Assembly: GCA_039588295.1 (NCBI GenBank)
Contig: JBDHAB010000004.1
Location: 96,001-160,000 of the forward strand
Direction of reading: 5' to 3'
Length of the DNA: 64,000 bases
Origin: Gemmatimonadota bacterium
GTDB lineage: Bacteria > Gemmatimonadota > Gemmatimonadetes > Gemmatimonadales > GWC2-71-9
Both the position numbers and the translations under genes were made by a program. The number at the start of each line of letters is the position of its first letter. The first letter of the stretch is position 1. Shown here piece after piece: positions 1-64,000 of the stretch. The notes beneath the pieces were generated by a model, which saw only the letters and a program-made list of their open reading frames with translations, was not told the origin of the DNA and made no database searches.

Positions 1-678
1 GTGCGCCTCGGGCCGGCCGATGCGACGCGCTATGTCGCGGTATGACACCAGTGTCCCCGGTGCGATACGCAGGAGCGCCTCCCACACCTTGATCTGGAAA
101 TTGGTGCCACGGAGGTCGAGCGTGAGCGGCCCTGGTCGTCGCTGGCTGGCGAACACCAGTTGCGCAGTCCTGGCCGTCACTGTGGAATCCTGCACCAACG
201 TGGCGTCAGGCCAGCGGGTCTGGAACTCGCGCACCACTGGGTGTCGCCCGGCTTCGCCGACGAATGCCAAGGCACACAGCCCCCGAGGCGTGACGCCAAA
301 CAACCCTTCGCCGAACGGTGTCTCGTGGAATCCGTAGCTGATGGTCAGACCTCTGCCGCGCTCCTTGAACTCCCCCGGTGTCACCGCCTCGACTCCCACA
401 AACAGGTCGTGGAGTCGCCCACCGCCCGATAGCCCCGCCTCGTAGGAGGTTGCGAGAACGCTCCGTCCTTCCGCAAGCGCCGCTTTGGCATGCTCGATGG
501 TGAGAAACTGCAAGAAGCGTTTGGGCGACACGCCGGCCCACCGTTTGAAGAGTCGTTGGAAGTGGTGCGGGCTCAGCCCGACAGCCGTGGCCACTTCGGC
601 CAGTGGCGGTTGCCGACGATACTCCGCTTCGAGGAATCGAATGGCCTGTTCCACTCGGATGGCGTCCTGTGCCGACAT
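1..678 (-). CDS. ada: Bifunctional AraC-HTH / methylated-DNA-protein-cysteine methyltransferase (Ada-like), 3' end outside window
   Basis: Own translation from ATG 678 (GGAG upstream): MSAQDAIRVEQAIRFL...GLSPHHFQRLFKRWAGVSPKRFLQ...LRGTNFQIKVWEALLRIAPGTLVSY; not in ORF track because truncated. Confidence 0.85.
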   Translation of the reverse strand, partial: MSAQDAIRVEQAIRFLEAEYRRQPPLAEVATAVGLSPHHFQRLFKRWAGVSPKRFLQFLTIEHAKAALAEGRSVLATSYEAGLSGGGRLHDLFVGVEAVTPGEFKERGRGLTISYGFHETPFGEGLFGVTPRGLCALAFVGEAGRHPVVREFQTRWPDATLVQDSTVTARTAQLVFASQRRPGPLTLDLRGTNFQIKVWEALLRIAPGTLVSYRDIARRIGRPEAH

Positions 679-781
679 TGTCACTCCGTTGGTCGCTGAC
701 TGCGCGAAGTTCCGCCATTCGCGGTCGCAGAGCAACCCGGTTCTTGCGTCCCCTCAATGCCGCCGGAGCTGGGTCGCCGTG

Positions 782-1729
782 CTACTGCCGCGGGTGATCG
801 TCGAACAGGTCGAGGTCTGCCTCGAAGAGGCTCAGCGCGTCGATCGTGATCGGCCCGTAGCGAGCCAGCCAGTGCAGGTGTGGTCCGGTGACCCGTCCGG
901 TCGCACCGACCCTGCCAATCACCTGACCGGGAACGACGGTGTCGCCGGCGGCGACCAACAGCTCGCTCAGATGCATGTATGCGGTCACCAGCCCGCGACC
1001 GTGATCGAGGTAGACCACGTTCCCGGCGTAATAGAACTCGTCCGCAAGGGCAACGACCGCGTGGTTGGGGGCGGTGACGGAGTCCCCCGGATTGCCCGCC
1101 AGGTCGACGCCCATGTGTCGGCTCTGCAGCTGTCCATTGAACTCCCGCCCCTTGCCGTACCGGGACGTCACGCGTCCGGACACCGGTGCCCGGAACGCGC
1201 CGGTCCAGAGACGGGGCGTGTCATGGGACGCGTTCGACAATGCTCGGGCCCGCGCGCGTTCCCGCGAGATACGAGCTTCCAGGCTGGAGTCGGGGCGCTC
1301 CGTGAACCGGGGCGCCACGCTGAGGCGTTCGGTCGCGAACTCCCCGGCGGTGACTGGGATACGTACGAACGGCTCCTCCGTGGATCCATCGCCGAAGGTC
1401 AGCTCGAGCATCAGTGGGAGGCTGCCGTCCGTTCCGATTGGAATGCCGCCAAGTGCCCGATACCGCCCATCCATGCCCCGCTCGAAATGCAGTGCCTGAC
1501 CCGCCAAGGTGCCCCGGAAGCTGGTGGGTCCCGCGGCAGCGTGCGGGCGCACAACGATCTGCACGATGGTTCCCTGTCTCGGCTCGGACGGAATCCAGTC
1601 GATCTCGGCACCGGGGGCCTGGTGCTGAGCGATCGCCGGGCTCGTGCCAACGAGGACGGCGCTGAGGAGGCAGGTGATGCCGCGCGTCATGGCCGATGGT
1701 GATGCACCCGCGAGGATGGCCGTGATCAC
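782..1729 (-). CDS. M23 family metallopeptidase
   Basis: HMGVD and GPHLHW M23 motifs, YLDHGRGLVTAYMHLS; signal-like N-terminus. Confidence 0.9.
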   Translation of the reverse strand: MITAILAGASPSAMTRGITCLLSAVLVGTSPAIAQHQAPGAEIDWIPSEPRQGTIVQIVVRPHAAAGPTSFRGTLAGQALHFERGMDGRYRALGGIPIGTDGSLPLMLELTFGDGSTEEPFVRIPVTAGEFATERLSVAPRFTERPDSSLEARISRERARARALSNASHDTPRLWTGAFRAPVSGRVTSRYGKGREFNGQLQSRHMGVDLAGNPGDSVTAPNHAVVALADEFYYAGNVVYLDHGRGLVTAYMHLSELLVAAGDTVVPGQVIGRVGATGRVTGPHLHWLARYGPITIDALSLFEADLDLFDDHPRQ

Positions 1730-3210
1730 TCGGGGGCAACCTCGCGCCCCTTGGCCCGGAGCACCATGCGCCGGATTTCCTCGAGCAGTTCGGGACCGTC
1801 AAACACGATGCCGTCCTTGATCGTGAAGCGAACGCCGCCCCGCTGGACGGCGCGACCGTTCTCCAGAACGGTCACACCCGTGCCATAGAGCACCTTCAGG
1901 TTGTGAAGCGGGTTCCCGTCGACAATCATGAGGTCCGCTTCGAACCCGGGGCGCACCACACCGGTGGTGGTGAGTCCGAGTGCCTTCGCACCGTTGGAAG
2001 TCGCGTGCTGAATCACCTCCAACGGGTGGAAGCCTGCTTCTCGGTGGAGTTCCATCTCGCGAACGGTTCCGAATCCGTAGAGATGGTAGATGAATCCGGC
2101 GTCCGAACCCACCGTGACGTTTCCGCCCCGGGCGGCGTATTCCCGCACCCACCGCATCCAGGTGCGGTAATTCTCCCGCCACATGACCTCGTCATTCGTG
2201 GTCCAATCGAGATGATAGGAACCGTGCTTGGTTGGGTCAGGCTCGAAGAACGCGAGCACGTTGGGCATCGCATAGTCCTCGAACCACGGGAGATTGCGCG
2301 CACGAGTCAGATCGCGGTTGGCCTCGTATACGGCGAACGTTGGGTCCCAGGTCACGCCGTGCGCCAGCATCGTGTCGAGCACGGCCGAGAGCAACGCGGG
2401 GTCCGCCTGCCGCCACAGATCTCCCGCCCAGCGAAACCGGTCGAGCTCATCGTCGTAGTTATACGTCTCCGGGAAATCTTGCGGGCCCGGGATCGCGGCA
2501 TCGGGAATCCCGTACCAGTGCTCGATCGTGCGGATACCCAAGCGAGCGGCGTCGAGCACGTCGAACTCCTGGATCTTCATATCCGTGGCGACCGGTAAGT
2601 CGAGCTTGTTGGCCTCCTCGATGAGCGCGCGCCACACGTCGGGACGCAACACGAAGACCTTGAGGCCGTGGGCCCCACGATCTTTGGCGCGACGCACCGC
2701 CGCCCGTGCCTCGGCGGGCGTGTTGCCGCCGGCGAAGGCGTAGGGGATGATCGTCGGGGCGGCAATACGATTCTCGCGTGAGAGGTGTGCGTGGTGCACC
2801 ACCGTGTCGAGGCCCTCGCCCGAGCCCGGATCGCGAATCGTCGTGATCCCGTGCGCCAGCCAAAGCTTGTAGACGTAGTCCTTTGGCAGCGGCTCGCCGT
2901 TGCGGCTGAACATGATATGGCCGTGTAGGTCCACGATCCCAGGCATGACGTACATCCCGGTTGCGTCGATGACCCGGTCGGTGTCGTCGGGCACCGTTGG
3001 CCGATGCGGTTGGATGCTGCTGATCGTGGAGCCCTCGATGAGAATGTCCACCGGTCCCCGAGTCGGGTTCCCAACGCCGTCGATTACGAGCGCGTTCCGG
3101 ATGAGGAGACGGTCGTACCGCACGCCGGCAGAGGGCGTCGGAGCTTGCGCGACGAGCGGGACGGCGCGCGCCAGGAGGACGATGGTGAGCCAGCCGGTAA
3201 CCCTACGCAT
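1726..3210 (-). CDS. Secreted amidohydrolase family protein
   Basis: Start trimmed to MRRVTGWL signal peptide; MPGIVDLHGH, GSDAG, ADLMIVDGNPL. Confidence 0.85.
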   Translation of the reverse strand: MRRVTGWLTIVLLARAVPLVAQAPTPSAGVRYDRLLIRNALVIDGVGNPTRGPVDILIEGSTISSIQPHRPTVPDDTDRVIDATGMYVMPGIVDLHGHIMFSRNGEPLPKDYVYKLWLAHGITTIRDPGSGEGLDTVVHHAHLSRENRIAAPTIIPYAFAGGNTPAEARAAVRRAKDRGAHGLKVFVLRPDVWRALIEEANKLDLPVATDMKIQEFDVLDAARLGIRTIEHWYGIPDAAIPGPQDFPETYNYDDELDRFRWAGDLWRQADPALLSAVLDTMLAHGVTWDPTFAVYEANRDLTRARNLPWFEDYAMPNVLAFFEPDPTKHGSYHLDWTTNDEVMWRENYRTWMRWVREYAARGGNVTVGSDAGFIYHLYGFGTVREMELHREAGFHPLEVIQHATSNGAKALGLTTTGVVRPGFEADLMIVDGNPLHNLKVLYGTGVTVLENGRAVQRGGVRFTIKDGIVFDGPELLEEIRRMVLRAKGREVAPE

Positions 3211-3296
3211 GTTGCGGCCTCTTGTGGGGCGAGGAAGTGGCCCAGCGAGCGACGAAGATGATGCCGGATGGACCTGATTGGAAGGGTCCAGGGGGA

Positions 3297-4028
3297 TTAC
3301 CCGGTGGCCAGCCTTCGATGGGTGGACTGCTCGACCTGCAGAGCGCCGAACCGGCGCTCGCGACGGTGAAACTCGGACACCGCGAGTGCCAAGTCGGCGC
3401 GGCGGAAATCCGGCCACAGCACTGGCGTGAAGTAGAGTTCCGCGTACGCCGACTCCCACAAGAGAAAGTCGGAGAGACGCTGCTCGCCCGCGGTGCGCAC
3501 GATAAGGTCGGGTTCGGTCACGCCTTGCGCGACAACGTGGTGTAGCATCTCCGCAGTGATCGCGTCCGGCTGGAGTGTACCGGCCGCGACCTGCCGCGCG
3601 CACTCCCGTGTGGCTTCCGCGAGGGCCCACCGCGATCCGTAGTCGATCGCGAGCCGGAGGTGCAGGCGATCGCCCGCCAGGGTGGCGCGTTCGGTACGCT
3701 CGAGCTCGGCGAGCGCGGATTTGGGAATGCGGCCTCGCCTGCCGATGTGCGTGACGCGCACCCCGTTGGCCAGCAGGTCATCCCGCTCACGCTGACAGTA
3801 TTCACGGAGCAGCCAGAAGAGGCGCCCGACCTCGCTCGGCGGACGCTTCCAGTTGTCGCTCGAGAAGGCATAGAGGGTTACGGTCGTGATGCCCAGGTCC
3901 GGTGCACCCTCCACGATGTCGCGCACCGCGTCCACCCCCGCAAGGTGGCCGCGCCATCTGGGCTTCCCCTGCATGCGCGCCCAGCGGCCGTTGCCGTCCA
4001 TGATGATTCCAACGTGCAAGCCGCTCAT
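3297..4028 (-). CDS. uppS: Undecaprenyl diphosphate synthase (cis-prenyltransferase)
   Basis: HVGIIMDGNGRWA, YAFSSDNWKRP, PDLIVRTAGEQRLSDFLLW. Confidence 0.95.
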   Translation of the reverse strand: MSGLHVGIIMDGNGRWARMQGKPRWRGHLAGVDAVRDIVEGAPDLGITTVTLYAFSSDNWKRPPSEVGRLFWLLREYCQRERDDLLANGVRVTHIGRRGRIPKSALAELERTERATLAGDRLHLRLAIDYGSRWALAEATRECARQVAAGTLQPDAITAEMLHHVVAQGVTEPDLIVRTAGEQRLSDFLLWESAYAELYFTPVLWPDFRRADLALAVSEFHRRERRFGALQVEQSTHRRLATG

Positions 4029-4348
4029 GCCCGCTCCAGCGCGTCGCGCGCCTCGCTCAAAATCGTCTCCATCTGCTCCAAGTACGCCTCCAACGCACGT
4101 CGACCCTTGGTGGTGAGTCGATACTCGGTGCGCGGTTTCCGATCCTCATAGCCCTTGCTGGCTCTGATGTAGCGCGCGTCTTCGAGCTTGCGCGCGTGCA
4201 CGCTGAGGTTCCCGTCCGTCGTCCCCAGCACCCGTTTGAGGTCCCCAAACGTCATGCTGTCCTCTGCAGCGAGCGCCGACACAATCCCGAGACGAATCCG
4301 CTCGTGAATGAGACGATCCAGCGTTTCGGACACAGCACTACCCGCCAT
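4025..4348 (-). CDS. Winged-helix transcriptional regulator (HTH_34/MarR-like)
   Basis: LDRLIHERIRLGIVSAL...TDGNLSVHARKLE...PRTEYRLT; start uncertain (4348 or 4333). Confidence 0.85.
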   Translation of the reverse strand: MAGSAVSETLDRLIHERIRLGIVSALAAEDSMTFGDLKRVLGTTDGNLSVHARKLEDARYIRASKGYEDRKPRTEYRLTTKGRRALEAYLEQMETILSEARDALERA

Positions 4349-4919
4349 GCCGCAGCACGATATCAAGGCCGATGGCGAGGTGAAGACCACCGAACCCGGT
4401 TGCCAACAGCACCAGGCCGAACTCGGGACGCAACAGCGCGACCGCGCCGAGCACCAGGAAGACGACCCCCATCCAGCGAATGGCCCGGATCGAGAACTCG
4501 CCGCCCGCCGTGACGCCGGCCCCGTACAGGGCCAGCCACGTTCCGGGAAGAAGGTCGGCGCTGTCGCCGGTCGCCAGCGCGCCGGTGAGCAACGCCCCGG
4601 CTGCGAGCGCTGGCGCCATGACCCACGCCATTCTCCGGATCGCGCCGGACCAGATCGGGACGTTGGTCCGCCGCGCCTTGGCGACGTTGAATCCAATGGC
4701 CATGGTCACCGAGACGATGGCTGCCGGGACCCACACGCGCAGGTCGGCGGCGGCGTTTCCACTCCAGGCGATCCACGCGGCCAGAAGCCCGACCCCGCCG
4801 ACACAGATCAACCCCCAGCCGGAGACCGCCGTAAAGGACGACGCCGACTCCATGGTCCGACGGATATACGCCAGCGTTTCCTTGGCGCTTTCCCGATCCT
4901 CGTGTGTGGGTGTTGTCAC
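4338..4919 (-). CDS. Conserved integral membrane protein
   Basis: About 6 hydrophobic segments, LAYIRRTME N-terminal motif; operon with wHTH and uppS. Confidence 0.75.
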   Translation of the reverse strand: MTTPTHEDRESAKETLAYIRRTMESASSFTAVSGWGLICVGGVGLLAAWIAWSGNAAADLRVWVPAAIVSVTMAIGFNVAKARRTNVPIWSGAIRRMAWVMAPALAAGALLTGALATGDSADLLPGTWLALYGAGVTAGGEFSIRAIRWMGVVFLVLGAVALLRPEFGLVLLATGFGGLHLAIGLDIVLRHGG

Positions 4920-4950
4920 CGCGCCCCCGCTGAGCTGGTGAGGGTAAAGG

Positions 4951-4967
4951 ACTTTATACTACAAAGT
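4951..4967. promoter_or_regulatory. Palindromic operator ACTTT-N7-AAAGT, probably for the downstream wHTH regulator
   Basis: AT-rich inverted repeat about 30 bp upstream of the 4919 start. Confidence 0.55.
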
Positions 4968-5126
4968 AAGTTGCCCGGCGGCGTCCGCAAGGCCAACCAC
5001 CTTCGGGCGGGGACTAGAACGGGGCGCGGCAGCATGCCTGGAATGTGGGCCCGGCCAGTTGACCTGTCGTGCCGGGTGGCGCTGCCGCACGCAACACACG
5101 TATGGTACGCAACCGGGAGATGGGTC

Positions 5127-6053
5127 ATGACGGCTCGCCAGCTGCTGCGCATCGGTATTGCCCTCGCGATTGCCCTCTTCCTCTGGGGGCTCTCGGAGAT
5201 CCTCAGCGGGGGCAGCGACGTCATCGAACGCGCCGTTCTGATCCGTGCCGTATCGGAGACGGAGATCGACACCATCACGTTCGCGAGACCCGCCGACACC
5301 GTTCGCCTCGTTCGAGCGGCGAACGGTCGGTGGACGGTGAATGGTCACGCCGTTTCCCCCGCGGCGGTGGGGGAGCTGGTGCAGCTGCTTGCCGAGCCGG
5401 TGCTTGGCAACCTGGTGGCGCAGAATCGTTCATCCCACGCTCGAATGGGTGTGGACAGCGCGGGCAAGCTGGTCCGCATCGCCCGCGGCGACGAGGCATT
5501 GGCCGAGGTCATCCTGGGTGAGCCAGGACGCGCGTTCCGCTCCGTCTATGCGCGGCGCGTGGGCGACGATCCTGTGTTTGTGCTCGAGGGGCCGCTCGTC
5601 GCTCTTGTCGATCGCTCGGTCACCGATTGGAGGGACAAGCGGATCGCAGCCGTTGAGCCTGATTCGGTTGCGCAGGTCCTGATCATGCGAGATGGCGAGC
5701 GGTACGCGCTACACCGTTCCGACCGCGCGTGGCGGTTCGCCGACGGAGGTGAGGTCGACTCCGCTGCCGTTCAACGCATCCTGAGCGAGCTGCGCGATCT
5801 GTCCGCACAGGGCACGGCGTTTGCGACCCCCGAACAGGCGGACTCCGCGGATCTCGGTCAGCCGGACCGGGAGGTGACGCTCCTCGGCATGCGCGGCGAC
5901 ACGCTGACAGCGCTCGCCTTCGACTCGATAGACGGTGGCTATTGGGTGCGACCGGTCGGAGGCGAAACCCTGTACCGCCTGCATGATTGGAAGGTGAACG
6001 TGTTAACGCCAGCCGATTCGACGCTCAGAAACAGGGAATCGAGCCCAGGGTAG
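5127..6053 (+). CDS. DUF4340-like exported protein
   Basis: N-terminal TM, two repeated modules, DWRDKRI motif. Confidence 0.7.
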   Translation: MTARQLLRIGIALAIALFLWGLSEILSGGSDVIERAVLIRAVSETEIDTITFARPADTVRLVRAANGRWTVNGHAVSPAAVGELVQLLAEPVLGNLVAQNRSSHARMGVDSAGKLVRIARGDEALAEVILGEPGRAFRSVYARRVGDDPVFVLEGPLVALVDRSVTDWRDKRIAAVEPDSVAQVLIMRDGERYALHRSDRAWRFADGGEVDSAAVQRILSELRDLSAQGTAFATPEQADSADLGQPDREVTLLGMRGDTLTALAFDSIDGGYWVRPVGGETLYRLHDWKVNVLTPADSTLRNRESSPG

Positions 6054-6081
6054 GGCTGAGACCAGCCTCACCAGGTCCACG

Positions 6082-6804
6082 TCACTCCAGCAACGCTCGC
6101 GCCTTCCGAAAGACGCCATACCACATTGCACGGGTCAACCGCCCGGTGTTCGTATTCTGCCGGGAGGGGTGATATGAAGAGAGAAGAACCGGCCCGTCCG
6201 GGAGCGTGTGCGTGCGCCCGTGGTGGAACTCTGGTCGGTCTCGCGGCGCGAACCGGCTCCACCATCCCGATGCCTTGAGCCACTGCCGATGTGCGACGTG
6301 TCCCAAGGTCATCACGACTCGCGTGTGCACGAGCAAGCGGATCTCCGTTTCCAGAAACGGCTGACATCGATCGAGTTCCGCCTGTGTCGGGCGATTCGCG
6401 GGCGGCGCACAGCGCCCGCCCGCCGTGATGTAGCAGTCGTGGAGTGTGAGTCCGTCGTCGCGGGAGTCCGAGGTGGGCTGGCTCGCGAACCCGTGACGAT
6501 GCAGCGCGTCGTAGAGCCAATCGCCGCTCGAATCTCCGGTGAACATCCGGCCGGTGCGATTTGCGCCGTGGGCGGCGGGAGCCAGCCCGACGACCAGCAG
6601 GCGGGCCTCGGGGTCGCCGAATCCGGACACCGGTCGGCCCCAGTAGCTCCAGTGCCGATACGCGGGCTTCTTCACGGCAGCGATGCGCTCGCGGTACTCG
6701 ACCAGGCGCGGGCAGCTGGTGCAGCACTCCACGTCCCGACGCAGCGCGGCGAGCGTTCGGTAGCGCTTCACCCCGTTGCTCGGGCCTGTCCCGAACCCAG
6801 GCAT
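6082..6804 (-). CDS. udgB: Uracil-DNA glycosylase family 5 (UdgB-like, Fe-S)
   Basis: CCTSCPRL, GLAPAAHGANRTGRMFTGD, SYHPSRQNTNTG. Confidence 0.9.
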   Translation of the reverse strand: MPGFGTGPSNGVKRYRTLAALRRDVECCTSCPRLVEYRERIAAVKKPAYRHWSYWGRPVSGFGDPEARLLVVGLAPAAHGANRTGRMFTGDSSGDWLYDALHRHGFASQPTSDSRDDGLTLHDCYITAGGRCAPPANRPTQAELDRCQPFLETEIRLLVHTRVVMTLGHVAHRQWLKASGWWSRFAPRDRPEFHHGRTHTLPDGPVLLSSYHPSRQNTNTGRLTRAMWYGVFRKARALLE

Positions 6805-7009
6805 CTCATGGCTTGCTGTTAGGCTCCTTGGTGCGCCCGGTCAACATGTCCATCTCACTGCCCAGCGCGCTAGCCCTATGAGCACCGGGCGTCCGTGCTG
6901 ATCGGGCGACAGGCGCGCGGTGACGGCACCCGGGTCCTCGTCAAGCGCAAACGCCCCCACCAGCATGTGGCCGGTGGGGGCGCGAAACTGCGATCTTGGA
7001 TGGCAGTGG

Positions 7010-7462
7010 TCAGTTGGCCGGAGGGATCCGCAGCACCTGACCAGGATAGATGAGGTTGGGGTCTTCGAGCATGGGCTTGTTCGCCTCGAAGATGACCGGG
7101 TACTTCTTGACATCGCCGTAGAACTCCTTGGCGATCTTGGAGAGTGAGTCACCCTTCTGCACGGTGTAGAACTGTGCCTGTGCTTCAGGGGCGATGGTCT
7201 CCATGCGGTCGTCAACCTGTGCCACACCATCGCTGTTGCCCAGCGCCAGCACTGCCTTCTCGCGATCGGCCTGCGATTTGGCCTTTCCGGTGATCGTCGC
7301 GATCCCATCGTCGTACTTGACCCGAAGGTCTTCGATGTCCAGCCCCAGGCCCATCACGTACCGCAAGAGCTTGTTTCCCTTCATCAGCTCTCGGTTCTGC
7401 TCATCGCGGGCATCCGCTTCGTCCTTGCGTCCCGCGCCCTTTACGAAGTCAAACAGACCCAC
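7010..7462 (-). CDS. BON-LysM protein (Kbp/YgaU-like)
   Basis: MGLFDFVK, BON domain, YTVQKGDSLSKIAK...IYPGQVLRIP. Confidence 0.9.
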   Translation of the reverse strand: MGLFDFVKGAGRKDEADARDEQNRELMKGNKLLRYVMGLGLDIEDLRVKYDDGIATITGKAKSQADREKAVLALGNSDGVAQVDDRMETIAPEAQAQFYTVQKGDSLSKIAKEFYGDVKKYPVIFEANKPMLEDPNLIYPGQVLRIPPAN

Positions 7463-7503
7463 TGTACACTCCTTGTTCTAGAGACAACGATGAGACGGCA
7501 TTC

Positions 7504-8100
7504 CTAGCGCTTGCCGAACAGGCCGCCAAGTAGCCCTTTGCCCATGTTGGCGATATCGTCGGCAATGTTACCGTCGCCATCCTGGTCGAGCAGCTTACCG
7601 AGCATGCCAAACGCCGGGTTGGACTGCTCGATTGCCTGACGCTCACCGCCCAGCATGCCGGCAAGACCGCCGGCGTCCATGTTCTGGGTCCGCCGCTGGC
7701 GGCCCAGTGCGCCCATCACCACCGGTGCGAGCATTGGGAGGAGCTTGGTCACCATCGACGTGTTTAGGCCACTCGCCTTGCTCACGCCTGCCTCGACCGC
7801 TTGGCGCTTGTTACCCAACACGTGACCGAGAATCCCGTTGCCATCGTCGATGTTCGGTGAGTTGAGAAACCCGCCGAGGTCGTCCAGTACCGCTCCGTCG
7901 TGTTTGTCGAGCGCGCGGTTGAGCGCCTCAGCGCCGTCCGCCCGCGAAGAGTTCTTGGCGAGCGCACCGAGCAGCATGGGAAGTGCGGCACCCACCGCCT
8001 GCTGGGTTGCACCCGAGTCCGCTCCAAGCTGTCGGCTCAGCTGACCGAGATTGTCGCCGCCCGTGAGCTGTTGAGTGAGCATCTGAAGCAAGCCTGACAT
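7504..8100 (-). CDS. DUF937 family protein
   Basis: ALPMLLGAL, DGNGILGHVLG, C-terminal LDQDGDG. Confidence 0.85.
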   Translation of the reverse strand: MSGLLQMLTQQLTGGDNLGQLSRQLGADSGATQQAVGAALPMLLGALAKNSSRADGAEALNRALDKHDGAVLDDLGGFLNSPNIDDGNGILGHVLGNKRQAVEAGVSKASGLNTSMVTKLLPMLAPVVMGALGRQRRTQNMDAGGLAGMLGGERQAIEQSNPAFGMLGKLLDQDGDGNIADDIANMGKGLLGGLFGKR

Positions 8101-8302
8101 TTGTAACCCCTTAGAAGAAGAGACGGCCACCTGATCCACGCGTTATAAGGCAACATCCGTACCGATCCGATTGCTGCGGAATCATGGCATCCGGTGCCGG
8201 TTCGGGGCATCAAATCTACCCGCGATGCTCCGTTTCGGGAGGGATGTACCGAAATGGGCACCTGCCGTCAATGAGCACGGTGGCCGCCAGCCGTTGGTGC
8301 CG

Positions 8303-8494
8303 TCACCGAATCCGCGGCGCCACGCCTGTCTTCTCGAGGATCACCTCCATGGGGCAGAACCGTGTGAAGCTCGACTGCAGCAGGTTGAGCCCGACAAAGG
8401 CGGTGAAGAGATACCAATACGGGCTTACCCAAAAGCCCAGTGCGAGCGACAGGAGTACGAACGCGCCTGCGATGCGTCGAATGAGATAGTGCAT
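8303..8494 (-). CDS. DUF2892 (YgaP-like) small membrane protein
   Basis: FVGLNLLQSSFTRFCP motif. Confidence 0.85.
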   Translation of the reverse strand: MHYLIRRIAGAFVLLSLALGFWVSPYWYLFTAFVGLNLLQSSFTRFCPMEVILEKTGVAPRIR

Positions 8495-8496
8495 GA

Positions 8497-8787
8497 CTAC
8501 AGGACCTCCATCGTATCGAGGATGTATGCCTTGAGTCCCTCTTCCGGACCCGCCTGATCGCGCAGAGCTCGCAAATCGACGCAGAGCGTCTCGCAGTCGC
8601 CGTCGTTGATGGCGACGAAGTACAGCGTGCTCGACCCCGGAAACGCTCGGGTACCCAGTTTCCGGCCGGATTCCCCTTTGCCGAACACGTTGGGGAACTC
8701 GCTATAGCCAGGGACCCCGTGTTCGTCCAGCACGCGTTCGACGTCGCTCCGGTGATTCGAATCGACGAAGATCAGGAGCAGTTTCAT
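8497..8787 (-). CDS. PII-like protein associated with transporter
   Basis: GYSEFPNVFGKGESG...AFPG, PII-like fold pattern. Confidence 0.7.
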   Translation of the reverse strand: MKLLLIFVDSNHRSDVERVLDEHGVPGYSEFPNVFGKGESGRKLGTRAFPGSSTLYFVAINDGDCETLCVDLRALRDQAGPEEGLKAYILDTMEVL

Positions 8788-11700
8788 TTGTGCATCTCAT
8801 AGTAGAGGAGTGGAATCGCGACGAGCGTGAGGGCAGTGGCCACCACTGCACCACTGATGAGGGCGATCCCCAGTCCCTCGAAGATCGGATCGCGCACCAT
8901 GACAAATCCGCCGATCACAACTGCGAGCGCCGTCAGCACAATGGGTCGGGCGCGAATGAGCCCCGATGCGATCACGGCTTCGCGCAGCGAGCGGCCGCGT
9001 TCGAGCCCCAACTCGACGAAATCGACCAGTAAGATCGAGTTTCGCACGATGATGCCCGCTAGCGCGATCATGCCGATCATCGAGGTCGCCGTGAAGAACG
9101 CTCCGGTCAACGAGTGCGCCGGCAGGATGCCGATCAGCGTGAGCGGGATCGGTGCCATGATCACCAGCGGCACGGTGAACGACTGGAACCACGCTACGAC
9201 CAGGACGTAGATCAGGAGCAGCACCGCGGCGAAGGCGATGCCGAGATCGCGAAACACTTCGATCGTGATCTGCCACTCACCGTCCCAGACGAGAAACGGC
9301 TCTTCCGTGAGGGTTGGGGAGCGTACCCAGTGGCGTGTGAGCCCGTCGGTCGCGTCGTCCAGCGGTCCGCCCATCTCCAGCATGGCGTACGCGGGACTCT
9401 CGAGCCGTCCTGCTACGTCGGCTGTCACGTACACGACGGGCCGCAGGTTCTTGTGGAAGATCGGGGTCTCAACGGCGACGCTGTCGAGTGACGCCAAGGT
9501 GCCAAGTTGCCGGGCGCCACGTGGTGTGGCGATCGGCAGGGTGGCAAGATCGGCTACGGAGGCGACGATCGAATCCGCGAGGTGCACGCGAATCGGCACC
9601 GGTTCACCGGCGGCGTCGTCATGCAGCAGCCCTGCGTCGGCACCGCCCATCGAGGCCGCGACCGTTTGTGCGATCGCACGCGGGCTGGTACCGATGCGCA
9701 GCGCCTCGGCCTGCGAGATAGCGCCTCGCACCTCGGCGTGCGCGGCCGAGACGGACCAGTCCACGTCGACGACCCCGTCCGTCTGTTGGAAGACGTCGCG
9801 CACCCGCTCTGCGAGAGAGAGCTGCTCGGCATAGGTCGGCCCGTAAATCTCGGCGGTGAGCGTGGCCATGACCGGGGGTCCGGGCGGGATTTCGGCCAGC
9901 TTGACTGACGCATCGTAGGCGCGAGCGACCGAGTCGATGGCCGGCCGCATCCGTGAGGCGATGTCGTGACTCTGTTCCGACCGGTCGTGTTTCGGCTTCA
10001 GGTTGACTTGCACGTCCGCTACCGTGGGACCGCGGCGGAGGAAGTAGTGGCGAACGAGCCCGTTGAAATTGAAGGGGGCGGGTGTGCCGGCGTACGTCTG
10101 GATGTTGCTCACCGCGTCATCTCCGGCGGCAACGAGCGCGAGCGCCTGGGAGACTTCGGCCGTTCGTTCCAGCGATGTGCCCTCGGGCATGTCAACGATG
10201 AGTTGGAACTCACTCTTGTTGTCGAACGGCAGCATCTTGATCGTCACCAGCCTGAGTGGCACCAAGGCGGCCGACAGCACCAACATGCCCACCATCACGG
10301 CGTAGGTGGTGCGTCGTCGCCGAGTGCTGCCGAGGAGGCGCTCCATGTTCCGCCGGTACCACCGCGCGATCCGTCCGGTCGGAACGACTTCGTCCGTCGA
10401 CTCGACCGGGGCTCCGGATGGTGGTGAGCCGTTGTGCTGTTTCACGAGGCGCACCGCGAGATAGGGCGTGACGATAAAGGCCACGGCGAGCGAGAAGAGC
10501 ATCGCCATGGACGCACCCACGGGAATCGGGCGCATGTACGGTCCCATGAGCCCCGACACGAACGCCATGGGCAGAATCGCCGCTATGACGGTGAGGGTGG
10601 CGAGGATCGTCGGGTTCCCGACTTCGTCCACCGCGACGACCGCGGCTTCGTCCGGATGTCGGTGCTTTAGACTGAGATGTCGCGCGATGTTCTCTACCAC
10701 CACGATGGCATCGTCCACGAGGATACCAATGGCGAAGACGAGCGCGAACAAGGTGATCCGGTTCAGCGTGTATCCGTAGAGCCGATACACGAAGAGCGTG
10801 AGCGCGAGCGTGACAGGAACCGCCACCAGCACCACGACGGCCTCCCGCCACCCGAGCGTGACCCACACGAGGAGCACGACTCCGACGGTGGCTGCCAGTA
10901 TGTGGAGGAGGAGCTCCTGGGACTTCTCGGTCGCCGTCTCGCCATAGTCCCGCGTCACCGTGACCCGCACATCGTCGGAAATCACGCGTCCCCGAAGATC
11001 CTCAACGCGCTCGAGAGCGTGGTGGGCAATCGTAGCGGCGTTCGTTCCTTCGCGTTTCGCCAGCGCGATGGTTACGGCCGGCTCGAACTGCTCGCCCGCT
11101 CCGCCACCGGGGAGGAAGGCCACATAGTGCTCTGGCTCGGCCGGTCCGTCGCGCACGGTTGCCACATCTCTCAGCCGAATTGCGCGATCGTCGACCACGG
11201 CGACGACGACCTCGCTGACCTGATCGGCACTCCGCAGCAGGTGGCCGATGCGGACCGGAATGCTGCGATTCCCTGACACGAGGGCGCCGGTGGGGAGTTC
11301 CGCGTTTGCCTCCCCCAGCGCGTGCAGCACGACGGCACCCGAGAGTCCGCGCGCCGCGAGCGCCTGGGGATCGAGCATCACCGATACCTCGCGTGGCGCA
11401 CCCCCGATCACCCAGGTTTCGGCGACGTCCGGAATCCGCTTCAACTCTGCCGCCAACTCGACGGCTTGTTGGCGGAGCAGGTATCCGTCCCCGGCGTCTC
11501 CACCTCCGGAGAGCGTGAGCGTGAGAATCGGCACCTCATTGATGCCATGGAGCGTGACATAGGGCGGCGTAGCCCCTGGCGGCACCTTGTCCATGTTGGC
11601 CAGCAGTTTTCCGTGGAGCCGCGTGAGCGCGATCTCGGGCTCCGTTCCGACCGCGAAGCGCGCGGTGACCAACGCGCCGTCGGATTGCGCCATGCTGTAG

Positions 11701-11954
11701 ACGTAATCGACGTCAGGCACCTCCCAGATCGCGCGCTCCAGTGGCTCGACCAGACGCCGCTCGACCTCCCGAGGGCTCGCGCCGGGCAGTCCAACCGCGA
11801 CGTCGATCATCGGAACGCGAATCTGTGGCTCCTCCTCCCGCGGCGTCGTGAGCACAGCGCCGACGCCGAGGACGAGCGATGCCGCTATGAGCAGCGGCGT
11901 CAGCTTTGAATTGAGGAATCGCTGCGCGATCGCGCCGGAGGGGCCGGTCTTCAT
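8784..11954 (-). CDS. RND efflux permease (AcrB/CzcA family)
   Basis: GILVDDAIVVVENI, GIIVRNSILLVDF, RARPIVLT. Confidence 0.95.
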   Translation of the reverse strand: MKTGPSGAIAQRFLNSKLTPLLIAASLVLGVGAVLTTPREEEPQIRVPMIDVAVGLPGASPREVERRLVEPLERAIWEVPDVDYVYSMAQSDGALVTARFAVGTEPEIALTRLHGKLLANMDKVPPGATPPYVTLHGINEVPILTLTLSGGGDAGDGYLLRQQAVELAAELKRIPDVAETWVIGGAPREVSVMLDPQALAARGLSGAVVLHALGEANAELPTGALVSGNRSIPVRIGHLLRSADQVSEVVVAVVDDRAIRLRDVATVRDGPAEPEHYVAFLPGGGAGEQFEPAVTIALAKREGTNAATIAHHALERVEDLRGRVISDDVRVTVTRDYGETATEKSQELLLHILAATVGVVLLVWVTLGWREAVVVLVAVPVTLALTLFVYRLYGYTLNRITLFALVFAIGILVDDAIVVVENIARHLSLKHRHPDEAAVVAVDEVGNPTILATLTVIAAILPMAFVSGLMGPYMRPIPVGASMAMLFSLAVAFIVTPYLAVRLVKQHNGSPPSGAPVESTDEVVPTGRIARWYRRNMERLLGSTRRRRTTYAVMVGMLVLSAALVPLRLVTIKMLPFDNKSEFQLIVDMPEGTSLERTAEVSQALALVAAGDDAVSNIQTYAGTPAPFNFNGLVRHYFLRRGPTVADVQVNLKPKHDRSEQSHDIASRMRPAIDSVARAYDASVKLAEIPPGPPVMATLTAEIYGPTYAEQLSLAERVRDVFQQTDGVVDVDWSVSAAHAEVRGAISQAEALRIGTSPRAIAQTVAASMGGADAGLLHDDAAGEPVPIRVHLADSIVASVADLATLPIATPRGARQLGTLASLDSVAVETPIFHKNLRPVVYVTADVAGRLESPAYAMLEMGGPLDDATDGLTRHWVRSPTLTEEPFLVWDGEWQITIEVFRDLGIAFAAVLLLIYVLVVAWFQSFTVPLVIMAPIPLTLIGILPAHSLTGAFFTATSMIGMIALAGIIVRNSILLVDFVELGLERGRSLREAVIASGLIRARPIVLTALAVVIGGFVMVRDPIFEGLGIALISGAVVATALTLVAIPLLYYEMHK

Positions 11955-12952
11955 AGGACGACCCGATCGCCGGGCTCCAGACCGCTCAGTACCTGAATCC
12001 GATCGCCTGCGCCCACCGCTCGTCCAAGTCGGATCCACCGAACCGCGACCCCGTCCGCGGTCAGGACGCGAACGCCGGTCAGCTGACCGCGCCGCACCAC
12101 GGCGTCTGCCGGGATCGCAATGCCATCGGCGCTGCCCGAGGGAATCAACGCCGTGACGGAGATTCCGGTTGGCCAGTCCGCTGGGAGGCTAGCGCGCACC
12201 TCGACCGTGCGGGTCATCGGATCGGCGCCGGGGGCAACTGCGCGAATGGCCGCCGTCGTCGACCGTCCATCGGAAGCGGAGATGCGGACGGGAGCGCCGG
12301 GTTCCAGCGTGAGCGCGAGGTCGGCGGGGACGGCGAGGACGGCATCGCGCGGTCCCGAGTCTTCGATCACGAGAAGCGGGATCCCGGGTGCCGCGACGTC
12401 ACCCGCGTCTGCGTATCGCGCCACCACGGCACCGTGAAACGGCGCACGAATGGTGGCGTAGCTCGCGGCTGTTTCCACCTCGGTGCGTGTGGCCTCTGCC
12501 AGCGCCACTTGGCTTTCCGCTTGCGTGAGGGCGAGGTGCGCGCCGTCTTTCTGAACGGCCGCCACGACGTCCTGTGCGTAGAGCGTGTCCATCCGCGCGG
12601 CTTGACGAGCCGCCTCGTCTCGCGCCGCGATCGCCGCGGTCACGGCTGCCTCGGCCTTGGCGCGAGACGCGGCGATATCGCCGGTCCCGAGCCGAATCAA
12701 CGTCTGACCGGGTGCGATCCGCGTCCCCACATCCACACGCAGCTCGGAGATGCGTGCCATAATGCGTGTGGTTATCTCAGCGCGGTGGCGAGCGGCAACG
12801 GTACCCTCGACCGGCGTCGTCACGGCCAAGGGCTCAGCGTGAATCGTGACGGTCGTGGGTGTGACGTCCGTCGGCGCGTGCGGGGTCGACGGCGCCGGCC
12901 CGCAAGCGGCCACGGCCACCGCGAGGGCACCCCATGCCAAGCGTCTTATCAT
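11951..12952 (-). CDS. RND periplasmic adaptor (MFP)
   Basis: Lipoprotein-like VAAC, IRAPFHGAV, LSGLEPGDRVV. Confidence 0.9.
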   Translation of the reverse strand: MIRRLAWGALAVAVAACGPAPSTPHAPTDVTPTTVTIHAEPLAVTTPVEGTVAARHRAEITTRIMARISELRVDVGTRIAPGQTLIRLGTGDIAASRAKAEAAVTAAIAARDEAARQAARMDTLYAQDVVAAVQKDGAHLALTQAESQVALAEATRTEVETAASYATIRAPFHGAVVARYADAGDVAAPGIPLLVIEDSGPRDAVLAVPADLALTLEPGAPVRISASDGRSTTAAIRAVAPGADPMTRTVEVRASLPADWPTGISVTALIPSGSADGIAIPADAVVRRGQLTGVRVLTADGVAVRWIRLGRAVGAGDRIQVLSGLEPGDRVVL

Positions 12953-14271
12953 TGATCGTACACTCCGTAGGCGAGTTCGAGGGCCGCGGTGGCGACCAGG
13001 AGGTCGTGACGTGCGGCCAAGAGGTTGAGCGTCGCGGCGGTTACCGCGGCTTGCACATCCAGCAGCTCGGTAATCGATGACGCACCGGTGCGGTACCGAA
13101 GTCGGGCCTGGGCGAGTGTTTCTGCTGCCTCGTTGGCGGCGCGTGCCGCGACGTCCGCCCGTTCACCGGCGGCGGTGAGCATTCGCTCGGCCTGGAGGAC
13201 TTCGACGGTCGCTTGTCGTTGCGCTGCCTCGAGTCGCGCTGCGGCCGCCTGGTGGTTGGCCTGCGCAGCTCGCACGGACCCGGGTCCCGAGAGTCCCTGG
13301 AGTGGCCGCCACGTGAGGCCGACGCCGATCGTCCAATCCCCGCTGCCCGCGGCGAACGGCGCGCTGTTGCTGTAGTGTGCGAACGACGCAAAGGCCGCGA
13401 TCGATGGCAGCTGTGACGCCCACGCTTTGCGCACGCTGGCTCGAGCGGCATCCGTGCCGTGCGCTAACGCCGTCAAGTCACCGCGATCGCCGACGGAGCA
13501 GTCCAGTGCGCCCGCCGCGCAGGCCCCGGTCCCCGCCTCGTGCGCCAACGAGTCGGTCAGCGAGAGCGGCAGGGAATCGGGCAATGCGAGCAGCGCTCGC
13601 AACGCCGAGAACGCGTTCCGAGCCTGCGCATCGGCGCCGAGGCGTCGCACCTCCAGTTCGGAGGCCTTGAGCCGTGCCAACCGCGCGTCGAGTCCGGTCA
13701 CCAGGCCTTGTGCCCGCATGGCCTCCGCCTGGCGGACGTGTGCGCGCACGGCGGTGAGTGCCGTGTCCAACGCCTCCACCTGGTGGACGGCGAGCTGTGC
13801 GTCCCAATATGCTTGGGTCACGGAGAACCGGGTTGCGCCTGCCGCGCGCCGGGCGGCTGCCTGTTGCGCAGCAGCCGCACGCCGGGCCGCCGCAAAGCCG
13901 AACAGTCCTTCGGGGGCGAACAGCGGCTGTTGGATGGTCGCCCCGGCGCTGTACCCCGAGTACGCGTCGGGTCGGTTCAGGGCGTTGAGATCGAGGTCGG
14001 GCGCCTGGAAGTTCTCCTGCCGCAGCTTGAGTCCGAAGACGGCAACGGGATCCGTGGTTCTGAGACCGTGAAGGTCGAGCGTCACGGTTGGCAGGAAGGC
14101 CTGGGTGGCCTGCAGTGGAAGCTGTGCAGCCGCATGCGCGGCGGCGCGTTCTGCCCTGAGGCTCGGATTGGCCTCGCGGGCACGCTGGAGCGCAGCGTCC
14201 ACCGATAAGTGCACGGTATCGGCAGCGGTCAGCTGAGCACCTAGCATTAATATGTTAATAGTCATAGACAT
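12949..14271 (-). CDS. TolC-family outer membrane factor
   Basis: Ala-rich helical repeats, RYRTGASSITELLD; start 14271 or 14265. Confidence 0.9.
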   Translation of the reverse strand: MSMTINILMLGAQLTAADTVHLSVDAALQRAREANPSLRAERAAAHAAAQLPLQATQAFLPTVTLDLHGLRTTDPVAVFGLKLRQENFQAPDLDLNALNRPDAYSGYSAGATIQQPLFAPEGLFGFAAARRAAAAQQAAARRAAGATRFSVTQAYWDAQLAVHQVEALDTALTAVRAHVRQAEAMRAQGLVTGLDARLARLKASELEVRRLGADAQARNAFSALRALLALPDSLPLSLTDSLAHEAGTGACAAGALDCSVGDRGDLTALAHGTDAARASVRKAWASQLPSIAAFASFAHYSNSAPFAAGSGDWTIGVGLTWRPLQGLSGPGSVRAAQANHQAAAARLEAAQRQATVEVLQAERMLTAAGERADVAARAANEAAETLAQARLRYRTGASSITELLDVQAAVTAATLNLLAARHDLLVATAALELAYGVYDQ

Positions 14272-14303
14272 ATGTTATAGCTCAACAAAAAAGGGGCTTC
14301 CAA
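14258..14303 (-). promoter_or_regulatory. Putative sigma70 promoter (TTGGAA-N18-TATAAC) with operator ACATA-N4-TATGACTAT at tolC start
   Basis: AT-rich segment; operator matches arsR promoter site at 14 of 18 positions. Confidence 0.5.
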
Positions 14304-14315
14304 TAACTCTTCCAG

Positions 14316-14624
14316 TCACATGTCGCACCGGCGAATACAGTCCAGAATGTGCTGCACCTTGGGTTCGATGATGCGATAGAACACATGATTCCCATCCCGC
14401 CGCGCGGCAACGATGTCACAGCCGCGCATCTTCGCGAGATGCTGGGAGACAATTGCCTGGGGCAGGCCCAGGGCCTCCTGGATCTCCGTCACTGCCACCT
14501 CGCCGGGCTCGAGCACCTCGACGATCTTCAGCCGGTCGGGGTGGCCGAGCATCTTAATGATGTCGGCAGCCCGGGCAAGCTGCCGGGGCTCGATGGTCCG
14601 AACCAAGTTCGCGGGTGTCATCAT
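14316..14624 (-). CDS. ArsR/SmtB family regulator with C-terminal CxxxC
   Basis: LGHPDRLKIV, VSQHLAKMR, RRDGNHVFY, LDCIRRC. Confidence 0.9.
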   Translation of the reverse strand: MMTPANLVRTIEPRQLARAADIIKMLGHPDRLKIVEVLEPGEVAVTEIQEALGLPQAIVSQHLAKMRGCDIVAARRDGNHVFYRIIEPKVQHILDCIRRCDM

Positions 14625-14631
14625 ATAGGCA

Positions 14632-14660
14632 ATTCTACTATAGTCATAATACTATGTCAA
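14632..14660 (-). promoter_or_regulatory. Near-consensus sigma70 promoter TTGACA-N17-TAGAAT, probably leaderless, with inverted repeat ATAGT-N6-ACTAT
   Basis: -35 at 14660-14655, -10 at 14637-14632, ATG 7 nt after the -10. Confidence 0.8.
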
Positions 14661-14728
14661 GGCCGAGCAGTTGTCCAGTTTGGCACTGCTCCCGAAAGGA
14701 TTGAAATCCCGGCCCAGTCGCGCCAGGA

Positions 14729-16749
<2,021 letters not shown>

Positions 16750-16894
16750 TCGGGTGGGGTTTCTCTAAGCCTTTCTCTGCCAACTGGTTAGGGTCGAGCG
16801 CAGAGGTCCCGCGATGTCCGGCGGCGAGGGCCGCCGGACAGCCCTCGGAGGCGGACGCGCCTGGCACGCCGACCCTGGCGGTCGGGCGCCCCGG

Positions 16895-17197
16895 TTACTC
16901 TGCGCGCCACACGATTCTGCGGATCTTTTTCCCCCGTTGACCGAGCTTGCGAAGGATCTCCGGCGACATGAGCTGCAGCTCCTGCATCCACGCGGCCGAC
17001 GCGACGCTCACGATCAGCGTACCGTCCCGAGTGACGAAGTGCGGTGTGGTCACCGTGGCGATTTGCGGCCCGACCAGCTGATCCCATTCGGGAATGACGC
17101 TTGCCTGATCGAGTCGGCGCTTGATGCCTCGGCGTTTGATGTAGGCCTCGAGTGCCTCGTCCATCGGCGTCACCGGGGTCTTCTTTCTAGCGCTCAA
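16895..17197 (-). CDS. DUF721 / DciA family protein
   Basis: WDQLVGPQIA...LIVSVASAAWMQEL; between recF and gyrB. Confidence 0.85.
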   Translation of the reverse strand: MSARKKTPVTPMDEALEAYIKRRGIKRRLDQASVIPEWDQLVGPQIATVTTPHFVTRDGTLIVSVASAAWMQELQLMSPEILRKLGQRGKKIRRIVWRAE

Positions 17198-18257
17198 TCG
17201 TGCCTCCTCGCATGGACCACCGCGGTCGGTCGAGCAGTGACGCAGGAACCTCGGACTCCCGGGGTGCAGCGATCACGGCTTGGCCCGGCAGTGTCTCGCG
17301 AATCAGCGCCAGCAAGTTTGCCTGGCGTTGCTCGTCGAATTCAGCGAAGACATCGTCGTAGAGCGCAATGGGGGCCACGCCTCGCGTCTCGCGAATCGTC
17401 TCCGCTTCCACCAAGCGCAACGCCACCGCCGCCGTTCGCTGTTGTCCTGCCGATCCAAACGTCCGCAACTCCTTCCCGTTCAGCACCAACGTCAGGTCAT
17501 CCCGATGCGGCCCCACGGTTGTGACACCGCGCCGGGCATCGCGTTCGGCGGCGCGATCCAGCGCATCCAGAACCACCGTGGGTGAATCGATCTCGCGATG
17601 ATGGTCCGCCGCGTAGTCGATCGCGGGGGATTCCGTCTCGCCGAGTGCGAGGCAGAAGTCGCGGTAGCGGGCAGCCCAACGCGCGGTCCACCGCCGACGC
17701 GCAGCGGCGACGGCGGCGGACGAGGTGGCAAACGGGGCGTCGAACGCCCGGGCAGCGTCGCCATCGGCTCGGCGAAGCGCCGCGTTCCGCTGCTTGAGCG
17801 CCTGCCGCATCGTCGAGAGGGACGCCAAATACCCAGGTTCGCTCAGCGCGAGGAGGATGTCCAGATACCGCCGCCGTCCCGCTGGTCCACCGGCAACCAC
17901 CGTGCGGTCGGCGGGAGAGAGCGCGACCGCGACGACGCTCCCGACACCGTCGGCCAGTTTCTTGAGCTCTCCCCGGTCAATCGTCACCTTCTTGCGCCGA
18001 CCGGCGACCTCGTAGCCGACGGTGACGCGATGGCCGGCGGTGCCGGCGATGAAGAATCCATCCTCCTCGAACCGTACGAGTTCGCGGTCCTTGGCGCCAC
18101 GCAGTGAGCGGAACAGGACGAGGTAGTAGATCGCCTCGAGCAGGTTGGTCTTGCCGTGGCCGTTGGGACCGATGACTACGACGCCTTCCGGTGGAAGTTC
18201 GAGGTCGAGTGCGGCGAAGTTGCGGAAGTTCCGTGCGACGAGCTGTGTCAGCTGCAC
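17187..18257 (-). CDS. recF: DNA replication/repair protein RecF
   Basis: GPNGHGKTNLLEAI, GPHRDD, GSAGQQR, YDDVFAEFD. Confidence 0.95.
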   Translation of the reverse strand: MQLTQLVARNFRNFAALDLELPPEGVVVIGPNGHGKTNLLEAIYYLVLFRSLRGAKDRELVRFEEDGFFIAGTAGHRVTVGYEVAGRRKKVTIDRGELKKLADGVGSVVAVALSPADRTVVAGGPAGRRRYLDILLALSEPGYLASLSTMRQALKQRNAALRRADGDAARAFDAPFATSSAAVAAARRRWTARWAARYRDFCLALGETESPAIDYAADHHREIDSPTVVLDALDRAAERDARRGVTTVGPHRDDLTLVLNGKELRTFGSAGQQRTAAVALRLVEAETIRETRGVAPIALYDDVFAEFDEQRQANLLALIRETLPGQAVIAAPRESEVPASLLDRPRWSMRGGTIER

Positions 18258-18270
18258 GGCGGTTCAGCTA

Positions 18271-18717
18271 CTACTGCAGCACGAACGAGCGGTCTGCGCT
18301 CGCCCGGTTGTCGAGCGAATCAGTCGCCACGATCCGGAGCGTGATCTGCCCCGTCACGCCGACCGGCGTCGGGATCGGGTAGTCGACCACGAGGACGGTA
18401 TCGTTCGGGAAGATATTGGGAAAGCCGAGGGCGAACGCGCCCAACACCCCGGCGGCGACTGCGCTCAGGGTGGTTCGGTCGCTGACCCGAACGCGCACGA
18501 CGATCTGACTCCCGGGGGCGTAGACGCTGTCTGCGACCGCCGGTTCGAGGAACTCGATTCGGGGTGGGAACGTGTCGGGGTCGAAGGGCGACGGATTGAA
18601 GATTGGCCGCGTGGGCTCGCCACACGCGAGTGCCGCCCAGGCGATCCCGACGTGGCACGCGAGGGTGAGGCAGACCGCCCAGGGTCGGCGGGCTCGATGG
18701 GACAGGCGTCGGGTCAT
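18271..18717 (-). CDS. Hypothetical lipoprotein, beta-rich (Ig-like)
   Basis: Lipobox-like ALAC; tightly packed between ogt and recF. Confidence 0.55.
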   Translation of the reverse strand: MTRRLSHRARRPWAVCLTLACHVGIAWAALACGEPTRPIFNPSPFDPDTFPPRIEFLEPAVADSVYAPGSQIVVRVRVSDRTTLSAVAAGVLGAFALGFPNIFPNDTVLVVDYPIPTPVGVTGQITLRIVATDSLDNRASADRSFVLQ

Positions 18718-18718
18718 G

Positions 18719-19177
18719 TCAGTGCGACAGTTCCAGGTTCAGGAGCTTCCGCTTCAGATCCAGGCCCCCACCGTAGCCGCCGAGCTTGCCGCCAGCTCCG
18801 ACCACACGATGGCACGGAATGACGATTGGCACGGGGTTGCGCCCGTTTGCAGTTCCCACGGCGCGCGCCGCGTTGGGTCGACCGATGCTCCAGGCAATTT
18901 GACCGTAGGTGGCCGTCGCGCCGTACGGGATCCGACGCACGGCGTCCCACACGAGACGGTCAAACGGCGTTCCCACGGGCTCCACGCGAAAGCCGAACTC
19001 ATCGCGTTGGCCGGCACAGAACTCCTGGAGTTCCGACGCAACGCGACGCTCGAACGGCGTCTCAGGTGCTCTGGCACCGCGAGCGTTCAGCTCGATGCGC
19101 GTCACGGCATCCGCGGCGGCGGTCACGGCGACAGTGGTCAGTGCCATTTCGACGGTAAACGGTTGCGCTGGGTGCAT
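18719..19177 (-). CDS. ogt: Methylated-DNA-protein-cysteine S-methyltransferase
   Basis: GTPFDRLVW, IPYGATATY, IVIPCHRVVG; start uncertain. Confidence 0.9.
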   Translation of the reverse strand: MHPAQPFTVEMALTTVAVTAAADAVTRIELNARGARAPETPFERRVASELQEFCAGQRDEFGFRVEPVGTPFDRLVWDAVRRIPYGATATYGQIAWSIGRPNAARAVGTANGRNPVPIVIPCHRVVGAGGKLGGYGGGLDLKRKLLNLELSH

Positions 19178-19410
19178 CCCGACTCGTACGAGAGGATCGT
19201 CGCCGGCGTTCGGCACGCCGGCCAGTTCGTTCAATAATATCTCGGTCGCCGCGCCGCGTGTGAGTCACGCCACGGATCCGCAGGCGGCTCCTTGCCGAGG
19301 CTCGATGAACCGCGCTTCACGATTCCTTCACGAAATCTACGACACCGCGCACCCACTGATGCTCGGACGTTCCCGAGTGGTCACCTCCTCGAACCTCCGA
19401 GGCCACCTTC

Positions 19411-20136
19411 ATGCCTCAACAGCTCCCCCGACTGGCCGTGGTGTTCGTGCTCGCCATCGTGGGACTGGTCGTAGCGCGCCAACTACTCATTCCAGAGACC
19501 TTTGGCGACCGCGGTCACTATCGGGCGGCAGCGGTCGACTCGATCGCCGCCCACGAGAAGAAGTACGCCGGCCACCAGGAATGCGCGCTCTGCCATACCA
19601 ACGTCGCCGAAGTGCGGGCTGAGGGGAACCATCGAATGGTGTCGTGTGAGGTCTGCCATGGGCCCGCGGCCACCCACGTAGCGGCGCCGCTCGACGTGAA
19701 ACCGCCGATTCCGCGCAGCCGCGATCTTTGCGTGTTGTGCCACGCGTATAACCCGTCGCGCCCAACGGGCTTTGCCCAGATCGATTCCGTCGCGCACAAT
19801 CCTCGCATCCCCTGCTCCCAGTGCCACGAACCCCACGCGCCCGAGCCGCCGGCGGTGCCACAGGAATGCGCTGCCTGCCACGGTCAGATTGCCAGCCAGA
19901 AAGCGGTCTCCCATCACTGGGCGCTCGATTGCACCACGTGTCACCAAGCGCCGGAAGAGCACAAGCTGAACCCTCGGGGGGTTCGACCCACGAAGCCGGT
20001 GAATCGGGCGTTCTGCGGCGGCTGTCATGCAATGGGTCCCGGCGCGGGCGACATCCCGCAAATCGACCTGCGGACCCACGGTGAGCCCTACCTGTGTTGG
20101 CAGTGTCACTATCCTCATCTTCCCGAGGCGCGGTGA
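19411..20136 (+). CDS. Membrane-anchored octaheme cytochrome c
   Basis: N-terminal TM, 8 CxxCH. Confidence 0.9.
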   Translation: MPQQLPRLAVVFVLAIVGLVVARQLLIPETFGDRGHYRAAAVDSIAAHEKKYAGHQECALCHTNVAEVRAEGNHRMVSCEVCHGPAATHVAAPLDVKPPIPRSRDLCVLCHAYNPSRPTGFAQIDSVAHNPRIPCSQCHEPHAPEPPAVPQECAACHGQIASQKAVSHHWALDCTTCHQAPEEHKLNPRGVRPTKPVNRAFCGGCHAMGPGAGDIPQIDLRTHGEPYLCWQCHYPHLPEAR

Positions 20137-20951
20137 TGGCGGAACAGGACGAGGTGATCGCACAGGAATCCTCCCGGTCGGGTCACGGAGCGGTGGATCG
20201 ACGGGCGTTCCTGAACGAGATGCTTGCAGCGTGCGCCGGCGGTGCACCGCTCCTCTTGGGGGTTCTGCGGTTGCCCGTTGCGGGAGCGCAAGGTCAAGCC
20301 GGTGCGGCGTACGAGCCGTCAGAGCACTTGTACGGGATGGGGATCGACATTCAGAAATGCATCGGGTGTGCGCGGTGCGTGGTCGCGTGCAAGACCGAAA
20401 ACGATGTACCGCAGGAGCCCCACTTCTTCAATACCTGGATCGAGCGATACGTGCTTCGCGGTGAGCGTGAGGTGGAGGTCGACAGTCCCAACGGGGGCAT
20501 CGACGGATTTCCGCCGCTCGAAAGCCCGGCGGAAATCCGCCGGTCGTTCTTCGTGCCCAAGCTCTGCAACCACTGTGCGAACCCTCCGTGCGTACAAGTG
20601 TGTCCGGTTGGCGCGACGTTCATCACGGAAGACGGGGTGGTGCTCGTCGACGACGAGTACTGCATCGGATGCCGGTATTGCATCCAGGCCTGCCCCTATG
20701 GCGCCCGGTACATGCATCCCGAGAAGCACGTGGCGGCCAAGTGCACGTTTTGTTATCACCGGCTCGTTGACGGTCTCGTGCCTGCGTGCGTCGAGGTGTG
20801 CCCCACCGGGGCGCGCGTGTTCGGAGAGCTCAACGACACGCCGACGCCGCTCGCGCGGTTCATGCGGTTCAACGACCTCCAGGTGCTCAAGCACCATCTG
20901 AACACCAAACCCAAGGCGTACTATGCGAATCTCGACGTCGAGGTGAGCTGA
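20136..20951 (+). CDS. Tat-exported 4x[4Fe-4S] protein (NrfC/PsrB/TtrB family)
   Basis: DRRAFL Tat motif; CIGCARCVVAC, CNHCANPPCVQVCP, CIGCRYCIQACP, CTFC...CVEVCP. Confidence 0.9.
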   Translation: MAEQDEVIAQESSRSGHGAVDRRAFLNEMLAACAGGAPLLLGVLRLPVAGAQGQAGAAYEPSEHLYGMGIDIQKCIGCARCVVACKTENDVPQEPHFFNTWIERYVLRGEREVEVDSPNGGIDGFPPLESPAEIRRSFFVPKLCNHCANPPCVQVCPVGATFITEDGVVLVDDEYCIGCRYCIQACPYGARYMHPEKHVAAKCTFCYHRLVDGLVPACVEVCPTGARVFGELNDTPTPLARFMRFNDLQVLKHHLNTKPKAYYANLDVEVS

Positions 20952-20953
20952 CG

Positions 20954-22162
20954 GTGCAGGGATACATCTACCCGAACGAACTCGAGCACCAGTGGGGCCT
21001 GCTGATCGTTCTGTACCCGTATTTGACGGGCCTCGTGGCGGGAGCGTTCATTCTCGCGTCGTTGGAGCGGGTGTTCAATGTCAAGGAGGTGCAGCCCACC
21101 TACCGCCTGTCGCTGCTCACGGCGCTCGCGTTCCTCGTGGTGGCGCCGCTTCCGCTCCTGGCCCACCTCGGGCATCCGGAGCGCTCCTTCGAGATCTTCC
21201 TCACGCCGAATCGCCAGTCGGCCATGGCCATGTTCGGGTTCGTGTACGCCTGGTATCTCATGGTCGTGCTGCTCCTGGAGATCTGGTTCGACTACCGGAA
21301 GGACATGGTCCTCTGGGCGCGGAGCGAGCGGGGGTGGAAACGGTGGCTGCACTACGGCCTCACACTGGGAGCGACGGACCTATCGGACAAATCACTCCGG
21401 TTCGATGAGTCCGTCGGGCGCTGGATCACCATCATCGGGATCCCGTCGGCGTTTCTGCTGCACGGCTACGTGGGGTTCATCTTCGGGTCGATCAAGGCGA
21501 ATCCGTGGTGGAGCAGCGTACTGATGCCGGTGGTATTCCTCTTCTCGGCCATCGTCTCGGGCATCGCCTTGGTGCTCGTGCTCTACGTGCTCACTACGCT
21601 GTTCCGGTGGCGCCCGGTCGACATGAAGTGCCTCGACAAGCTCGCGCAGTTCTTGTTCTACGCCCTCGTGGTCGACTTTGCGCTGGAATCATTGGATTTC
21701 ATTCATCGACTGTATGAGGCGGAGGAGTCGATCGAGATCTTGTCACAGATGATGCAGCATCGCCTCACGATTAGCCTAATCGTGCTCCAAGTCCTCATGG
21801 GCACGGTGATTCCGCTGGTGACGCTGGCCCTCATCTCTCCGGGCCTTCGCAAGCACGGCTTCGTCAAGCTGCCGCCGGAGCTGCGACAGCTGATCTACCT
21901 CGTGGCGGCCGTATTGATTCAGATTGGCATCTTCTCGATTCGCTGGAACGTTGTGATCGGCGGTCAGCTGTTCTCGAAGAGCTTGAAGGGCTTGACGGTC
22001 TACCGGGCCGACGTGTTCGGCGTCGAGGGCCTGGTGATGACGATCGGCTTGCTGTGCCTGCCGTTCGTCATCCTGTGGGTTTTGGTCAAGATCCTGCCAC
22101 CGTGGACGGACACGCAGCCCGAAGCGGCCTCCGTGAACGAGGGGTCGCCTGCGGGTACCTGA
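20954..22162 (+). CDS. NrfD/PsrC family membrane quinol-interacting subunit
   Basis: WGLLIVLYPYLTGL, HLGHPER, multiple TM; GTG start. Confidence 0.9.
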   Translation: MQGYIYPNELEHQWGLLIVLYPYLTGLVAGAFILASLERVFNVKEVQPTYRLSLLTALAFLVVAPLPLLAHLGHPERSFEIFLTPNRQSAMAMFGFVYAWYLMVVLLLEIWFDYRKDMVLWARSERGWKRWLHYGLTLGATDLSDKSLRFDESVGRWITIIGIPSAFLLHGYVGFIFGSIKANPWWSSVLMPVVFLFSAIVSGIALVLVLYVLTTLFRWRPVDMKCLDKLAQFLFYALVVDFALESLDFIHRLYEAEESIEILSQMMQHRLTISLIVLQVLMGTVIPLVTLALISPGLRKHGFVKLPPELRQLIYLVAAVLIQIGIFSIRWNVVIGGQLFSKSLKGLTVYRADVFGVEGLVMTIGLLCLPFVILWVLVKILPPWTDTQPEAASVNEGSPAGT

Positions 22163-22493
22163 GCACGAGGTGAGACACTCGACGACCTCGGCAGGATGAT
22201 GAGTGTTCCCGGCCGGTATTCGGGGCTCTCAACGTCCTCGCCGGTCTCGGCCCGGCGGGGCCACGTTCCACGGCAGCGGCGGTTTCGGGCCGTCCCGCTG
22301 TGCCGCTAGGCGGGGCCTGCGACCTGACCACCGTGGCCGATCTCGGCTCCAACGCCGGAGTCCTCGCTGCGTTATGGAATCATGTCGTTATCTTGGATGA
22401 CAATCCTGGCGCCGCGGCGGCGTGGTCGACGCTGAGCGGGCGTGAACCGGCGGTCTTGGCAGCACTCTTGAAGACCATGAGGGGAGGTCGTTG

Positions 22494-23771
22494 ATGGCCG
22501 GATGGCGGATGCCCCGTGTGCTCGCCGTCATGATGCTTGGGGCAGCGACGCACTCATGGTCCGGCCAGGCGCATGCGCAGGAGCCGCCGACTGACAACTG
22601 CCTGAGTTGTCACAGTGTGTTGGACGACGAGCGCCTCTCCGCGCCAGCCAAGGCGTTCCCGGCCGACATTCATGCGGTGCGGGGGCTCGGCTGCTCTGCC
22701 TGTCACGGCGGCGACCCGGCTGCCGGGTTCGATGGCATGGATCCGGCGAAGGGGTTCCTCGGGCGGCCGGGACGGCGCCGTTCGGTGGATCTCTGTGGTC
22801 GCTGTCACTCCGACGCCGCATTCATGCGCCAATACAATCCGTCGCTTCGCGTCGATCAGGTGGCCGAGTATGTCACGTCGGTCCACGGCCGCCGGCTCGT
22901 GGAGCTGGGCGACACAGCGGTCGCGGTGTGTACAAACTGTCACCCGGCACACGCCATCACGCCACCCACCGACCCCGCGTCGAGCGTGAATCCGCTCAAC
23001 GTGGCGAATACCTGCGGGACGTGCCACTCCCAGGCCGACTACATGCAACCCTATGGTCTGGCGACGGACCAACAAGAGAAGTATCTGCGCAGCGTGCACT
23101 GGGAGGCGATGTCCGTGCGGCGGGATCTGTCGGCCCCGACGTGCAACGACTGCCATGGCAACCACGGAGCGGCACCTCCAGGAATCTCGTGGGTCGGCAA
23201 TGTGTGCGGGCAGTGCCACTCGGTGATGGCGGACTATTTTGCTCAGAGCCGGCATGCCAGCACCTTCGCCATGCTAGGCGTTCCAGGCTGCGCGACCTGC
23301 CACAACAATCACGAGATCCAGTGGGCCGGCGATACGCTGTTGGGACTCGGTGAAGGAGCGGTATGCGGCCGCTGCCACGCCGCTGGTGACGGAGGTGGCG
23401 AGACGGCGCGCGCGATGCGTACGCTGGTAGATTCGCTCCGGACCGCGTTCGATAGTGCCCACGCAAAGCTGCTGAAGGCCGAGCGGGCCGGAATGGAAGT
23501 GAGTCAGCCCCTGTTCGAGCTGGGTGGAGCGAACAACGCGTTGATCACAGCGCGCGCGTCGGTCCACTCGTTCGAAGTGCTGAACGTGAAAGAGCCAGTC
23601 GATGAGGGGTTGGCGATCACGGCCACGGCGCAGAGTCGGGGTGAGGAAGCGCTGGGTGAATTGCGGTTTCGCCGGGCCGGATTGGTGATCTCGGTGACGA
23701 TCATCCTCGCGCTCATCCTGGGCCTGTTGCTCAAGATTCGCGATATCGAACGGGCGAAGTCTACGACCTGA
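22494..23771 (+). CDS. Nonaheme cytochrome c with C-terminal membrane anchor (set A)
   Basis: Signal peptide (AHA-Q), 9 CxxCH, helical stalk, C-terminal TM. Confidence 0.9.
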   Translation: MAGWRMPRVLAVMMLGAATHSWSGQAHAQEPPTDNCLSCHSVLDDERLSAPAKAFPADIHAVRGLGCSACHGGDPAAGFDGMDPAKGFLGRPGRRRSVDLCGRCHSDAAFMRQYNPSLRVDQVAEYVTSVHGRRLVELGDTAVAVCTNCHPAHAITPPTDPASSVNPLNVANTCGTCHSQADYMQPYGLATDQQEKYLRSVHWEAMSVRRDLSAPTCNDCHGNHGAAPPGISWVGNVCGQCHSVMADYFAQSRHASTFAMLGVPGCATCHNNHEIQWAGDTLLGLGEGAVCGRCHAAGDGGGETARAMRTLVDSLRTAFDSAHAKLLKAERAGMEVSQPLFELGGANNALITARASVHSFEVLNVKEPVDEGLAITATAQSRGEEALGELRFRRAGLVISVTIILALILGLLLKIRDIERAKSTT

Positions 23772-23788
23772 ACTCACGAGGCAACCCG

Positions 23789-24271
23789 ATGGTTGAGAAC
23801 CGGCCGGCCCCGGAGACGTCGCGCAGGCGCTTCATCGACTGGCTCCTCAGCAGAACGCTCACGACATGGCTGCTGAGCACGAGCGTTGGAGGCCTCTTGC
23901 TCGCGATTCTGTACCCGGCAGGCCGGTATCTCGTGCCGCCGCAGGCCGTGGAGTCGACGTCCGCCTCAGTGACGGTGCCCTTCACGCCGGAAGACTTGGA
24001 GCCGAACACGGGAGAGATCTTCAGATTCGGCAGTCGCGCGGGAATCCTCGTGCGGACGCCGACGGGCGAGCTCCGTGCGTTCTCCGCCGCGTGCACCCAC
24101 TTGGGTTGTATTGTCCAATACCGCCCGGACGTCGGCCACATCTGGTGTGCGTGCCACAATGGTCACTTTGACCTCAACGGCCGCAACATCCAAGGCCCGC
24201 CTCCGGCGCCGTTGGAGACCTACGCCGTCAATGTTCGCGGCGATCAGATTGTCGTGAGCAAGGGGAGCTGA
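23789..24271 (+). CDS. Rieske [2Fe-2S] protein (set A)
   Basis: SRRRFI Tat motif, TM, CTHLGC and CACH boxes, GPPPAPL. Confidence 0.95.
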
Positions 24272-24275
24272 GAAG

Positions 24276-25373
24276 ATGGCGTGGTGGGCTGGGTGGATGG
24301 CGCGCGGTGCGACCTGGCTGGACCAGCGTGTGGGACTCGCCGGCGTCATGATGCTTGCGAAGAAGAAAGACGTCCCGGTTCACCGCCACACGATTTGGTA
24401 CTACCTGGGTGGCATGACGCTTTTCCTCTTCGTCGTGCAGATCACCACCGGGATGCTGCTGCTGTTCTACTACCGGCCCAGCGCCGAAGAGGCCTACGAG
24501 TCCGTCCAGTTCCTGATGGCGACGGTGCAGTTTGGATGGCTGGTGCGGTCCATTCATTCGTGGTCGGCGAACCTGATGATCCTCACGGCGTTTCTGCATC
24601 TGTTCAGCGTGCTGCTCATGAAGGCGTACCGGCCGCCGCGGGAGTTGACGTGGTTCTCAGGCATTGGACTCCTTGGGCTCTCCATGGCGTTCGGATTTAC
24701 CGGGTACCTGCTGCCGTGGAATGAACTCGCGTACTTCGCAACGCGAGTCGGGACCGAGATCGTCGGGGCCGTGCCGTTCGTGGGAGATTTCCTGCTCCGC
24801 GTCGCGCGTGGCGGTGATGATGTGACCGGCGCAACGCTCACGCGGTTCTACGCGTTTCACGTCGCGGTGCTGCCTGGAGTGGCCTTCCTGTTCCTTGGTC
24901 TGCACTTGTTCCTCGTGCAGAAACAGGGGATGAGTGTTCCACCCAGCATCGAGCGTGGCGGCGGTGCCAACCGCGTCATGCCGTTCTTCCCGGATTTCCT
25001 GCTGCGCGATCTCGTGGGTTGGCTCACGGCGCTCGCGGTGCTTGCTGCGCTCGCCGCATTCCTCCCGGCCGAGCTGGGCGACAAGGCGGATCCGTTTGCA
25101 CCGGCGCCGGCGGGGATCAAGCCTGAGTGGTATTTCATGTTCATGTTTCAGACGTTGAAATACCTCCCGGGTCACATTCTCGGCATCGAAGGTGAAATCG
25201 TGGGGATACTCGGCTTTGGATTGGCTGGAGCACTTCTCTTGCTGATCCCGATCCTCGATCGCCACACCGCGCGGGGGCAACCGAGCAAGCTGTTTACCTG
25301 GATTGGCGTTGGCGTCATCGCGTACATGATCGTGCTGACCTATCTCGGCTACACGGCGAGTCCCACACAGTAG
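24276..25373 (+). CDS. Cytochrome b of Rieske/cyt b complex (set A), intact Qo site
   Basis: Four heme His, [15 protein letters not shown] (25122-25133). Confidence 0.95.
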
Positions 25374-25549
25374 TCCTCAAGTGAGCTGAGTAACGGGGTG
25401 TGGAAGACCGTGTCACTGTCCCGCCGTGGGCCCGAAGTAAGTACAGAGTGAAGGTCTCTTCAGAAACGGCCGCCTCTATTGCCGAGGCATCGGGCCGATC
25501 GTAATGTGTAGTCGATTCGTTCCGATTTTATATGCCTCCGAGGGGGGGT

Positions 25550-27136
25550 ATGCCCATGAGACATCGATTCGTCGGACGGGCACTGCCTGTGATGGTGGTG
25601 CTGGGATTCCTGATCGCGGGTGCCTGCACGGAGGAGACGATCTCCTTCCGTACACCGTTCAACGCGCCGCCAGACGACGTCAACGGATTCCTTGGCTATT
25701 TCTCTGCCGAGGATCGTCAGACGACGTGCGGCAACTGTCACGCGGACACCCAGGTGGAGTGGCGGGAGACGCATCACGCGCATGCGTGGAGCACGCTGCA
25801 GGCCTCCGGTAGCGCGCAGTCGTTCTGCGAGCCGTGTCATACGATCAGTGAGAACGGGAACGCGGTTGAGGGTTCGGCCGGGTATCCCGCACTCGTGTCC
25901 GACCCAACTGCGCCACTGGACAGCGCCGTGATCGCGGTCTATCACGACGTGCAATGTGAGAACTGCCATGGTCCCGGCATCGACCATGTCACCAATCCGT
26001 CCGCGATGCAGCCGCTCGCCTCGATCGCGGTCGCCACCGACGCCACGAACGGCTGCGGCGAATGTCACTCGGGAACCCATCATCCCTTTGTCGAGCAGTG
26101 GGAGGCCTCCGCGCACGGTACGGGCGGCAGCTTCACATATGCCGGGGGTCGTGCCAGCTGCAACCAGTGCCACAGCGCTCAAGGGGCGCTCGTGGAGCAG
26201 TTCGGTGAGAACGCTCGCTTCCTGGAGAAGGATGGCGACCCGCTGCCGATCGTGTGCATCGTGTGCCACGATCCGCATTCCGCGACCTTCAGCGGCCAAC
26301 TGCGGGCCCCGCTCTCAGGGTTCATTACCAACAATCTCTGTATCAAATGCCACAACCGACGAACGGTTCCCGGGGCGGGATCGCGCGGTCCCCACGCCGC
26401 ACAGGGGCCGCTGGTTCTGGGCCAAACCGTCGCGTGGTGGCCTCCAGGGTTCGACTGGCTCGAGGGCCTCACGGCGAGTCACGGTGATACCGACGTGAAC
26501 CCGAGGCTCTGCGGCACGTGTCATGTGGAGATGTTCGAGATCACCGACGCGGCCACGGGCGACTTCGTGTTCCAGAGCGTCGGACACCTGTTCGAAGCCA
26601 TTCCATGCGTGGACGCCCAGGGGATTCCGGTCGGTGGCGACTGCAGCAATGATCAGCGTCGGTTCGATGCCTGTGCCGGGTGCCATGGCTCTGCAGGTGC
26701 CGCGCGAGCCACCTTCGAAAGCTTCCAGGCCGAGCTGGATCTCCTCCTTCAGCAGATCTGGACGGACAGCGACGGCAACGAGATTCTCGACCCAACGGAC
26801 GCGGGGCTGCTCCCCCAGATCGTGGCCGCCGCGGGCGGGAAGGAGCTGGACCGCTCCGATACGCTGTTCACCTTCGCAGAGGGCGTGCTCTACAACGCAC
26901 AGATCGCGGCAACGCACAACGAAGAACAGTTCTTCAGCGGCGACGTCATCGTCGCGCCGGACGACACGGTCCACTTCTCGGCCCACCACACGGCCGGCAA
27001 CGGGGTGCACAACCCCGCGTTCCTCGAGGCGCTGCTGAAGGCGTCGATTCAGGGAGCAGCCGACTTTTACGGGATCGTGCTCCCGGCCGATTTGGACCTC
27101 ACGCTGCCGCCGCTGGCCGAGGCGCGACGGCCGTAG
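25550..27136 (+). CDS. Nonaheme cytochrome c, probable lipoprotein
   Basis: LIAGAC lipobox-like, 9 CxxCH, C-terminal GVHNP. Confidence 0.85.
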   Translation: MPMRHRFVGRALPVMVVLGFLIAGACTEETISFRTPFNAPPDDVNGFLGYFSAEDRQTTCGNCHADTQVEWRETHHAHAWSTLQASGSAQSFCEPCHTISENGNAVEGSAGYPALVSDPTAPLDSAVIAVYHDVQCENCHGPGIDHVTNPSAMQPLASIAVATDATNGCGECHSGTHHPFVEQWEASAHGTGGSFTYAGGRASCNQCHSAQGALVEQFGENARFLEKDGDPLPIVCIVCHDPHSATFSGQLRAPLSGFITNNLCIKCHNRRTVPGAGSRGPHAAQGPLVLGQTVAWWPPGFDWLEGLTASHGDTDVNPRLCGTCHVEMFEITDAATGDFVFQSVGHLFEAIPCVDAQGIPVGGDCSNDQRRFDACAGCHGSAGAARATFESFQAELDLLLQQIWTDSDGNEILDPTDAGLLPQIVAAAGGKELDRSDTLFTFAEGVLYNAQIAATHNEEQFFSGDVIVAPDDTVHFSAHHTAGNGVHNPAFLEALLKASIQGAADFYGIVLPADLDLTLPPLAEARRP

Positions 27137-27197
27137 CGGCGAGGGAACGAGCCGCTGGCGAGACCCGTGCGCCGGCGGTTGCCCGAGTGGTGCCGTG

Positions 27198-27230
27198 CCG
27201 GCCCCGCCCTTTGCGAGGGGGCGGGGCCGG
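27198..27230 (+). terminator. GC-rich hairpin after lipoprotein cytochrome gene
   Basis: CCGGCCCCGCCC / GGGCGGGGCCGG 12-bp stem; weak U tract. Confidence 0.55.
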
Positions 27231-27308
27231 TTGCATAACAGGGCGTGGCATCACACTGTTCGGCCGTGGTTCGTCGAGTCAACGTCACCCAGTTCGAGCA
27301 GAGGGGTC

Positions 27309-27767
27309 ATGCAGGACACGAGTCAGGCGGAGCGGGAGAGCGGGGGAGTCGGCTTCAACGAGCTGCTCCTTGGCGCCGTCATCGTGCTGATGGTGGTGGG
27401 CATCGGGTTGGGCACGGCGCTCTACGTACTTCCGGGGGAGCATCTCGAGATTCCCGAGTTACAGCCTGCGGTTCGCGTCGTGCGGGAGGAGGATTTTCCG
27501 GTCGGGGCGAGCCGGCTCATTCGGTGGGGGGAGCGGGCCATTTTGGTGGTGCGACCCGCGCTCGATCGATACGTCGCGGTCGAAGGGACGTCGCCAAGCG
27601 ACGGATGTATTTTGCGGTGGGAAGAGGACGCGGTGAGGATCGTCTCGCCGTGCAGCTACGTCGTGTATGACTTGGATGGGAACGCCGTAGCGGGCCTGGC
27701 TACGGCTCCGCTCCAGGCATACTCCGTCTTCGTCCGGGACGGGATCGTCTACGTGGGAGGAGCGTAG
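27309..27767 (+). CDS. Rieske-fold protein lacking all Fe-S ligands (set B)
   Basis: Aligns with Rieske A; boxes read SPSDGC and SPCS; TM present, no twin-Arg. Confidence 0.85.
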   Translation: MQDTSQAERESGGVGFNELLLGAVIVLMVVGIGLGTALYVLPGEHLEIPELQPAVRVVREEDFPVGASRLIRWGERAILVVRPALDRYVAVEGTSPSDGCILRWEEDAVRIVSPCSYVVYDLDGNAVAGLATAPLQAYSVFVRDGIVYVGGA

Positions 27768-27771
27768 CGTC

Positions 27772-29085
27772 ATGCGTCGGACCCTGAACGCGGTGCACGG
27801 CTGGCTCGTCGGTGTGTGGGAGGACATCAAGGCGAGCACCGACTCCAGCCTGCTCGGCATGGCGCGGTTCGTCGGCTTGCTCTACGGTCCGATCGATCGG
27901 AGTCTGCGGATCGATCTGGCCCTCCGCAAATCGCTGCGCTACCGGCTGGCGCCTCAGGTCGGATGGCGTCATGCCCCTGGGGGCGTGACGTACCTCCTGT
28001 TCATCGTGTTGGTGGTGACCGGCGTCTTGATGGCGGCGTACTACCGCCCCTCTGTGGAAGAGGCCTACCCCAGTGTTCAGCACATCGTCTCGGAGGCGCG
28101 CTTTGGCTGGCTGGTTCGCGATCTCCATTACTGGTGTGCGAATCTCATCGTGATTGCGGTTCTCGCGCACATGGCGCGGGTCTTCTTCGAGGCGGCCTAC
28201 AAGCCGCCGCGAGAGACGAACTGGCTCATTGGGCTCCTGCTCCTGTTCGTAGTCTTGGCGTTCGGAGCTACGGGGTACCTCCTCCCCTGGGACCAGTGGT
28301 CGTACTGGACGGTCACGGAGGTTCTGAACGCCGTGGCCCACATCCCACTGGTCGGAAGACCAATCGCGGACGCGGCGATGGGAGACGTGATTCCGTCCGG
28401 TGCCACGCTCAGCCGCTTCTTTGCCCTCCACGTGATCGTGCTGCCCTGGATTGCATTCGCACTCTTGGGCTATCACTTCACGCTCGTTCGCCGCCGCGGC
28501 ATCGCCCCGGCGATGGACAGCGAGGACGAGGCGGCTCGGTGGCGCAGCAGTGGAAAGCACGAGCCGGGGGAGAAGCCGCAGGGCGTGCCGTTCTTTCCCA
28601 CCCACCTCCTGCGATCGTTCTCCGTTGCCGTCCTGACGCTTGCGGTCGCCATCACGCTTGCCGTGCTGTTCCCGCGGGTATTGGCCGACCCCGCCGATCC
28701 GTATGCGCTCCCGGACGAACTGGTGTCGACCTGGGTGCCGGTTGACGTGTCGCTCGCTCTCATCCGACTCGCAGGGCCGTGGGGCTTCGCCCTGTTCACG
28801 CTGCTCGGAGTGAGTCTGGTGTTGATCCCGTTGCTCGACCGAGGGCCGGAACGCCGACTCCGACGGCGTCCGATCGTCGCCACGTTGGGCCTCACCTTCT
28901 TCGTGGGGTATCTGGCGCTGTGGATCGCTGGGCGCGCGATCGGTTCGGTCCCGCCGTCTGCCTCGCTGGGTGAGGCTGTCGAGGAACGGGCGGTCCCGGT
29001 CGGCTCGTCGGCCCGCCCGCCTCAGGTGCAGCCGGCACGGCCGGCCGCTGCCCCGGAGAATGCGGACGAAGGAGGTGGACGGTGA
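27772..29085 (+). CDS. Cytochrome b paralog with degenerate Qo site (set B)
   Basis: Four heme His retained, TGYLLPW; PEWY position reads STWV. Confidence 0.9.
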   Translation: MRRTLNAVHGWLVGVWEDIKASTDSSLLGMARFVGLLYGPIDRSLRIDLALRKSLRYRLAPQVGWRHAPGGVTYLLFIVLVVTGVLMAAYYRPSVEEAYPSVQHIVSEARFGWLVRDLHYWCANLIVIAVLAHMARVFFEAAYKPPRETNWLIGLLLLFVVLAFGATGYLLPWDQWSYWTVTEVLNAVAHIPLVGRPIADAAMGDVIPSGATLSRFFALHVIVLPWIAFALLGYHFTLVRRRGIAPAMDSEDEAARWRSSGKHEPGEKPQGVPFFPTHLLRSFSVAVLTLAVAITLAVLFPRVLADPADPYALPDELVSTWVPVDVSLALIRLAGPWGFALFTLLGVSLVLIPLLDRGPERRLRRRPIVATLGLTFFVGYLALWIAGRAIGSVPPSASLGEAVEERAVPVGSSARPPQVQPARPAAAPENADEGGGR

Positions 29086-30320
29086 TCGGTGGCGGCGTGC
29101 TCCTGACACTCGTGGGCGTGGTGGCCGCGAGCGAAGGTGGAGGCATCACCGCCACCCGAGCAGCGCTGCCGCAGCGCTCGGTGAGCCAGGACAGCACGTA
29201 CGGGTGTATCGTGTGTCACGCCGATAAGCGGCGCGCCTTCTCGCAGGGCGTGCACGCTGAGCGGGGTATTCGGTGCGAAGACTGTCACGGCGGCGACCCC
29301 TCGCAGTATGAGACACCCGCGGCACATCGGGGACGGTTCGTCGGCTCGCCGACCAAACGGGAGACGGTCGAGCTCTGCGCATCGTGTCACTCCGATCCCA
29401 ACCAAATGCGTCAGTACGGTCTCTCGGTCGACCAGCTCGCCGAGTTTCGCACGAGCCGGCACGGACAGCTGTTGATGGAGCAGCGCAACCGGGACGCGCC
29501 GACCTGCACGGACTGTCACCACGCGCATTTGATTCGGCCTGCGAGCGATGCGCGGAGCGAGATCTATCCCTCCAACATCCCAGGCACCTGCGCGGTGTGT
29601 CATGAGAACGCTTCGTTGATGGCCAAGTACGGGATGCCAACGGACCAGCTGGAGCGCTTCACCGTCGGCGCGCACGGCGTCGCGGTGTTCGAGAAACGCA
29701 ACTTCGCGGCGCCCACATGCATCGGGTGTCATGGCTCCCATGCCGCGCTTCCCCCGGCCGTCGCGGAGATCACCCACGTGTGCGGTAAGTGTCACGTCCT
29801 GCTCGCGCGAGCGTTCTATGAGGGGCCGCACGGGGAACCGGCGCAAGCCGGTGGACTCTCCGGGTGCGTGGGGTGTCACAGCAACCACGGGACGGAACGC
29901 ATCCCCCCGGAGCAGATTGGGGAGCTCTGCACGACTTGCCACGACGCGGAGAGCCGCATGGCCGCGGTGGGCTTCGAGATCGAGGAACAGGTGGGCCGGG
30001 CAGGCGAGGAGCTTGCCGCTGCCGCCGTGGCAATCGACGAGATGGCAGCGAACGGACGGGAAACGGCGGATGACCGGTTCCGCTATCAGGCGGCGTTCAC
30101 GGCCTATCAGCAGCTGGCCAAGGTGCAACACTCGCTCGACCTCGAGCAACTCGAGGAGCTCGGGCGAGAGGTGCGCTCGAACACGGGGATCATTCGCGCG
30201 ACGGCGGAGGCGTACGCGGAGGAACGGTGGGAGCACAAGCTCGTGCTGATCCCTGTCTGGTTCCTCGCGCTTTCGGCACTCGTGTTTGCCTGGTTCAAAC
30301 TTCGAGAGCTAGGACGGTAG
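29082..30320 (+). CDS. Nonaheme cytochrome c with C-terminal anchor (set B), paralog of 22494-23771
   Basis: 9 CxxCH with similar spacing (CHGGDP, CHSD...MRQY, APTC..CHG). Confidence 0.9.
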   Translation: MIGGGVLLTLVGVVAASEGGGITATRAALPQRSVSQDSTYGCIVCHADKRRAFSQGVHAERGIRCEDCHGGDPSQYETPAAHRGRFVGSPTKRETVELCASCHSDPNQMRQYGLSVDQLAEFRTSRHGQLLMEQRNRDAPTCTDCHHAHLIRPASDARSEIYPSNIPGTCAVCHENASLMAKYGMPTDQLERFTVGAHGVAVFEKRNFAAPTCIGCHGSHAALPPAVAEITHVCGKCHVLLARAFYEGPHGEPAQAGGLSGCVGCHSNHGTERIPPEQIGELCTTCHDAESRMAAVGFEIEEQVGRAGEELAAAAVAIDEMAANGRETADDRFRYQAAFTAYQQLAKVQHSLDLEQLEELGREVRSNTGIIRATAEAYAEERWEHKLVLIPVWFLALSALVFAWFKLRELGR

Positions 30321-30322
30321 CG

Positions 30323-32344
30323 GTGGCTGAGCAACGTTGGCGCCTGCGGAAGCTGTCGCGGCCCCTCAAGCTGGCGGTGCAGATCGGCGTTCTCGCGATC
30401 ATCCTCGCGACGATTGGCGCGGTGGGGTTCATCGAGTACTCGGGCCAACCGAGTTTCTGTCGCAAGTGTCATGTCATGGAGCCGTACTACCAGTCCTGGG
30501 CGACATCGACGCACAACGACGTGAAGTGCATCGAATGCCACTATGCGCCGGGACTGCGTGCGGAGGCCATGGGCAAGTTCCAGGCGGCGAACCAGGTAGT
30601 GAAGTACGTCACCGGGGCATACGGAACGAAGCCCTGGGCAGAGATCGAGGACGCGGCGTGCTTGCGCTCTGGCTGCCACTCGTTGCGCAAGGTGGAAGGA
30701 GTCGTCAGCTACAGCCCGGGTCAGCACAGCAATGTCATCGTTCGGTTCGATCATACGCAACATCTGGGTGAGCTCCGGCGCGGCAAGCAACTCCGCTGCA
30801 CGAGCTGCCACTCGCAGATCGTCCAGGGCAACCACTTGGCGGTCACGCCGCAGACGTGCAACCTCTGTCACTTCAAGAAACGCGTGACCGCCGATCCGGT
30901 TGCGGACTGCGTCGCGTGCCATCGATCGCCGCCCAGGATCGTGTCGCCGGCCGGGTTCGTGGTCGATCATCCGCAGTACGTCCGTGATCTCGTGTCGTGC
31001 AGCTCCTGTCACCAGGAAGTGGTGAGTGGCACCGGTGAGGCACCGGACTCGCGATGCTATACCTGTCACAACGAACCCGACCGCCTCGCGGAGTTCGACA
31101 ACACCGAACTCCTGCACCGGGTTCACATTGCCGAACACAACGTCGAGTGCGCCCAGTGCCACACGCCGATCGAGCACCGCACGGTCTCGCTCAGCGTCAC
31201 GGCGGAGCTCGACTGTGCGTCGTGTCATCGGAGCGTTCACGAAGCACAGCAGCGCCTGTACGCCGGCATCGGCGGTCACGGCACCGAAACCACGCCGAGC
31301 TCGATGTTCCTGGCGCGTGTGTCCTGCGAGGGCTGTCATGAGCTGCGCAAGGAGATTCGCGGGCACGAGCAGGTGAACCTGGCCGGTGAGGCATCGTGCC
31401 TCTCGTGTCACGGCATCCAGTACGCCAACATTTTGCCGTCCTGGCAGCAGGAGATGGATCGCAAGGTCCGGGCGGCGGGTTCGGCGGTTCGTGGAGCGCG
31501 GCGAGCGGCGGGGTCAGGTCCGTCGAGCACGCGCGCTCGGGTCGACAGCTTGCTCGGTCTCGCAGAGGACAACGTCGAGTTCGTGCGGCTCGGTAAGGGC
31601 GCGCACAATATCGCCTACGCCGACCGGTTGCTCCGGGCCAGCCTCGATCTGGCGCGCGAAGCGGTGCGCACCGGGCCGTTGTCGTACCGCGTCCCCAGCG
31701 TCGACCTGGGTCCCGAAATCGGTGAGAATGTCTGCTTACAGTGCCATTTGGGAGTCGAGCGGCGGACCGTGACGTTCCAGGGTACGAAGTTCAACCACGA
31801 GCGTCACGCGGTCGACGCAGGTCTGCCGTGCACCAGCTGTCACACGGGCCTCGATGACCATGGGAAGAACCTGCTCTCGAGCACCGCAGACTGCGTCGGC
31901 TGTCATCATCGAGAGGTGAGTCCAGAGACCTGCGCGCATTGCCACGCGGGTCCGGGAGGCGCGCCCGAACGCGTGGTGAGCCATCCCGTGGGGGACTTCC
32001 CGCACGACCGGCACACGTCGGCGGGGCTCCCGTGTGCCGCGTGCCACCGGCCCCCCGCAATGAGTGCGAGAGAGCTGGACTGTTCGACCTGCCACGGCCT
32101 GCACCATCAGCCCGAGGCGAATTGTCTCTCGTGCCACCGTGAGGGCGCCAAGGGGAGACACGACATCGCGTTTGCCCATCTCCAGTGCAGCCAGTGTCAT
32201 GGCGACAAGGCGGCCGGCCTCACCAAGTGGAGTCGGCAGATCTGCACGGTGTGCCACGTCGACCGCGTGGAGCACAACGCGCCAGTCGCCTGTGAGCTGT
32301 GCCACGAAATCGCGCCCATCGGGTCCGGGGGGTCCGACGGGTAG
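30323..32344 (+). CDS. Very large multiheme cytochrome with NapC/NirT-like N-terminus
   Basis: N-terminal TM, PSFCRKCHVM...W.TSTH..VKCIECH; 21 CxxCH plus CLRSGCH. Confidence 0.9.
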   Translation: MAEQRWRLRKLSRPLKLAVQIGVLAIILATIGAVGFIEYSGQPSFCRKCHVMEPYYQSWATSTHNDVKCIECHYAPGLRAEAMGKFQAANQVVKYVTGAYGTKPWAEIEDAACLRSGCHSLRKVEGVVSYSPGQHSNVIVRFDHTQHLGELRRGKQLRCTSCHSQIVQGNHLAVTPQTCNLCHFKKRVTADPVADCVACHRSPPRIVSPAGFVVDHPQYVRDLVSCSSCHQEVVSGTGEAPDSRCYTCHNEPDRLAEFDNTELLHRVHIAEHNVECAQCHTPIEHRTVSLSVTAELDCASCHRSVHEAQQRLYAGIGGHGTETTPSSMFLARVSCEGCHELRKEIRGHEQVNLAGEASCLSCHGIQYANILPSWQQEMDRKVRAAGSAVRGARRAAGSGPSSTRARVDSLLGLAEDNVEFVRLGKGAHNIAYADRLLRASLDLAREAVRTGPLSYRVPSVDLGPEIGENVCLQCHLGVERRTVTFQGTKFNHERHAVDAGLPCTSCHTGLDDHGKNLLSSTADCVGCHHREVSPETCAHCHAGPGGAPERVVSHPVGDFPHDRHTSAGLPCAACHRPPAMSARELDCSTCHGLHHQPEANCLSCHREGAKGRHDIAFAHLQCSQCHGDKAAGLTKWSRQICTVCHVDRVEHNAPVACELCHEIAPIGSGGSDG

Positions 32345-32447
32345 CCGCTCGCGCTCCTTGGCCGCCTTCGGCTCTGAGGCAGCGTTGAATTCGTCTCCAC
32401 CAGTTCGCCTCCAAACATGGACTATCGCAACGCGGAGCCAAGCTGGT

Positions 32448-32571
32448 TGTAGATATTCTCCACAACCAGTGTCGAAAAACACTACACCTCTGCGATAGTC
32501 CCCGTCTTTCCTGGTCGTTGAAGTCGCTCTGCAGCACGACCTTCGTCTCCTTGGTGTAGAGATTCTCTACA
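32448..32571. promoter_or_regulatory. Three TGT-N11-ACA enhancer-like sites (32448-64, 32470-86, 32555-71)
   Basis: TGTAGATATTCTCCACA, TGTCGAAAAACACTACA, TGTAGAGATTCTCTACA. Confidence 0.75.
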
Positions 32572-32659
32572 ATCCGTCCGTTGCCTCAGTCCCCGACGAC
32601 TACCACGTAACTCGTTACTTGGCAATTAGTTAGTCGACGGATCCCGCCCCAAGAGCGCG

Positions 32660-32674
32660 CGGCATTTGGCTTGC
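32660..32674 (+). promoter_or_regulatory. Sigma-54 -24/-12 promoter
   Basis: CGGCAT-TTGGC-TTGC (GG-N10-GC), about 80 bp upstream of ATG 32757. Confidence 0.8.
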
Positions 32675-32756
32675 CTTGTGTTGGGGGTGGGCGTGGCGGG
32701 GTCAGCGACCTCTTCCGGGCGCCACCCGGTCACGACACAGACGCAAGGAGCGACCG

Positions 32757-33428
32757 ATGGCAGTGCTACTTGGCATTCTCACGATCGCGGCGCTGATCGG
32801 CATCGACGTGCTCTTCCTGCGCGCTCGGCGAGCGCGCCGCGCCGAGGCAGTGGCGCCGCCGCGGCTTCCCCCGCTGTCAGAGTCCATCACCCGTCTGCCG
32901 CAGGGGGTTTTTCTGCACCCTACGTTCACGTGGAGCCGCGTCAGGGAGGACGGAGACGTCGTGCTTGGCATCCACCCGCTCCTGTTCGGACTCGTGGGTG
33001 CACCGTACCAGATCGACGTGCTGTCCGAGGGGCAGGAGGTGGAGCGCGGCGGCGAGTTGGTGAAGCTCGGCCGCAGCGGACGCCGCCTCACGGTCCGCTC
33101 GCCGGTTTCCGGTCGGATTTCGGCGGTCAACGATGTGTTGACGGGCGAAGCCGAGTGGGACGGAGTGGAGGCGGACGACGGCAGGTGGGTCTACCGCATC
33201 ACGCCGCAGGGTCTCGGGGAGGAGGTCCCCTCGTGGTTCGTTGCCGAGCGCGCGAGTGAATGGAGCCGGCGGCAGTACGAACGGTTCAAGGAATACCTGT
33301 TCGGGGTGCTGCACGCGGGAGAGCTCGGGCTCACCATGACCGACGGTGGTGATGTGCCGAACGGGATTCTCGGGCGCCTCGCGGGCTCTGCGTGGGACGG
33401 GATTCAGCAGGAGTTCCTGGATCCATAG
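32757..33428 (+). CDS. Membrane-anchored GcvH-like protein 1 (no lipoyl Lys)
   Basis: N-terminal TM; HPTFTW, RSPVSGRISAVN; LGLTMTDGG. Confidence 0.75.
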   Translation: MAVLLGILTIAALIGIDVLFLRARRARRAEAVAPPRLPPLSESITRLPQGVFLHPTFTWSRVREDGDVVLGIHPLLFGLVGAPYQIDVLSEGQEVERGGELVKLGRSGRRLTVRSPVSGRISAVNDVLTGEAEWDGVEADDGRWVYRITPQGLGEEVPSWFVAERASEWSRRQYERFKEYLFGVLHAGELGLTMTDGGDVPNGILGRLAGSAWDGIQQEFLDP

Positions 33429-33517
33429 GCAGCATGATGGGTGGCATGTGGCGACGCCTGCGGCTCGAAGTTCGGGCCGTTGAGGGGAACGAGTGTGGAT
33501 GAGGGGACGGAGCGACG

Positions 33518-34384
33518 ATGAATCGAAGAGATTTGCTCAAGACGCTTGGGGCGGCTGGTGGCGCGGCGCTCGCCGGTCGGCCTGCGGCTGCGCAGGAAGC
33601 GGTGCCCTACGCCGGAGACACGGTCGGGGTACTGGTCGACACGACCAAGTGCATGGGGTGTCGCATGTGCGAGGTCGCCTGTGCTCAGGCCAACGGGCTG
33701 CCGGAGCCGGAGACCGACGTCGATCTCTCGACGCTCCGGTCCACGTCGCCGACGCAGTGGTCGGTGGTCAACCGGATGGAAACGGAGCGGGGCCCGGTCA
33801 ACGTCAAGCGGCAGTGTATGCACTGTCTGCAGCCGGCGTGTGCGTCGGCGTGTCTCACCAATGCGATGCACCGCACGGGCGAGGGTGCCGTCATATGGCG
33901 AGCGGGCAAATGCATGGGGTGCCGGTTCTGCATGGTCTCGTGTCCCTTCGACGTGCCGAAGTTCGAGTACGACAGCGCCAATCCCAAGATCCAGAAGTGC
34001 GTGCTGTGCTGGGATCGGCTCGAGGACGGGAAGCAGCCGGCCTGCGTCGAGAACTGCCCGTTTGGCTGTCTCGAGTTCGGGCGGCGTTCCGAATTGTTGG
34101 ACATTGCGCGGGCGAGGATCTACTCCGAGCCCGACAAGTACGTGCACCACATCTACGGCGAACACGAGGCTGGCGGGGCGGCATTTCTCTATCTCTCGTC
34201 CGTCCCGTTTGAGCAGTTGGGGCTCCGCACCGATATCGGGACGACGGCGTATCCCGTGTATACCAAGGAGTTTCTGTACGCCGTGCCGCTCGTGCTCACC
34301 TTGGTGCCGCCGCTTCTGCTGGCCGTGAGTAAGGCACGTCGCGGCGACGCGGAGGAGCCGGAAGAGGGGGGTGGGGAGTCATGA
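33518..34384 (+). CDS. Tat-exported 4x[4Fe-4S] protein, HybA/FdnH-like, C-terminal TM
   Basis: MNRRDLLK; four Cys clusters; IYGEHEAGG. Confidence 0.9.
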   Translation: MNRRDLLKTLGAAGGAALAGRPAAAQEAVPYAGDTVGVLVDTTKCMGCRMCEVACAQANGLPEPETDVDLSTLRSTSPTQWSVVNRMETERGPVNVKRQCMHCLQPACASACLTNAMHRTGEGAVIWRAGKCMGCRFCMVSCPFDVPKFEYDSANPKIQKCVLCWDRLEDGKQPACVENCPFGCLEFGRRSELLDIARARIYSEPDKYVHHIYGEHEAGGAAFLYLSSVPFEQLGLRTDIGTTAYPVYTKEFLYAVPLVLTLVPPLLLAVSKARRGDAEEPEEGGGES

Positions 34385-35649
34385 CCACGATACCGATTGC
34401 GGGACACCAAGCGGGACTTCGGTCCGAGGTTGGACGGTTTGTCCGGTTCCTGCTCCAGGAGCTCAAGCCGAAGGGCAAGATCCTCACCCCGTTCAATGTC
34501 ATCACCGGGATTATCGTCGCGGTGGCTGCGGTGTTGCTGGCGATCCGCTTCACTCGTGGACTGGGAGCGATCACCAATCTGTCGCAGGACTATCCGTGGG
34601 GACTGTGGATCGGCTTTGACGTGATCACAGGAGTCGCCTTTGCTGGCGGCGCCTACGTCATCACGTTCATGGTCTACATCCTCGGCATGGAGAAGTACCA
34701 TCCGATTGTCCGGGTGACCGTGCTGAACGGGTTCTTGGCGTACGTGTTCTACGCGGGAGCCCTGCTGTTGGACCTCGGCCGACCCTGGAACGTCATCAAC
34801 CCCGTCATTGGCAACTCGTTCGGGGTGAGCTCCGTGCTGTTCCTCGTCGCGTGGCACTTCATGCTGTACATGATGGCGGAGCTGGTGGAGTTCTCGCCGG
34901 CCGTAGCCGAATGGCTGGGCTGGCGCCGGGTCCGCAAGGTGCTGATGGGGATGACGCTGGGTGCCGTGATCTTCGGCATTACGCTGTCCTCCCTGCACCA
35001 GTCAGGGCTGGGTGCGCTCTACCTCATGGCGCGCGACAAGATCCATCCGCTCTGGTACTCGGAGTTCATCCCGATCCTGTTCCTGGTGTCCAGCATTTTC
35101 GCCGGACTCTCGATGGTGATCTTCGAGGGAAGTATCACGCACCGTGTGTTCCGGCATCGGGTCGGTGCGACGCTCGAAGCCTCGCACGGCGGGATTCAGT
35201 TGGGGCTCGCCCGCATCTGCGCGGGGGCGATGTTCGTCTACCTGGTCCTCCAGCTCTTGGTGTTCGTGCATGGACAGCGCTGGGAGCATTCGGCGACGGG
35301 GTGGGGCGCGTGGTATCTGCTCGAGCTAGTCGGCTTCGTGGCGATTCCAGCGTTCATGTTCGCCGAGAGCCATCGGAGCGGCTCGGTGCGGCTGCTGCGG
35401 TACGCGGCCGTCCTCACCTTGGTGGGTATCGTGCTCAATCGGCTCAACATTTCTGTGATTGGGTTCAAGTGGTATGCGGCAGTGCGGTACGTTCCCTCCT
35501 GGCAGGAGATCTGGGTGACCCTGGCGGTGATCTCCGCAGAGATCTGGGTGTTCCGGTGGGTGGTGAATCGCATGCCGGTGCTCGATTTCGCAATGGGGCA
35601 CGGCACAAGATCAGAGCCCGAACACGACTCGGTCCGATCGGTAGCGTGA
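34381..35649 (+). CDS. NrfD-family membrane protein, HybB/HmcC-like
   Basis: YPWGLWIGFDV, DLGRPW, SSLHQSGLG, IHPLWYS. Confidence 0.9.
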   Translation: MTTIPIAGHQAGLRSEVGRFVRFLLQELKPKGKILTPFNVITGIIVAVAAVLLAIRFTRGLGAITNLSQDYPWGLWIGFDVITGVAFAGGAYVITFMVYILGMEKYHPIVRVTVLNGFLAYVFYAGALLLDLGRPWNVINPVIGNSFGVSSVLFLVAWHFMLYMMAELVEFSPAVAEWLGWRRVRKVLMGMTLGAVIFGITLSSLHQSGLGALYLMARDKIHPLWYSEFIPILFLVSSIFAGLSMVIFEGSITHRVFRHRVGATLEASHGGIQLGLARICAGAMFVYLVLQLLVFVHGQRWEHSATGWGAWYLLELVGFVAIPAFMFAESHRSGSVRLLRYAAVLTLVGIVLNRLNISVIGFKWYAAVRYVPSWQEIWVTLAVISAEIWVFRWVVNRMPVLDFAMGHGTRSEPEHDSVRSVA

Positions 35650-35661
35650 GAGGAGCGCGCG

Positions 35662-36357
35662 ATGCAAGGCGCAACAGGTGACATCTTCGCGACGAAGGGT
35701 CTCGAGTACCTCATCGTCATCGGGTATTTGCTCCTGCTCATGGGCGTGTGGCGCCTTCTGAGTCCGCCCAAGCTCGCGAGAGTGCGTGGGATGAAGCCGC
35801 AACCAAAGGCGGTTGCTCCACCCCAATGGTTCGCACTCCCGAGCGGCGTGTTCTATCACCAAGGGCATGGATGGGCTGCGCCGACCGATGGCGACACCGT
35901 TCGCGTCGGGATGGACGACTTCGCGCAGCGCTTGGTGGGGAAGCCGGACGCGATTGTCTTGCCCCACGTCGGCGAGCGGCTCGAGCAAGGCGTCGAGGGG
36001 TGGGCGCTCCAGTTCGGCACCGAGAGGATCCCAATGGTGTCGCCGGTGAGCGGGGAAGTCGTGTCGGTGAACCCCGCGCTGGCGCAGTCGGTGGACGCGG
36101 TGAACGCTGATCCGTACGGGCGCGGCTGGTTGTGTGAGGTCAGCGTGTCGAGCCCACGAGCAGCCTTCAAGAACTTGTTGAGTGGCGAGCTCGCGCGCTC
36201 CTGGATGCGCCAGGTCGTCGAACGGCTGCGCCAGATGCCCACGGCGTCCTTGGGTGTCGTCATGCCGGACGGCGGCGTGCCCGTGTCCGGATTTGCACGG
36301 GTCATCGCGCCGGACGATTGGACGAACATGGCTCGGGACCTGCTGCTCAGCAGCTGA
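35662..36357 (+). CDS. Membrane-anchored GcvH-like protein 2 (no lipoyl Lys)
   Basis: YHQGHGW, VRVGMDDFAQ, SPVSGEVVSVN, DPYGRGWL; LGVVMPDGG. Confidence 0.85.
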   Translation: MQGATGDIFATKGLEYLIVIGYLLLLMGVWRLLSPPKLARVRGMKPQPKAVAPPQWFALPSGVFYHQGHGWAAPTDGDTVRVGMDDFAQRLVGKPDAIVLPHVGERLEQGVEGWALQFGTERIPMVSPVSGEVVSVNPALAQSVDAVNADPYGRGWLCEVSVSSPRAAFKNLLSGELARSWMRQVVERLRQMPTASLGVVMPDGGVPVSGFARVIAPDDWTNMARDLLLSS

Positions 36358-36400
36358 CCGGGACGCGACGGGAACCGCGGTCGCGAGAAGGGAGGCCACA

Positions 36401-37189
36401 GTGTACGGCTCGGAAGAGCTTCCCTGTATCTGGGTGCTGGCCGGCGTGTTGAGCTACCGCGCGTGCGACCGGAACTACGATTGCGAGCACTGCGAGTTGT
36501 ACCACGCGCTCCGGGGGAGGACGGTTCCGGACGCTGAGCGGATGGTGCTCGGGGCCCGAGCCAAGCGAGCGGGGGAAGACACGACGGGGGTCGCGGACGA
36601 CGTGGTCAACGCGTATGTCTGCTACCTGACGGCTGGGTGCACGCTCCACTTCGACCGGCCGTACAGCCCCGGCCATTTTTGGCTCGAGGGCACCAACGGT
36701 CTGGTTACCGTCGGCCTCGATGATCACGTGCTCCGTGTGTTGTACCCCGTGGAGGAAACCGTTCCCCCCAAGGTCGGCATGTGTCTCAAGCGCGGGGAGC
36801 CGTGTGGCTGGGTCGTGCGTCGTCGCTCGACGATTCCGCTCACCATGCCGGTCTCCGGCGAAGTACAGGAGGTCAACGGCCGCTTCGTGACTACGGTGCG
36901 GGACACCCACCGCGGCGGGAACGACGAGCCGTGGTTCTTCCGAGTGGAGCTGCACGAAGACATCGACGCGGTGCCCGGTCTCTATCGCGGTGAACAGGCA
37001 CTGCAGTGGTACCTGCACAAGATCCAGGTGCTCAAGCGGCACCTACGTGATGCGGTCGCGCCCGAAGAGCAGTGCCATCTTGGCGCGATGATGGCGGACG
37101 GCGGGACACCCAGCCTCGATCTCGAGGCCATCCTCGGTTCCGAAGGCTTCGAGGCTCTGGTCGACGAGATCTTCCGAGTGCACATTTAG
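36401..37189 (+). CDS. GcvH-like protein 3 with N-terminal CX12CX5CX2C
   Basis: GGAGG RBS plus GTG; CIWVLAG...CDRNYDCEHC; GHFW, VGLDD, MPVSGEVQEVN; LGAMMADGG. Confidence 0.8.
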   Translation: MYGSEELPCIWVLAGVLSYRACDRNYDCEHCELYHALRGRTVPDAERMVLGARAKRAGEDTTGVADDVVNAYVCYLTAGCTLHFDRPYSPGHFWLEGTNGLVTVGLDDHVLRVLYPVEETVPPKVGMCLKRGEPCGWVVRRRSTIPLTMPVSGEVQEVNGRFVTTVRDTHRGGNDEPWFFRVELHEDIDAVPGLYRGEQALQWYLHKIQVLKRHLRDAVAPEEQCHLGAMMADGGTPSLDLEAILGSEGFEALVDEIFRVHI

Positions 37190-37286
37190 AGGAGGAGACG
37201 GGCGCCGAGTGGGTGTCTGCGGCGGCCGCTGCCAGAGGTGGGTGCCAGCTGGCTGGCGGGCTGGGTGGGTGTACGAAGGGCGGACC

Positions 37287-38954
37287 ATGGCCAATCGATC
37301 CGGGATCAGATCCGTCACGTCGACGTTGAGCTTCAAGCTCTTCATCGTGCTCTTCGTCTCGGTGCTTCTCATCTTCTCCGTACACGCCGCGATAGGGAAC
37401 CGTTTTCAGCGGGGCAACCTGGAGACACTCGTCAAAACCGAGGCCTACCGCACCAGCGACCTCATCCGCCAGAGCCTCTTCAGCAGCATGCTCGCCAATG
37501 AGCGCGAGCGCACGTACGACATGATCGTGCAAATGGCGAACGAGCCGGGCGTCGAGCGGATTCGCATCTTCAACAAGCGCGGCGAGATCAAGTTCTCGAG
37601 TGACGAAGGCGAGATCGGTCGCAGTGTCGACCTTCAGGCGGAGGCTTGCTACGTTTGTCATTCCTCATCGGATCCTCTCACAGCGGTCCCGAGCCCGGAA
37701 CGAGCACGGGTCTTTCGACTCGCGAGGTCGGATCACCGGGTGCTCGGCATGATCAACCCGATCGGCAACGAGGAATCGTGCTGGAATGCGGCGTGCCACG
37801 CGCATAATGCCGATCAGTCGGTGCTCGGCGTCTTGGACGTGCAGATGTCCATGCAAACGGCGGACGAAGCACTCGCCGCCGGCCGGCGTCACACGGTAGA
37901 AGTGGCGGTGATCATCATTCTCCTCTCGAGCCTCCTCATGGCGGCGATCGTGTACCGGGCGGTCCACGTGCCCACAAAGAAACTGCGCTCCGGAACTGAA
38001 GCGCTGACGGCAGGGAATCTCGACGTCGAGATCGACCTCAAGCGCTCGGATGAGCTCGGAGCGTTGGCAGCGTCGTTCAACAAGATGGCGCGGAGTCTCA
38101 AGGCGGCCGACCAGGAGTTGCGCGAGTGGTCACAGACGCTCGAGGACCGAGTGCAGGAAAAGACGGAGGCACTCGACGAAATCAACAAGCAAATGATCCA
38201 GGTCGAGCGCACCGCCTCGTTGGGGCGGATGGCGGCAACGGTGGCGCACGAGCTCAACAATCCGTTGTCGGGCATCGTGACCTATGCCAAGCTCGTTGCG
38301 AAGAAGGTCGAACATCGTATGCCTGAGGGGCGCGATCGAGAGAAGATCCTGGAGCACCTGGATCTCGTGCGTTCGGAGTCGCTCCGGTGCGGCAATATCG
38401 TGCGGGATCTCTTGACGTATGCGCGGGGCAGGCAGGCCCAGTTCGAGCCGGCACGATTCAATGACATCGTGGAACGTGCGCTCAAGCTCGTAGCGCATCA
38501 CATCCAGTTGGGTCAAGCGCGGCCTACCGCCCGACTCGAATCGCGGTGTGACGCGCTGATCTGCGATCCCGAGCAGCTGTTGCAGGCACTGGTGGCACTC
38601 TTGGTGAATGCGGTGGAGGCGATGCCGGAGGGAGGGGAGCTCACCGTCCGCACGTGGGATGGAGAGGCCGACGGGGAGGAACGGCTGTTCGTGAGCGTAC
38701 GCGACAAGGGAGTCGGAATCCCTCGCGACGTGCAGCCCCACATCTTCGACCCGTTCTTCTCGACGAAGAGCGACGCCAAAGGGGTGGGACTAGGGCTCGC
38801 CGTCGTGTACGGTATTGTTCAACGGCATGAAGGCAGCATCTCGGTCGACTCGAAACCGGGAGAGGGCACCACATTCGTCGTGACGCTTCCCCGCCATCTC
38901 GTGCCCGGGGTACATGAGGCGGTCGCCGCCCAGGAAGGCACAGTGGGTTCATGA
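37287..38954 (+). CDS. Sensor histidine kinase with periplasmic heme-c motifs and HAMP
   Basis: Two TM; CYVCH and CWNAACH between them; AHELNNPL, FDPFFSTK, GLGL. Confidence 0.93.
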   Translation: MANRSGIRSVTSTLSFKLFIVLFVSVLLIFSVHAAIGNRFQRGNLETLVKTEAYRTSDLIRQSLFSSMLANERERTYDMIVQMANEPGVERIRIFNKRGEIKFSSDEGEIGRSVDLQAEACYVCHSSSDPLTAVPSPERARVFRLARSDHRVLGMINPIGNEESCWNAACHAHNADQSVLGVLDVQMSMQTADEALAAGRRHTVEVAVIIILLSSLLMAAIVYRAVHVPTKKLRSGTEALTAGNLDVEIDLKRSDELGALAASFNKMARSLKAADQELREWSQTLEDRVQEKTEALDEINKQMIQVERTASLGRMAATVAHELNNPLSGIVTYAKLVAKKVEHRMPEGRDREKILEHLDLVRSESLRCGNIVRDLLTYARGRQAQFEPARFNDIVERALKLVAHHIQLGQARPTARLESRCDALICDPEQLLQALVALLVNAVEAMPEGGELTVRTWDGEADGEERLFVSVRDKGVGIPRDVQPHIFDPFFSTKSDAKGVGLGLAVVYGIVQRHEGSISVDSKPGEGTTFVVTLPRHLVPGVHEAVAAQEGTVGS

Positions 38955-40288
38955 GCAAGCGAAAGATCTTGATCGTTGACGATGAGATGTCGGTGCGGCA
39001 ATCGCTCGGCGAGTGGTTTCTCGAGGACGGCTTCGAGGTCGAGACGGCCGAAGACGGCAACCTCGCGCTCCAGAAGATGGAGCACGGTCCGTACGATATT
39101 GTGCTGGTAGACCTCAAGATGCCGGGCATGGACGGTATCGCGCTCCAGAAGCGCATCCGTGAGATCGACAGCCGTGCCACGGTCATCATTCTCACGGCAT
39201 ACGCATCCGTCGACACCGCGGTCGAAGCCTTGAAGCTCGGTGCGTTCGACTACGTGACCAAGCCCGTCGACCCCGATGACCTCTCCAACCTCGTGCGCAA
39301 CGCGCTGCGTCAGCAAGAACTCTCAGAAGAAAACGTCCGGCTCAAGGAGAAAGTCTCTGCGCTGAGTCAGGCGTCTCCCATTGTGGGCAAAAGCAAGAAG
39401 ATGCAGCACGTGCTGGAAATGATTAGCACCGTGGCCGAGACCGATTCGACGGTCGTGATCCGCGGAGAGAGCGGCACGGGAAAGGAGCTGATTGCCCGAG
39501 CCATCCACGCCCAGAGCAAGCGCCGGTTCTTCCCGATCGTGGCCGTGAATGCCGGATCGATCCCGGAAACGCTGTTGGAAAGTGAGCTGTTCGGACACGA
39601 GAAAGGCGCGTTCACGGGTGCGCAGTACCGCCGGAAAGGCAAGATCGAGTTGGCGCACGGCGGCACCCTCTTCCTGGATGAGATCGGCGACGTGACTGCC
39701 AAAATGCAGATCGATCTCCTGCGGGTCCTCGAGTCGAAACGGTTTACTCGGCTGGGAGGCAATCAGGAGATCACATCTGATTTTCGTTTAGTGTGCGCGA
39801 CGAACAAAGACCTCGAGGGGATGGTGGCGGATGGCCGATTCCGGGAAGATCTGTATTACCGGATCAACGTGTTTAGCATGCAGGTGCCGCCGTTGCGGGA
39901 GCGCCCCGAAGACGTCCTGCCGCTCGCCATGTTCTTTCTCGAGAAGTACGCGCGCGCCATGGGGAGACCGGTGCCGGCGCTGACATCGGTGGCCGAAGAA
40001 GTGCTGTGCCGCTATCGGTGGCCCGGCAACGTGCGCGAGCTGGAGAACGCCATCGAGCGGGCCATGGTGATCGGCAAGGGACCGACCATCGAGTCGGACG
40101 ACTTGCCCTTCCGGGAAGACCAGCCCGATCCGGCGAGATCGGCCCGTTCGCTCGCTGCGCTGGAGCGGGTACACATCGAGCGTGTGTTGCGGGAGACCGA
40201 TGGCAACGTGACGCAGGCGGCCCGAGTGCTCGGCATCGATCGCGCAACGCTCTACAACAAGATCAAGAGGTACGGCATCAGGCGGTAA
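38951..40288 (+). CDS. Sigma-54-dependent response regulator (NtrC/AtoC/ZraR family)
   Basis: REC, GESGTGKE, GAFTGA, WPGNVRELEN, Fis-type HTH. Confidence 0.95.
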   Translation: MSKRKILIVDDEMSVRQSLGEWFLEDGFEVETAEDGNLALQKMEHGPYDIVLVDLKMPGMDGIALQKRIREIDSRATVIILTAYASVDTAVEALKLGAFDYVTKPVDPDDLSNLVRNALRQQELSEENVRLKEKVSALSQASPIVGKSKKMQHVLEMISTVAETDSTVVIRGESGTGKELIARAIHAQSKRRFFPIVAVNAGSIPETLLESELFGHEKGAFTGAQYRRKGKIELAHGGTLFLDEIGDVTAKMQIDLLRVLESKRFTRLGGNQEITSDFRLVCATNKDLEGMVADGRFREDLYYRINVFSMQVPPLRERPEDVLPLAMFFLEKYARAMGRPVPALTSVAEEVLCRYRWPGNVRELENAIERAMVIGKGPTIESDDLPFREDQPDPARSARSLAALERVHIERVLRETDGNVTQAARVLGIDRATLYNKIKRYGIRR

Positions 40289-40290
40289 TC

Positions 40291-40818
40291 GTGCCGGCCT
40301 CTATCCGCCTCGCGTACCTCAAGCATTACCCGTCGGTCTGGGCGGCAGCGCTGGAAGGCGGCGTGGCCGACGTGTTCCCGGCGGAAGTCCGAGGCGCTCC
40401 GCTGAATCTTGACTTGCGGCCAGCCTACGCACCCGATCGGCGGCAGTACCACGCGACGCTGATCCTGGCGAGCCTGCTCCGTCACCGTCCCGATGAGGAC
40501 GCCAAGATCCTGGGGGTCACGCCTGTGGATCTCTACATCCCCGTCCTGACCTTCGTCTTTGGGCAGTCACAGCTAGATGGTCCGGGTGCGGTCATCAGCA
40601 CGCATCGGCTCAGCAACGAGTTCTACGGACTGCCGCCTGACGATGGACTCCTGCTCGAGCGGGCCATCAAGGAAGCGATCCACGAGCTGGGGCACGCGTT
40701 TGGACTCGTGCACTGCCCGCGTGGCGCCTGTGTGATGCACGCATCGAGCTACGTGGAGGACGTGGACCTCAAGGATCCCGACTTCTGCGCCGACTGCCGA
40801 AGGGGATTGCTCGACTAG
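40291..40818 (+). CDS. Archaemetzincin (M54) Zn metalloprotease
   Basis: HELGHAFGLVHC, CVM Met-turn, FCADC. Confidence 0.9.
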   Translation: MPASIRLAYLKHYPSVWAAALEGGVADVFPAEVRGAPLNLDLRPAYAPDRRQYHATLILASLLRHRPDEDAKILGVTPVDLYIPVLTFVFGQSQLDGPGAVISTHRLSNEFYGLPPDDGLLLERAIKEAIHELGHAFGLVHCPRGACVMHASSYVEDVDLKDPDFCADCRRGLLD

Positions 40819-41543
40819 GCCCGGGCGGCTGCCTGCTCCGCCGCACGCTGCACGCGCTGCTGGCGCAACCAGCGCTCGTATTCGTGTGGGTGATGCTGCT
40901 TGAGCTCGCGGAGCGAGATCTTCCCGTGCAGCCACACGCGACTCATCGGAAACACGCCAGGCTTGAGGTGCACGTTGTACAGGTGCCAGAGAATGATGGC
41001 GAGAAACGCGAGCAGACCCTCCCAGCCGTGCACCAGGAGGGCGAGGTTGTAGACCCACAGGGGGAACACGCCCAGCGTGATCTCGATGAACCAGATCATG
41101 AGGCCGGTGACGATCATGACCACGGAGCCCCACACCACGGCCAGATACTCGAACTTCTCGAACGGATCGTACTTGTCGAAGGGTGGCGGCTCCTGGACCT
41201 TGCCAAGCTGATACCGGAAGTGATGGAACACGTCACGGACGTCCTGCACCCGTGGAAGCATGTACCCGAAGTCGCGCCGCCCCTGCTCGGTGAACAACAC
41301 GTAGCCGGTGTGAAAGATCGAGAGCAGAATCAGCACAGCGCCCGAGAACCGATGGAGGAAGGTGCGGATCGCGAATACCCCTTCCAGCTGAGCACCGACT
41401 TGGGGGACCAACAACGGCAGTCCAGTGACGATGAGCACGGTGAAGCTCACCACCAGGACCTGGTGCTGCACCCGCTGCGCCAGGGTGAACCGTTCGACCG
41501 TGAGGCGGTCGAGATCGGGTTCGTAGGGCTCCCACTCACGCAT
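40815..41543 (-). CDS. FdnI/HydC-type diheme cytochrome b
   Basis: QRVQH, FLHR, EKFEYLAVVWG, VHGWE...WHLYNVH. Confidence 0.88.
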   Translation of the reverse strand: MREWEPYEPDLDRLTVERFTLAQRVQHQVLVVSFTVLIVTGLPLLVPQVGAQLEGVFAIRTFLHRFSGAVLILLSIFHTGYVLFTEQGRRDFGYMLPRVQDVRDVFHHFRYQLGKVQEPPPFDKYDPFEKFEYLAVVWGSVVMIVTGLMIWFIEITLGVFPLWVYNLALLVHGWEGLLAFLAIILWHLYNVHLKPGVFPMSRVWLHGKISLRELKQHHPHEYERWLRQQRVQRAAEQAAARA

Positions 41544-42906
41544 GTGCCTGTCCAGAATCTCGCCGGTCCACAACCCGGCGGCGGTACAGATCCAGGTAGA
41601 TCATCACGGCGGAGTAGATGACGATCCCGCCAATCATGATGAAGTAGAACCACTGCACGGCGAAGGCGAGCGTATTGATGTCGTCCCGAACGGACGCCAC
41701 GTGGATCTTCCCTCGGGTGACTCCCGCCCCGATCCCCGGGTGACAGGTGCCGCACGTCTCCCGGAGGTTTGCTGGGTTGACCATCGAGCGCGGGTCGGAA
41801 GACGGGAGCACCATGTGGGCTCCATGGCAGCTCTCGCAGTGGGCGACCGTGAGGATGCCCGTTTCGAGCGCGACCCCGTGATACGAGCCCAGGAACGTGG
41901 ACCCGCGCGCGGACGCGAGTCCGTACTTCTCGTTCAAATCCAGACGGTCATGGCATGCAGTGCACGTCTGCGCTACGTGGGTCGGGTACACGTGGGACTC
42001 GGGGCTCGTCACTGGCTGGATGGCGTGCTCGGCGTGGCAGTCGATGCACGTCGGCATGTCCATGTTACCGGCGTGGAACTCCTCGCCGTGAATGCCCCGG
42101 TCATACTGATCCATGATGCCGACATGACAACGGCCGCAGGTCTCGCACACATTGAGCCGGTTGGTGGGCGAGTCGGGGGTGGAGACGGGCTCGATCTCGT
42201 GGGCCCCGCTGCCCTCCCTCCCATGACAGTTGGTACACGTTGGGGCGACGGACAGTCCTTTGTCGATGAGCCCTCGCCCGTGCACGCTGTTGACGTAGGA
42301 CTCGATCGTCTGCACGTCGTCCTGCCCGAACCGTCCCATCCGCTCCGCGTCACTGTGGCAGTGCGCGCAGACCTCATACTCGGTCTGGTGGTAGACGGAG
42401 GAACCCGGATCGGACGGTTTGAGGATGTGGTGGTTCGTGTGGCAGTCCGCGCAGGTCGTCGGCGCTTCTCCCGTCAACGGATGCGGGCGCCCATGGATAC
42501 TGCTGCTGTGCTCAGCTCGCGCCTTGGCATGGCATCCGCCACAGTCGACCGGTGAGACCGTCCCGTGCGGATAATCCCCCACGTCGCTGTGGCACAGCGT
42601 GCAGCTGAACCCCATGCGGCCGTGAACGGATTCGGCGAACTGTGCTGCGTCGGTGTGCAGTCGCTCTGCCTGTGCTGAGTCTGACGCAATGCCGGCCAGG
42701 AACTCCTGGTTGCCGTGGCAGGCCATGCACACGTCTTGTGCACGGGCCGATGTGGCGAGGAGCGAGTGGAGTGCGAGCACGACCGTCAGGGGTGCAAGGA
42801 CACCGTGGTACCGGGGGGGTGACCCCAGGCGCCGTCCGCTCGTTCCCCAACCGAACCCGCGACCCCGACACCCGTGCATGGCACCGCCACCTCCGAGAGG
42901 GTCCAT
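41536..42906 (-). CDS. 11-heme cytochrome c with C-terminal TM
   Basis: 11 CxxCH; start uncertain. Confidence 0.88.
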   Translation of the reverse strand: MDPLGGGGAMHGCRGRGFGWGTSGRRLGSPPRYHGVLAPLTVVLALHSLLATSARAQDVCMACHGNQEFLAGIASDSAQAERLHTDAAQFAESVHGRMGFSCTLCHSDVGDYPHGTVSPVDCGGCHAKARAEHSSSIHGRPHPLTGEAPTTCADCHTNHHILKPSDPGSSVYHQTEYEVCAHCHSDAERMGRFGQDDVQTIESYVNSVHGRGLIDKGLSVAPTCTNCHGREGSGAHEIEPVSTPDSPTNRLNVCETCGRCHVGIMDQYDRGIHGEEFHAGNMDMPTCIDCHAEHAIQPVTSPESHVYPTHVAQTCTACHDRLDLNEKYGLASARGSTFLGSYHGVALETGILTVAHCESCHGAHMVLPSSDPRSMVNPANLRETCGTCHPGIGAGVTRGKIHVASVRDDINTLAFAVQWFYFIMIGGIVIYSAVMIYLDLYRRRVVDRRDSGQAHA

Positions 42907-43056
42907 CGCCGCACCCGGAAGATATCCACGCAGGGAGCCGGGACTTCGAATTCAGTGTGAGAATCCCTTTAGTCTGTTTAGTAGCAGGCACTTGGCTACT
43001 ACATTGTGGTTGGGATCGTGGACCGTACCTGTCGTTCCACCGTGACTGGGGGAGGT

Positions 43057-45885
43057 GTGGGCAATGAGGTGTGCCGAGGCGTGCGGGCAAACCCGCTAGT
43101 TCCTATCGCCTTTCTCGCGGTGGGGCTGCTCGCGAGCGCCGCTCCCGCCGTCGCGCAGGACGAAGAACCCTGCCTGATGTGTCATGGGAACGGGCAAATG
43201 TTCGCCGGTTCCGCGGACAGCGCACGGCTGCACGTCTCCGTGCGCCAGCTGGAGCGCTCCGTGCACGGTGCCGCCGGCTTGGCGTGCGGGATGTGTCACC
43301 AGGGAATGGATTTCCCGCACCCCGAGGAACGGCGCCAGGTAGACTGCGGGCTGTGTCACAGTCAGGAGGCGACGCAGCACCACGAGTCGCTCCACGGTCG
43401 GGCCGCCGAACGGGGAGATCCGCTGGCACCGAGCTGCGTTGATTGTCACGGAACCCACAACGTCAAGTCACATACAGACCCGACATCACCGACCCGGGTG
43501 GTGAACATCCCGTTCCTCTGCGGCGAGTGCCATCACGAGGGCACGCGGGTCTCTCGCACCCGTAACATCCCGCAAGATCGAATTCTCGAGAACTACTCCC
43601 TGTCGATTCACGGGGAGGGTCTGCTGCGACAGGGCCTCACGGTCACGGCGGTGTGCACGTCCTGCCATACGTCCCATCAGATCCTGCCGCACACGGACCC
43701 GCGGTCGAGCATTCATCCCAACAATGTTGCGGCCACCTGCACGCAGTGCCACGGGCTGATCGAGCAAGTACACCTGCAGGTGATCGAAGGCCGCCTCTGG
43801 GAAGAGGGACCCCACCAGATCCCGGCGTGCGTCGACTGCCACTCACCGCACAGGATCCGGCGGGTGTTCTACAGTGCCGGAGCGGCGAACGAGAATTGCC
43901 TCGGGTGCCATCGCGACGAGAGCCTGAGCGGTGTGGTCCGTGGCGATACCGTATCGCTGTACGTGGACGAGGCGGCATACGAGGCCTCGACCCACGGAGA
44001 GACGCCGTGCTCGCAGTGCCATTCGGAAGTGAACCCGGCGTTGTCGCGGGCATGTGCGGCGATTCGCTCGCCGGTGGACTGCAGCGTCTGCCATCCGGGC
44101 CCGGTGGAAGAGTACGGGTTGGGGATGCACGGCCGGCTCGCCGCCAACGGCGATCCTGATGCGCCGGTGTGTCTGGATTGCCATGACAAACATGCGACCG
44201 AGAGTCGCCTGACGCCAACGTCGCCCACGTTCCCGCGCAATGTGCCGGACCTCTGCGCCCAATGTCATCGCCACGGAGGGCAGGCCGCGATTCGGATCGT
44301 TTCGGACCTTCCCGAGCCCGTGGAGAGCTACGAGATGAGCATCCATGGGAAAGGGCTGATGCAGAGCGGGCTCGTGGTGACGGCGACGTGTTCCAGCTGC
44401 CACTCCCCGCATCGCGAACTCCCCGCCAGCGACGAAAACTCGACCGTCCATCGGGACAACCTCGCCGACACCTGCGGGCGGTGCCATCACGGAATCGAGG
44501 AGACCTTCCAGACCAGTATCCACTGGCCGGGGGTTGGGGATGGCGGAGACGCGGAACACGAACTGCCAACCTGCGAAGACTGCCACACCTCACACACGAT
44601 CAGGCGCGTGGACCGGTCGGACTTCCGTCTCACGATGATGAGCCAATGCGGCCGCTGCCACGAGAATGAGGCGGAGACATTCTTTGACACGTTCCACGGG
44701 AAGGTGTCTCGCCTGGGTGATGCGGCCGCGGCGAAGTGCTACGACTGTCACGGTACCCACAACATCCTCCCCGTGTCCAACGCCGCCTCGACCCTCAGTC
44801 GTCGTCACGTGGTCGAAACCTGCTCGCAGTGTCACCAAGGCGTGAACCTGAGATTCACCGGCTATCTGACGCACGCCACGCACCACGATCCCGACAAGTA
44901 CCCCTTCTTGTTTTGGACGTTTTGGGGGATGACGGCGTTGTTGGTTGGAACGCTGAGTTTTGCCACGCTCCACACGCTGGCGTGGCTCTGGCGTGGCATA
45001 GCGACGATGCCATTGTGGCACGGGTGGGCAGGGAGCAGTACGGGCGAGCACGCAGTCGGTGGCAAGATGTACCAACGGTTCACGCAGTTCCAGCGCACGC
45101 TGCACCTGGTGATGCTGCTGAGCTTCTTCACATTGGCGCTCACGGGGATGGTGCTCAAGTTCTCCCACATGGGATGGGCGCAGACATTCGCCGCGCTCGT
45201 CGGCGGCTTCGCCACCACCGGCGCCCTGCACCGGCTCGGAGCGGTCACGCTGATCGGGATTTTCCTGATCCATCTCTGGGATGTCCGGAAGCAGAAGCGG
45301 TGCTTGGGACTCTCGTGGTGGGAGTACATCACGGCCAAGGACTCCCTGATTTTCAACCGCAACGACGCGCGCGAGTTCTGGCAATCTGTCAAGTGGTTCC
45401 TCGGGAAGGGCCCGCGACCCAGGTACGGGCGCTACACCTACTGGGAGAAGTTCGACTACTTCGCCGTGTTCTGGGGCATGTTCATCATCGGGTCCACCGG
45501 GCTCGTGCTGTGGTTCCCCGAATGGTTCACGAAGGTCATTCCTGGGCAGTCGGTGAACATCGCGACGATTCTCCACAGTGACGAGGCGTTGCTCGCGGTG
45601 GCGTTCATCTTCACAGTCCACTTCTTCAACACGCACTTCCGTCCCGACAAGTTCCCCATGGATCCGGTCATCTTCACGGGACGGGTGACGGTCGAAGAGT
45701 TCAAGCGCGATAAGCCGGCAGAGTACGAGGACCTGGTAGAGCGCGGCAAGTTGGAAGAGCACATGGTCGATCCCTATCCGGAGCGGTGGGCGCGCGTGGC
45801 AACGATCTTCGGCATGACGGCGCTCGTGATCGGCGTCACGCTCATCGTGTTGATCGTGTACTCGATGCTGTTCGGCTACCGCTGA
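43057..45885 (+). CDS. CbcL-like fusion: 19-heme cytochrome c plus FdnI-type cytochrome b
   Basis: Signal peptide, 19 CxxCH, then QRTLH, ALHR, WEKFDYFAVFWG, HSDEALLA...HFFNTH; start about 43057-43081. Confidence 0.9.
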   Translation: MGNEVCRGVRANPLVPIAFLAVGLLASAAPAVAQDEEPCLMCHGNGQMFAGSADSARLHVSVRQLERSVHGAAGLACGMCHQGMDFPHPEERRQVDCGLCHSQEATQHHESLHGRAAERGDPLAPSCVDCHGTHNVKSHTDPTSPTRVVNIPFLCGECHHEGTRVSRTRNIPQDRILENYSLSIHGEGLLRQGLTVTAVCTSCHTSHQILPHTDPRSSIHPNNVAATCTQCHGLIEQVHLQVIEGRLWEEGPHQIPACVDCHSPHRIRRVFYSAGAANENCLGCHRDESLSGVVRGDTVSLYVDEAAYEASTHGETPCSQCHSEVNPALSRACAAIRSPVDCSVCHPGPVEEYGLGMHGRLAANGDPDAPVCLDCHDKHATESRLTPTSPTFPRNVPDLCAQCHRHGGQAAIRIVSDLPEPVESYEMSIHGKGLMQSGLVVTATCSSCHSPHRELPASDENSTVHRDNLADTCGRCHHGIEETFQTSIHWPGVGDGGDAEHELPTCEDCHTSHTIRRVDRSDFRLTMMSQCGRCHENEAETFFDTFHGKVSRLGDAAAAKCYDCHGTHNILPVSNAASTLSRRHVVETCSQCHQGVNLRFTGYLTHATHHDPDKYPFLFWTFWGMTALLVGTLSFATLHTLAWLWRGIATMPLWHGWAGSSTGEHAVGGKMYQRFTQFQRTLHLVMLLSFFTLALTGMVLKFSHMGWAQTFAALVGGFATTGALHRLGAVTLIGIFLIHLWDVRKQKRCLGLSWWEYITAKDSLIFNRNDAREFWQSVKWFLGKGPRPRYGRYTYWEKFDYFAVFWGMFIIGSTGLVLWFPEWFTKVIPGQSVNIATILHSDEALLAVAFIFTVHFFNTHFRPDKFPMDPVIFTGRVTVEEFKRDKPAEYEDLVERGKLEEHMVDPYPERWARVATIFGMTALVIGVTLIVLIVYSMLFGYR

Positions 45886-46042
45886 CCTCCCGAGTCCTGG
45901 CCCCGCAGCGGCTGTGACGGCGGGTTAGTAAGCGATTCTTTAAGAGAACCTTAAGAAAGCCGATAGAACGGCTGGGAATCTGGACGCATTCGACAGGGAA
46001 CCATACCTTAGGCTCGCTACCGTGCAACGGGGGGAGGGGCGT

Positions 46043-47446
46043 ATGGAACCGATGCTCTACCGCTCGATAGTCGCTGTCTGGGGGGTGGTCGCGCTGGCGC
46101 CGCCGCTTCACGCGCAGGGCTATCACGTTCGGCTGGACAACCGCTTCCAGTCCGTCGCGTACCAGACGCTCACGGGCGAGGAACTCAAGGCTGCGCCATT
46201 TGCGAGCACGCTGGACGCTTCCGCCTGGGGGTTCGGCATTCCCGGGCTCAAGCTCCACACCCGCGCACGGCTGACCACCGACTTCCACGACCCGGATGTG
46301 TGGCCCAGTGTCGAGCCCGTGCTGCAGCTGCTCGAGGGGTATGCCGAATACTCACGGCCCTTGTTCACGGTCCAGGCGGGCCGAACGCACGTGTTCTCGC
46401 GGCTGGGGTTCACGGGGCTGGACGGAGCGAAGCTGGATGTGCGTTTGCTCCAGGGACGTCTGCGTGCGTCCGCCTACGGCGGTTGGGGTCTCGCGCGCGC
46501 CGTCCCGTTCCCGCTGACGAGTGAAGAGGTCAATCCCCTCGGAGACTTCATCCCCCAGGATCGGCAAATCGTCGCGGGAGGCAGTCTCGGCTGGTCGCTG
46601 CCGTACGTCGAGGGCCGCATCCTGTACCAACGCGAGATCGATCGACGCGGTGACCAGGAGTGGGCGCTGTTCTCCGAGCGTGGGGCGATTGACGCCGTGA
46701 TCCGACCCATGGACCGGCTCACGCTCGCCGGCGGCGCCGAGTACGACATCGCCCGCGAGGAGCTGGGCAGAGCCGACGCGCGCGTGACCTACAACCAGCC
46801 AATGGGTCGCCTGCAGGTCTCGCTGGGCGGACGCCGCTATCGTCCGTTCTTCGAGCTCTACTCGATATGGGGCGTCTTCAGTCCCACGCCGTACACGGCA
46901 GGTTTCGCATCGGTGCGCGGGACCCCGATCTCCGGCCTCGAGGTGTGGACTCGTGGCGAGGTGTTCGACTACGACGACACCGGGGTCGCGTCGCCGATCG
47001 CGACGGTTGAAGACGATGGCTGGCGCTGGGCGGTTGGGGCCGTCGTGACGCGGGTGCCGCAGTGGGTGTTCAACGCCACGTATCACGTGGAGCCCGCGCC
47101 CGGTGCGTCGTCGCTGGGGTTTGACGCGAGCGCGATGTTCATGGCGCTGGACAACGTCACGATTCGAGCACGTGGCGGGTACCTCAAGCGACCCCTCGAG
47201 TATCGGATCAACGATGCGAAGGTGTGGACCTACGGCTTGCGTGCCGACGTCCGGCCGGTCCCCGGCATTTCGCTCAACGCCGAGGTGCTGCGCTACGATG
47301 AAACCCGGCAGGGTCTGAGCGCAACCGAAGTGGCGTTTGATCAGTTCCGGATTCACCTTAGTGCAACGCTCACGTTCGGGTCGGGAGCGGACAGGCCTGG
47401 TCTCCACCCCTCGATTCTCCGCATGCCGGAACGGAGGCCGCAATGA
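46043..47446 (+). CDS. Putative outer-membrane beta-barrel (porin of a porin-cytochrome complex)
   Basis: Signal peptide (LHA-Q), Gly/Tyr/Trp-rich amphipathic strands, no Cys; coupled (ATGA overlap) to multiheme gene. Confidence 0.65.
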   Translation: MEPMLYRSIVAVWGVVALAPPLHAQGYHVRLDNRFQSVAYQTLTGEELKAAPFASTLDASAWGFGIPGLKLHTRARLTTDFHDPDVWPSVEPVLQLLEGYAEYSRPLFTVQAGRTHVFSRLGFTGLDGAKLDVRLLQGRLRASAYGGWGLARAVPFPLTSEEVNPLGDFIPQDRQIVAGGSLGWSLPYVEGRILYQREIDRRGDQEWALFSERGAIDAVIRPMDRLTLAGGAEYDIAREELGRADARVTYNQPMGRLQVSLGGRRYRPFFELYSIWGVFSPTPYTAGFASVRGTPISGLEVWTRGEVFDYDDTGVASPIATVEDDGWRWAVGAVVTRVPQWVFNATYHVEPAPGASSLGFDASAMFMALDNVTIRARGGYLKRPLEYRINDAKVWTYGLRADVRPVPGISLNAEVLRYDETRQGLSATEVAFDQFRIHLSATLTFGSGADRPGLHPSILRMPERRPQ

Positions 47447-48354
47447 AGACGACGATGACGGTCGCCGCCGCCACCGTGATGGTGACCGTTCTGGGAGCTG
47501 GCGCGGCCACGAACGCCTCCCGACTGGAGACGAACCGACAGTTCGATCATACGAAGCACTCGGGCTTCGACTGCACCGCGTGCCATACCGATGTTGCGCG
47601 AGGGCAGTTCTATCCGGAGCCGTCGTTCTGCGCGGCGTGCCACGACGGGCGTGTACAGCCAGAGATCGACTGGGCGCCTCCGACTCCAGGGTCGAGGGCC
47701 AACCTACGCTTCCAACATGCGCCGCATGTTAGGGCAGTCGAGTGCGGGACGTGCCACGCGCAAGGGGGCCAGCGCACCGCAGCGGAGGTGTGCCTGGGCT
47801 GTCACGGCATCGCGGAACACCAGGCGGCCGATTCGCCGTGCACGCTCTGCCACGTGCAGCCACCAGCGCCGGCGTCGCACGAGGGCGGCTTCCGCGAGCG
47901 ACACCGTGTGCAAGCGGCGGCCACACCGGAAACCTGCGCCACCTGCCACGTGCGGTCCGACTGTCTCGACTGCCACCGGCCCGGCGCGGCCTCGCCCACG
48001 GGCGGGTATCATCCGGCGGATTACCTCGCGAGTCATCCCGTCGCGGCGTACTCGCAAGAGACCACGTGCGCCGACTGTCACAACGTCGGAGCGTTCTGCG
48101 CGACCTGTCACCAGCGAGCGGGGCTCACGATCACGGGCGTGACGGGTTCGGGCTATCACGACGGTACGGGATTCTTCGTTGGGGGCCACGGACAGGCGGC
48201 ACGACAAAGCCTGGAAAGCTGCGTGGCGTGTCACACCGAACAGGATTGCCTGAAGTGTCATGTCAATCTGAATCCACACGGACCCGACTTCGACGCACAA
48301 GCGCAACGGGAGGCAGCGGCGGCCGTGTGCGCGGTATGTCACGGTGGCTTGTGA
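47443..48354 (+). CDS. Dodecaheme periplasmic cytochrome c
   Basis: Signal peptide, 12 CxxCH in about 280 aa. Confidence 0.9.
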   Translation: MKTTMTVAAATVMVTVLGAGAATNASRLETNRQFDHTKHSGFDCTACHTDVARGQFYPEPSFCAACHDGRVQPEIDWAPPTPGSRANLRFQHAPHVRAVECGTCHAQGGQRTAAEVCLGCHGIAEHQAADSPCTLCHVQPPAPASHEGGFRERHRVQAAATPETCATCHVRSDCLDCHRPGAASPTGGYHPADYLASHPVAAYSQETTCADCHNVGAFCATCHQRAGLTITGVTGSGYHDGTGFFVGGHGQAARQSLESCVACHTEQDCLKCHVNLNPHGPDFDAQAQREAAAAVCAVCHGGL

Positions 48355-48365
48355 CGTACGTCACG
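48350..48365. promoter_or_regulatory. CRP/FNR-family-like site TGTGA-CGTACG-TCACG
   Basis: Perfect 14-bp palindrome GTGACGTACGTCAC upstream of tetraheme gene. Confidence 0.5.
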
Positions 48366-48478
48366 TGCCGCGGCAAAGACGGAACGATTGCAGTACACTT
48401 CGGGTAAGACAAACGGGCACAGGTGTGGCTAATGCATCGGTGCCCGCGGTTCGTCCATACGAGAGGGAGGGAAAACGA

Positions 48479-48877
48479 ATGCGCTTCGTGAGATTCGTAT
48501 CGGCTGCAGCTGTTGGCGGTCTGGGGCTCGTCCTCGCCACCGCGGCACACGCGCAGGCAGCCAAGCCCCCGGCGGTCAGTCATACGGTCGAGGGCCGCGC
48601 CCAGTGCTTGATGTGTCACAAGACAGGCGTCATGGAGGCGGTTCCCGACGCGCCGGCCAGTCACGTGGATCGTCCGAACGAAGCGTGCCTGTGGTGTCAC
48701 GCGGCTGATGCGGCAATCCAGACCAAGGAAGCCAAGGCCATTACACATTCCTTGGAAGGCAAAGCCCAGTGCATGATGTGCCACAGTGGGAAGCTGGAGG
48801 GGATGCCGGCAGCGCCGGAGGACCACTCAGACAGAGACGTCAAGTACTGCACCCTCTGCCACACACCTCCAGCGTAA
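48479..48877 (+). CDS. Small tetraheme cytochrome c (tandem diheme repeat)
   Basis: Signal peptide; two copies of H..EG.AQC.MCH...P..H..R...C..CH. Confidence 0.88.
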   Translation: MRFVRFVSAAAVGGLGLVLATAAHAQAAKPPAVSHTVEGRAQCLMCHKTGVMEAVPDAPASHVDRPNEACLWCHAADAAIQTKEAKAITHSLEGKAQCMMCHSGKLEGMPAAPEDHSDRDVKYCTLCHTPPA

Positions 48878-48900
48878 GCGCGCTCCACGCAACGGTTGGC

Positions 48901-48932
48901 GGCCCCCGAGGTGGTTCAGAGCCTCGGGGGCC
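48901..48932 (+). terminator. Hairpin ending the cytochrome island
   Basis: GGCCCCCGAGG / CCTCGGGGGCC 11-bp stem. Confidence 0.65.
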
Positions 48933-49015
48933 GTATTGTGTGGGGCACCCTCGAGGCGTTGCATCAATGGTGCGATAGCACCATCATCTTCCATGTCGTT
49001 TGCGAGGGAGAAGCG

Positions 49016-49489
49016 ATGCCTAGGCTCAAGGAGGGTGTCGAGGAATTCCTGGCGCAGCGGAGGATCGCGGTGGCAGGCGTTCGACGCGCAAAGAGCGATG
49101 CGGCGAACTTGGTCTATCGCAAGCTCAAGAGCGCCGGGTACGAGGTATATCCGGTCAACCCCAATGCGACGGAAGTGGAGGCCGATCGCTGCTACCCGGA
49201 TCTCGCCTCGATTCCCGAAGGGGTGGATGCCGTGGTGATCGCCACACGCCCGGAGGCGACTGAGCGCATCGTTCGTGAGTGCGCCGCCGTCGGCGTGCAC
49301 CGGGCGTGGATACACCGATCGTTCGGAAAGGGTAGTGTGTCACCGGTGGCGGTGGAGTTCTGCCGACAGAACGGCATCCAGGTCATCGCCGGCGGCTGCC
49401 CCATGATGTTCTGTGAACCGGTCGACGTCGCGCACAAATGCATGCGCTGGGTCCTCAACTTCACCGGCGGTCTGCCGAAGGAGACCTGA
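49016..49489 (+). CDS. CoA-binding protein (YccU-like)
   Basis: [26 protein letters not shown]. Confidence 0.88.
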
Positions 49490-49971
49490 TGGTCGTACTC
49501 GAAACCACATCCGGCGAAATCACCGTCGAGCTGTACCCGGAGCAGGCACCCGCCACGGTCGAGAACTTCCTCCAGTATGTCGACGACGGGTTCTTCGATG
49601 GGACGGTCTTCCACCGTGTGATCCCGGGGTTCATGGTCCAAGGCGGCGGCTTCAGCGAGACCATGTCGCAGAAACCGACGAGGCCGTCGGTCAAGAACGA
49701 AGCCGACAACGGCCTCAAGAACGAGCGGGGCACCCTGGCGATGGCGCGCACTTCGGATATCAACAGTGCCACCTCGCAGTTCTTCATCAACCTCGTCCAC
49801 AACACGTTTCTGGATCACGGGGCGCGGGACTTCGGGTACGCCGTGTTCGGCAAGGTCGTTGACGGCATGGAGGCGGTCGATGCCATCGCCAAGGTCCGGA
49901 CAGGAAACAAGGGCGGTCATCAGGACGTGCCCGTGGAGCCGGTGACCCTCAGGACCGCCCGGCGGAAATGA
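49489..49971 (+). CDS. Cyclophilin-type peptidyl-prolyl isomerase
   Basis: [36 protein letters not shown]. Confidence 0.95.
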
Positions 49972-50645
49972 CGAAGGCCAAGCTCACGCCGCTCACCGGA
50001 TACGAAACGCTGTCGCAAGAGGAGATGCTGCGGCGGGCCAAAGCGTTCTATGAGGTTGCGCGGCGCCGTCGGACGGTCAGGCAGTTCTCTCCGCGTCCGG
50101 TGCCCCGCGACGTGATCGAGTACTGCCTTCGCGCCGCCGGCACGGCGCCCAGCGGCGCGAACCGCCAGCCCTGGCACTTCGTGGTGGTTGCCGACCCCAC
50201 GGTGAAACGTCAGATCCGGGAGGCGGCGGAACGCGAGGAGCGGGAGTTCTACACCCATCGTGCTCCCCCCGATTGGCTGGAGGCGCTAGCGCCCCTCGGC
50301 ACTGATGAGCACAAGCCGTTCCTCGAGACGGCGCCCTACCTGATCGCGGTGTTCGGCGAGCGTTACCAGGTGGGGGCTGACGGCCGGAAGCTGACCAACT
50401 ACTACGTAACCGAGTCAGTCGGGCTGGCGGCCGGCGTACTCATCACCGCGCTCCATCAGGCGGGCCTTGCGTCTCTCACGCATACTCCCAGCCCGATGGG
50501 GTTCCTCAACCAGATCCTGGGGCGGCCGGAGCGCGAGCGGCCGTTCCTGCTGCTCGTGGTGGGGTCTCCGGCTGAGGATGCGACGGTACCGGCCATCACC
50601 AGGAAGCCGCTCAATGCCATCACAACGTTCGTAGGGGAGACGTAG
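49968..50645 (+). CDS. Iodotyrosine deiodinase-like nitroreductase-fold flavoprotein
   Basis: [49 protein letters not shown]. Confidence 0.85.
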
Positions 50646-50744
50646 ACACCCCGAGAGCGTACGCGGCGAGGCGGGCGAGCGCCGTGGCGGTGCCGCGAGC
50701 AGGAGTGCGACGAGGGGACGCCGTCGGGGAGCAGCGACTGGTGC

Positions 50745-53114
50745 TCAGTGAGCCACGGGGTCTCTACGCCAGACTCGCGACCTGCGATCGGACTTGGGTG
50801 GACCGCCGTCCTGATCGGAACGGCTGCGGACCGCGTCCAGCGTCTCGCGGACTTGTCTGGCGAGTGCCTCCGGGGTGAACGGCTTATGCAACAAGGTGTA
50901 GCCGGACTCGACTATCCTGTGACCGAGGAGGGCGTCGTCGGAATAGCCAGACATGTACAACACTTCCGTTTCGCATCGGAGTGCTTTGACCTTTTCGGCT
51001 AGCTCCGGCCCGGACATCACCGGCATGACCACGTCAGTGAGCAGCAGGTCGATCTTCCCCTCATATCCGGCGACGAGCGATAGGGCGATGCCCGGGTCAG
51101 AGGCCGCGAGGACTTTGTAGCCGAAGCGCTCCAGGACCCTCTGGACGAGCTCCCGCAAGCAGTTTTCGTCTTCCGCGACGAGGATCGTTTCGGTGCCGCC
51201 GATGCAGACAGGCTCCGTGCAATCCGCGTCAGCGGCCTCCGTCCCCTCCTGCGCCAAGGGTAGGTAGACCGTGAAGGTCGTGCCCGCTCCAGGTTTGCTG
51301 CGGACCGTGATGTTCCCCTGACTCTGGGAAACGATGCCGTACACCGTCGACAGGCCCAAGCCGGTTCCTTTGGCGGGCCCTTTCGTGGTGAAGAAGGGAT
51401 CAAAGATGCGTGCCTGGGTGGCTTCGTCCATGCCGACCCCGGTGTCGCTGACGGTGAGCATCACGTAACCGTCCGCTGTGGGTTCGAGACGTTCGCGCTT
51501 CGCGGACGTCGCGTCCACGTTTGCAGTTCTGAGGGTCAGCGAGCCGCCTTGGGGCATGGCGTCGCGGGCGTTGACGACGAGGTTGACAAGTACCTGCTCG
51601 ATTTGCCCAGGGTCGGCAACGATGCACTCGGGTGCCGCGTCGAGCTGGGTCGTGAATCCGATGTCTTCGCCGATCAGACGTCGCAGCATCTTGTCGATCC
51701 CGGTAACGACCGCATTCAGATCGAGGACCTTGGGCTGAATCACCTGCTTGCGGCTGAATGTCAGGAGCTGACGGGTAAGCCCGGCGCCTCGCTGGACGCT
51801 CTGTTGGATCTGCTCGATGTCTTCGTGCGCTGGGTCGTTGCCATCGAGGTTCAACGAGAGAAGCTCGGAGTAGCCGCTGATCGCCGTCAGCAGGTTGTTG
51901 AAGTCGTGGGCCACACCGCCAGCCAGTCGCCCGATCGCTTCCATCTTCTGGGCTTGGCGCAGCTGATCCTCGCTCTCACGGAGCGCCTGTTCTGCTCGGT
52001 GCCGGTCGCTGATGTCGACGTAGTAGTGGATCAGCCGGGTCACCGTGCCATCCTCGCCGAACATCGGACTGAAATAACAGATCAGGCGTCTCTCGGTTCC
52101 CTCTGCCCCAGGAACCGTTTCTTGGACGCTGACAAGCCCGCGCCGTTCTAGGCATTGCCGCATTGCTCCTCTCGTGCGGCCGCCGATACCTGAGTCGACA
52201 CCCTTCTTCGACCAATAGTCCTCTGGACTCTTGCCGATGAGCCACTCGCGTTCACGTCGATCGGATATCGCTGCGGGATTGACGTAGAGGTAGCGGTAGT
52301 CGAGGTCGAGCACTCCCACCTCGGCTGGTATGCTGTCCAGTATTTGCTGCTGCTGGATGTTGACAAGCTTCATCTTTTGCTGAGCGGCCTGCACCCGCTC
52401 GACCATTCGGTTGAACGACTTGGCCAACACACCGACCTCGTCCGTCGAGGAGATCGGTGCTCGTACCGAGAGATCACCCTCGGCGAGCCGCTCGGTCGCT
52501 CCCACCATGGTCCTCAGCGGGCCTGTGACCAACCTGCTGACGATTAGGACCGCGAGCAATCCGCAGCAGAATACGAGCGCGCTCACGATCTGGACGGTCT
52601 GTTGCAGTCCCTGCGCCTTCGTCAATACCGCCTCCGTCGACATGGCAAGATAGATCGTGCCGATCTCGCGGCCGTCGAATCGGATGGCTCTCATGACTTG
52701 GTAGGCCTTGCGGTCGGGGGAAAGGCCCGACGCGGCCATGGCTCGAGTGGGGATGGTCAGCGCGACCACGTCGGAGCGTAGTGAGACGAGGATGCTGCCG
52801 GCGTTGTCGAACACCTCGATGTACATAACGTCTTCGTCCGCCAGAACGCCCTGTAGTGCCGCCTCAATGCTTCGCTGGTCCTCGAAGAGCACAGCCGACC
52901 GCACGTTGAACGCCGCCATCGTGCCAATGCCCTCAGCGCTGTGTGCGAGGGCCTGAATCGCCTCCCGCTCGAATGACGCCGGGAAGTAGAGATAGATGAA
53001 CCCGGAGATGGCGCCGATGACCAACGTGAAGAGCCCGACGAGCTTGCCTTGAACCGTGACGAGCCTACGTCGGCGCGGAGCCGATGTGGGAGGCTGGGTC
53101 ATCGTCGCCGGCAT
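50745..53114 (-). CDS. Hybrid sensor kinase (periplasmic-HAMP-PAS-HisKA-HATPase-REC)
   Basis: [29 protein letters not shown]. Confidence 0.93.
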
Positions 53115-53117
53115 GAC

Positions 53118-53813
53118 CTACGAGTCCCCGGCAACGATCTGAGACAGCTTCAACAATTCGGAGCTGAAGTCCGCGCCTTCGGCGTTGGCGCCGTCCAGAT
53201 TGATCAGGATCTTGGGTCGACCGGCCTCGGAGCCGATCCCGACGGCAATACCGTTCGCGACGTACTCCGGAACGCCAGTGATCGTGAGGATGTGTCGCCG
53301 CCGGCTGAGGTTCGCGAGGGCACCAATGCTCACGGCGCGGAGTGGTGCGATGTAGAGCACGTCCAGGTCGTGCTCCACCGCTGCCTCCGCCAGGCGTGCT
53401 GTGTCGCGGAACGCGAGCGGTACGCAACGGACGGGAAGTCCGGTGATCTCCGTTCCGATACCGCTGCGATGCGCCTCGAGGAAGGCATCCCGCGCGTTGA
53501 GCGACGATCGGAACTGGTCCTGATAGACGATGCCGATGACGATCTCGTCGCCCACCCGGCTCTTGAGCTCATGATCGAAGCTCAGGATTCTGGAGGCCAA
53601 GGAGATCTGGAGGTCGACTGGGACGGGCATGTCCTGAGCCCATGCCAGCGTTGGGGCGACTACTAGAGCACAAAGCGCAAGCCACCGTCCCCTGCATCCG
53701 ATGGCCCCCCCGAGTGCGGACGGTGGCTTGGATGGCCGAGGTCTCCTCGTGTCGCTAACCTTCGGGACGCAACCGCCCGATGTGCTGCGCATGAACCGTT
53801 CGTCGGAACGCAT
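53118..53813 (-). CDS. YfiR/DUF4154 family periplasmic protein
   Basis: KILINL...ADFSSELLKLS; start uncertain. Confidence 0.8.
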   Translation of the reverse strand: MRSDERFMRSTSGGCVPKVSDTRRPRPSKPPSALGGAIGCRGRWLALCALVVAPTLAWAQDMPVPVDLQISLASRILSFDHELKSRVGDEIVIGIVYQDQFRSSLNARDAFLEAHRSGIGTEITGLPVRCVPLAFRDTARLAEAAVEHDLDVLYIAPLRAVSIGALANLSRRRHILTITGVPEYVANGIAVGIGSEAGRPKILINLDGANAEGADFSSELLKLSQIVAGDS

Positions 53814-53824
53814 TGGCGGCCGAC

Positions 53825-55810
53825 TTACATCTTGGCGGTCAGAGACAGTCGGTACGTGCGCCCGTTCTGGGGTATCCCGTTCTGGATGTGTTCCCACCCT
53901 CCCGGTGTTTCGTAATAGGCGTCGAAGACGTTACGGACAGAGAACGACGCCTTGAAATGCCTCAGCAGTTCTCTCGTCGAGATCGTGATGTTGGCGAGCC
54001 AAAACGAGTCGGTCGTGGTTCCCCAAACGGTTCCGCGCTGATGGTCGTAGCTGATCTGGGCCGCGGCGGTGACCTTGTCGAAGAATTCGTACGTTGCGCC
54101 GACGCGGAGGAGATGTTTGGGGCAGTTGCTCAGAAGCTCGTCTGTGTCGGGGACTTTCGCATGCTGGAACGCGTAGCTCGCATACGCACTGACCCCGAAT
54201 GGGAAACGGGCGGTGAGCGCCGCTTCTGCCCCCAACGCGTTAACCTGCTCCACGTTCTCGAACGTTCCCAAATCGTCCGCCGGATCGACCGTTTCATCGA
54301 TCAGATCCTTGATGCGGTAGCTGTACAAGGAGACGCTCCCTGCCACCGCTCTGCTCACCCGCTGCTGCCAGAGCAGCTCCAGTGTGCGTATTCTCTCGGG
54401 CCTCAGATTGGGGTTGACCTTGAACCAATCCTCCTCCTCGTAGTGCGACTCGTAGCGGTGCGGGGCGCGGAACGCCTGACCGTACAGAAGTTTGATCGTG
54501 CTCGACGGTGTCACGTGGTAGACTACGGCGCCGCGCGGCGAGACTGGTGTGCCTTGGTCTGAATACCGGTCGACTCGGATGCCGAGTGTGAGCGCGAGGG
54601 TCGAGGTGATCTGAGATTCGTTTTGCGCGAAGGCAGAGTAGGTGGTGAATGGCCAGTCGCCGGTAAACGCATCGCCTTCCTCGTTCCGCCACCGGTAGTC
54701 GGCCCGATGGTCGCGCCTGAGCTCCCCGCCGAAGATGATTCGGTGCGCTGGGCTCACGTCCCAGCGAAGCTGGGCCTCGCCTCCCGACCACCGACCGTCT
54801 GAGGCATCGGCCCACATCCCTCCATCGGACGGCTCGTAGGGATAGAATCCGTCGTAGCTGTAGCGGTCGTGGTAGGCCCGGATTCGGACGTGTTTGTCGA
54901 CGCCCAGATCGCGCTCGAATTTGAGCTCGGCATACGAGCGCTCGTCGATGGTCTCCGCAGCGTCGTCGTTGAAGTTCACCTCCCAAGGTGCGGTGGGGAT
55001 GCCTTTCTTGCGCGATGTGCCGAGCAGTGCCAGCGTGAAACCCCGGTAGCCCACCTTCGCATGCACCCCGTAGTCCTGATCCCAGTCGAGGCCCTCGGAG
55101 ACGCCGTTGTTCGTCACCGGATCGTCGAACTCCGCGAAGTAGAGATCCTGGCCGTTGGCGTCCCGCCAGGTCGCCATCACGGAGACGTCGACCCCGCCCG
55201 CGAATTCACGGCCCATCAGCGCCGTGCCCTGGCGGTGGGTGAAGCTCCCGTACTCCGCCCTCGTGCTCACACCGTCAATGGACCCACCGCGTTTGGTGAC
55301 CACGTTGATCACGGCGAGCATCGCGTTGCTGCCGTATAGTGCCGAACCTGGACCGCGGACGATCTCAACCCGTTCGAACATGTCCGTGCTGAGTCCGAGC
55401 GTGGTTTCCAGGAACGCGGACTCGTAGATGTTCTCGTTCATCGGGTGCCCATCGAGCAGCAGGAGAACACGGTTGTTGTAGTCCGTGGGCCGGCTGAAAC
55501 CTCGTACGCCGAGGTAGAAGTAGTTGCGGTCGTAGCTGGCGTAGAAACCGGGCTGATTCGCCAACGCCTCTCCCAAAGTGCCATAGCCGAAATGCTCGAT
55601 CTCTTCGGCCGTGAGGACCGTGACGGCCGCGGGGGCCTCGCGCGTCGTTTGGTTGTACTTTGCCGCCGCGCTCACCCGAATGTTCAACAGCGAGTCGAGA
55701 GCCGACAGGTCGGCCAGCGCCTCGGGTTCCTGTGCGCGTGCCGGCTCGGCAGGAATGGAGCCCCAGAAGATCATTGCTCCGAGAAGGGCGAGCAGGATTC
55801 TGTGGCGCAT
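53825..55810 (-). CDS. TonB-dependent receptor
   Basis: Plug domain, RVEIVRGPGSALYG, RNVFD...GRTY. Confidence 0.93.
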   Translation of the reverse strand: MRHRILLALLGAMIFWGSIPAEPARAQEPEALADLSALDSLLNIRVSAAAKYNQTTREAPAAVTVLTAEEIEHFGYGTLGEALANQPGFYASYDRNYFYLGVRGFSRPTDYNNRVLLLLDGHPMNENIYESAFLETTLGLSTDMFERVEIVRGPGSALYGSNAMLAVINVVTKRGGSIDGVSTRAEYGSFTHRQGTALMGREFAGGVDVSVMATWRDANGQDLYFAEFDDPVTNNGVSEGLDWDQDYGVHAKVGYRGFTLALLGTSRKKGIPTAPWEVNFNDDAAETIDERSYAELKFERDLGVDKHVRIRAYHDRYSYDGFYPYEPSDGGMWADASDGRWSGGEAQLRWDVSPAHRIIFGGELRRDHRADYRWRNEEGDAFTGDWPFTTYSAFAQNESQITSTLALTLGIRVDRYSDQGTPVSPRGAVVYHVTPSSTIKLLYGQAFRAPHRYESHYEEEDWFKVNPNLRPERIRTLELLWQQRVSRAVAGSVSLYSYRIKDLIDETVDPADDLGTFENVEQVNALGAEAALTARFPFGVSAYASYAFQHAKVPDTDELLSNCPKHLLRVGATYEFFDKVTAAAQISYDHQRGTVWGTTTDSFWLANITISTRELLRHFKASFSVRNVFDAYYETPGGWEHIQNGIPQNGRTYRLSLTAKM

Positions 55811-56325
55811 GGGTGCCTCGGCGAAAAAGGGAGGTCGTTGTGGGTTAATCGCTGGAGGGGCAAATCATGGTGGCGTTCTTGAGATCAGCGATCCGACTCA
55901 TCGGACGCACCATGTTCGGTTGCCCCCAATCCGGATTCCTCTAAGAGGCAAACTGTGTGCGAGGTTCGCGGGCTTTGGTGACGCACCGCACACCCACACG
56001 CACGACCGCTTCGGCGGGCGCGTGGCGGCGGTCGCATCGAGGCCTGCAACCCGGTGTCACCCTTAGGGTTGGAATGGTGGATCGGCGCCTGCGGCGTGAC
56101 GCAATGGCGCAGATCTTCACGCGTGTTTTCCCGTCATGGGCGTCGTGGTCTTGCGGCCACTCATGGAGGGCTGGGGAAAGCCGCCGGATTCTGCCACTCT
56201 GGGTTGCATGCTTCAACCCGCCGCGGCCACCGTCCCGGCCATCCCGCGGAAGCTGCTGGACGCCATTGCCGGTTTCTTGGACGTCGGCAGGGCTCCCGGC
56301 GAGCCCCAACATTCCTAAAGGATCC

Positions 56326-56362
56326 TTAATATAATAAACTAAATATTACAATAATACTATGC
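56326..56362. promoter_or_regulatory. AT-rich promoter/operator region of the sqr operon
   Basis: Contains ATAATACTATG (56351-61), identical to 14646-56 in the arsR promoter. Confidence 0.55.
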
Positions 56363-56438
56363 TACATTGCTCGTCGGTTGCCAGCCGGCAGCGCCGCTGT
56401 CGCCAGGCAGGAGACAATATGGAAAGGGGGGCAGCGCT

Positions 56439-57770
56439 GTGAAGCGCATGGTAATTCTCGGTGCGGGCACCGCAGGCACGATCATGGCGAACCGCCTGCG
56501 GAAACTCTACAAGCGACAGATCCGCGCCGGAGAGATGAGCATCTCGATTGTCGATCAAGACAATCAGCACGTCTATCAGCCGGGTCTGCTGTTCGTTCCC
56601 TTCCAGACCTACACGCCCGAGGATACGGTCGAGCCGCGGAGACACCACATCCACGAGGAGGTGGACTATGTCACGGGCGAGATCGATCGGGTAGCGCCCG
56701 ATGAGGATCGTGTCTACCTGAGCGACGGTCGCACGCTCGACTACGACATTCTGATCCTAGCGACGGGCACGCGGGTCGTTCCCGAAGAGACCGAGGGGCT
56801 CACGGGCGAGGGCTGGCACGAGAAGATGTTCGAGTTCTACACACTCGAGGGCGCGACGGCGCTCGCCGACGCGCTCGACACGTGGGAAGGTGGACGCCTG
56901 GTTCTCAATATTGTTGACCTCCCCATCAAATGCCCGATTGCGCCGCTCGAGTTCGTGTTCCTCGCGGACGACTACTTCACCAAGAGGGGCATGCGCGACC
57001 GTGTGCAGATCACGCTCGTGACGCCGATGGACGGTGCCTTCACCCGTCCGCTGGCCGCAAAGGCGTTCGGTGACCTCTTGGGGGAGAAACGCATCGAGTT
57101 GGTCACCGAATTCAACACCGGTGAGGTCGACGGCCCCAATGGCAAGCTGATGTCGTGGGACGAGCGCACGGTCGACTTCGACCTGCTGGTGAGCGTTCCG
57201 TTGCACCTGGGTGCCGCCTACATCGGTCGCTCGCCCGGATTGGGTGACGACATGGACTTCGTGCGCACCGATCCGAACGCCCTGCAGGCGAATCGCAAGG
57301 ACAACATCTTCGCGCTCGGGGATGCGACCAACGTCCCGACCTCGAAGGCCGGCTCGGTCGCGCACTTCCAGGCGGAGGTCCTCGAGGAGAACATCCGGCG
57401 GTTCGTGGCCGGTGAGGAGCTCGAGCCCGCATTCGACGGTCACGCCAACTGCTTCATCGAAACCGGGCACGACAAGGCCGTGCTCATCGATTTCAACTAC
57501 GACGTCGAGCCGCTGCCAGGGAAGTTCCCGTTTGGGGGGGTCGGACCGCTGTCGTTGCTGAAAGAGACGCGGCGCAACCACTGGGGCAAGCTGGCGTTCA
57601 AATGGGTGTACTGGCACATGCTGATGCCGGGACGCGACCTCCCGGGGGTGACCACACGTCTCAGCATGCGTGGCAAGCGGCGCGGAGACCTGCCGAAACT
57701 GGAGCGGCACCCCGTGCAGGGTGGGGCGCCGGACACGGGAGCATCCAAAGAAGAGGCGCACGTCGCCTGA
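56439..57770 (+). CDS. sqr: Sulfide:quinone oxidoreductase-like flavoprotein (type III-like)
   Basis: GAGTAG, YQPG, KCPIAPLE, ANCFIETG. Confidence 0.82.
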   Translation: MKRMVILGAGTAGTIMANRLRKLYKRQIRAGEMSISIVDQDNQHVYQPGLLFVPFQTYTPEDTVEPRRHHIHEEVDYVTGEIDRVAPDEDRVYLSDGRTLDYDILILATGTRVVPEETEGLTGEGWHEKMFEFYTLEGATALADALDTWEGGRLVLNIVDLPIKCPIAPLEFVFLADDYFTKRGMRDRVQITLVTPMDGAFTRPLAAKAFGDLLGEKRIELVTEFNTGEVDGPNGKLMSWDERTVDFDLLVSVPLHLGAAYIGRSPGLGDDMDFVRTDPNALQANRKDNIFALGDATNVPTSKAGSVAHFQAEVLEENIRRFVAGEELEPAFDGHANCFIETGHDKAVLIDFNYDVEPLPGKFPFGGVGPLSLLKETRRNHWGKLAFKWVYWHMLMPGRDLPGVTTRLSMRGKRRGDLPKLERHPVQGGAPDTGASKEEAHVA

Positions 57771-57794
57771 CACAGGCATGGAGGAGAAGAGGAG

Positions 57795-58109
57795 ATGACA
57801 GCGACATTTGCAGGCCATCAGGTCGACGTCGACCACGAAGGCTACATGCAGAAACCAGCACAATGGAACAAGGAAATCGCCGCCGAAATGGCGCGCGAGG
57901 TCGGGATCGAGACGCTCACCGAGCGGCATTGGCAGGTCGTTGAGTTCGTGCGGTCCCGCTACCTCGAGACGGGCTCGGCGCCGTCAATCCGCTCGCTCGG
58001 GAAGGAGTCCGGTGTTCCGGTGAAGGAGCTCTACAAACTCTTCCCCAAAGGACCCGCCAAGCTCGCCGCCCGCATCGGCGGCATCCCCAAGCCGCGCGGC
58101 TGCATCTGA
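57795..58109 (+). CDS. TusE/DsrC-family sulfur carrier (single C-terminal Cys)
   Basis: LFPKGPAKLAARIGGIPKPRGCI. Confidence 0.9.
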   Translation: MTATFAGHQVDVDHEGYMQKPAQWNKEIAAEMAREVGIETLTERHWQVVEFVRSRYLETGSAPSIRSLGKESGVPVKELYKLFPKGPAKLAARIGGIPKPRGCI

Positions 58110-58131
58110 TTTGGAGGCAAGGAGTCACACC

Positions 58132-58644
58132 ATGACCAGCACCGTCATGCCCGAGCCGACCACCGCGGTCGAGGGCCGGGCCGATTCAATCCAAAAGGTC
58201 TCGATCATCATCTCCAAGGGGTCGCTCGAGGGAATCTACCCCGGCCTCATCATGGCCAACGGCGCCCGCATGGAGGGCATCGAGGCGAACGTGTTCTTCA
58301 CGTTCTTCGGCATGGATGCCATCACGAAGAAACGACACAACGCCATCAAGGTTGCGACGGTCGGGAATCCGGGATTACACATCCCGACGCTGCTCGGAGC
58401 GATCCCCGGGATGTCGGCCTTCGTCACTAGTCAGATGAAGAAGGAAATGGAGAAGCTGGACATCCCGCCGATTCCCGAGTTCATCGAGATGATTGCGGAC
58501 ACCGGCGCCGGAATCTACGCGTGCCTGGCGACGGTGGACATGTTCAAGCTCAAGAAGGAGGACTTCGTCGATCACGTGACGGATATCATCACTGTCGGCG
58601 AGTTCTACGAGATGGCCGCCGGGGGCGAGATCGTCTTCACCTGA
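58132..58644 (+). CDS. DsrE2-like sulfurtransferase
   Basis: VFFTFFGM, IYAC..T. Confidence 0.85.
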   Translation: MTSTVMPEPTTAVEGRADSIQKVSIIISKGSLEGIYPGLIMANGARMEGIEANVFFTFFGMDAITKKRHNAIKVATVGNPGLHIPTLLGAIPGMSAFVTSQMKKEMEKLDIPPIPEFIEMIADTGAGIYACLATVDMFKLKKEDFVDHVTDIITVGEFYEMAAGGEIVFT

Positions 58645-58816
58645 GCCCCCGGCAGAGCAGTTGAGAGACGGCCCGGTTGGCCTCCTCCACCCGACCCATG
58701 CCCCCCGGGAAGGTACGAGAGGAACGCCTTCCGGGCCGTCTGTACACTCCCTGGCGGCCTCGCCCGCCGCGCTCAGCCCACTACCTTATCGGGATCGCCA
58801 GAGAGGAGTCTTCGGT

Positions 58817-59347
58817 ATGCCAGTGCCCCACATTGCTCGGCCCGACCCGTCCGAATACGTCCCCTACTTCGGCAGGTACGTGGAGTTGGTGCCGGACGGT
58901 GACATCCTCGCACTCCTCGAACGGCAGATCGGTGAGACCGCGGCCCTCCTCGCCGGTCTCACCGAGGAGCAGGCCAACGCGCGGTATGCAGTGGGCAAGT
59001 GGAGCATCAAGGAGGTGATCGGGCACGTGGCCGATACCGAGCGGATCTTCGTCTACCGCGCACTGCGATTCAGCCGTGACGACCACACACCGCTTCCCGG
59101 GTTCGAGCAGGACGACTTCGTGGCCGGTGGCAACGCGCACCGCCAACCCCTCACCGCTCTCCTCACGGAGCTCGAGAGCGTGCGGGCGGCCACCCTCACG
59201 TTCTTCCGATCGCTGGATGCAGACATGCTGCTGCGCCGGGGAACGGCAGAGAACAACGCGATCAGCGTGCGGGCCATCCCGTTTATCCTGGCCGGTCACG
59301 AACGCCACCACGTGACGGTCATCGAGGACCGCTACCTGCAGGGTTGA
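58817..59347 (+). CDS. DinB family protein
   Basis: KWSIKEVIGHVADTER, AGHERHH. Confidence 0.88.
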   Translation: MPVPHIARPDPSEYVPYFGRYVELVPDGDILALLERQIGETAALLAGLTEEQANARYAVGKWSIKEVIGHVADTERIFVYRALRFSRDDHTPLPGFEQDDFVAGGNAHRQPLTALLTELESVRAATLTFFRSLDADMLLRRGTAENNAISVRAIPFILAGHERHHVTVIEDRYLQG

Positions 59348-59535
59348 ACCGTCCAACGATGCAACGAGCCCTTTTGGCGATCTTTGTGCTGGTCCTGCTG
59401 GCGGCGGACTGGGTCGCGGTGCACGATATTCTCAAAGGAGAGCCCGACACCACGGGTGAGTATCTGGTAGTGGGGTTCAGCGGTGTGGTGTTTGGCGTAT
59501 TGCTGGGTCTGTGGAGACGATCGCGGCGTGGGTAA
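59344..59535 (+). CDS. Small two-TM hypothetical protein
   Basis: Two hydrophobic helices around HDILKGEPD. Confidence 0.55.
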   Translation: MNRPTMQRALLAIFVLVLLAADWVAVHDILKGEPDTTGEYLVVGFSGVVFGVLLGLWRRSRRG

Positions 59536-59544
59536 GGGGGAACC

Positions 59545-59593
59545 GGTCCCTGGTCCCTGCTCCCTGCTCCCTGCTCCCTTCTCCCTTCTCCCT
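59545..59593. repeat. Seven tandem heptamers NNTCCCT
   Basis: GGTCCCT x2, GCTCCCT x3, TCTCCCT x2. Confidence 0.9.
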
Positions 59594-59611
59594 TTCCACT
59601 ATCTTCTACCT

Positions 59612-60631
59612 GTGCCAATCGCTCCCATTGCCTGGATCGCGGATGGTGTGCGCATCCTCGATCAGACTCGGTTGCCTACGGAGGAGCACTATCTCGACCT
59701 CCGCTCCATCGACGAGGTGGCAGAGTCGATTTGCATGCTCCGAGTGCGCGGCGCGCCCTTGATCGGTATCGCGGCGGCAATGGGGCTGGCTGCGGCGGCG
59801 GGAACGGCGGCGCGCCGCGGCATCTTGTCATCGGGCTGGCTGGACGACGGCGCACGTCAACTTGAGGAAACGCGGCCGACCGCCGTCAACCTCCGCTGGG
59901 CTCTCGATCGGATGCGGCTGACGGCGCGGTCGGCGTTTCAGGGGAACCGTGAGCAGCAGCACATCGCCGATCTGTTGCACGACGAGGCGCAGCGGATCTG
60001 GGACATCGAAAGCGGTATGTGCGTCGCCATCGGCGAAGCCGGTGCGGAGCTCCTCGCCTCGGGGTTCACGGTGCTCACCCACTGTAATGCTGGCGCGCTC
60101 GCCACGGGCGGCCTGGGGACCGCGCTCGCCGTCATCTATGTCGCGTCGGAGCAAGGCAAAGGAATCGATGTGGTTGCGACCGAGACGCGGCCGCTTCGCC
60201 AAGGCGCGCGTCTGACGGCGTGGGAGCTGGCGAAGGCGGGGATCCCGGCACGGGTGATCGTCGACAGTGCCGCGGCGTCGCTCATGGCTCGAGGTGAGAT
60301 CGACGTGGTGCTCACGGGGGCGGACCGTATCGCCGCGAATGGTGACGTCGCCAACAAGATCGGCACCTACGCCCTCGCGGTTCTGGCCAATGCGCACGGG
60401 ATTCCGTTCTATGTTGCCGCTCCCCGCAGCACGTTCGATCTCACGCTCGCGTCGGGGGATCAGATTCCCATCGAGGAACGATCGGCCGAGGAGCTGCCCG
60501 CGGCCTCGGGCGTCGCGGTGTACAACCCCGCGTTCGACGTCACGCCCGCACAGCTGGTGCAGGCAATCGTCACCGACAAGGGCGTGGTGCGGCACCCCCT
60601 GCTTGACGGGATCAACGAGATGTTCGGCTAG
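59612..60631 (+). CDS. mtnA: S-methyl-5-thioribose-1-phosphate isomerase
   Basis: LDQTRLP, VRGAPLIG, RPTAVNL, THCNAGALAT, GADRIAANGDVANKIGTY. Confidence 0.95.
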   Translation: MPIAPIAWIADGVRILDQTRLPTEEHYLDLRSIDEVAESICMLRVRGAPLIGIAAAMGLAAAAGTAARRGILSSGWLDDGARQLEETRPTAVNLRWALDRMRLTARSAFQGNREQQHIADLLHDEAQRIWDIESGMCVAIGEAGAELLASGFTVLTHCNAGALATGGLGTALAVIYVASEQGKGIDVVATETRPLRQGARLTAWELAKAGIPARVIVDSAAASLMARGEIDVVLTGADRIAANGDVANKIGTYALAVLANAHGIPFYVAAPRSTFDLTLASGDQIPIEERSAEELPAASGVAVYNPAFDVTPAQLVQAIVTDKGVVRHPLLDGINEMFG

Positions 60632-60640
60632 GGGACTCGC

Positions 60641-61312
60641 TCAGGCTACCAGCGCGTCTCTCACATGTGCCTCGATGAACGTGCACCACCCGTCGAGCCC
60701 TTCGCCGGTCAAGGCCGACGTCAGGAAGAACCTCAGGTTCGGGTTCACCTCGTGCCCATAGGCGATCGCGCGATCGACGTCGAATTGGAGGTGGGGCAGC
60801 AGGTCGATCTTGGTGAGAATCGCGTATTCCGCCTCACGAAACACCTTGGGGTATTTGACCGGCTTGTCCTCCCCTTCGGGGATGGAGAACACGACGATCT
60901 TGGATTCCTCGCCCAGGTCCCAGCTTGCCGGGCAGACGAGATTGCCCACGTTCTCGATGAACACGAGATCGGTGCGATTGAGATCGATGGCCTCGAGCGC
61001 GGTGAGGATCTGTCGGGCATCCAAGTGACATGCGCCGCCCGTCACCACCGCCTGCACGAGCCTATTCGTGCAACGCGCGAGGCGCTCGGCGTCGTTCTCG
61101 GTCTGCACGTCACCCGTGATCACCGCGATCTCGACATGGTCGCCCAGGCACTCCAGCGTACGCTCCAGCAGGAGCGTCTTGCCAGCACCCGGTGATGAAA
61201 CGAGGTTGAACGCCGTGACACGGTGCTCCTCGAGCCGCCGCCGTACCTCGGCGGCGATCTCGTCGTTTCGCTCCATCACCTTCTCGCGAACCTCGATCTT
61301 CCGGATGGCCAT
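60641..61312 (-). CDS. hypB: Hydrogenase nickel-incorporation GTPase
   Basis: SSPGAGKT, GACHLDA, ENVGNLVCPA, KPVKYP. Confidence 0.93.
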   Translation of the reverse strand: MAIRKIEVREKVMERNDEIAAEVRRRLEEHRVTAFNLVSSPGAGKTLLLERTLECLGDHVEIAVITGDVQTENDAERLARCTNRLVQAVVTGGACHLDARQILTALEAIDLNRTDLVFIENVGNLVCPASWDLGEESKIVVFSIPEGEDKPVKYPKVFREAEYAILTKIDLLPHLQFDVDRAIAYGHEVNPNLRFFLTSALTGEGLDGWCTFIEAHVRDALVA

Positions 61313-61494
61313 CGGACCCCCATGCGCTACGCCGTTTCCAGAGCCTACCGCGGCGAGCATGAAGAAACGGTTAATCGGCGGTGATGGTTGACGTTAGGCT
61401 CCGCAGGTGTAAGAACATCAGATGAGACACGCCCGCGCAGCACGCGCACCCATCACCTGACCCCGGTCACCTAACGGCCACCACCGTATCCTCT

Positions 61495-62980
61495 ATGACC
61501 CATATCACCCACCGACGACCAAGGCACCACCGGCTCTACCGCCCTCGTCATCGATGGCGATGGCCGGGTACGCGCCCGCGCCTATCGGGAGTTCACGCAG
61601 TACTTCCCGGAACCCGGGATGGTCGAGCACGATCCCGAGGAGATCTGGCGTGTCACTCTGACCGTGGCGCGCGAGGCCACCGCCCAGTCGAACGAACCGC
61701 CGGTGGCCATCGGGATCACGAATCAGCGGGAGACCGTCGTCTGCTGGGACCGCGAGACCGGCGAGCCGCTGCACCGCGCGCTCGTGTGGCAGGATCGGCG
61801 GACGGCCCCACGTTGCCGACAGCTCCAAGCCGAGCTGGGAGACACCTACGTGGCGGAGCGAACGGGCCTCGTATGGGATCCGTACTTCTCCGCGACGAAG
61901 ATCGAGTGGATGGCGCGAGAGATCCCCGAAGTCAGGCGGCGGATGGCGCAAGGGAGGGCCGTGTTCGGCACGATCGACAGTTGGCTGGTCTACAAGCTCA
62001 CCGCGGGTCGGGCGTTCGTGACGGACCACACCAATGCCTCGCGCACGCTGCTGTACAATATCGAAACGTTGGACTGGGATGGTGAGTTATTGGAGCTGTT
62101 CCAGGTCTCCCGGGAGGCGCTGCCGGCGATCACGCGGTCCAGTGAAGTCGTCGGTGTCGCGGATCCGGCTCATCTGGGCAGCGAGATCCCGATTGCGGGG
62201 ATTGCGGGCGACCAGCAGGCGGCGCTGTACGGTCAGGGCTGCTGGAGTCCGGGCCAGGCGAAATGCACGTATGGCACAGGGGCGTTTCTCCTCATGGCCG
62301 TGGGACAGACGCTGCCGCCCGTCCGTGAGGGTCGGGGTGTGCTCACTACGGTCTCCTGCGCGGCGGAGGGGAGCCCGAGCTACGCACTGGAGGGTTCGAT
62401 CTTCATCGCCGGGGCGGCGATCCAGTGGCTTCGCGACGGACTCGGGATCCTGGAGCGCGCGGCCGAGACGGAGACCCTTGCCAGGGGACTCACCGACACG
62501 GACGGGGTGTTCTTCGTTCCCGCGCTCGTGGGGCTGGGCGCGCCCCACTGGGAGGCGGAGGCGCGCGGGACGATCGTGGGACTCACCCGCGGCTCGACCC
62601 GCGCACACCTCGCCCGTGCGGCGTTGGAGGCCATGGCCTACAGCACCAGAGATGTGGTCGACGCGATGTCGACCGTCAGTGGCGTTGACCTCGCGGAGCT
62701 CAAGGCGGACGGGGGTGCCGCGGCCAATGACTGGCTGATGCAGTTTCAAGCGGACACCCTTGGGGTTCGGGTCGCTCGCCCGGACGTCGTGGAGACCACC
62801 GCGATGGGAGCAGCCGCGCTGGCAGGGCTCGCGACGGGCGTGTGGCCGAGCCCGGAGCTGTTCTCGGAGCGCCGCTCGTATCGTTGGTTCGAGCCGGAGG
62901 GGTCGGCCGAAGACGCGTACGCCGGATGGCGTCGCGCGGTGGATACGGCACTCCACTGGGCTCGGAGCCCCAGGACATGA
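61495..62980 (+). CDS. glpK: Glycerol kinase with apparent +1 frameshift near the start
   Basis: DQGTTG from 61517 in frame with TNQRET, GDQQAALYG, KCTYGTG; ATG 61495 (MTHI) is out of frame. Confidence 0.85.
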
Positions 62981-63089
62981 CGGTTTCTTTAGGATGGGCT
63001 CACGAACTTTTTGGCTGCTCGGGGATACATTCCCTGTAGCCAAATGCGAGAGTGTTTCCCGTCTTTCGGGCGGAGGGTATATTTCCAAC

Positions 63090-63494
63090 ATGCAAGCCAA
63101 GTACAAGTTCCTTTTCGGAGCCGTCCTGGTCGGTGGGACCGTCGGGTTCCTGATGACCTCGGGCATCAAGGATACGGGGGTGTATTTCCTTACCCCGTCC
63201 GAGCTGGCGTCCAAGGTGAGCGCCGACCCCTCGTTCCACGACGTCGGCGTCAAGATGGGCGCTCGGGTGGTCCACGGGTCGATCGAACGGGATGTTGCGT
63301 CGCAGACGATTACCTTCGAGGTAACGGACGGATCGCAGGCATACCCGGTGGTGTACCGCGGCCTCGCGCCCGACACGTTCACGGACGACGTGGACGTTGT
63401 GGTGGAAGGACGCCTGGATCCGGACGGCACGTTCCGCGCGACCAGCCTGCTCGCCAAGTGCGGCTCGCGCTACGAGACCGTCCCCTCGGCGTGA
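63090..63494 (+). CDS. ccmE: Cytochrome c maturation heme chaperone, CxxxY variant
   Basis: TM, YFLTPSE, PDTF, VVVEG, LLAKCGSRY. Confidence 0.9.
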   Translation: MQAKYKFLFGAVLVGGTVGFLMTSGIKDTGVYFLTPSELASKVSADPSFHDVGVKMGARVVHGSIERDVASQTITFEVTDGSQAYPVVYRGLAPDTFTDDVDVVVEGRLDPDGTFRATSLLAKCGSRYETVPSA

Positions 63495-63498
63495 CGGC

Positions 63499-64000
63499 AT
63501 GACAACCCTCGGACAACTTGCGCTGTGGCTCGCGCTGCTTCTCGGCGCCTGGGGCACGATTGTCGGCTTCTATGGCGGGCTGAAGCAGCGTCCCGAGCTC
63601 ATCCAGAGCGCCCGTCGCGCCACCTACGCCCTGTGTGGCGTTCTCGTGGTTGCATCGATCGGCCTCCTGACCGCCCTGCTCAAGCACGATTTCAACGTCA
63701 CCTACGTCGCGAGCTACACCAGCCGCAATCTCCCGACGGTCTACATCCTGTCGGCCTTCTACGGGGGGCAGGCGGGCAGCTTGCTGTTCTGGGCGGTGGT
63801 GCTGTCGGTCTTCGGCGCGCTGGCCCAGCTGCTGACCTCGCGCAAGTACGACTATCTCCTGCCCTATGTGGCAGCGGTGACCTCGGCGGTGACGCTGTTC
63901 TTCGTGATCGTCACGCTGTTCGCGGCCAACCCGTTCGAGCGCCTGCCGTTCACGCCGGCTGATGGAAGCGGGCTCAATCCGCAGCTCCAGAATCCCGGCA
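63499..64000 (+). CDS. ccmF: Heme lyase CcmF, 3' end outside window
   Basis: Own translation: DFNVTYVASYT...GGQAGSLLFW...DGSGLNPQLQNP. Confidence 0.93.
   Translation, partial: MTTLGQLALWLALLLGAWGTIVGFYGGLKQRPELIQSARRATYALCGVLVVASIGLLTALLKHDFNVTYVASYTSRNLPTVYILSAFYGGQAGSLLFWAVVLSVFGALAQLLTSRKYDYLLPYVAAVTSAVTLFFVIVTLFAANPFERLPFTPADGSGLNPQLQNPG

Follow-up and report, generated by a model that had tools for sequence, protein, structure and literature searches.

A Rieske fold that carries no cluster is known from NirD (PF13806; 2jo6, 4aiv, 3c0d), a soluble protein that partners NirB and serves as a structural subunit of NADH nitrite reductase. Rieske proteins have been described as Tat substrates with uncleaved anchors (PMC13673990). 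With regard to cytochromes b, six major Qo motifs have been listed (PEWY, PDWY, APWY, PDWF and PPWF, together with GPWF), all of which have an aromatic residue at the fourth position, and APWY has been linked to reverse electron flow (PMC4122944). Further reported types include an SxWF variant in subfamily L and a clade G' cytochrome b encoded in large operons of unknown function (PMC5600118).

The closest described cluster to the one presented here is ExtKLMNOPQS of Geobacter (GSU2930-2937), which comprises the Rieske protein ExtO, the cytochrome b ExtP, ExtQ and multihaem cytochromes (PMC2825233, PMC5877670). As far as these descriptions go, both systems have a Rieske/cytochrome b core that is wired to multihaem cytochromes replacing cytochrome c1. 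ExtO is presented there as an Fe-S protein with no mention of ligand loss, the comparison with our Rieske protein being one by description only. ExtP is the best NCBIfam match of our cytochrome b, below the cut-off (212 of 290 bits); ExtP and ExtQ are split, whereas the cytochrome b described below is fused, and the ExtQ model was over its cut-off in none of the 301 genomes surveyed. A protomer with both haems and a disabled Qo site is available from engineered asymmetric bc1 dimers (B-B, and BS-B with G158W, a substitution that inactivates Qo; PMC4330944), in which the Rieske cluster is retained.

The window analysed here, a stretch of 64,000 nucleotides from a Gemmatimonadota bacterium, carries an operon of two paralogous triplets, MHC1-Rieske A-cytochrome b A (module A) and Rieske B-cytochrome b B-MHC2 (module B). 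The Q cycle is defined by two elements, the Rieske cluster and the PEWY site; module B, which is widespread and under selection, discards both while keeping both b haems, the scaffold of the Rieske protein and 30 haems of the c type. Unlike in the engineered dimers, the loss is natural and fixed, and the Rieske ligands are part of it. In the literature covered, which included PMC7908018, PMC12954380 and PMC5317091, we found no account of a Rieske protein without ligands combined with a PEWY-less cytochrome b.

Organisation and conservation of the operon

The features of the two modules are given in Table 1. In a GTDB scan, Rieske B was found at 59 loci in 58 genomes, 58 of these loci being titled Gemmatimonadota or one of its sub-taxa and one 'uncultured bacterium'. 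As the scan pattern contained the ligand-less box II, ligand-bearing relatives could not be found in this way, and the ligand counts reported below rest on protein, profile and genome searches instead. Cytochrome b B comes directly after Rieske B in 59/59 loci; among the loci with enough sequence, MHC2 comes after cytochrome b B in 51/51 and the 21-haem cytochrome after MHC2 in 46/47. The nine-haem cytochrome directly precedes Rieske B in 36 of 52 loci and is accessory, not core, to module B. A complex prediction for cytochrome b B, MHC2 and Rieske B scored 0.66, against 0.56 for a control in which the cytochrome b was replaced, a difference that speaks neither for nor against such a complex. 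The gap that separates the upstream cytochrome gene from Rieske B contains a GC-rich inverted repeat (gccggccccgccc ... gggcggggccggt) at 27160-27235; a scan of 25300-27400 found no promoter or terminator, and the repeat was not scored as a terminator.

Table 1. Coordinates of the genes and motifs of modules A and B in the window
Feature	Position	Strand	Remarks
MHC1, module A nonahaem cytochrome	22491..23771	+	32% identical paralogue of MHC2
Rieske A	23789..24271	+	160 aa; intact CxH/CxxH ligands, GPPP loop, Tat motif
Cytochrome b A	24276..25373	+	four His; PEWY in 17/17 copies; N-side Asp kept
Nine-haem cytochrome	25532..27136	+	probable lipoprotein, judging from the N-terminus
Rieske B	27309..27767	+	152 aa; TM helix 16-40, then ligand-less Rieske-fold domain
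Box I remnant, S95-P-S97-D98-G-C100	27591..27608	+	from sequence and alignment of 120
Box II remnant, S113-P-C115-S116	27645..27656	+	from sequence and alignment of 120
Cytochrome b B	27772..29085	+	long (fused) cytochrome b; conserved N-terminal extension
STWV (S319-T-W-V322), PEWY position	28726..28737	+	aligned to 8smr_I PVWY and 6kls_B PEWY
MHC2, nonahaem cytochrome c	29082..30320	+	C-terminal anchor; 9 CxxCH in 49/49 aligned copies
NapC/NirT-type N-terminus and multihaem cytochrome	30227..32344	+	21 CxxCH; true start probably after the ORF start

A Rieske fold without cluster ligands

An earlier note on this DNA, made from the letters, had described Rieske B as a Rieske-fold protein in which serine replaces all four Fe-S ligands, with unchanged 18-residue box spacing. 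The translation and codon read-out agree exactly with this description: the positions that are ligands in the boxes of Rieske A (C102-T-H104-L-G-C107 and C120-A-C122-H123) are occupied in Rieske B by S95 (TCG), S97 (AGC), S113 (TCG) and S116 (AGC). A BLASTP alignment of the two proteins (32% identity over 93 aa, E 1e-12) places their boxes in register. Rieske A matches PF00355 above the cut-off, and in the same Pfam scan Rieske B did not match this family and matched only PF13806, at 23.6 bits and below the cut-off of 27. The additional argument that each serine codon is at least two base changes away from a ligand codon adds little, because orthologues vary in their serine codon, with TCC, TCT and TCA besides TCG at positions 95 and 113, and TGC to TCC is a single change.

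Among the 421 candidates of the protein search, 129 homologue clusters reached E<=0.001, and the best 120 of these, query included, were aligned (48-76% identity). No homologue has Cys at position 95 or 113 (0/120 each) or His at position 116 (0/120), and His at position 97 is present in 4/120. Position 95 is occupied by S79/A36/G4/D1, position 97 is variable (S49, N16, R14 and I11, besides the four His) and position 116 has S76/T27; S113, found in 120/120, is the sole invariant one among the four ligand positions. All four serines occur together in 21/120 homologues, so that the replacement claimed by the note is true of Rieske B itself and not of its family, and the idea that four serines are required was rejected. 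The family trait is the loss of the ligands. The disulfide pair, by comparison, is kept as claimed (C100 in 119/120, C115 in 120/120), and the boxes retain D98 in 117/120 and P96 in 113/120. The Pro loop has become G-L-T/S/A, with G129 in 120/120, L130 in 114/120 and T, S or A at position 131.

The canonical ligand motif was present in none of the 60 locus copies of Rieske B. In an index-free profile search of 1.84 billion representatives, ligand-less members occupy the top, their full-length or C-terminal matches scoring 120-245 bits. Canonical Rieske proteins appear only from 95 bits down, and a few low-scoring rows have partial ligand changes. The ligand-less Rieske proteins are a discrete clade, separated by a score gap from the canonical ones. 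No longer or fused form was scored among 4396 candidates, which hints weakly at the absence of such forms.

The absence of a twin-arginine motif, which the note had also pointed out, extends to the homologues. Before the helix, RRxF occurs in 0/120 and any RR in 7/120, none of them in Rieske B, whereas Rieske A carries SRRRFI and its copies have RR in 20/20 and RRxF in 17/20. The net charge flanking the helix of Rieske B is -1.5 before and -1.8 after it, which is ambiguous for the topology.

An AlphaFold2 model of Rieske B built from the 120-sequence alignment (mean pLDDT 86.4) consists of a helix at residues 16-40 and an all-beta domain. Its best Foldseek match is 8hn2_A, the Rieske domain of Chlorobaculum (rmsd 1.5 Å), and VIA-align superposes both with Z 16.6 and rmsd 1.6 Å over 101 residues, compared with Z 12.4-13.9 for NirD-type structures. 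The expectation of a Rieske-like fold is borne out by this prediction. With the Chlorobaculum tepidum protein, which is of the PetC/QcrA type, Rieske B shares the fold, the single N-terminal helix, the box spacing, the disulfide Cys pair and a gene position directly before cytochrome b; it differs from it in lacking the Cys/His ligands, the Pro loop and the Tat motif, and in having a partner without PEWY. Rieske B differs from NirD, for its part, in the membrane anchor, the respiratory-type disulfide and the cytochrome b neighbour. The tip of the domain is better conserved than its remainder (0.82 vs 0.70).

Rieske B is under purifying selection, with a median dN/dS (NG86) of 0.21 over 76 pairs that are not independent of each other (range 0.04-0.74) and values of 0.06-0.23 in the eight closest pairs. 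The ratio is somewhat above that of Rieske A (0.14 over 11 pairs), which is what could be said for Rieske B being a decaying paralogue or pseudogene. Nevertheless, 31/31 genome matches have no internal stop and the alignment of 120 sequences contains 9 invariant and 32 near-invariant columns; decay is refuted by these conservation data, and its probability is practically nil. The proposal of a selected, cofactor-free structural subunit holds at the sequence level, given the fold, the ligand loss, the dN/dS and the missing RRxF: judging from its residues, Rieske B cannot bind a normal His2Cys2 cluster, and it may well be free of any metal and located in the periplasm.

An altered partner cytochrome b

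The alteration extends beyond the Rieske gene, as the Qo motif of the partner cytochrome b is lost as well. Residue counts were made over 120 clusters of cytochrome b B, all of which retain the four haem ligands H119, H133, H220 and H235 (120/120). At the position of the Qo motif, STWV was found in 74 clusters, SSWV in 19, STWA, SSWI and STWI in 8 each and singletons in 3, with a PEWY-type motif in 0/120. One divergent subclade from metagenomes has lost even the Trp, its motif having decayed to P-A-L-G (L122). T180 stands at the Gly of YWG, which lines the Qo pocket, in 115/120 (register from 8smr and 6kls), and we take this column to be that of G158 in bc1. The cd1 and ef segments have newly conserved polar residues, E183 (116/120), D325 (116/120) and R/K302 (120/120), together with W321 (120/120). 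STWV differs from PEWY at three of four positions and does not appear in the list of six major Qo motifs given in PMC4122944. Since natural Qo motifs vary, as the SxWF variant illustrates, loss of the motif alone proves no dead site.

On the N-side, R240 (120/120) takes the place of a His located five residues past the last haem ligand, S282 stands at the Asp of KD (S/A/T/M/L in 116/120) and the Cys of haem ci was looked for and is absent, its column being A/M/V in 120/120. Cytochrome b B has neither the bc1-type His/Asp nor the b6f-type CxGG haem ci site, and H/Q67 and H/Q278 are newly conserved (120/120 each). The predicted structure folds as a long cytochrome b. It shares the overall fold with 8smr, 6kls and cytochrome b6 plus subunit IV (TM about 0.62-0.65), the four haem His and the LPWxQ segment with bc1-type cytochrome b and b6 plus subunit IV, and the Arg after the last haem His with cytochrome b6. 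It differs from these proteins in having STWV instead of PEWY/PVWY, Thr instead of the pocket Gly and Ser instead of the N-side Asp, in lacking the haem-ci Cys and in carrying an extra N-terminal extension. Both cytochromes b of the operon retain an aromatic residue three positions ahead of the bL His in helix D. By the features tested, module B works neither as a Rieske electron carrier nor as a Q-cycle cytochrome b, and the Rieske B and cytochrome b B genes are both under purifying selection.

The N-terminal extension of cytochrome b B comprises about 55 residues (27772-27945, +), with R32, G35, Y38, G39 and I41 invariant, and is unlike that of cytochrome b A.

Distribution across Gemmatimonadota

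The genome survey covered 301 Gemmatimonadota genomes that are at least 90% complete; one genome (G203) enters only the genome tallies, and weak Rieske B matches in G056 and G059 were set aside as intact proteins. Orthologues of Rieske B and cytochrome b B are found in an identical set of 31/301 genomes with none discordant, and the two losses thereby mark the same genomes. Cytochrome b A orthologues occur in 38 genomes, 23 with and 15 without module B, which means that module A is present in 23/31 B genomes, often adjacent, vs 15/270 others, kin not being independent in this comparison. Cytochrome b A was also found in 29 of the 50 locus genomes searched whole, and in the remaining 8 of the 58 it is visible at the locus. 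The A gene is interrupted by a stop or split in G066 and G342.

The 8/31 B genomes without cytochrome b A weaken the view of module B as an obligate partner of module A. Five of these eight have an intact Rieske protein and a PEWY cytochrome b-cytochrome c fusion, one has a PDWY-type cytochrome b and two are without another cytochrome b. The single PF00033/PF00032 match of G237 (4 contigs, 96% complete), as of G315 (20 contigs, 93%), is cytochrome b B. A cytochrome b other than B was found in 29/31 B genomes vs 89/270 others (five candidates scored per genome; kin non-independent), and those of the B genomes belong to at least three subfamilies, namely A, the PEWY type fused to cytochrome c and the PDWY type.

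Several single observations concern these other complexes. In genomes without module A (L060, L065, L066, L067/L115 and L114), a 16-haem cytochrome, a Rieske protein and a PEWY cytochrome b/c fusion are encoded about 10 kb downstream of module B. At L061/L062, a pyridine-nucleotide oxidoreductase instead occupies the slot after the downstream multihaem gene. Cytochromes b with APWY occur at L063 9397-10902 (G005, a module B genome) and at L134 2527-3366 (G065). A second Rieske A-like gene, 57% identical and with an intact motif, is present at G000:C53:9137-9553 (L070), with no cytochrome b in the surrounding 12 kb. The same genome has a cytochrome b-like gene with a PEWF motif, a Rieske gene and an 8-haem cytochrome on G000:C72 (L069), as well as a further, divergent (28-31%) cytochrome b-like gene at G000:C7:6774-7610.

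Origin of the module

Two genomes of a distant family of the phylum (G059/G056) encode a Rieske protein, a cytochrome b and 9-haem and 20-haem cytochromes in the gene order of module B. Their Rieske proteins have intact ligands and RRxF, and the cytochrome b of G059 has PEWY. Among the regions fetched, these Rieske proteins are the best non-B matches of the Rieske B profile, at 79 and 72 bits vs 34-51 for A types, and the MHC2 profile gives 354-361 for G059/G056 vs 213-274; the N-terminal extension of cytochrome b B is weakly shared with the G059/G056 module. Rieske A, the paralogue named in the earlier note, reaches 45 bits with the Rieske B profile vs 72-79 for the G059/G056 proteins. By these comparisons, the closest intact relative of module B is the collinear G059/G056 module and not Rieske A, which appears to be a more distant paralogue.

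Module B forms one clade (SH-aLRT 99 and 100) apart from A in both the Rieske and the cytochrome b tree, the latter a quick one, and a recent duplication of Rieske A was rejected on account of these separate clades. A sister position of the G059/G056 module to the B clade is not settled by the trees, in which this join was flagged as long-branch. Ligands, Tat signal and Qo motif may have been lost in a single coupled event from a G059-like ancestor.

In G056, the reading frame of the cytochrome b (L121 8789-9541) stops after helix D, and the stretch up to the nonahaem gene showed no subunit IV; this cytochrome b is either split, broken or mis-assembled.

Possible functions of module B

We favour, with somewhat more than even confidence, a reading of module B as a stand-alone bc-derived complex without bifurcation at the Qo site, in which the Rieske fold would act as a structural plug. 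Such a module probably links the membrane to the multihaem cytochromes without a textbook Q cycle. It would be a membrane complex of its own, made up of Rieske B and cytochrome b B together with the nonahaem MHC2 and the NapC-type cytochrome with 21 haems. Rieske B would be exported unfolded, without Tat, its disulfide would close in the periplasm, and its re-sculpted tip (D98, S113, G129-L130) would be fixed in the former Qo docking crater, where it could serve as both plug and scaffold by holding the dimer and positioning the nonahaem cytochrome. Electron flow would be linear, connecting the periplasmic multihaem chain with the bL-bH pair, and the direction that we favour, with about even chances, is from the multihaem chain through bL and bH to quinone. 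The quinone would be bound at a remodelled N-side site formed by the new His/Gln 67 and 278 and by Arg240, a site that is hypothetical because cytochrome b B does not have the canonical N-side residues (S/A/T for the Asp; Arg for the His in 120/120). The complex would be a redox-loop quinone reductase that supplies quinol to a pool on which intact bc complexes, module A among them, would draw; this would explain why intact complexes often accompany module B. We know of no direct path from bL to haem c in a bc-type cytochrome b.

Independence from module A speaks for a stand-alone complex, as each module occurs without the other (8/31 B genomes without A, 15 genomes with A and without B), and so do G237 and G315, incomplete assemblies in which no other cytochrome b was seen; against it, 29/31 B genomes do carry another cytochrome b and 23/31 have module A. 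The frequent presence of A beside B would also be explained if module B were the Qo-silent half of a natural asymmetric heterodimer, in which an intact protomer, A or another, bifurcates and B, with a dummy Rieske protein, adds a second bL-bH branch via a bL-bL bridge. We consider this unlikely, albeit with some weight. In its favour are that the whole triplet is duplicated in the operon (MHC1/MHC2 32% and cytochromes b A/B 40-42% identical), that module A is commoner in B genomes than in others, kin not being independent, that the aromatic residue before the bL His is kept in both cytochromes b, and that engineered asymmetric dimers with one Qo site are reported to work (PMC4330944). However, 15 genomes have A without B, and the 12 regions fetched from them contain no further cytochrome b; B would need partners from at least three subfamilies of 33-40% identity, and G237 and G315 show no partner at all. 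Furthermore, the 9-haem and 21-haem cytochromes of module B itself are kept (MHC2 dN/dS 0.13) and would have no FeS donor in a heterodimer.

A stand-alone complex might also have preserved bifurcation in a remodelled form, with quinol at an altered Qo site, a c haem of MHC2 or a metal held by C100/C115/D98/S113 as first acceptor, and the newly conserved acids E183, D325 and D98 of Rieske B as proton acceptors. The conservation of these acids and of R/K302 and W321 is consistent with such a site, as is the retention of both b haems and of nine c haems, but both the Glu and the aromatic residue of the Qo motif are lost, Thr replaces the pocket Gly and the divergent subclade has lost even the Trp; moreover, Rieske B has no Tat signal for export with a cofactor loaded, and C100/C115 sit at the canonical disulfide positions. 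This makes remodelled bifurcation improbable, and only a slim chance is left to its haem-only form, a bc complex that would oxidise quinol at the rebuilt Qo and conserve energy, with a c haem of MHC2 on the Rieske scaffold as first acceptor and E183/D325/D98 as proton acceptors; if true, it would mean quinone-based bifurcation without an iron-sulfur cluster or a moving head domain. The replacement of the canonical residues of both quinone sites would fit a quinone-free wire as well, in which cytochrome b B is a two-haem transmembrane link from the periplasmic chain to a cytoplasmic partner docked on the N-terminal extension, and Rieske B is a scaffold, possibly of inverted topology. The invariant residues of the extension and the ambiguous charges flanking the Rieske B helix agree with this, whereas the 17 window proteins tested include no cytoplasmic redox partner with a conserved place next to the module, the intact G059 module has a weakly similar extension and the conserved Cys pair suits a periplasmic disulfide; we hold a quinone-free wire to be very improbable.

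Module B is a natural experiment on how a bc complex functions without bifurcation. Whether a Q-cycle enzyme became a linear link between quinone and multihaem cytochromes or one half of an asymmetric dimer, either outcome bears on why bc complexes are dimers, and as the intact versions (module A, G059) share their architecture with the degenerate one, a direct comparison is testable. Database labels for the Rieske B family read 'Rieske (2Fe-2S) protein' or, in some cases, NirD-like; because pipelines annotate it in this way, metabolic models credit Gemmatimonadota with a complex III that they may lack.

Surroundings of the module

The island around module B encodes FeS/NrfD pairs, an 11-haem cytochrome, a 19-haem-b561 fusion and a probable beta-barrel, and fits a periplasmic or extracellular electron network. 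A protein of about 470 aa at 45944-47446 (+) has no Pfam hit, and its nearest named Atlas clusters are beta-barrel porins. It sits between the 19-haem cytochrome-b561-type fusion (42985-45882) and 12- and 4-haem cytochromes, with which it could possibly form a porin-cytochrome conduit. Additionally, three GcvH-like proteins (32676-33428, 35662-36357 and 36182-37189, all +) are found on either side of a 4Fe-4S/NrfD pair, ahead of a histidine kinase, and several related loci (L001, L009 and L013) retain this GcvH-like/NrfD block.
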